Notes under the pieces: generated by a model
The model's input: the letters and a program-made list of their open reading frames with translations, nothing else
Database searches by the model: none
What the model was told of the DNA's origin: nothing
Shown: in pieces, positions 1 through 64,000 of the stretch
Layout: each line of letters opens with the position of its first letter
How positions within the stretch are numbered: the stretch's first letter is position 1
Source of the DNA: the human T2T-CHM13v2.0 reference genome, Homo sapiens
Direction: 5' to 3' (one strand)
NCBI RefSeq assembly: GCF_009914755.1
Contig: NC_060931.1
DNA length: 64,000 nt
Program-made: the position numbers and the translations under genes

Positions 1-3000
1 AGGCTAGCACTCTTTCAACAACTCCTGTTGACACCAGCATACCTGTCACCACTTCTACTGAAACCAGTTCATCTCCTACAACTGCAAAAGATACCAGCAT
101 GCCAATCTCAACTCCTAGTGAAGTAAGTACTTCATTAACAAGTATACTTGTCAGCACCATGCCAGTGGCCAGTTCTGAGGCTAGCACCCTTTCAACAACT
201 CCTGTTGACACCAGGACACTTGTGACCACTTCCACTGGAACCAGTTCATCTCCTACAACTGCTGAAGGTAGCAGCATGCCAACCTCAACTCCTGGTGAAA
301 GAAGCACTCCATTAACAAATATACTTGTCAGCACCACGCTGTTGGCCAATTCTGAGGCTAGCACCCTTTCAACAACTCCTGTTGACACCAGCACACCTGT
401 CACCACTTCTGCTGAAGCCAGTTCTTCTCCTACAACTGCTGAAGGTACCAGCATGCGAATCTCAACTCCTAGTGATGGAAGTACTCCATTAACAAGTATA
501 CTTGTCAGCACCCTGCCAGTGGCCAGTTCTGAGGCTAGCACCGTTTCAACAACTGCTGTTGACACCAGCATACCTGTCACCACTTCTACTGAAGCCAGTT
601 CCTCTCCTACAACTGCTGAAGTTACCAGCATGCCAACCTCAACTCCTAGTGAAACAAGTACTCCATTAACTAGTATGCCTGTCAACCACACGCCAGTGGC
701 CAGTTCTGAGGCTGGCACCCTTTCAACAACTCCTGTTGACACCAGCACACCTGTGACCACTTCTACTAAAGCCAGTTCATCTCCTACAACTGCTGAAGGT
801 ATCGTCGTGCCAATCTCAACTGCTAGTGAAGGAAGTACTCTATTAACAAGTATACCTGTCAGCACCACGCCGGTGGCCAGTTCTGAGGCTAGCACCCTTT
901 CAACAACTCCTGTTGATACCAGCATACCTGTCACCACTTCTACTGAAGGCAGTTCTTCTCCTACAACTGCTGAAGGTACCAGCATGCCAATCTCAACTCC
1001 TAGTGAAGTAAGTACTCCATTAACAAGTATACTTGTCAGCACCGTGCCAGTGGCCGGTTCTGAGGCTAGCACCCTTTCAACAACTCCTGTTGACACCAGG
1101 ACACCTGTCACCACTTCTGCTGAAGCTAGTTCTTCTCCTACAACTGCTGAAGGTACCAGCATGCCAATCTCAACTCCTGGCGAAAGAAGAACTCCATTAA
1201 CAAGTATGTCTGTCAGCACCATGCCGGTGGCCAGTTCTGAGGCTAGCACCCTTTCAAGAACTCCTGCTGACACCAGCACACCTGTGACCACTTCTACTGA
1301 AGCCAGTTCCTCTCCTACAACTGCTGAAGGTACCGGCATACCAATCTCAACTCCTAGTGAAGGAAGTACTCCATTAACAAGTATACCTGTCAGCACCACG
1401 CCAGTGGCCATTCCTGAGGCTAGCACCCTTTCAACAACTCCTGTTGACTCCAACAGTCCTGTGGTCACTTCTACTGAAGTCAGTTCATCTCCTACACCTG
1501 CTGAAGGTACCAGCATGCCAATCTCAACTTATAGTGAAGGAAGCACTCCATTAACAGGTGTGCCTGTCAGCACCACACCGGTGACCAGTTCTGCAATCAG
1601 CACCCTTTCAACAACTCCTGTTGACACCAGCACACCTGTGACCACTTCTACTGAAGCCCATTCATCTCCTACAACTTCTGAAGGTACCAGCATGCCAACC
1701 TCAACTCCTAGTGAAGGAAGTACTCCATTAACATATATGCCTGTCAGCACCATGCTGGTAGTCAGTTCTGAGGATAGCACCCTTTCAGCAACTCCTGTTG
1801 ACACCAGCACACCTGTGACCACTTCTACTGAAGCCACTTCATCTACAACTGCTGAAGGTACCAGCATTCCAACCTCAACTCCTAGTGAAGGAATGACTCC
1901 ATTAACTAGTGTACCTGTCAGCAACACGCCGGTGGCCAGTTCTGAGGCTAGCATCCTTTCAACAACTCCTGTTGACTCCAACACTCCTTTGACCACTTCT
2001 ACTGAAGCCAGTTCATCTCCTCCCACTGCTGAAGGTACCAGCATGCCAACCTCAACTCCTAGTGAAGGAAGCACTCCATTAACAAGTATGCCTGTCAGCA
2101 CCACAACGGTGGCCAGTTCTGAAACGAGCACCCTTTCAACAACTCCTGCTGACACCAGCACACCTGTGACCACTTATTCTCAAGCCAGTTCATCTCCTCC
2201 AATTGCTGACGGTACTAGCATGCCAACCTCAACTTATAGTGAAGGAAGCACTCCACTAACAAATATGTCTTTCAGCACCACGCCAGTGGTCAGTTCTGAG
2301 GCTAGCACCCTTTCCACAACTCCTGTTGACACCAGCACACCTGTCACCACTTCTACTGAAGCCAGTTTATCTCCTACAACTGCTGAAGGTACCAGCATAC
2401 CAACCTCAAGTCCTAGTGAAGGAACCACTCCATTAGCAAGTATGCCTGTCAGCACCACGCCGGTGGTCAGTTCTGAGGTTAACACCCTTTCAACAACTCC
2501 TGTGGACTCCAACACTCTGGTGACCACTTCTACTGAAGCCAGTTCATCTCCTACAATCGCTGAAGGTACCAGCTTGCCAACCTCAACTACTAGTGAAGGA
2601 AGCACTCCATTATCAATTATGCCTCTCAGTACCACGCCGGTGGCCAGTTCTGAGGCTAGCACCCTTTCAACAACTCCTGTTGACACCAGCACACCTGTGA
2701 CCACTTCTTCTCCAACCAATTCATCTCCTACAACTGCTGAAGTTACCAGCATGCCAACATCAACTGCTGGTGAAGGAAGCACTCCATTAACAAATATGCC
2801 TGTCAGCACCACACCGGTGGCCAGTTCTGAGGCTAGCACCCTTTCAACAACTCCTGTTGACTCCAACACTTTTGTTACCAGTTCTAGTCAAGCCAGTTCA
2901 TCTCCAGCAACTCTTCAGGTCACCACTATGCGTATGTCTACTCCAAGTGAAGGAAGCTCTTCATTAACAACTATGCTCCTCAGCAGCACATATGTGACCA

Positions 3001-3900
3001 GTTCTGAGGCTAGCACACCTTCCACTCCTTCTGTTGACAGAAGCACACCTGTGACCACTTCTACTCAGAGCAATTCTACTCCTACACCTCCTGAAGTTAT
3101 CACCCTGCCAATGTCAACTCCTAGTGAAGTAAGCACTCCATTAACCATTATGCCTGTCAGCACCACATCGGTGACCATTTCTGAGGCTGGCACAGCTTCA
3201 ACACTTCCTGTTGACACCAGCACACCTGTGATCACTTCTACCCAAGTCAGTTCATCTCCTGTGACTCCTGAAGGTACCACCATGCCAATCTGGACGCCTA
3301 GTGAAGGAAGCACTCCATTAACAACTATGCCTGTCAGCACCACACGTGTGACCAGCTCTGAGGGTAGCACCCTTTCAACACCTTCTGTTGTCACCAGCAC
3401 ACCTGTGACCACTTCTACTGAAGCCATTTCATCTTCTGCAACTCTTGACAGCACCACCATGTCTGTGTCAATGCCCATGGAAATAAGCACCCTTGGGACC
3501 ACTATTCTTGTCAGTACCACACCTGTTACGAGGTTTCCTGAGAGTAGCACCCCTTCCATACCATCTGTTTACACCAGCATGTCTATGACCACTGCCTCTG
3601 AAGGCAGTTCATCTCCTACAACTCTTGAAGGCACCACCACCATGCCTATGTCAACTACGAGTGAAAGAAGCACTTTATTGACAACTGTCCTCATCAGCCC
3701 TATATCTGTGATGAGTCCTTCTGAGGCCAGCACACTTTCAACACCTCCTGGTGATACCAGCACACCTTTGCTCACCTCTACCAAAGCCGGTTCATTCTCC
3801 ATACCTGCTGAAGTCACTACCATACGTATTTCAATTACCAGTGAAAGAAGCACTCCATTAACAACTCTCCTTGTCAGCACCACACTTCCAACTAGCTTTC
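1..3900 (+). repeat. 177-bp (59-aa) mucin coding tandem repeat, progressively degenerate after ~2870
   Basis: AGGCTAGCAC..TTTCAACAACTCCTGTTGACACC recurs at 1, 178, 355... (period 177); peptide unit ~ASTLSTTPVDTSTPVTTSTEASSSPTTAEGTSMPTSTPSEGSTPLTSMPVSTTPVASSE. Confidence 0.95.
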
Positions 3901-4635
3901 CTGGGGCCAGCATAGCTTCGACACCTCCTCTTGACACAAGCACAACTTTTACCCCTTCTACTGACACTGCCTCAACTCCCACAATTCCTGTAGCCACCAC
4001 CATATCTGTATCAGTGATCACAGAAGGAAGCACACCTGGGACAACCATTTTTATTCCCAGCACTCCTGTCACCAGTTCTACTGCTGATGTCTTTCCTGCA
4101 ACAACTGGTGCTGTATCTACCCCTGTGATAACTTCCACTGAACTAAACACACCATCAACCTCCAGTAGTAGTACCACCACATCTTTTTCAACTACTAAGG
4201 AATTTACAACACCCGCAATGACTACTGCAGCTCCCCTCACATATGTGACCATGTCTACTGCCCCCAGCACACCCAGAACAACCAGCAGAGGCTGCACTAC
4301 TTCTGCATCAACGCTTTCTGCAACCAGTACACCTCACACCTCTACTTCTGTCACCACCCGTCCTGTGACCCCTTCATCAGAATCCAGCAGGCCGTCAACA
4401 ATTACTTCTCACACCATCCCACCTACATTTCCTCCTGCTCACTCCAGTACACCTCCAACAACCTCTGCCTCCTCCACGACTGTGAACCCTGAGGCTGTCA
4501 CCACCATGACCACCAGGACAAAACCCAGCACACGGACCACTTCCTTCCCCACGGTGACCACCACCGCTGTCCCCACGAATACTACAATTAAGAGCAACCC
4601 CACCTCAACTCCTACTGTGCCAAGAACCACAACAT
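1..4635 (+). CDS. MUC17: MUC17 large mucin (PTS tandem-repeat) exon, 5'-truncated by the window; ends at a phase-1 donor
   Basis: Open frame from base 3 (ASTLSTTPVDTS...) through the 1514-aa Ser/Thr/Pro-rich ORF. Donor ACAACAT|gtaagt at 4635/4636; the ORF-track stop at 4641-4643 is intronic. Confidence 0.96.
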
Positions 4636-4663
4636 GTAAGTGATTTCTTGAATTTTCCTTTTT

Positions 4664-5184
4664 TTTAAAATTATACTGTAAGTTCTAGGGTACATGTGCA
4701 CAACGTGCAGGTTTGTTACCTATGTATACGTGTGCCATGTTGGTTTGCTGCACCCATTAACTCATCATTTACATTAGGTATTTCTCGTAATGCTATCCCT
4801 CCCCCATCCCCCTACCCCATGGCAGGCCCCGGTGTGTGATGTTCCCTGCCCTGTGTCCAAGTGTTCTCATTGTTCAGTTCCCACCTATGAGTGAGAACAT
4901 TTGGTGTTTGGTTTTCTGTCCTTGTGATAGTTTGCTCAGAATGATGGTTTCCAGCTTCATCCATGTCCCTACAAAGGATGTGAACTCGTCCTTTTTTAAT
5001 GGCTGCATAGTATTCCATGGAGTGAACAGGCAACCTACAGAATGGGAGGAAATTTTTGCAATCTACCCATCTGACAAAGAGCTAATATCCAGAATCTACA
5101 AAGAACTTAAACACATTTACGAGAAAAAAATCAAACAACCCCATCAAAAAGTGGGCAAAGGATAAGAACAGACACTTTTCAAAA
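4664..5184 (-). mobile_element. 5'-truncated, 5'-inverted L1PA insertion with 14-bp TSD
   Basis: L1 3' end on minus strand (4664-5020) joined to a sense ORF2 fragment (5021-5184); GAATTTTCCTTTTT at 4650-4663 and 5185-5198. Confidence 0.88.
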
Positions 5185-6171
5185 GAATTTTCCTTTTTGA
5201 AACTGACCTTTCTTTTCAATCTCCACTCACTACTTTTTGTGGTTTTCTTCTTAAACATTTACTCCTAAACTCCTTTTGCTCTGACTTACTTGTTTTCCCT
5301 TTGATAAAACCTGCATCAAGGTTTTCTGTCTCAGCACTCTCTCACTTCTCTGCTCTCACTGTTTCTTGCACAAGTTCCCCTTTTTTGAACAAAGCATTAC
5401 CTCTCTTTGCCTGGGCACCTCAGTCTCCAGTATTCTGTCCAGAAGTCCTGTTTTCTCTCTTTTGTATTCTGCAGGTCTCTATTCCATTGCACTTTGTATG
5501 CCATGATGTTATTAACTCTGAGTGGTTTGTTTTCTTTTAAACTTTTTAGTTTACTTTGTAAACTTTCTAGTGGATTTTCTCATTGATTTTGTTCATACTA
5601 AAGTACGAACTTTTTTTTTGCAGAAGGTTTTTGCCTATTCATTCATGTGTACCTTTGTCAAGTATCTCTGCCACCATTCACTTTTATTTTGATTCATCTT
5701 ATCCTCTGAGCACCCACTATAGAAGCAAAAGAAGATTCCTTCACTTCTGTCAGCTCTGAATTCTACCTCCAATGCCTATGAGTGTTTTGCTGTCCTTATG
5801 TATCCCCTTCCTTTCTCTGACTCAAGAACTTTCACTCAGCCTTCTTCTCTCTTGTTAGGGTGAGCGTTGCACCATTCAATACCTGCTATTATAATATCCT
5901 GTATATTTTATTATATGAATCATGTAATATACTAATAGACCTGTGAGTATGACTCCCAGATTAAGAATATTTTGCATACATTTTTAAAAGTATGCTAATT
6001 AAAATACTTGAAAACACTGATTTATTTAGATGAATAGGCTCACAGGTATATGATCTGTGTCTGCCCACAGAACTGCCCAATCCCATCTTGAATTGATGAT
6101 GATGAAGGGTGGTTCTTCAGCTTTTGACTACTACATTTTCTCTGGACTTTGTGATTTTTTTCCTTTGCTGA

Positions 6172-6510
<339 letters not shown>

Positions 6511-7309
6511 ATTTTCTATCATATGGCTTTTTTCTCTGGATTGTCTCCAATATATCTTTGTCTTCTTGAGCTCTCTGATTCTCAGATGAGTGGTCTGAGA
6601 ATTTTCAGGTGGGAGACCTGGACCTTGTATTTCCAGGAAGCCTCGTAGGTGTCTCACGACAAAGGCCAGGTGGCTGCAATGCCACTGGACCCACCATCTG
6701 GTGTCGGTCACATCTTTGAAGCAGATTGTCCTCCTTCTGTCTTCCTCTTCTTCCCCAGAGATTGGCCTTCCCTTAGACTGTTGAGCAATGGGTGAACGCG
6801 CCCCAGCATCTGCTTCTGTTGTTTCTGACTAGCCTGTGTTTTGGCACTTAGCTCAGGTCTGGACGTCTTCAGTAGTGAAAGCGGGAGAGAGATAGAGGGA
6901 GGAGACTGATTTAGGATGTATGGGTTTCCAGTGTGCCCAGGACTCTTGACTTCTCTCTTCTATTCTTTCCAAATGTCTTGGAGCAAAAGCCCATAAATAG
7001 AGGCTGCATGCTGTGATTTTCACAAGTGTGGATCCTGCTCTCTGAGTCTGTTTAGGGTAAACCGGAAGGCAGAGGTGAGGCAGGTCTTTGCAGAGTCTAT
7101 ACATACCTCGTGCACTTCCCCAGACAAAATACACCTTGAATACTGATCTGCCCAGGCACAGCGAGTTTCAAGAAAAGCCAAAGAAAACAGAGCTTTAGAT
7201 TTTCCAGGTTGATTGGCACAGATATTCTAGAGTTGGCTATCACTACTTCCTACCTATTTAAACTAAGAGGAGTTTATTTGTTGAATTGCAATTTAAAAAG
7301 GAGTTGTTA

Positions 7310-7949
<640 letters not shown>

Positions 7950-8214
7950 CTAAACTCCTCCCTCAAACTCCACATCCCAGTAAATTAAAAAAGAATCAGA
8001 ATGAGTCATAACAGTAACGATTGCCAGTATGGGCTTTTCCAAAGCGGGTGTTGAGGAACAACGACCATCTAATTCTCAACCTGGGTGGAATCTAGACTGT
8101 TCAAGTTCACCCGGGTTCTCCCTTCCTCAGCCCTGACTGTGTCGCTCACCTCTCACAATACCAGGTTTCTCTTTCTTCACGTTTTTGGGGTAAAGTCAAG
8201 CATGCTGGACTAGG

Positions 8215-8931
<717 letters not shown>

Positions 8932-9127
8932 GTGAGTGCAACCCCAGGCCTTCCCCCACCCCATGCCCTGGGACCCGACCTCCATACAAGCAACAGTTCC
9001 TGCCCCACCTTGATGTGAGGCCAGGAATAGGGCCTCTTCTGGGCTGTGGTGTTTTTTGTTTTGTTTTGTTTTGTTTTGTTTCCACCCAGTGCTATGAATG
9101 CTAAAGCATTACAAAATGAATAAAATA

Positions 9128-9520
9128 GGCCAGGCACGGTGGCTCTCGCCTGTAATTCCAGTACTTTGGGAGCCTGAGGCAGGATCACTTGAGGCCAGGA
9201 GCTCGAGACCAGCCTGGGCAACATACTGAGATCTAATTTATTTATTTAAAAAAAAAAAAAACTTGACTGGGTGTGGTGGTGCATACTTGTAGTCTTAGCT
9301 GCTTGGGAGGCTGATGTGGGAGGATTGCTTGAGCCCAGGAGGTCAAGACTGCACTGAGCTATGATCTCACCACTGCACTCCAGCCTGAGCAACAGAACAA
9401 TACCCTGTCAAAAAAAAGAAAGAAGGAAGGAAGGAAGGAAAAAAGAAAGAAAGAAAGAGGGAAAGAGATAAAGAAAGAAAAGAAAATGAATAAAAAGGAA
9501 AGAAAAGGAAATAAAACAAG
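9128..9520 (+). mobile_element. Alu (AluJ-like) with GA-rich tail
   Basis: Alu dimer plus (GGAA/GAAA)n. Confidence 0.85.
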
Positions 9521-9660
9521 AAGGTGTATTTTGGATACAAATTTGGCACAAAATTTTACCATAAAATACAATGGAGCTCACTCCCTCCACCCAGGCTGGG
9601 GGCAGATCTTCTGAGTAGGAAACTCAGAGATGCTTTGCTCAGTAAGTCTACCCGCCTCAG

Positions 9661-9788
9661 GGCCACCGGAGACTATCTCTGCCCAAATGGAACTGACTGT
9701 GACAGTGACCAGTGTGAAGTTCACCGAAGAGCTAAAAAACCACTCTTCCCAGGAATTCCAGGAGTTCAAACAGACATTCACGGAACAG
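9661..9788 (+). CDS. MUC17: MUC17 exon, SEA domain N-part (PPETISAQMELTVTV...FTEQ)
   Basis: cctcag|GG...CAG|gtaagt, phases consistent. Confidence 0.95.
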
Positions 9789-10139
9789 GTAAGTCTGGGA
9801 GAGCAAGGCCCCATAGCTACTCAGTTCCCCCCAGAGCAGAGTCTGTAGGGTAAGAAGGTAGCTGGGGGCTGTTCCCTTGTTAGATGTGCGGGAGTTCTCT
9901 CAGGCCCCCACGTCCTCAGGGCTTGCCAGTGCAGGAGGGAAGAGATGAGGCCAGGTTTTACCTGGGGGCTGCAGGAGGCCCCTGGGGTGGAGCAGGTCTC
10001 TGGAAAGAAACCACTCCATTTGATGAGTGTGCTATGATGCTGCGGGACAGGATCATCCCCTGGTCCTGTGACCTCCTGATGTCCCACAGAACGGCCCCGT
10101 GGTCCCTCTGGGATGACACAGTGGCCCCTTGCCTTTCAG

Positions 10140-10198
10140 ATGAATATTGTGTATTCCGGGATCCCTGAGTATGTCGGGGTGAACATCACAAAGCTACG
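10140..10198 (+). CDS. MUC17: MUC17 exon, SEA domain (MNIVYSGIPEYVGVNITKLR)
   Basis: tttcag|ATG...CG|gtaagt. Confidence 0.95.
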
Positions 10199-10282
10199 GT
10201 AAGTGTCTGGGCCCTTGGGAAGAGGGTCTGTGGCGTGGAAGCAGTGGTCATAGTTATAAAGGCAATTAGAACTGTGCCCCCT

Positions 10283-10660
10283 GCATTACTGTGCCCAGGC
10301 AGCTATTGCAGAATACCACCGATGGGGCGGCTTAAACAACAGAAATCTATTTCTCCCAGTTCTAGGGGCTGGAGGTCTAAGATGAAGGTGTGGGTGGGTG
10401 TGGTTTCTCTGGAGGCCTCTCTCCTTGGCTTGTGGGTGGCTGCCTTCTTGCTGTGTCTTTGCATGGTCTTTCCTCTGTGCACATCTCCCTGCTGTCTCTG
10501 CATATCCAAATTTCCCCTTCTTATAAGGACACCAGTCAGACTGGATGAGGGCCTACACTAATGACCTCATTTTAATTTACTCACCTCTTTAAAGACCCTA
10601 TCTCCAAATATAGTCACATTCTGAGGTTCTGGAGGTTAGGGCTTCAATATATAAATGTAG
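10283..10660 (-). mobile_element. MLT1-type MaLR LTR, followed by an Alu (+, ~10667-10960)
   Basis: GGCTTAAACAACAGAAATCTATTTCTCCCAGTTCTAGGGGCTGGAGGTCTAAGATGAAGGTG resembles antisense MLT1. Confidence 0.75.
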
Positions 10661-11299
10661 GAGGCACCAGGTGCAGTAGCTCACACCTGTAATCCCAGCA
10701 CTTTGGGAGGCCGAGGTGGAAGGATTATTTGAGGCCGGGAGCACAAGACCAGCCTGAGCAACATAGCAAGACCTTGTCTCTACAAAAAATACAAAAATTA
10801 GCAGGGTATGGTGGTATACACCTGTAGACCTAGCTACTCAGGAATCCGAGGCAGGAGGATCACGTGAGCCCAGGAGTCAGAGGCTAGAGTAAGCCAGGAT
10901 CGCACCATTGCTCTCCAGCCTGGGCAGCAGTGAGACTCTGTCTCTAAAACAAAAAACCCAAAAACCTCAAGGATGGCCTCTTCTGTGGTTCCCATTCCTC
11001 CATCCATCTTCATCGCTGAGGCTTCCCTAAGACCTACCAGAGACTCCCTTTGTGGAAAGTTCTCTTAGGCACAGGCTGCTGGGAGAACTCCTATAGCAGG
11101 GGGCCCAGCGCAGTGTGTAGGACAGAGCCATCACCCCAAACTGTCCTGCCCCAAATGCCTAGGACAGAGTCATCACCCCAACTGTCCTGCCCCCAGCTCT
11201 GCCTTCCCTTGGGATCAGAGAGGGTGAAGCTTGCCTGGTACAGATTCTAGAGGTAAGCACCCTATTCTGACCCCAGGACGTCTTCCCTTCCCTCTTCAG

Positions 11300-11451
11300 T
11301 CTTGGCAGTGTGGTGGTGGAGCATGACGTCCTCCTAAGAACCAAGTACACACCAGAATACAAGACAGTATTGGACAATGCCACCGAAGTAGTGAAAGAGA
11401 AAATCACAAAAGTGACCACACAGCAAATAATGATTAATGATATTTGCTCAG
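11300..11451 (+). CDS. MUC17: MUC17 exon with SEA autoproteolysis motif G/SVVV
   Basis: ttcag|T CTT GGC AGT GTG GTG GTG...TCA G|gtgaac; 152 nt. Confidence 0.95.
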
Positions 11452-11859
11452 GTGAACTCTGGGCTTCCAGGGAGGGAAGGGAGAAGGCATCAGAGCTGGG
11501 GCATGACTTTCTTAATAGACAGGAGGGCGGGAGTGAGGATGGTTAATGGGTGGGTGCAAGAATCACTGTGGGGTCCTAGAGTCCCTGGGGTTGCAGCGCA
11601 AAGAAGCCCCAGGATTGGGCCGAGAGAGTCTTTAACCTTCATCATCCTCTGGCCCATTTTTTTCCCTGGGGTAAGGGAAGGGACAAAGGCAAATGGAGAG
11701 AGTAGGAGAACATGGAGATCCAGGAATTCGTCCCGGAACCTGCAAGGCCAGACATACAAGCAGACCAGATCTTGCAGGGTGCCAGGACTAACGGCTATAG
11801 GACAGGGGAGTCTGCTGGAAATGAGGACCCATGGGCCTCGTTACACAGGGGTTCATCTA

Positions 11860-12254
<395 letters not shown>

Positions 12255-12428
12255 TCAGGACACTTGGAGGGTCACTGGACGCGAGGCTGATGCTGCCCCT
12301 CTGCCGGGGCCGGATTCCCACCTCCCCATCGCAGCCCACCCCCTTCTCACACACACACGTCTCAGCTCCCTGAGGACGCAGAACAAGCGTGTATGTGTCG
12401 TGAGGGGTTTTATGTGTCTCTTTCACAG

Positions 12429-12497
12429 ACATGATGTGTTTCAACACCACTGGCACCCAAGTGCAAAACATTACGGTGACCCAGTACGACCCTGAAG
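12429..12497 (+). CDS. MUC17: MUC17 exon ([23 protein letters not shown])
   Basis: tttcacag|AC...GAAG|gtaggt. Confidence 0.94.
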
Positions 12498-12618
12498 GTA
12501 GGTGATAACACAAGGGGTTTGGGGGAAGGCTGGAGAGGTGGGGAGCCCAGGAGGAGTGGGACAGTGTCCCCCCAGCCCTCTGATCACGGCTGTTCCCTGT
12601 CCCTGCACCCCCCACCAG

Positions 12619-12778
12619 AGGACTGCCGGAAGATGGCCAAGGAATATGGAGACTACTTCGTAGTGGAGTACCGGGACCAGAAGCCATACTGCATCAGCCC
12701 CTGTGAGCCTGGCTTCAGTGTCTCCAAGAACTGTAACCTCGGCAAGTGCCAGATGTCTCTAAGTGGACCTCAGTGCCT
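12619..12778 (+). CDS. MUC17: MUC17 exon, Cys-rich / second EGF-like region
   Basis: caccag|AG GAC TGC...TGC CT|gtgagt; [13 protein letters not shown]...[17 protein letters not shown]. Confidence 0.95.
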
Positions 12779-13801
12779 GTGAGTGCTCCCCCATCTCCTC
12801 CAGCCCAGCCCAGACGTCCTGGTCCTCCCCTCCCCTGCAGGGCTTCACCCCAGGCATTGCCTGGAGACCAAGGTCATGGGACTAGGTCCCAGCGTCTCCT
12901 GAATGTGTCCAGCTGCAGAGGAATTGGGTTGGGGATAAGGGAAAAACATGAGTAGTTGAGCTCCAAGGCTGTGTCCAGAACAGCCTAACCATGTCCTCTC
13001 TGTGCTAAGGAGGGCTGAGGAAGGTGACAACCTCCTGGGAAGGTTGTCCGACTGAGGGAACAGAGACAGAGCCTTGCTCTCTCTCCAGAGAGAGAACAAG
13101 ATCCTCTGCTGGTGAAATAGAAACAGAAGGTTACACACCCATATGGGGAGTGGGGAGAAGCCCTCTAGCCCAGTCACAGAGGTAAGAAAGCGAAGAAAAA
13201 CATTGTCACTTTAAACAGAACCAAAGAGAGAGAACAGCTGGAGCATCAGGTGCGGGAAGAAGCCACATGTGGGCAAAGACCTGAGTAGTTAATTTGGGAA
13301 GGCTTCCTGGAAGAGGGGGTCACAAGCTGGAAAGGGGAAGAAAGGAACAGGGCTTAGAGAGGGCATCTCAAGGCAGCAGGGAAGAAGAGCTTCAGGGGTG
13401 TAGTGGGAGCTCTGGATCAGGGCTGCAGCCTGGCTTTCTTGACAGAGAGGAAGGCTGGAAGTGAGGAGGTTAATGGGTGGATGCAAGATCACTGTGGGGT
13501 CCTGGAGTCCCTGGGGGTGCAGCCCAGGGAAGACCCAGGGTTGGGCCAACCGTCCTAGGTCCTGGGTTGCAACTGGAGGCAAAATCTAAAAGCTTGGAGT
13601 GGGAATTGGGCTCATTTGAGGACCACCTCCAGGGATGCTGGTCTTCATCTCTGTTCATCCCCTCGGGGTGCCTTGCTTTATGCCCCCTGGCAATCTCTTC
13701 TTGCCTCCTCTTCATTAAACACCCACTGGGCAGGGCCCAGGTCTGAAGCTGGTGCTGACTCCGTTCTCTCTCCCCAACCTGCCGCTTCTCTCCCATCTCA
13801 G

Positions 13802-13963
13802 CTGCGTGACCACGGAAACTCACTGGTACAGTGGGGAGACCTGTAACCAGGGCACCCAGAAGAGTCTGGTGTACGGCCTCGTGGGGGCAGGGGTCGTGCT
13901 GATGCTGATCATCCTGGTAGCTCTCCTGATGCTCGTTTTCCGCTCCAAGAGAGAGGTGAAACG
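13802..13963 (+). CDS. MUC17: MUC17 exon, end of EGF plus transmembrane helix
   Basis: tctcag|C TGC...CG|gtgagc; LVYGLVGAGVVLMLIILVALLMLVF followed by RSKR stop-transfer. Confidence 0.96.
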
Positions 13964-14154
13964 GTGAGCGAGCCCCTACCACCTCCTCTTCCAACTCCCT
14001 CCAGCTCCTCCTCTTCCTCTGAACCCTCTGTCTCTAATCACTTCATAGTCTAGGTGGGCAGCGGGGGCAGCTAAAAATGGGGATACAGCTTGTCCCTGGT
14101 CCTTATTCCTGTTCCCCAATCCTAATGGGGTCTCTCTGATGTTTCCATCACTAG

Positions 14155-14252
14155 GCAAAAGTACAGATTGTCTCAGTTATACAAGTGGCAAGAAGAGGAC
14201 AGTGGACCAGCTCCTGGGACCTTCCAAAACATTGGCTTTGACATCTGCCAAG
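14155..14252 (+). CDS. MUC17: MUC17 exon, cytoplasmic tail (QKYRLSQLYKWQEEDSGPAPGTFQNIGFDICQ)
   Basis: cactag|G...CAAG|gtattg. Confidence 0.93.
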
Positions 14253-14300
14253 GTATTGGCCTTCCTCTCTGAACTCAGAATGGCTCAAAATGTGGAAACA

Positions 14301-14998
<698 letters not shown>

Positions 14999-15179
14999 CT
15001 AAAACCTTATTTCCATTACTGACTCCTGTGAGACCCTGGATGGGGCATAGTGAACTGAACCACTGGGGAGACACAGGTTCCTTGAGGGTGGTAGATTTCT
15101 CTAGTGCACAGATTAGTGCTCGGGAGTGGGTGAGCTCATTAGCAGGGGAGTTGTACCTCAGTAAAGAGACTAACATTAG

Positions 15180-16850
<1,671 letters not shown>

Positions 16851-17011
16851 GAGTCAGGTAATGTTGACAGTTTGTCACATTTTCAAGGGTTTGCAGTTTC
16901 CTAGGGGTAGAGAAAAACTGTCTCATCCTCCATCAGATGGGATTAAAGGGAGAGATGAAAGTTTGTCCTTCTAACCTCCTGTTTCCATGGTGCTTTCCAT
17001 CCCTCCACAAG

Positions 17012-17088
17012 ATGATGATTCCATCCACCTGGAGTCCATCTATAGTAATTTCCAGCCCTCCTTGAGACACATAGACCCTGAAACAAAG
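17012..17088 (+). CDS. MUC17: MUC17 exon, cytoplasmic tail (DDDSIHLESIYSNFQPSLRHIDPETK)
   Basis: ccacaag|AT...AAG|gtaaga. Confidence 0.93.
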
Positions 17089-18265
17089 GTAAGAAGGGCC
17101 TGGATGGGATGCTGGCCTCCCCCAACCCTGCGACTTTCTTCTTCTCCTTTCCTACATGGTAGGACCTTCAGAAAAACAGAACCATGTTTACAGTTTATTG
17201 GTCCAGGTGATCCTCCCAGGTCCATACTGCCAGGAAACAAGCCTAACTCAGGGGAAGAATAAAAGCTAAGTAGCAAGGTGGAATCACTTTCCTTTGACCC
17301 CTGAGGCTTCAGGTTCGGAGGTTTCCTTCCCTACTCTAAGTACATCCTTGATGGCCAACTTACTTAGTTATTTTAACTTGTAAACACACATAAAAGTCAA
17401 AATAGCAGTGCAGTAAATACTTACATATTCCATCTAGCTCAACAAGGCTTAACATGCCATATGTTTCTTTCTTTGTATTGATCTATTCACTAATTTTTGC
17501 TGAATAATTTGGAAGTCAGCTGCCAACATTATGACACTTGATCTCTAACCATTTCAGCACACACTTCCCAATACCACGATTATATCCAATACATTGATCA
17601 TAACTTCACAATATCGTCTGGTACCCAATGTTTCCAATTAGCCCAAGGACATCTTTTATTACTATTTTTTTTTCTCAGATGTAGATATAACAGATTTCAC
17701 TCACTGACTTCCGTTATGTCTCTTTGGTCTTTTAATCTAGAATGGGCTCCTACATTTTTTAACATATTGCTTTTTTTAAGAGTCTAGGATGGTTGTCTTG
17801 AAAAATGTCTCACACTCCTGGTTTGTTTCATGGTGTCATCTAACTTGCCCACCCATCCTTAGTATCAGAGGTATTAGAGGTATTCTAGGATTGGAAATAC
17901 TGGAGGTTGGTTCTAGAGGCTTAACTGGAATCAGATTAAACATTTTTGTTATATCATAGATAATGCTATCGCCTCACTTCAACAAGTATATAACATCAGG
18001 TTTTCCCCTCATGATTAAGGCCGAGATTGGTCACTTGGGCAAAAAGTGACCACTCCTTGATCACTGCTTTAATATGATTTAAACTAGATGGATATTTGAG
18101 GGTAGGAGAAATAACAAGTGTGAACGTCTTCAGGTGCTATGCTCCCTTGACATAGCCCTTTGGGCAAGGATGAAATCTCCAGCAAGGATAACTGTAAACC
18201 TACCTGGCGGGGAGGGGAAGGCACAATTGGTTTGTGCTAGAATCCAGGTAATGGGACAAGTTCTA

Positions 18266-18499
<234 letters not shown>

Positions 18500-18583
18500 T
18501 CACCCTGGGCAACATAGTGAAACCTCATCTCTACAAAAAATTTAAAAATTATTCAGGTGTGGTTGTGTGCACATGTAGTCCTA

Positions 18584-18739
<156 letters not shown>

Positions 18740-18820
18740 CTATCCCAATCCTCCTTATGCTTCCAGAATCCCAAATTCCTCATGGGCTGAGCCCTCACTT
18801 GGTTTTATCTCTCTTTTCAG

Positions 18821-18862
18821 ATCCGAATTCAGAGGCCTCAGGTAATGACGACATCATTTTAA
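18821..18862 (+). CDS. MUC17: MUC17 last coding segment IRIQRPQVMTTSF* (class I PDZ-binding motif)
   Basis: cttttcag|ATC...TTT TAA. Confidence 0.94.
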   Translation: MRIQRPQVMTTSF

Positions 18863-19652
18863 GGCATGGAGCTGAGAAGTCTGGGAGTGAGGAGATCCCA
18901 GTCCGGCTAAGCTTGGTGGAGCATTTTCCCATTGAGAGCCTTCCATGGGAACTCAATGTTCCCATTGTAAGTACAGGAAACAAGCCCTGTACTTACCAAG
19001 GAGAAAGAGGAGAGACAGCAGTGCTGGGAGATTCTCAAATAGAAACCCGTGGACGCTCCAATGGGCTTGTCATGATATCAGGCTAGGCTTTCCTGCTCAT
19101 TTTTCAAAGACGCTCCAGATTTGAGGGTACTCTGACTGCAACATCTTTCACCCCATTGATCGCCAGGATTGATTTGGTTGATCTGGCTGAGCAGGCGGGT
19201 GTCCCCGTCCTCCCTCACTGCCCCATATGTGTCCCTCCTAAAGCTGCATGCTCAGTTGAAGAGGACGAGAGGACGACCTTCTCTGATAGAGGAGGACCAC
19301 GCTTCAGTCAAAGGCATACAAGTATCTATCTGGACTTCCCTGCTAGCACTTCCAAACAAGCTCAGAGATGTTCCTCCCCTCATCTGCCCGGGTTCAGTAC
19401 CATGGACAGCGCCCTCGACCCGCTGTTTACAACCATGACCCCTTGGACACTGGACTGCATGCACTTTACATATCACAAAATGCTCTCATAAGAATTATTG
19501 CATACCATCTTCATGAAAAACACCTGTATTTAAATATAGAGCATTTACCTTTTGGTATATAAGATTGTGGGTATTTTTTAAGTTCTTATTGTTATGAGTT
19601 CTGATTTTTTCCTTAGTAAATATTATAATATATATTTGTAGTAACTAAAAAT

Positions 19653-19658
19653 AATAAA
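19653..19658 (+). terminator. MUC17 polyadenylation signal AATAAA
   Basis: AATAAA ~790 nt after the stop, upstream TGTA, downstream T-rich sequence. Confidence 0.8.
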
Positions 19659-19869
19659 GCAATTTTATTACAATTTTCATGGTTCCCAGATCTTTCCTCC
19701 TGTTTCCCATAGCTCCTGTTTCTAACCTCCCAGACTCTCTCTCTCTCCTCCAGAACATAAAATCGGATGCTTTTGGGGTTCAAGACAACAAGAGAGAGAT
19801 TTGCAGTGGAAAGAGGACCATTCCTTGAACTCCACTGACACCATTTGCTGGTGTCCAAGAGGCAAGGCA

Positions 19870-19920
19870 GACAGACAGACAGACACACACACACATATAC
19901 ACATACACACAGAGGGGGGG

Positions 19921-19968
<48 letters not shown>
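19870..19968. repeat. Compound (GACA)n/(CA)n/(GA)n microsatellite
   Basis: Direct reading. Confidence 0.95.
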
Positions 19969-19970
<2 letters not shown>

Positions 19971-20454
19971 CACTTCCTACCAAAGAAAACCAAATTTTGC
20001 AAGCTCTCCTTCTGAAAACGGGCTTTTATTTCTTTCCATACATCTAAAGAGATAGAGACCTGGGTTCTATTTCAAGCTTTCTCGTGAATTCCTTGGGTTA
20101 AATCTGGGAAAAATCTATTTGGACTCAGTCTTGCCTTCTGCCGAATAAGGACTAGGTTATTTCTAAAGCCTCTTTCATCGCTGTCCTTCTTAATATTCCT
20201 AGGACGCTTTTTAATAATTATTGTTATTCCAGCCATGCCGCTCAGGATTCATTGTATTCTTGAAAGTCTGTCCCACCCGCCACCCGCTTCAAAGCCTAAC
20301 CTGAGACAGAACCTGGACTCTGCTTCCCCCTACTGGACACTCTGAGCACCTGCAGGCACCATGCCGTTTCTCAGCGGTCCCCTTCTGGCCTCTCCTGTGA
20401 CAAAAATATTCCGTTACACTTGATCATTTCCATATTTGCCATCAAAATTCTGTT

Positions 20455-21130
<676 letters not shown>

Positions 21131-21309
21131 ACACATATATATGTATATATAACAGTGAACCCCATATAACCTTCACCTGGAGTTATCAGTTGTTAACGTT
21201 GTGTCCTATTTGCTCTAAAGTGGTATGTATTTTTTCGAATTAAGCAAAATTGGAAATTAAAAATTAGAAAAGTTACAAATAAAAAATTACCACGAACCTG
21301 ACCTTTTTT

Positions 21310-22165
<856 letters not shown>

Positions 22166-22411
22166 ACAATCCTCAGTTCCCAAAACTGAGCTGAATTCAT
22201 ACATCTTCACTTTCAGACCTGCCTCCTGCCTCCCATAGGCATCTGTGGCCATGGGAGCGGGGACTTAACAGGGCTACAGACCCCACATCCCATCTGGAAC
22301 TGAAATCTCAGCACCTTCCCACTCTCTCATCCTATCTGTGAAACGGAGAGGCAGGACAGAGCACCCAGACCCATAGGCTGCCCAGGTCCACTCTTGGTGA
22401 GCCATTTACTA

Positions 22412-22843
<432 letters not shown>

Positions 22844-23667
22844 CTACCATGTGCAAAGTACCTTTCATCATTCCCAGTCCACCAATGAGGGCAACCAAGG
22901 CAGACATCCTAGCAACTTGCCCAAGATCATGAAACCAATGGGTATGAGGCTGGGATTAGAAAACAGGGTGGCATCTGGTCAAACCTGTGTTCTTTTTTTT
23001 TTTTTTTTTGAGACAGGGTCTTGCTCTGTTACCCAGGCTGGAGTGCAGTGGTGCGATCATGGTTCACTGCAGCCTCAAACTTCTGGGCTCAAGCAATCTT
23101 CTTGCCTCAGCCTCCTAAGTAGTTGCAGGTGTGCATTGCCATGCTCAGCTAATTTTTAACATTTTTAAAATAGAGACAGGGGTCTTGCTATGTTGCCCAG
23201 GCTGGTCTCGAACTCCTGACTTCAAATCATCCTACCACCTCGGCCTCCCAAAAGTTCTGGGATTACAGGTGTGAGCCACAGTGCCCGACTCAAGTCTGCG
23301 TTCTTATCTATCACTTATGTGCCCTCCCCGTGGGACCACTCTTGGGATAAACTGGGTTAATACACGTAAAATGCTTGGAACAAATTCTGGCATATAAAAA
23401 ATTCTAAAAGAGAAAGAGTGGGAGAGAGAAAACATGAGCTATTGCTACATCAGCTTCCCTGTCATAATTCTCTCTTTGCAGCTCATCCCTCTTAAGTTTC
23501 TTCTCTCTCTTCCTCCAACCATACAAGAGTGATGGCTGGACTTGAAGCAAGACAGAAGGCTGGCCCTGTCACTTTGCAGAAACCAAGAAATCCAAATGCA
23601 TAGAGATGCAAAGAGATAGTTGGAGGCAGATACACTAAGTCACAGAAAGAGGGGTCTGGTGGGGGCT

Positions 23668-24754
<1,087 letters not shown>

Positions 24755-25117
24755 AGGACCTAAAGGCAAAGAGGCACTCAGGGACCACCCCTCCGGGCTC
24801 ACCTCGGGTCACCTGCACCGTTCCTCACCGTCACGCAGGTGCACACGTACCACTGCTTGACTTTCAGCGCCGCTCCTGCCGACCCTTGAGTCTGTTCACA
24901 GGCATCTCCTTGCATCCAGCCCATGGCATCCACTGGCTGCTCTCCCTGTGGTCTGTCCCACTGCCAATCACTGTTTCCTGCCACAGCCCACCATTGCCTT
25001 CCCAGTTATGCGGTTCACCTGCTCCAACACTAACGCCCTGGCCCTCTGATTAAAGCAATATCTCCACCTCAGCATGGTTTTCAATGTCCCTGGAATCTGA
25101 TCTCATTTTCCTCCTGA

Positions 25118-25540
<423 letters not shown>

Positions 25541-26170
25541 TAGAACCTGACCCATCCTGCAACTCCAATTCCACTTCCTCCAGGAAGCCCTCTCTGATAC
25601 CACCTTTGTCTACTTCTCTCATTGCGTTCATCATTTCCCCTTGTTCGCTCCAGGGTGAGGATGAGGCTTTGTTACTTTCTGTACCCCACAGCACCTAACA
25701 CCGTGCCTTGTGCATAGAAGATGCCCTGAATGCTTGTTAACTTTAATTAAAACTTCTCTCCCTTGGCCAGGCACAGTGGCTCATGCCTGTAATCCCTCCC
25801 CTTTTTGGGAGGCTGAGGCAGGAGAATCACTTGAGCTTGGGAGTTCAAGACCAGCCTGGGCAACATGGTGATACTCCATCTCTACAAAAAGTCTTAAAAT
25901 TAGCTGGGCATGGTGGTGCGTGCCTGTAGTCCCAGCTACTTGGGAAGCTGAGGTGAGAGGATTGCTTGAGCCTGGATTGTCGAGGCTGCAGTCAGCTGAG
26001 ATCACACCACTGCACTTCAACCTGGGCAACAGAGTGAGACCCTGTCTCAAAAACAAACAAACAAACAAACAAACAAACTCATCTCTCTTGGCCAGGCACA
26101 GTGGCTCATGCCTGTAATCCCAACACTTTGGGAGGCCGAGGCAGCAGGATTGCTTGAGCCCAGGAGTTCA

Positions 26171-26795
<625 letters not shown>

Positions 26796-26811
26796 TGAGG
26801 GCAGGAGTTCA

Positions 26812-27093
<282 letters not shown>

Positions 27094-27876
27094 TCACTTG
27101 TTCTGGTTACTTCACGCATGCTTACACCAACCCCACAGAAAGCCAGCCCCTGTGGGCCACAGAGCCCAGCTCAGGCAGTGCAAGCTGTGGGCCCCCTGGG
27201 GCTCTCTGTCTTCTGCTTTCCTCCCACGGCCGAGCCTCTCCCTTTCTGGAAGGGATCAAGACAAATGGAATGGTAAGCAGAGCTTATTTCTGCATCCCAG
27301 GGGGCCCTTGGCTTGAGCATAAACACAGCGTCTGATCTTTCTCCTTCTCCTCTTCTGAGTCTTTTCAGGTCACCCTCAGTCACCAGACACCCTGGGGGTG
27401 GGGCAAGAATGACAGGAGGCTGGAAGTTCAAGGACCATCTCCTGACCAATAAATGAAAATGTATGCCTCTCCCCCCGCCTGGGGATGCATGGAGATGAGG
27501 GAAATCATTTTCCAAAGCATCTTGTAAAATTCAGCTCTCTTGCAGGCAGATTATAACACGGCTTTTGAAGAACAGGAGGGGTCTTGCCGTTTAGATCTCC
27601 AGAGGTTGTGCTAGACCCGGGGGAAGACGTGACCAGTCGTGCTTTGCTGCGGTGGGTGATGTGACTCTGTAGGGCCTGTTGAAATGACACCCCCAAGGTA
27701 GGCAAGCCTGATTCATCTGCGATGATACAGCAGGTCGGGGAGCTGGCGGCTTCCTAAGTCAGACCGCCTGATGAGAGGCAGGACTCACAGGGGAGCCAGG
27801 AAGCTAAGGAAATTTACAGCAGGTCGTAGCCAGGGAAAGTGGAATTGAACCTGGGTGATCATCAGCCTGATTAGCT

Positions 27877-27893
27877 CAGTGCCTCCTGGTGGG
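27877..27893 (-). promoter_or_regulatory. Candidate CTCF motif
   Basis: Reverse complement CCCACCAGGAGGCACTG matches the CTCF core. Confidence 0.45.
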
Positions 27894-28062
27894 AGCCAAG
27901 GGCGGGAGGCAGCGCAGGGGAAGAGGGGGCAGGCAGTCAAGTCAGCATCATCAAGGTGGAGTTCCAGGAGCTGTGGTGTGCTAAGGTCAAGAGCAACTGG
28001 GCCAGGCGCAGTGGCGCACCCCTGTAATCCCAGCACTTTGGGAGGCCGAGGCGGGCAGATCA

Positions 28063-28335
<273 letters not shown>

Positions 28336-28752
28336 TCAAACTGTGAATCTTTGGGAAAAGAGGGCCCGTAATGCCAGGTGAGGACTGCATGACTTTATTC
28401 TCCATGACCAACACAGGCCACTGATAGCCCCTGCCAGGTGGAGGCATTTCCCATGCCTTCCAAAATTGCCCTGATTGCAATAATCACGCAGCCCTTTGTG
28501 AGCCATTGGTATAAGTCAGGGCTGGTACCAGGATTCATGCATACACATTAATTCATAGCTCCCCAACCTCCGTTTCTCAACCCAGCATGCCCTGAAAGGG
28601 TTCCAGGCTTCCAGAGAGAGTGAGACCACAGCCCTCAGGCCACCATGCAGGGCTTGCCAGGGGCTGGAGCCCTGTCATCCCTGGTAACTGTGGCCTCCAG
28701 CCTTGCAGATGCAATCATATTTCCCTTGATTTTTTTTTTTTTTTTTTTTTGA

Positions 28753-28956
<204 letters not shown>

Positions 28957-29454
28957 TAATACCAGTCCAAGCCCAGGCTCATGGCTGGCAGAGCCAGGTT
29001 TCTCCTGACACATACACAGTGTTGGGATTCTCTGCCCTGAGCAGGGAGAAGCCTCTGTCAACAGCACTGGAAGTATCTCTTTCTATGCTGCAGAGGTAGA
29101 CCAGATGGACGCAGCAGAGACGACCTCTTGGGCATTCTCATGTCAGAGTTGAGAGGCCCAAGCATTCAGCATTTTCTCATCTTCCTCCCTTACGGAAGGA
29201 GGCTGCGTTGCAGACACCCGAGTTGAGAATATCCAGGCCTGAAATTTGGTTCAACAAGTCAGAGATGCCGCAGAGCACCACTGCACTGATTTGAAGCTAA
29301 AACGGCCAAGGGTTTGCTGTGGCTTCGCTGCTTAAACCTGGAGGGCAGGCTGAGCCCAGGAGCCTGAGGGTGAGCCCGGCTGTCCCCACAAGATTCATCC
29401 TCCAGGCACCAGATCAAGACCTCATACACACCTCGGGGCGGAGCTAACTGCTCA

Positions 29455-30243
<789 letters not shown>

Positions 30244-30450
30244 TAGTAGAGACAGGGTTTCACCATGTTGGCAAAGCTGGTCTCGAACTCCTGACCTCAA
30301 GTGATCCACCCGCCTTAGCCTCACAAAGTAAGGGATTACAAGCATGTAATTAATGCTGGGATTGCAAGCATTACCATACCCAGCCTTTTTTTTTCTTCTT
30401 CTTCTTCCTTCGAGACAGAGTCTTGCTCTGTCACCCACTCTGGAGTTTAG

Positions 30451-30564
<114 letters not shown>

Positions 30565-30946
30565 TAAACTATTTGTAGGGATGGGGGCTTTGCCATGTTG
30601 CCGAGGTTGGTCATGAACTCTTGGCCTCAAGGGATTCTCCAGAGTGCTGGGATTACACGCGTGAGCCTCTGCACTCGGCCTAGAGGACTTTTGACTGACC
30701 CTCAATGCAGAGGGCCGAGCTGGTTACACATCTCAGATCATTTCATTGCCAACAGTCTGAACAAGACTCATCCCTCATCAGATTCCCCACTACACTCCTG
30801 TGCCTTCTACCTCCCCGCCTCCATCGTTGCCCACTCACTCCAATTCACTTAATATATATTAAGTATGCATTAATACATTAATAAACCAGGTGTGGTGGCT
30901 CACACCAGTAATCCCAGCACTTTGGGAGGCTGAGGCAGGTGGATCA

Positions 30947-31251
<305 letters not shown>

Positions 31252-31913
31252 TTACCCAGGCTGGAGTGCAGTGGTGCGATCACAGCTCACTGCAGCCTCC
31301 ATCTCCTGAGCTCAAGTGATCCTCCTATCTCAGCCCCTGCAAGGAGCTGGGACTATAGGTGCACACCACCACGCCCAGCTAATTTTTGTATTTTTTGTAG
31401 AGAAAGGGTTTTGCCCTTTTGCCCAGGCTGGTCTCAAACTCCTGGGCTCAAATGATCCTCCCATCTCAGCCCCCGCAAGTAGCTGGGACTATAGGCGCAC
31501 ACCATCACGCCCAGCTATTTTTGTATTTTTTGTAGAGACAGGGTTTTGCCATGTTGCCCAGGCTGGTCTCAAACTCCTGGGCTCAAGTGATCCCGCCCAC
31601 CTTGGCCTCCCAAAGTGCTGGGACTACAGACGTGAGCCACCGCACCCAGCCTTATTAATATAGTTTTGAAAGTTATATTATACTGTTTAATCTCTGTGTC
31701 TTAAGTTTATATACATGAATGTGTTCTGTGGATCTCATCTTTTCTGTTTCTATTCTTTCGGATTTTGCTTGTTTGTTTTTGAGTCAGGGCCTCAAGAGGG
31801 CCCCATATGAACCATTAACAGATGTTGACCATGTTCTGGGTTACAAGGAACCTCAGTAAATTACAAAAAATTTGCCTGGCAGAAATTATGGTTTTTCATT
31901 ATCATAAACATTA

Positions 31914-32782
<869 letters not shown>

Positions 32783-33577
32783 TCACTTGAGGGCAGGAGT
32801 TTGAGACCAGCCTGGGCAACACGGCAAGACCCTGTCTCTACAAAAATAAAAACAAACAAACAAACAAACAAACAAACAAACAAAAAGTAGCCAGGTGTGG
32901 TGGCATATGCCTGTATTCCCAGCTGCTTAGGAGGCTGAGGTGAGAGAATCACTTGAGCCCAGGAGGTTGAGGTTCAGATCGCACCACCGCATTCCAGCCT
33001 AGGTAACAGGGCAAGAACCTGGAAAGAAAGAAAAGAAGAGAGGGGAAGGAAGGAAGGAAGGAAAGGAGGGAAGGAAGGAAGGGGAACAACTCAAAGAAAA
33101 ATAAGAAAAGATAATTATTTCTTTTTTTTTTTTTTTTTACTTTTCTTTTAGATGATATTATTATTCTACTCACTAGACCACCAGGGAAGGCAAAGATTAT
33201 GAAACCTAAATGGCTAACAAACATGTTAGAAGGTATTCAGTCTCACCGGTAATTGGTAATTTTATACCCATCTGATGGCAGGGCGACTCTGGAGACATGG
33301 GAACTGGCGGGAGCACAGGTGGGCACAGTCATCCGGACAGCATCTGGCTCAGTAGTAAAAACTAAGTTATACGTAAACCGAATGACCCAGCAATGCACCT
33401 CCTAGAGAAACTCGCCTGTGGATAGGTCTTAAAAACCTGAAAGCAGACTGCCTGGCAAAGGGGCTCACCACCGTAAGCCCAGAGCTTTCCGTGGCCAAGG
33501 CAGGAGAATCGTTCAAGCACAGGAGTTTGAGACCAGCCTGGGTAACCTAAAGAGATTCTGTCTCTACAAAAAATCTA

Positions 33578-33697
<120 letters not shown>

Positions 33698-33937
33698 TCA
33701 AACCTGGATAACAGAGCAAGACCCTGTTTCAAAAAATGTATGTATAAATAATTGTCATTAGTTCATGTTTATCAATAGTTTATTCAAATACTCCATTTCT
33801 TGGCAGGGTGCGGTGGCTCACGCCTGTAATCCCAGCACTTTGGGAGGCCGAGGCGGGCAGATCACGAGGTCAGGAGATCGAGACCATCCTGGCTAACACA
33901 GTGAAACCCCATCTCTACTAAAAAATACAAAAAATTA

Positions 33938-34283
<346 letters not shown>

Positions 34284-34304
34284 TTAATGAATATATATAT
34301 TCAT

Positions 34305-34346
<42 letters not shown>

Positions 34347-34479
34347 CACACACACAATTCTGGTCCCAGAAATTGAAAGAAGATGCATTTTTCTCAAGCA
34401 CGCATGAGATGTTTATAAGTCCATAATTAGTCCAATAAAATATATCTCAGTAAATATCAAAGGAAAGCAAGAACAAAAA

Positions 34480-37075
<2,596 letters not shown>

Positions 37076-37401
37076 TGAGCCACTGCACCCGGCCTCTTGT
37101 GTTTTTAAGATGGGAAATAGGCTAGGCACTGTGTCTCTACTGTGACCCCAGCACTTTGAGAGGCCAAGGCGGGAGGATCACTTGAGGCCAGGAGTTTGAG
37201 ACCAGCCTGGGCAACACAGTGAGACCCCCCCCCATCTCTACAAAAGATAAAATAGCCGGGTGCAGTGGCTCACTCCTGTAATCCCAGCACTTTGGACTTT
37301 GGGAGGCTGAGGCGAGTGGATTGCCTGAGCTCAGGAGTTTGAGATCAGCCTGGGGAACACGGTGAAACCCTGTCTTTACTAAAAATACAAAAAATTAGCT
37401 A

Positions 37402-37542
<141 letters not shown>

Positions 37543-37718
37543 CTAAAAACAAAAACAAAAACAAGAACAAAAGATGGAAAATATGCTAAAAGGATCTAGT
37601 GGCAAAAGGAAATCTCAGTAACACTGACTCTGTCTTTACTTAAAATTGTGATATTATGTTTATTATGGATGTCTTGTAATTTTATTTTTTAAGTATTGCA
37701 TTGAAATATTAATTATTA

Positions 37719-37994
<276 letters not shown>

Positions 37995-38564
37995 TTAGCC
38001 AAGTGTGGTGGCGGGCGCCTGTAATCCCAGCTACTCAGGAGGCTGAGGCAGGAGATGCATGAACCCAGGAGGTGGAAGTTGCAGTGAGCCGAGATCACGC
38101 CACTGCACTCCAGCCTGGGCGACAGAGCAAGACTCCGTCTCACAAAACAGAACAAACAGGAACTGAGGATGGGCCCCTGGGTCTGGCAGCCTAGAAGGGA
38201 CACATAGGGCCTATGATGATTGGCAGGAGCAACCACAGGCTGACAGGGACCTCCCCAGGCTCTGCCCACTGGTCTATGCACCGTCCCTGCCCTTCTCCAG
38301 CTGCCTGGCACAGCTGAACATGCAGGGACATGGTATTGTCATGGGGTCTTATAAGAGCTGCTATGGACACTGATGGGGAGAGTGACCACGCAAGAACAGT
38401 CATTCTAGAATTAGTCCACAGAATTGGCTAAGGAGGAAAAGACAAGGAAGGCAGTAGTTGCCGTGGCAACATTATGGTTTACTGGATGAAGGAAAGGTGG
38501 TTTTTATGGGTGACTGGGTAATTGACTATCGCCCGGAGCCAGCAGGCAGCGTTAGCAGGGGACA

Positions 38565-38583
38565 GAGCTCCCTCTAGTGGGCC
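38565..38583 (-). promoter_or_regulatory. Strong candidate CTCF motif in non-repeat DNA
   Basis: Reverse complement GGCCCACTAGAGGGAGCTC. Confidence 0.6.
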
Positions 38584-38797
38584 TGGATGGCAAAGATGGT
38601 TCAGAGTGGATGGTGCTGCGGGCACTGGGAGCACAGGTATGCCTAGCAATTGGGGAACAGGCAGAGGAAGAGAAGCCAGCAGGGCAGAGGGGAGGGGGCA
38701 GAGGAGGAGGGGGAAGAGGGGGCGTCGACCTAGAGAGGCGTGAGTTTTGAGAAGGAAGTGATCACAGCTTCAAAAGTCAGAGAGGTTTATAGGATAA

Positions 38798-39143
<346 letters not shown>

Positions 39144-39959
39144 TAATTTTTGTATTTTTGTAGAGACAGTGTTTCACCATCTTGGCCAGGCTGGTCTCAA
39201 ACTCCTGACCTCAAGTAATCCACCTGCCTTGGCCTCTCAAAGTGCTGGATTACAGGCATGAGCCACCACGCCTGGCCTAATATTTTATATTTTAAAATTT
39301 GCTTCATTGGGCTATAATTTATATAAACTAAAAACCATCCATTTAAGTATATAGTTCAATGAGTTTTGACAAGTGTACATAGTCGAGTAATTGCCAACAC
39401 AATCCTGATACAGTACATTATAAAAATAAAGAAATTGACATTGGTCCAATACCATTAACTAGACTACAGATCTTACTCAGATTGCAGTAGTTTTTACATG
39501 CACTCATGTGTGTGTGTGCATGTATGTGTGTGTGTGTGTCTGCATAGTTCTATGCAATTTTTAAAAAATATTTTTTATTTTTTTGGCTGGGTGCAGTGGC
39601 TCACGCCTGTAATCCCTGAACTTTGGGAGGCCAAGGCTGAGGTCAGGAGTTCAAGACCAGCCTGGCCAACATGGTGAAACTCCATCTCCACTAAAAATAC
39701 AAAAATTAGCCAGGTGGGCGCCCGTAGTCCCAGCTACTCAAGAGGCTGAGGAAGGAGAATCTCTTGAACCCGGGAGGTGGAGGTTCCAGTGAGCCTAGAT
39801 CGTGCCACTGTACTCCTATTTCTTTCTTTCTTTTTTTTTTTTTCCTGCTTTCTGGATGATTTCCTTAATTAAAACCTTCCAATTACTATGGCTTCAGGCC
39901 AGGTGCAGTGGCTCACACCTGTAATCTCAGCACTTTGGGAGGCCGAGGTGGGCGGATCA

Positions 39960-40172
<213 letters not shown>

Positions 40173-40236
40173 TCAAACAAACAAAAAACCGTGATGGCAG
40201 ATTTGAAAGACACAATAGAAGGGTTGGAAGGTTTTA

Positions 40237-40930
<694 letters not shown>

Positions 40931-41855
40931 TAGTAGAGATGAGGTTTCACCATGTTGGCCAGGCTGGTCTCGAACTCCTGACCTCAAGTGATCCACCCAC
41001 CTCAGCCTCCCAAAGTGCTGAGATTACAGGCGTGAGCCACTGTGCCCAGCCATGTTGGCAGATTTAAAAGAGCCACTACATGCCCAGCAGGATGTACTCA
41101 CTGTGAAATTCTGAACACTGGGATCAAAGAACATTCTGAAAGCTTCCAAAGGGTACTGGATCCTTGAGAGCTCATTGCTTAGCACTTTGGGAGGCTGACA
41201 CGGGAGGACCACCTGAAGCCAGGAGTTCAAGACCACACTGCCCAACATAGCGAGACCCTGTTTCAATAAGAAATAATAAATAAAAATTATTTAAAAAAGA
41301 ATTCTATGGGCTGGTTGTTAAATAGTGGTGGTGTGCATGATTTTTGTTTGTTTGTTTGTTTGTTTTTTGAGACGGAGTCTCGCTCTGTCGCCCAGGCTGG
41401 AGTGCAGTGGCGCGATCTCGGCTCACTGCAAGCTCCGCCTCCTGGGTTCATGGCATTCTCCTGCCTCAGCCTCCTGAGTGGCTGTGACTACAGGCATCCG
41501 CCACCACGCCCAGCTAATTTTTTCGTCTTTTTTAGTAGAGACGGGGTTTCACTGTGTTAGCCAGGATGGTCTTGATCCCCTGACCTCGTGATCCACCCGC
41601 CTCGGCCTCCCAAAGTGCTGGGATTACAGCTGTGAGCCACTGTGCCCGGCCCAGGGTTTTTTTTTTTTTAAGAGGAGGTGACAGTTTACTAGCATATTAC
41701 TAAATCGTTAAGTAAATTACGGCAGATAATTTATGAAGCCATTAATTCTAAAAACTACAAAGAATATGTAAAATCCTAGAAAATATCTTGTCAGCTGGGC
41801 GTGGTGGCTCATGCCTGCAATCCTAGTACTTTGGGAGGATGAGGCAGGCAGATCA

Positions 41856-43468
<1,613 letters not shown>

Positions 43469-43636
43469 ATGTTAACCCAGGCTGGTCTTGAACTCTGGGA
43501 CTCAAGCGATCCTCCCACCTCAGCCTCCCAAGTAGCTGGAACTATAGGCACATTATTTTTTTTAATGACTTGTGACACAGCCCCGGGAGATCCTGAGAAC
43601 ATGTGCCCTCTTTCTAATTTTTTATTTTTTCCGTAG

Positions 43637-43832
<196 letters not shown>

Positions 43833-44932
43833 TAAAATACGGACAGAGACCAAAGGACATACACACAGGAAAGAAATAGTTAATTGTGTTACAATGATGA
43901 TATGAGTGTTTTAAAGTATCCACATTATAATTTAGGATTAAAAACCTCTGCTGGGGGCCGGGCCTGGTAGCTCATGCCTATAATCCCAGGACTAGCCTAG
44001 GCAACATAGAAAGACCCCATCTCTGCAAACAAACAAACAAAAAACAAACAAACAAATGTCTGTGCTGGCCACTCCCTCTAATACCTATAGGACAAAGTCC
44101 AAACTTCCCTGCTGGAAGCCTTATAATGGCCTTCCTTGACCATTATATTAAGACCTTACGAGATTCACAACAGGGAATTTAATTTTAATTTTAATTTTTT
44201 TTTTTTGTAGAGAGAGTCTTGATCTGTCACCCAGGCTGGAGTGCAGTGGCATAGATCATGGCACATGCAGCCTTGAAGTCCTGGGCTCAAGCGAACCTCC
44301 TGCTTCAGCCTCCTGAATAGCTGGGACTTCAGGTGTGAGCCATCAGGTAGCTAATATATATATTTTTTGAGATGGAGTCTCACTCTGTTGCCCAGGCTGG
44401 AGTGCAATGGTGCGATCTAGGCTCGCTGCAACCTCTGCCTCCCAGGTTTAAGCAGTTCTCCTGCCTCAGCCTACCGAGTAGCTAGGAAGGCTAGGTTTTG
44501 TTTTGTTTTGTTTTGTTTTTTAGTAGAGACGAGGTTTTGCCATGTTGGCCAGGCTGGTCTCGAACTCCTGGCCTCAAGTGATTCTCCCAAAGTGCTGAGA
44601 TTACAGGTGTGAGCCACTGCACCTGGCCTGTTTTTCTGTCTTCACCTTGGTTGCCCGTCTGGTTGGTAGCATTCAACAGTGCTGACCCCCTCGTCCTTCT
44701 AGAAGTGCAGCATTTCCTGCCTTGGCCTCTGTGACCCTCTCTCTTTTGGATTTCCACCTACCTCTCTGGCATCTATGTCTCAGCCCCTCCACCTTTCACC
44801 TGGACCCTGAGGTCAGGCTCCCTTCTGTCCTCTCGGCTGCTGCCAGAGTGAGCTCTTACAGCTTCAGTTTCCTACTTAAATTCCGCCATGTGGATAAAAA
44901 GGTACAAACATGCATAGGTATGTCATGAATTA

Positions 44933-45436
<504 letters not shown>

Positions 45437-46149
45437 CTAAATGGGGATGTACCCTTGCTGCTCCCAGTACCTGGAACAGGAACATTCTTCTCAGTGTTCT
45501 CCAGCCCTCTATGCCCTCTTACTGTTTTATTTTTTAGACAGGGTCTTGCTCTGTCATCCAGGCTGGAGTGCAGTGTCACCATCATGGCTCACTGCAGCCT
45601 CGACCTCCCAGGTTCAAGTGATTCTCCTGCCTCAGTCTCCTGAGTATCTGGGATTACAGGTATGCGCTACCATGCACGGCTAGCGAATTTTTTATGGAGA
45701 CTGGGTCTCACCATATTGCCCAAGCTGGTCTTGAACTCCTGGGCTGAAGCAATCCTCCCGCCTTCTTTAAACTCATCTCATTGATGCCTTCTCCAGGAAG
45801 CCTGTGCTGTTCCCTCAGCAAGAGGCTTCTTACCTGATCCCCCACAGCCTCTCCTACAGCTCAGCAACGGTTTATGGAATGAAAGGCCTCTCTTGAAGCT
45901 TTGCAGGCACCTGCCTGCCTGAGGTGTTAGCAAATCTGCAGACCCGCCCTGAGGCCATGTGTCTAGTTACCCTGGTCTCTGAATCACAGATGAGCTCTCA
46001 TTTCTTCCCACAAATAAACCCTGTGACCCTCCACCCTCTACTCAGAGAACCCGCCCTCAGGTAGTTCCCTGTTTGTGACATACACACACTTAGCCCTGAG
46101 GCTGGACTGACAGGCCGACCTGGCTGGTGGACTCCAGCCCAAGCCTGCC

Positions 46150-46303
46150 AGCTGCCTGCCGGGGTGGGGGCCTTGGCGGGAGAGGACGGGGCCGGGTGGG
46201 GAGGAAGGCGGGGCCTGAGGCTGTGCGAGGCGAGTCGGTGTGTCCCTGGCTGGGACGGAAGTTGCACCACAAGTACAATTAGTTTCAGTTTTGTTTCTTT
46301 TCC
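46150..46303 (+). promoter_or_regulatory. TRIM56: TRIM56 promoter: GC boxes, ETS site ACGGAAGT (46255-46262), ISRE-like AGTTTCAGTTTTGTTTC (46281-46297)
   Basis: CpG/GC-rich non-repeat DNA upstream of a strong donor; TRIM56 is an established interferon-stimulated gene. Confidence 0.75.
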
Positions 46304-46377
46304 AGGCACCCAGCAACGGCGGCCTCCAGGCCTCAGGCCCCCTCACCATCCTAGAGGTCAAGATCAGCTCTGGCTAG
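46298..46377 (+). other. TRIM56: TRIM56 non-coding exon 1 (5' end approximate)
   Basis: Donor GCTAG|gtaagg at 46377/46378. Confidence 0.65.
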
Positions 46378-47065
46378 GTAAGGGGTGGGGGGCGGCACAG
46401 CTATAGGAAGGACCGAGCGGAGGGAGTAGGGGGAGGGGAGTGGAGAGAGAGCGCGGGAGGAGGAGGAAGGGAAGGAAAGGGAGGGCGTGAAGAGGCACCC
46501 GGAAGGCAGGAGGAGAGGGCAGGAGGGAAACTGCACTCGCCTCCCTCCCGCTCCGTGGCCACAGGTCCCCGCAAGAAAGACCCCGTCCCACTCTCTGAGG
46601 TCTCCTCCCAGCTCCAGAAAAGGGGACATTCCACCTAGTCTGCCCAACAAGTAGGTCTCAGCCACTGTGCCAGGAGCTCGGGACTCCCTCCCTCCAGAGG
46701 TTTCTGGAATGCATTCAGCAGGAAAAGCTAAAAGAACAGGACTCCAGGAGATAAGCCAAGGCCAAGTCTATCAGAGGGTGAGCCAGCAGCGGGAAGGGGA
46801 CCAGCCCTTCCCCTAGCGTTTTTTCTGCCCGCTCCAGAATCCGCTTTAGAAACTGTTAAATGCAGAAAGTGGGGCCTCCACCACCCGCGATGCTGCCCCA
46901 GGTCTAGCAGAAGACAGGTGTAAGGCCAGGCGGGTGCGGTGGCTCATGCCTGTAATCCTAATGCTTTGGGAAGGCCGAGACGGGAGGATAGCCTGAGGCC
47001 AGGAGTTGGAGACCAGCCTGGGCAACATAGCAAGACCCCATCTCTACAAAAAGTGATAATTTTTA

Positions 47066-47526
<461 letters not shown>

Positions 47527-47820
47527 CTAAAATAAAATAAAAAGAAGGCAGGTGTATGGGGCTTGGAGGATTAAAGCCCCCTAAGCTACTGCAAGATCCT
47601 ACCCCAACTGGCAGGACCTAGGCATCTCTGCCCACTGGGATCCCCGTCTGTGTCCTTACTGCCTGCTCCTCGCACCCTGGCACCCTATACAGCAGGACCC
47701 CAGTACCTGTGCACACAGGAGGGCTTCCACCATGTTTGCCACAAGGCCTGTGGACTGGGGACACTGAGGATTCGATTATTAGCTAAGGCCAGGGACTCCT
47801 GGTCTTGTCAGTTCTCACAG

Positions 47821-47974
47821 GTCTGACCCAACAAGTAGCACTGACATTTTTACGTTTGCTGGATGTACACACGGAAGTGGAGGAGGAGGAGGAGAAGGAG
47901 GAGGGCAGCTCCTTAGCTCAAGAGCAAGTGGCCCAAGGCCTCAGAAGACTAGAAGGAAGTTCCTGGCCATTCAG
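47821..47974 (+). other. TRIM56: TRIM56 non-coding exon 2
   Basis: ttctcacag|GT...TCAG|gtgaga; purine-rich ESE-like interior. Confidence 0.72.
47863..47916 (+). CDS. Upstream [20 protein letters not shown] in the TRIM56 leader (translation unproven)
   Basis: ATG 47863, TAG 47914-47916; only ATG in the predicted spliced leader. Confidence 0.45.
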   Translation: MYTRKWRRRRRRRRAAP

Positions 47975-48118
47975 GTGAGACCTCAGGTTCCTTCCCGGCC
48001 ATTTGGGTCAGCCCCTAGCCCTGGGGATCCGTGGGGCTTGAGGACGGGCGGTAGAAGCTAGAGGGTGAGCTGGTGAAGGTGCCTTCTCAACTCTGATCCT
48101 GACGCCTCTGCCTGCAGC

Positions 48119-50386
48119 ATGGTTTCCCACGGGTCCTCGCCCTCCCTCCTGGAGGCCCTGAGCAGCGACTTCCTGGCCTGTAAAATCTGCCTGGAGCAGC
48201 TGCGGGCACCCAAGACACTGCCCTGCCTGCATACCTACTGCCAAGACTGCCTGGCACAGCTGGCGGATGGCGGCCGCGTCCGCTGCCCCGAGTGCCGCGA
48301 GACAGTGCCTGTGCCGCCCGAGGGTGTGGCCTCCTTCAAGACCAACTTCTTCGTCAATGGGCTGCTGGACCTGGTGAAGGCCCGGGCCTGTGGAGACCTG
48401 CGTGCCGGGAAGCCAGCCTGTGCCCTGTGTCCCCTGGTGGGTGGCACCAGCACCGGGGGGCCGGCCACGGCCCGGTGCCTGGACTGTGCCGATGACTTGT
48501 GCCAGGCCTGTGCCGACGGGCACCGCTGCACCCGCCAGACCCACACCCACCGCGTGGTGGACCTGGTGGGCTACAGGGCCGGGTGGTATGATGAGGAGGC
48601 CCGGGAGCGCCAAGCGGCCCAGTGTCCCCAGCACCCCGGGGAGGCACTGCGCTTCCTGTGCCAGCCCTGCTCACAGTTGCTGTGCAGAGAGTGCCGCCTA
48701 GACCCCCACCTGGACCACCCCTGCCTGCCTCTGGCTGAAGCTGTGCGTGCCCGGAGGCCGGGCCTGGAGGGACTGCTGGCCGGTGTGGACAATAACCTGG
48801 TGGAGCTGGAGGCAGCGCGGAGGGTGGAGAAGGAGGCGCTAGCCCGGCTGCGGGAGCAGGCGGCCCGGGTGGGGACTCAGGTGGAGGAGGCGGCTGAGGG
48901 CGTCCTCCGGGCCCTGCTGGCCCAGAAGCAGGAGGTGCTGGGGCAGCTACGAGCCCACGTGGAGGCTGCCGAAGAAGCTGCTCGGGAGAGGCTGGCGGAG
49001 CTTGAGGGCCGGGAGCAGGTGGCCAGGGCCGCAGCCGCCTTCGCCCGCCGGGTACTCAGCCTGGGGCGAGAGGCCGAGATCCTCTCCCTGGAAGGGGCGA
49101 TCGCACAGCGGCTCAGGCAGCTGCAGGGCTGCCCCTGGGCACCAGGCCCGGCCCCCTGCCTGCTCCCACAGCTGGAGCTCCATCCTGGGCTCCTGGACAA
49201 GAACTGCCACCTTCTTCGGCTGTCCTTTGAGGAGCAGCAGCCCCAGAAGGATGGTGGGAAAGACGGAGCTGGTACCCAGGGAGGTGAGGAGAGCCAGAGC
49301 CGGAGGGAGGATGAGCCGAAGACTGAGAGACAGGGTGGAGTCCAGCCCCAGGCTGGAGATGGAGCCCAGACCCCAAAAGAGGAAAAAGCCCAGACAACCC
49401 GAGAAGAGGGAGCCCAGACCTTGGAGGAGGACAGGGCCCAGACACCCCACGAGGATGGAGGACCCCAGCCCCACAGGGGTGGCAGACCCAACAAGAAGAA
49501 AAAGTTCAAAGGCAGGCTCAAGTCAATTTCCCGGGAGCCCAGCCCAGCCCTGGGGCCGAATCTGGACGGCTCTGGCCTCCTCCCCAGACCCATCTTTTAC
49601 TGCAGTTTCCCCACGCGGATGCCTGGAGACAAGCGGTCCCCCCGGATCACCGGGCTCTGTCCCTTCGGTCCCCGGGAGATCCTGGTGGCGGATGAGCAGA
49701 ACCGGGCACTGAAACGCTTCTCCCTCAACGGCGACTACAAGGGCACCGTGCCGGTCCCTGAGGGCTGCTCCCCTTGCAGCGTGGCCGCCCTGCAGAGCGC
49801 GGTGGCCTTCTCCGCTAGCGCACGGCTCTATCTCATCAACCCCAACGGCGAAGTGCAGTGGCGCAGGGCCCTGAGCCTCTCCCAGGCCAGCCACGCGGTG
49901 GCGGCACTGCCTAGCGGGGACCGCGTGGCTGTCAGCGTGGCGGGCCACGTGGAGGTGTACAATATGGAAGGCAGCCTGGCCACCCGGTTCATTCCTGGAG
50001 GCAAGGCCAGCCGGGGCCTGCGGGCGCTGGTGTTTCTGACCACCAGCCCCCAGGGGCATTTCGTGGGGTCGGACTGGCAGCAGAATAGTGTGGTAATCTG
50101 TGATGGGCTGGGCCAGGTGGTTGGGGAGTACAAGGGGCCAGGCCTGCATGGCTGCCAGCCGGGCTCCGTGTCTGTGGATAAGAAGGGCTACATCTTTCTG
50201 ACCCTTCGAGAAGTCAACAAGGTGGTGATCCTGGACCCGAAGGGGTCCCTCCTTGGAGACTTCCTGACAGCCTACCACGGCCTGGAAAAGCCCCGGGTTA
50301 CCACCATGGTGGATGGCAGGTACCTGGTCGTGTCCCTCAGTAACGGGACCATCCACATCTTTCGGGTCCGTTCTCCGGACAGTTAA
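48119..50386 (+). CDS. TRIM56: E3 ubiquitin ligase TRIM56 (RING, B-boxes, coiled coil, disordered linker, NHL-like repeats), single coding exon
   Basis: 755-aa ORF; C3HC4 RING CKIC..CLHTYCQDC..CPEC, B-box CPQH..CQPC..CREC..H..H; acceptor ctgcag|C ATG G with strong Kozak. Confidence 0.98.
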   Translation: MVSHGSSPSLLEALSSDFLACKICLEQLRAPKTLPCLHTYCQDCLAQLADGGRVRCPECRETVPVPPEGVASFKTNFFVNGLLDLVKARACGDLRAGKPACALCPLVGGTSTGGPATARCLDCADDLCQACADGHRCTRQTHTHRVVDLVGYRAGWYDEEARERQAAQCPQHPGEALRFLCQPCSQLLCRECRLDPHLDHPCLPLAEAVRARRPGLEGLLAGVDNNLVELEAARRVEKEALARLREQAARVGTQVEEAAEGVLRALLAQKQEVLGQLRAHVEAAEEAARERLAELEGREQVARAAAAFARRVLSLGREAEILSLEGAIAQRLRQLQGCPWAPGPAPCLLPQLELHPGLLDKNCHLLRLSFEEQQPQKDGGKDGAGTQGGEESQSRREDEPKTERQGGVQPQAGDGAQTPKEEKAQTTREEGAQTLEEDRAQTPHEDGGPQPHRGGRPNKKKKFKGRLKSISREPSPALGPNLDGSGLLPRPIFYCSFPTRMPGDKRSPRITGLCPFGPREILVADEQNRALKRFSLNGDYKGTVPVPEGCSPCSVAALQSAVAFSASARLYLINPNGEVQWRRALSLSQASHAVAALPSGDRVAVSVAGHVEVYNMEGSLATRFIPGGKASRGLRALVFLTTSPQGHFVGSDWQQNSVVICDGLGQVVGEYKGPGLHGCQPGSVSVDKKGYIFLTLREVNKVVILDPKGSLLGDFLTAYHGLEKPRVTTMVDGRYLVVSLSNGTIHIFRVRSPDS

Positions 50387-51096
50387 AGGGGCTAGGACTA
50401 GGGTGAGAGGGAGTGGGGAGGGAGAGGGCAGGAAGGAGGCAGAGCTGTCCGTGGGAGGTGGAGGCCGAGGACATTTTCCTGAAGGGCAGGGGTTGGCAAC
50501 TTTTCAACATGGAGTGGCAAACTGCTAACCCGTCTTCTAGTGTGTGAGAATAGGGACCAAGGTGGTGGCGTGACCTTAACTCTCAGAAGCAGAGGAGGCA
50601 GGTGGGTGGAGGGGGATGCTGGGAGTTCACCTGCCTCTTGCTTTTTGTGGGTGGCTGCTGCCACCACCGCCGCTGCTATATAGTTTAGGTTTCTGAGGTT
50701 TGTGAGCCTGTCCTGCTTTGCATTCTTCAAAACCATTCCTGATAGAGTAGCCGAGGGAGAGTCTTGGGGCCAAGAAGGGCCCAGGGTGGGTCAGGCGTGT
50801 GCACTGTGGAACAGAGCTGAGACCCCGGCCCCCCTTGGACTGGCACAGGGTCCTACAGAGTCAGAGGAGGCCTGAGATTTCGAATGGGCAGTGAATGGCC
50901 TCTTCTGCCAGCCACAGGCAGGATGCTCCTTGATCACGGCATCCCCCGGCGGTAGTACAGGGTGAGCTTGCAGGAGGGTCTGCAAGTGCAGACAGCAGCT
51001 GGGGCCAAAGAGGTGTTAGGTTCAAAGGCTGCGAAGAGAATAGGCTACTGGAAAACCAAACCCAACAGAATTCACGTCCAAAAATCCACATTCTCC

Positions 51097-51130
51097 ATCG
51101 CTTCTCAGCCTTTTGGCTAAGATTAAGTAT
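51097..51130 (+). pseudogene. 3'-truncated U2 snRNA fragment (nt 1-34)
   Basis: ATCGCTTCTCAGCCTTTTGGCTAAGATTAAGTAT, 31/34 to the recalled U2 5' end, then A-run. Confidence 0.85.
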
Positions 51131-51148
51131 TAAAAAAAAACCAGGCTC

Positions 51149-51450
51149 TGCCAGGCGCAGTGGCTCATGCCTATAATCCCGGCACTTTGGGAGTCTGTGG
51201 CAGGAGGATTGCTTGAGGCCAGGAGTTTGAGACCAGCCTGGGCAACATAGCGAGACCCCATCTCTACAAAAGATTAAAAATTAGCTGCGTGTAGTAGCAT
51301 ATGCCTTTCAACGTAGCTACTCAGGAGGCTGAGGTGGGAGGATCCCTTGAGCCGAGGAGTTTGAGTCTGCAGTGAGCTATGATCGCACCACTGCATTCCA
51401 GACCCCATCTCGAAAAAAAAAAAAAAAAAAAAAAACAGAAACAACAGAAA
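51149..51450 (+). mobile_element. Alu (AluJ-like)
   Basis: Alu dimer with poly-A. Confidence 0.88.
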
Positions 51451-51463
51451 AAGCAGGTTATCC

Positions 51464-51489
51464 ATCACTTCTCAGCTAAGATCAAGTGT
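51464..51489 (+). pseudogene. Second U2 5' fragment with an 8-nt internal deletion
   Basis: ATCACTTCTCAG-CTAAGATCAAGTGT followed by (TAAA)n. Confidence 0.7.
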
Positions 51490-51494
51490 TAAAA

Positions 51495-51529
<35 letters not shown>

Positions 51530-52237
51530 ATACCAAGTTATGAGTGTCAGAGCAGGGGAGCCCTCCACGCAGCCACGGAGCCAGTCTGAGGGAAGAGGTA
51601 CATAGGATAGAAAAATCTCTAGGCTCCAACGCTTCTGCTTCGGTGTCTTTCCATTTCCCAGGGTCTATGTGTTGCCTTCTCTTCATTTTCCAGCAAAATT
51701 CCTTTTGAGATATGTTGGCCTTCACTCGGCTGAACTAGGGGGTGAAGGAAGGTTGTCCTCTGTGGGCCACTATTGCTGGGGAAACAGCTAAACCCTGCAG
51801 GCCAAGTGGAACTTGGAGGTGCCAAGAAAACCTAGAAGGTGCAATGGGGCTGCGACGGATAGAGGTGTCAAACCAGAAGGGAGGAACCCGTCGGAGGTGG
51901 GCTGTGACCACCGGACCTTTTCATAAGTGGTGGCAGTGGTAGAATTGAGGGGGCAAGTAGGCTTGGAGAATGTTTTTAGCCAGGGGCTGTTGAGAGATGG
52001 CAGAAGGGGGTCTTAATGTGGGGACTGTGGACAGTGGGGCATTCGTGGGAACCAGAGGGATTTTGGACAAGTCCAGATGGAATGTGCAGGGCATAGGTAG
52101 AGGGAAAAGAAAATCCCTTTCTGGGAAAACCATTTCTTGTTTATTGAAACAATGCAGGACATCATCAAAGTCCGGGTGGACACATTCCATTATCTACAAA
52201 TTACAAAGGTAGGCACAGCAAAGAATAATGAAGATTA

Positions 52238-54163
<1,926 letters not shown>

Positions 54164-54259
54164 AAGAAAACCAAGAAGATGGGAAAACCATGCAGAATTG
54201 ATTTGACGAGGAAAGCCTTGGTCTCTAATACATGCAATGACTAGAACAGTATTTGGTCA

Positions 54260-57219
<2,960 letters not shown>

Positions 57220-57249
57220 TCAAGAAATGGGAAGAGAATGAGGGAGCAG

Positions 57250-57430
57250 AGACCTGGGTTGAGTGTTGGCTCTGCACTAAACAGCTGTGTGATCTTGGTC
57301 TAGTGCCTTAACCTCTCTGAGCCTCAGTTTGTACATCAGTAACATTGGGATAATGACATCCACATGCCCACTTCACAGAGCTGCTGTGAGGACTGGATGA
57401 GAAATGTAGAGAAGTATTTCGGACACCATA
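57250..57430 (+). mobile_element. MIR
   Basis: CTGTGTGATCTTGG..TTAACCTCTCTGAGCCTCAGTTT core. Confidence 0.8.
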
Positions 57431-58655
57431 AAGCTCAAATACAAGGTGTTGGTTAGGAAAAGTTTCAACTGACTTGTACCCACCTGATACCCCTCCATCA
57501 GCATAAGCGTGTATGAGGATGTTAGGTACATGTGTTGTGAGTGAAAGCTCTGGAACACCCGAGTAGAGCTTTCTGCAAATCAGCTTCTCCTTCAGAGGAG
57601 ACCATTTTGTTTTGCTTTCCAGCAGTTACTTGAAGAAGCCTTATCTGAAGTCACAACAGTGACTTCAGGAATAGAAGGGACCAATGGCCAGCTTGCTGAA
57701 ATGTAATGCCATTCTTAAAAGCCAGCTAAGAATCAGACCGTATTAGTTAAGGACCCATAAGAGTAGACATTTAGAAAAAGTGAAAAATGGCAAGAGTGGC
57801 CCAATCTTTTGAGAGTTTAGAGAAAATATCATTTGGAAAGGGAGTAGCTCTCCTTCTATTTTAGCCTTATTATTACGGTATCTATAAAGCAATGCCATAT
57901 TCTAAATCTGCAGAAATAAAATTCTAAGGGGCGAAAGTCCAAGGCAGAAGTCAAAAGTTTTGCAAGGAAACCGATGAGGTTGCTGACCTGAGCTGGGCAG
58001 GGTTGAACAGGCGAGTGCCAAGATCAAGGTCTCTGATTGTCTCTCCTTGAAAGGTAAGCAGAGAACTAGGGCTATCCCATAAATTAAGTGGGAGATTGGA
58101 AAGGGGTGCGGACTTCTGTATTGGGGAGAAGGTCTTGGATGAACTGGGGCAGAGAACTGCCAGAGAGAGTACCTAGGAATACGTTGTTAGCAGGAGAAAG
58201 ACCAAGTTCAGATGCAGACTTGGGAAAGTAGGTAACTTGACCAAAGGTAGCAAAATTAGACTACCCAACTGGATTGTGAATGCAGTTTATGAAATGGATC
58301 AGGACAGGAGCAAAAATAGATTTTCTAGAAACTGCAGACTCCTGTGATTGGAGCAGTATACAAAGTACAGCAACATCAGACTAGATCTCACCTGAGGTGC
58401 TGGGTGAGAAATCTTAGGGACCAGATGGAAGAGGGCCTGTGTATAAAGACATTAGGAAGGAGGTTTGGGAGGGCAGCCTGACTTGTCTCCAGAGAAAGTT
58501 AGAACTGGTTGACTTAGCAACCAAGGGACACTGGGTCAAAGACGAGGAATCAGGACGTCGGTGCCTAGTGACTGAGCGCCAGCCCAGCCCATTTCTCTAC
58601 ATTGCCATGGGCTAAACCCAGTGTGCTGTAAACTCTTCAGTTCCTTTGGTTATGG

Positions 58656-60123
<1,468 letters not shown>

Positions 60124-60658
60124 TAACCTGGTATCCAAGAGCCCCCAAAAAAGCTTCCTTCCTCTCCCCTCCAAGTTTTCCCAAAGAGGAAGAGGAATGA
60201 TCTCAGCCTCTGGCCTCCCCATCAAATACAGGAGAACCGATAGCAGTGGCTGAGATCTTGCCTTCGCCTGCTCCCCATCCATTGACTCCCAGAAGCCTTC
60301 ACATTCTGTTACATATGAGAAAACCAACCGAGGCTTGGCGAGGCTTGCTCAGAATAAGTCGATTTCAATTTAGACTGAGAACTGTCTGACTCCAAAGCTG
60401 CCCTTCCTAGCACCCAATGCCCAGTTCTCTGCCTTCTCAAGCAGCTCAAATCCTGGCCGAGTCACTTGAGCCTATCTGTATCTCTGTTTCCTCATTTATA
60501 AGATGAGTGAGTGGATGAAATAAGATCTGAGATGCTAAGCCGGGTACAGTGGCTCACGCCTGTAATCCCGGCACTTTGGGAGGCCAAGGTGGGCAGATCA
60601 CCTGAGATTGGGAGTTGAAGACCAGCCTGACCAACATGGTGAAACCCCGTCTCTACTA

Positions 60659-60857
<199 letters not shown>

Positions 60858-60999
60858 CTAATAAACCAGGCCCTGGTCCCTATTAGGAGAGGTCTGGAAT
60901 TTTGACCTAAGGGGGGTGCTCAGAGACACACCATGCACCCTGCTGGCATCCTGTTCAAGGCCCCCAAGACGGAGATGGAGAGACACAATGACAAGCGGG

Positions 61000-61145
61000 G
61001 AGGGAATGCTTTGAATGGCTTGGCGGGGGAGAGGGCCCTCGGCTGCCGGTGACAGCCTGAATAAGAATTCTGCAATTCATCCTCTGATGACTCAGCTAGT
61101 TGGACCGGCGCCTCTGCCAACCCTGGGGAGCATGAGTCAGCAGCT
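61000..61145. promoter_or_regulatory. Candidate enhancer: TEAD GGAATG plus two AP-1/ARE sites
   Basis: GGAATG 61003-61008; ATGACTCAGC 61087-61096; ATGAGTCAGCA 61132-61142 in non-repeat DNA. Confidence 0.55.
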
Positions 61146-61858
61146 GAGGGGGCCGATGGCAGGAGAGATCGCTGTGGTCCATGTGAGCAGTGACTGTAGG
61201 GAGAACGGCCTGTTCCCAGCTCCTAACCCCAAGGCGGAGCATCTGCCTCTGCGGTCGGACACACACGGGCCTCAGGTTCTTAGCCATGTGGCCAAGCCTC
61301 CTCCCTCAGACCCGATCTCTCCTCCTTTGCACTAGTGCAGTCACAGCCCCAGAAACGCAGGGGTCACGTCTGCTCCCCACAGCCTTGGTGAGCAGCCGTA
61401 TCTGCAACAAGAGACTCTGCTCCTCCCTCCTCTTCACTCTTTCCGTGGGGTTAGATTGACCTCCCAAGCACAGCAACGAAGCCCATGCCGGAGAAGAGGA
61501 GAAGGAGGGACGTGGCGCAGGCCAGGTACATGGCTGGGCAGATGGCCACGGCGTCCTTCCCTGCTTCTGGGGGTTGGGGAATGGGTTTCTCGGGGGTTGA
61601 TATTTTTGCTCAGGGGCCAACTCAGAAAACCTTCCTTCACACTTGGAAACAGCCGTATCTATGTTGCCTCCCGTGATCGTAGGTTAGGGACGGTCCATCC
61701 ACTTATTCACTTATTAGAAGAAAACAGCCAAAGCAAGCCAAGGTGCAGCAGACCCCCGAGTCCAGAGAGCTGCTGGTGGCACAAGGCCGCAGAGTGAGGC
61801 GCACACGCAGACCTCACCCCCTCCAGCAATGCCTGCCTGCCATGCCTGGCAGCTCTGA

Positions 61859-64000
<2,142 letters not shown>

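What the first reader, a model, noticed from the sequence alone, without database searches (positions are those of the whole stretch)
47863..47916. Poly-arginine uORF as the sole upstream AUG of the antiviral ligase TRIM56
Seen: ATG TAC ACA CGG AAG TGG (AGG)4 AGA (AGG)3 GCA GCT CCT TAG = [17 protein letters not shown], in weak Kozak context (TGGATGT). It ends 59 nt before the strong-context main AUG after splicing, and no other ATG occurs in the predicted exons 1-2. Known: polybasic nascent chains slow ribosomes, uORFs gate translation under eIF2-alpha phosphorylation (PKR/GCN2), and R8 peptides bind RNA and cross membranes. Inference: a stall- or arginine-sensitive switch coupling TRIM56 output to stress or Arg supply, removable by skipping exon 2. 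Alternatively the AGG run is only a splicing enhancer.
Basis: partly seen in the sequence, partly recalled or inferred. Interest (0 to 1): 0.75.

Follow-up and report, generated by a model that had tools for sequence, protein, structure and literature searches.

The report
Catalogued poly-arginine uORF in TRIM56 leader
The short upstream reading frame encoding eight arginines in the TRIM56 leader is real, but it is already listed in the public catalogue of ribosome-profiled human ORFs as a young, primate-lineage uORF, and the evidence points to an ordinary mild brake on translation, not an arginine or stress sensor.

Summary
ATG at 47863 opens a 17-codon frame, [17 protein letters not shown]. 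It is the only ATG in the 255-nt spliced leader, sits in weak context, and ends 59 nt before the strong-context TRIM56 AUG.

None of this exceeds chance. Shuffled leaders carry 0.96 ATG on average, and the arginine run is a (GGA)n microsatellite read in one of three frames.

The ORF is already public. It is GENCODE Ribo-seq ORF c7riboseqorf98, with the identical peptide. Sandmann 2023 classes it as a "primatomorpha - young", de novo ORF with negative PhyloCSF and no mass-spectrometry support. Footprints cover it in 64 of 65 lymphoblastoid lines.

Published tests argue against the proposed switch. Arginine limitation pauses ribosomes at CGC/CGU, not AGG. Runs of 20 arginine codons do not stall HEK293T ribosomes. 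However, arginine-rich uORFs can repress reporters.

Most likely it is a mild constitutive cis-dampener working by leaky scanning plus reinitiation. No TRIM56-specific functional test was found. Interest is low.

The parts
46287..46377 (+). TRIM56 exon 1 (5' UTR, 91 nt), no ATG
   Evidence: Hub annotation NM_030961.3; sequence, GT donor (GTAAGG), no ATG.
47812..47974 (+). TRIM56 exon 2 (5' UTR, 163 nt) carrying the uORF. Acceptor has a modest pyrimidine tract; donor is CAG|GTGAGA.
   Evidence: pyrimidine fraction at -20..-3 is 0.61, against 0.72 for exon 3.
47863..47916 (+). The uORF: 17 codons plus [20 protein letters not shown]. This is GENCODE Ribo-seq ORF c7riboseqorf98.
   Evidence: sequence. 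(catalogue row with identical peptide, GRCh38 chr7:101087057-101087110, uORF, primatomorpha-young, de novo). (footprint TPM in 65 LCLs).
47863..47865 (+). uORF start codon ATG in weak context (T at -3, T at +4); sole ATG of the leader
47879..47905 (+). 27-nt uninterrupted purine tract, a (GGA/AGG)n microsatellite. It reads Arg in the uORF frame, Glu in the main frame and Gly in the third.
   Evidence: TRF, period 3, 8.7 copies. (27-nt purine run). (three-frame translation). (ViennaRNA with G-quadruplex option places a two-tier G4 here).
47914..47916 (+). uORF stop TAG, preceded by a Pro codon (CCT). It lies 59 nt before the main AUG in the mRNA and 58 nt before the exon 2/3 junction.
48119..50386 (+). 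TRIM56 main ORF (755 aa, RING at residues 21-59, B-box at 166-205). AUG in strong context.
   Evidence: context TTCAGCATGG. (Pfam RING and B-box matches).

Best explanation
This is an evolutionarily young AUG-initiated uORF that arose when an ATG came to lie upstream of, and in the AGG frame of, a (GGA)n purine microsatellite in TRIM56 5'-UTR exon 2. It arose in the primate lineage from non-coding sequence. Ribosomes do occupy it (shown by published catalogues). Its peptide is not under coding selection and is probably a by-product. Its likely effect, which is inferred and not shown, is a mild constitutive dampening of TRIM56 translation in cis. Because the uATG has T at -3 and T at +4, most scanning 43S complexes should leak past to the strong main AUG. 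The minority that initiate translate 17 codons and terminate at Pro-UAG. Part of them then resume scanning and reinitiate 59 nt downstream. The arginine run, the purine tract that encodes it, or both may lower reinitiation somewhat, as seen for other arginine-rich uORFs. Because the uORF stop lies 58 nt upstream of the last exon junction, terminating ribosomes may also expose the mRNA to some nonsense-mediated decay (inferred from geometry only). It is not a dedicated arginine sensor or a terminal-stall element.
For: Sequence anatomy. Translation: the exact peptide is listed as uORF c7riboseqorf98 of TRIM56 in the table of the 7,264-ORF GENCODE Ribo-seq catalogue re-analysed by Sandmann 2023. 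GENCODE's own paper calls ORFs named 'riboseqorf' replicated Ribo-seq ORFs. Footprint TPM is non-zero in 64 of 65 Yoruba LCLs, about 50 TPM on average. Youth and lack of peptide selection: 'primatomorpha - young', 'de_novo_ORF', PhyloCSF primates -14.89, mammals -113.24, 0 mass-spectrometry studies; category definitions. Class behaviour: 4 of 5 arginine-rich uORFs repressed a luciferase reporter relative to ATG mutants, and 2 of them were relieved by Arg-to-Ala changes. The FZD1 poly-Arg uORF is 'translation-restricted'. Not unique: R8 strings occur 12 times and R6 strings 31 times in the catalogue file, for example in the WAPL and MAPKAPK5 uORFs. Against a special RNA structure: exon 2 z = +1.36 and leader plus 40 nt z = +1.08 versus shuffles. 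The leaky-scanning and reinitiation logic is established scanning-model knowledge, recalled and not tested here.
Against: No experiment on this leader exists in what I could search, so both the size and the sign of the effect on TRIM56 output are unknown. The LCL TPM values are not frame-resolved, so some footprints could come from other frames. I could not see the original Mudge 2022 tables, which list the studies and callers that detected the ORF. No TRIM56 CDS value was in the LCL table, so the uORF:CDS occupancy ratio is unknown. About 50 TPM in nearly every LCL is not negligible for a weak-context AUG, so initiation may be more efficient than the Kozak context suggests. Sandmann et al. 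report significantly higher ATG conservation in young translated sORFs than in untranslated controls, which leaves room for a selected regulatory role.
Confidence: 0.55

Rival explanations
1. First reader's model. The R8 nascent chain or its codons stall ribosomes, so the uORF is a switch that couples TRIM56 synthesis to eIF2-alpha phosphorylation or arginine supply. This would resemble single-uORF bypass in CHOP/GADD34 or a metabolite-sensing arrest peptide.
For: It is a single weak-context uORF with a basic peptide and a Pro codon before the stop. That resembles, from recall, the CHOP and GADD34 inhibitory uORFs that are bypassed under stress. Arginine dependence of repression was seen for 2 of 5 tested arginine-rich uORFs. 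The FZD1 poly-Arg uORF restricts translation. One codon of the run is AGA, which paused in GCN2-knockout cells and lowered reporter synthesis in long arginine limitation.
Against: Seven of the eight run codons are AGG. Arginine limitation raised ribosome density only at CGC and CGU in three cell lines. (CGA)20 and (CGG)20 did not stall in HEK293T, and those authors conclude that poly-arginine beyond genomic lengths does not stall appreciably; AGG and AGA were not among the codons they tested. Negative PhyloCSF gives no sign of peptide-level constraint of the kind arrest peptides show. No stress or arginine data exist for this leader.
Confidence: 0.1
2. The functional unit, if any, is the purine tract as RNA, and the uORF is an incidental neutral by-product of an ATG upstream of it. 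The tract could be an exonic splicing enhancer that secures inclusion of exon 2, a two-tier (GGA)n G-quadruplex, or a polypurine site for eIF4A.
For: A 27-nt uninterrupted purine run lies mid-exon. The exon 2 acceptor has the poorer pyrimidine tract (0.61 versus 0.72). ViennaRNA with the G-quadruplex option places a G4 in the tract and lowers the MFE from -97.1 to -107.5 kcal/mol. The peptide is not under coding selection. Sandmann et al. themselves could not separate amino-acid from nucleotide effects in their Arg-to-Ala mutants. That purine-rich GGA/GAA motifs bind SR proteins and that (GGA)4 RNA forms quadruplexes is recalled, not tested.
Against: Purine runs of 20 nt or more are common in this window: 24 on the + strand, many of them outside exons, so the tract needs no function. 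No splicing data were available. Ribosomes do occupy the uORF, so it is not silent.
Confidence: 0.2
3. The leader is read in the main frame from a near-cognate codon, giving an N-terminally extended TRIM56 with a poly-Glu patch. The footprints over the uORF region would then partly belong to that frame.
For: The whole 255-nt leader (85 codons) has no stop in the main frame. The tract reads EVEEEEEKEEG. A GTG sits in good context (GAAGTGG) 33 codons upstream, and there are in-frame CTGs.
Against: A stop-free main frame occurs in 5.7% of shuffles, so it is not significant. The catalogue calls the ATG frame, not an extension. The region is young and has negative PhyloCSF scores for the uORF frame; main-frame scores were not available. 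The RING starts at residue 21 of the annotated protein, so nothing is missing.
Confidence: 0.05
4. The main consequence of uORF translation is mRNA destabilisation. Termination 58 nt upstream of the exon 2/3 junction leaves an exon-junction complex downstream and triggers nonsense-mediated decay. This can coexist with the best explanation.
For: Geometry only. The stop is at 47914-47916 and exon 2 ends at 47974, which just exceeds the recalled 50-55-nt rule.
Against: The listing of the TRIM56 plus 'nonsense-mediated' search showed 15 of 25 hits; none looked from title or abstract like a report of TRIM56 mRNA as an NMD target, and I did not open them. Weak uATG use and leaky scanning would limit the effect, and 58 nt is borderline.
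Confidence: 0.1

Closest known systems
GENCODE Ribo-seq ORF c7riboseqorf98 (Mudge et al. 2022 catalogue, as tabulated by Sandmann et al. 2023, PMC10032668)
   Same: It is the same object: identical 17-aa peptide, same gene, uORF biotype, single-exon 54-nt ORF on chr7 + strand.
   Different: Nothing differs in sequence. The catalogue assigns no function. This report adds the leader anatomy, the chance controls and the evaluation of the switch hypothesis.
Arginine-rich repressive uORFs (ASB15, PECAM1 and others in Sandmann 2023; FZD1 poly-Arg 'translation-restricted' uORF in Hashimoto 2026 preprint)
   Same: Short, hydrophilic, arginine-rich uORF peptides in 5' leaders. In reporters they repress downstream translation in an ATG-dependent way, and for some the repression also depends on the arginines.
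   Different: The tested Sandmann set was 3-15 aa, whereas this uORF is 17 aa and was not in their interaction screen (TRIM56 occurs only in the catalogue file). Hashimoto's set was evolutionarily conserved uORFs, whereas this one is young. TRIM56 is not named in either main text.
CHOP (DDIT3) and GADD34 (PPP1R15A) single inhibitory uORFs bypassed on eIF2-alpha phosphorylation (recalled from the literature, not looked up here)
   Same: A single uORF in poor initiation context with a C-terminal region thought to hinder termination or reinitiation, upstream of a strong main AUG.
   Different: Those uORFs are conserved across mammals, and their inhibitory and stress-bypass behaviour is experimentally shown. 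Here conservation is primate-level only and there are no stress data.
Fungal arginine attenuator peptide (arg-2/CPA1 uORF) (recalled)
   Different: The attenuator peptide is a conserved 24-25-aa peptide that senses free arginine in the exit tunnel and stalls at termination. It is not a poly-Arg run and does not act through codon supply. This uORF shows no peptide conservation.
ATF4/GCN4 delayed-reinitiation leaders (recalled)
   Same: uORF-mediated coupling to eIF2-alpha phosphorylation.
   Different: That mechanism needs at least two uORFs, the last one inhibitory or overlapping the main ORF. This leader has one ATG uORF that ends 59 nt before the AUG.

Membership tests
Translated AUG uORF (GENCODE Ribo-seq ORF class) | AUG in the 5' leader of the mature mRNA, upstream of the annotated CDS | tested here: met
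   ATG at leader index 142 of 255, and the only ATG.
Translated AUG uORF (GENCODE Ribo-seq ORF class) | In-frame stop before the main AUG (non-overlapping uORF) | tested here: met
   TAG at 47914-47916, 59 nt before the main AUG, and in a different frame from the CDS.
Translated AUG uORF (GENCODE Ribo-seq ORF class) | Ribosome footprints supporting translation of the frame | not testable with these tools
   No Ribo-seq reads were available. Published tables list it as c7riboseqorf98 and give non-zero footprint TPM in 64 of 65 LCLs. Frame resolution and the original caller evidence were not seen.
Translated AUG uORF (GENCODE Ribo-seq ORF class) | Measurable effect on main-ORF output | not testable with these tools
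   This needs reporter or genome-edited cells. No such study was found.
Peptide-dependent ribosome-arrest uORF (AAP, CMV gp48 uORF2, AMD1 MAGDIS type) | Conservation of the peptide sequence (selection at amino-acid level) | tested here: not met
   Published PhyloCSF is -14.89 (primates) and -113.24 (mammals). The ORF is classed as young and de novo, not conserved in non-primate mammals. This comes from the literature table, not from my own alignment.
Peptide-dependent ribosome-arrest uORF (AAP, CMV gp48 uORF2, AMD1 MAGDIS type) | Ribosome arrest at a defined codon (toeprint, footprint or disome peak) | not testable with these tools
   No positional footprint data. Indirectly, poly-Arg (CGA/CGG x20) did not stall in HEK293T.
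ATF4/GCN4-type delayed reinitiation leader | Two or more uORFs, with the distal one inhibitory or overlapping the CDS | tested here: not met
   one ATG in the leader, and the uORF does not overlap the CDS.
CHOP/GADD34-type single inhibitory uORF with stress bypass | Single uORF with a poor start context upstream of a strong main AUG | tested here: met
   TGCTGGATGT versus TTCAGCATGG.
CHOP/GADD34-type single inhibitory uORF with stress bypass | The uORF is strongly inhibitory and is bypassed when eIF2-alpha is phosphorylated | not testable with these tools
   No data on this. The TRIM56 plus uORF and TRIM56 plus Ribo-seq searches gave only irrelevant papers.
Codon-supply sensor of arginine limitation | Built from codons at which ribosomes pause when arginine is limiting | tested here: not met
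   The run is 7 AGG plus 1 AGA, with one CGG earlier in the uORF. Published pausing is at CGC and CGU, with AGA pausing in GCN2-knockout cells and an AGA effect in long reporter assays.

The most novel reading that the evidence does not exclude
The uORF could be a primate-specific rheostat on an interferon-inducible antiviral E3 ligase. In this reading, slow termination of the R8...Pro-UAG nascent chain lowers reinitiation. Because the stop lies 58 nt upstream of the last exon junction, it also feeds TRIM56 mRNA into nonsense-mediated decay. Stress-induced bypass of the weak uATG (PKR or GCN2 activity during infection), or virus-induced NMD inhibition, would then raise TRIM56 output exactly when it is needed.
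Probability: 0.08. Interest if true: 0.5.

Novelty: already known. Interest (0 to 1): 0.18.

Why it matters
TRIM56 is an interferon-inducible RING E3 ligase, so translational control of it would bear on innate immunity. A lineage-specific uORF would also be a small example of recent regulatory evolution. But about half of human leaders carry uORFs (recalled). This one is already in the reference catalogue with its age and coding scores. Arginine-rich repressive uORFs are a described class. Published data argue against both proposed triggers, arginine supply and polybasic stalling. The practical value of this report is to close the sequence-level questions and to show that only a leader-reporter experiment would add knowledge.

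Tried and rejected
1. Chance controls. The count of ATGs in the leader and the stop-free main frame are both within expectation: mean 0.96 ATG, P(one or none) = 0.76, and P(stop-free) = 0.057. I therefore rejected 'sole uATG' and 'open main frame' as signals.

2. RNA structure. Exon 2 (z = +1.36) and the leader plus 40 nt (z = +1.08) fold no better than shuffles. The predicted pairing of the purine tract with CCCUCC stretches in exon 1 and early CDS rests on at most 7 complementary bases. I dropped it.

3. Literature.
- TRIM56 plus uORF gave 2 papers, both irrelevant: one has TRIM56 only in a reference title, the other only in a variant table.
- TRIM56 plus Ribo-seq gave 1 paper, the same irrelevant one.
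- The peptide string and the ORF id appear in no main text.
- A broad five-term search was badly designed, because min_terms 2 did not force TRIM56. It gave no TRIM56 paper among the 25 listed, though it surfaced the Hashimoto preprint.
- A CRISPR screen preprint of 978 uORFs does not name TRIM56 in its main text.

4. NMD. The TRIM56 plus 'nonsense-mediated' listing showed 15 of 25 hits, and by title or abstract none reports TRIM56 mRNA as a target. I did not open them.

5. Sources that were not available.
- Mudge 2022 was not held by DOI or by my recalled PMC id.
These could bear on peptide detection and NMD status.
- bioRxiv supplements are closed, so TRIM56 may appear in tables of the Hashimoto and CRISPR-screen preprints that I could not see.

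6. Cross-species alignment. No vertebrate genomes are reachable with these tools, so conservation rests on the published classification alone.

7. ISRE motif. A window-wide scan gave 9 matches against 6.2 expected. Only the position of one match at the TSS is of note.

Full report
**Observation**

The sequence is as described. Window 47863-47916 on the + strand reads ATG TAC ACA CGG AAG TGG (AGG)4 AGA (AGG)3 GCA GCT CCT TAG and translates to [17 protein letters not shown].

I spliced the RefSeq exons by coordinates (46287-46377, 47812-47974, 48118 onward). The resulting leader is 255 nt and contains exactly one ATG, at leader index 142.
- The uATG context is TGCTGGATGT, with T at -3 and T at +4.
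- The main AUG context is TTCAGCATGG, with A at -3 and G at +4.
- 59 nt separate the uORF stop from the main AUG.
- Both introns have GT-AG borders.
- Skipping exon 2 would leave CTAG|CATGG with no upstream ATG. I have no evidence that such skipping occurs.
- The downstream ORF is a 755-aa RING/B-box protein, with the RING at residues 21-59. This is consistent with the TRIM56 annotation.

**Is it more than chance?**

No.
- In 20,000 dinucleotide-preserving shuffles of the leader, the mean number of ATGs was 0.96, and 76% of shuffles had one or none.
- The arginine run is a period-3 GGA microsatellite of 8.7 copies at 47879-47904. It lies inside a 27-nt uninterrupted purine tract.
- Read in the other two frames, the tract gives Glu (the main frame) and Gly.
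- Purine runs of 20 nt or more occur 24 times on the + strand of this window.
- A poly-Arg uORF is therefore what results when an ATG lies upstream of such a repeat in one of three frames.

**What is already known**

The exact peptide is listed in supplementary file 1 of Sandmann et al. 2023 (PMC10032668). I saw the row, the header and main-text passages. That file tabulates the 7,264 ORFs of the GENCODE Ribo-seq ORF catalogue. The row reads:
- c7riboseqorf98, TRIM56, ENSG00000169871;
- GRCh38 chr7:101087057-101087110 +, biotype uORF;
- conservation 'primatomorpha - young' and mode 'de_novo_ORF';
- 0 mass-spectrometry studies;
- PhyloCSF primates -14.89 and mammals -113.24.

By the paper's definitions, the terms mean the following.
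- 'Young' means the amino-acid sequence is not conserved in non-primate mammals.
- 'Primatomorpha' means the start codon (same position, or within 6 nt in frame) and at least 70% of the ORF without a stop are inferred in the reconstructed ancestor of primates and colugos. The authors caution that such ORFs may be present only in a subset of species.

GENCODE's 2023 paper refers to ORFs with 'riboseqorf' names as replicated Ribo-seq ORFs (passage seen). That the name marks detection by more than one study is otherwise my recollection.

The peptide has the same length in GRCh38 (the catalogue) and in this T2T window.

Independently, Vara et al. 2024 (PMC11221430; supplement sheet 'uORFTPM') give footprint TPM for this ORF in 65 Yoruba lymphoblastoid lines.
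- 64 of 65 values are non-zero, with an average of about 50 (analysed 64 of them; the header shows that the first value is also a sample).
- These TPMs are not frame-resolved.
- The table has no TRIM56 CDS row for comparison.

No main text in the searched library names this ORF, its peptide or a TRIM56 uORF. The two hits for TRIM56 plus uORF are irrelevant.

**How it most likely works**

What is shown is an AUG uORF that ribosomes occupy, that is young, and that has no coding-type constraint.

The rest is inferred from the scanning model (recalled).
- The poor context should let most 43S complexes leak past to the strong main AUG.
- A 17-codon uORF followed by 59 nt is permissive for partial reinitiation.
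- The net expectation is mild constitutive repression.

Arginine richness may add to this.
- Sandmann et al. found 16 arginine-rich uORF peptides of 3-15 aa that bound translation machinery.
- Of five tested in luciferase reporters, four repressed relative to ATG mutants, and two (ASB15, PECAM1) were relieved by Arg-to-Ala changes.
- The authors noted that they could not separate peptide from nucleotide effects.
- A 2026 preprint (Hashimoto et al.; abstract and passages seen) defines basic-residue-rich 'translation-restricted' uORFs and cites the FZD1 poly-arginine uORF as an extreme case.
- TRIM56 is in neither main text.
- R8 strings occur 12 times and R6 strings 31 times in the catalogue file, for example in the WAPL and MAPKAPK5 uORFs. 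The TRIM56 case is therefore rare but not singular.

**Why the proposed switch is disfavoured**

Arginine supply:
- Darnell et al. 2018 (preprint passages) found increased ribosome density on arginine limitation only at CGC and CGU, which are decoded by tRNA-Arg-ACG.
- AGA pausing emerged in GCN2-knockout cells, and AGA lowered reporter synthesis in long limitation.
- AGG was not reported to pause.
- The run here is seven AGG and one AGA.

Polybasic stalling:
- Juszkiewicz and Hegde 2017 (passages) found (CGA)20 and (CGG)20 'impervious to stalling' in HEK293T.
- They concluded that poly-arginine beyond genomic lengths does not stall appreciably; only poly(A) did.
- They did not test AGG or AGA, and slowing short of terminal stalling is not excluded.

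eIF2-alpha control:
- With a single non-overlapping uORF, the ATF4-type mechanism is not available.
- A CHOP/GADD34-type bypass (recalled) remains formally possible. The weak context and the Pro codon before the stop fit that pattern, but nothing tests it.

Trans-acting peptide: negative PhyloCSF and zero MS support give no backing. A tryptic digest of this peptide would be nearly undetectable anyway, which is my inference.

**Rivals at the RNA level**

- The leader is not unusually structured: exon 2 has z = +1.36 and the leader plus 40 nt has z = +1.08.
- With the G-quadruplex option, ViennaRNA places a two-tier G4 in the GGA tract and lowers the MFE from -97.1 to -107.5 kcal/mol.
- The exon 2 acceptor has the weaker pyrimidine tract (0.61 versus 0.72).
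- The whole leader is open in the main frame, with a GTG in good context 33 codons upstream. However, 5.7% of shuffles are also open, so this is not evidence of an extension.
- The uORF stop lies 58 nt upstream of the exon 2/3 junction, just past the recalled 50-55-nt NMD threshold. uORF termination might therefore cost some mRNA stability.

**Verdict**

Its specific form, an arginine- or stall-sensitive switch, is disfavoured.

It is best filed as an ordinary, young, weak-context uORF on a purine microsatellite. It probably acts as a mild cis-dampener, and its function is untested.

Limits of this report:
- Conservation rests on one published classification, because no vertebrate genomes were reachable.
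- The original Mudge 2022 tables were not held.

Noticed in passing
window 46281-46292 (- strand), straddling the annotated TRIM56 transcription start at 46287: AAAACTGAAACT matches the recalled ISRE core GAAANNGAAACT with one mismatch. The + strand reads AGTTTCAGTTTTGTTTC across the start of exon 1. This would fit interferon-inducible transcription of TRIM56. Window-wide the motif count is not above chance (9 versus 6.2 expected), so only the position is notable.
   Followed up: partly
window 46287-46377, 47812-47974 and 48118 (the spliced leader): All 85 codons of the 5' UTR are stop-free in the frame of the TRIM56 CDS. The AGG run reads as a Glu run (EVEEEEEKEEG) in that frame. An in-frame GTG at leader index 156 has a good context, GAAGTGG. 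The probability in shuffles is 0.057, so this is probably chance.
   Followed up: yes
window 47914-47974: The uORF stop codon lies 58 nt upstream of the last exon-exon junction. This just meets the recalled 50-55-nt rule for EJC-dependent nonsense-mediated decay. No data were found on whether TRIM56 mRNA is NMD-sensitive.
   Followed up: partly
window 46380-46530 (start of intron 1): A long purine-rich GGA/GGGA-type stretch follows the exon 1 donor; it includes a 31-nt pure purine run at 46455-46485. The locus therefore carries several purine microsatellites, and the exon 2 tract is not special in composition.
   Followed up: no
window 46920-47520 (intron 1): This stretch holds Alu-like repeats with a 24-nt poly(A) at 47367-47390. 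The part from 47084 to 47511 is flagged as repeat-masked by the hub; the part from 46920 to 47083 is not in the hub's listed (longest) masked stretches. Exon 2 itself is not flagged, and the catalogue classes the ORF as de novo and not TE-derived.
   Followed up: no
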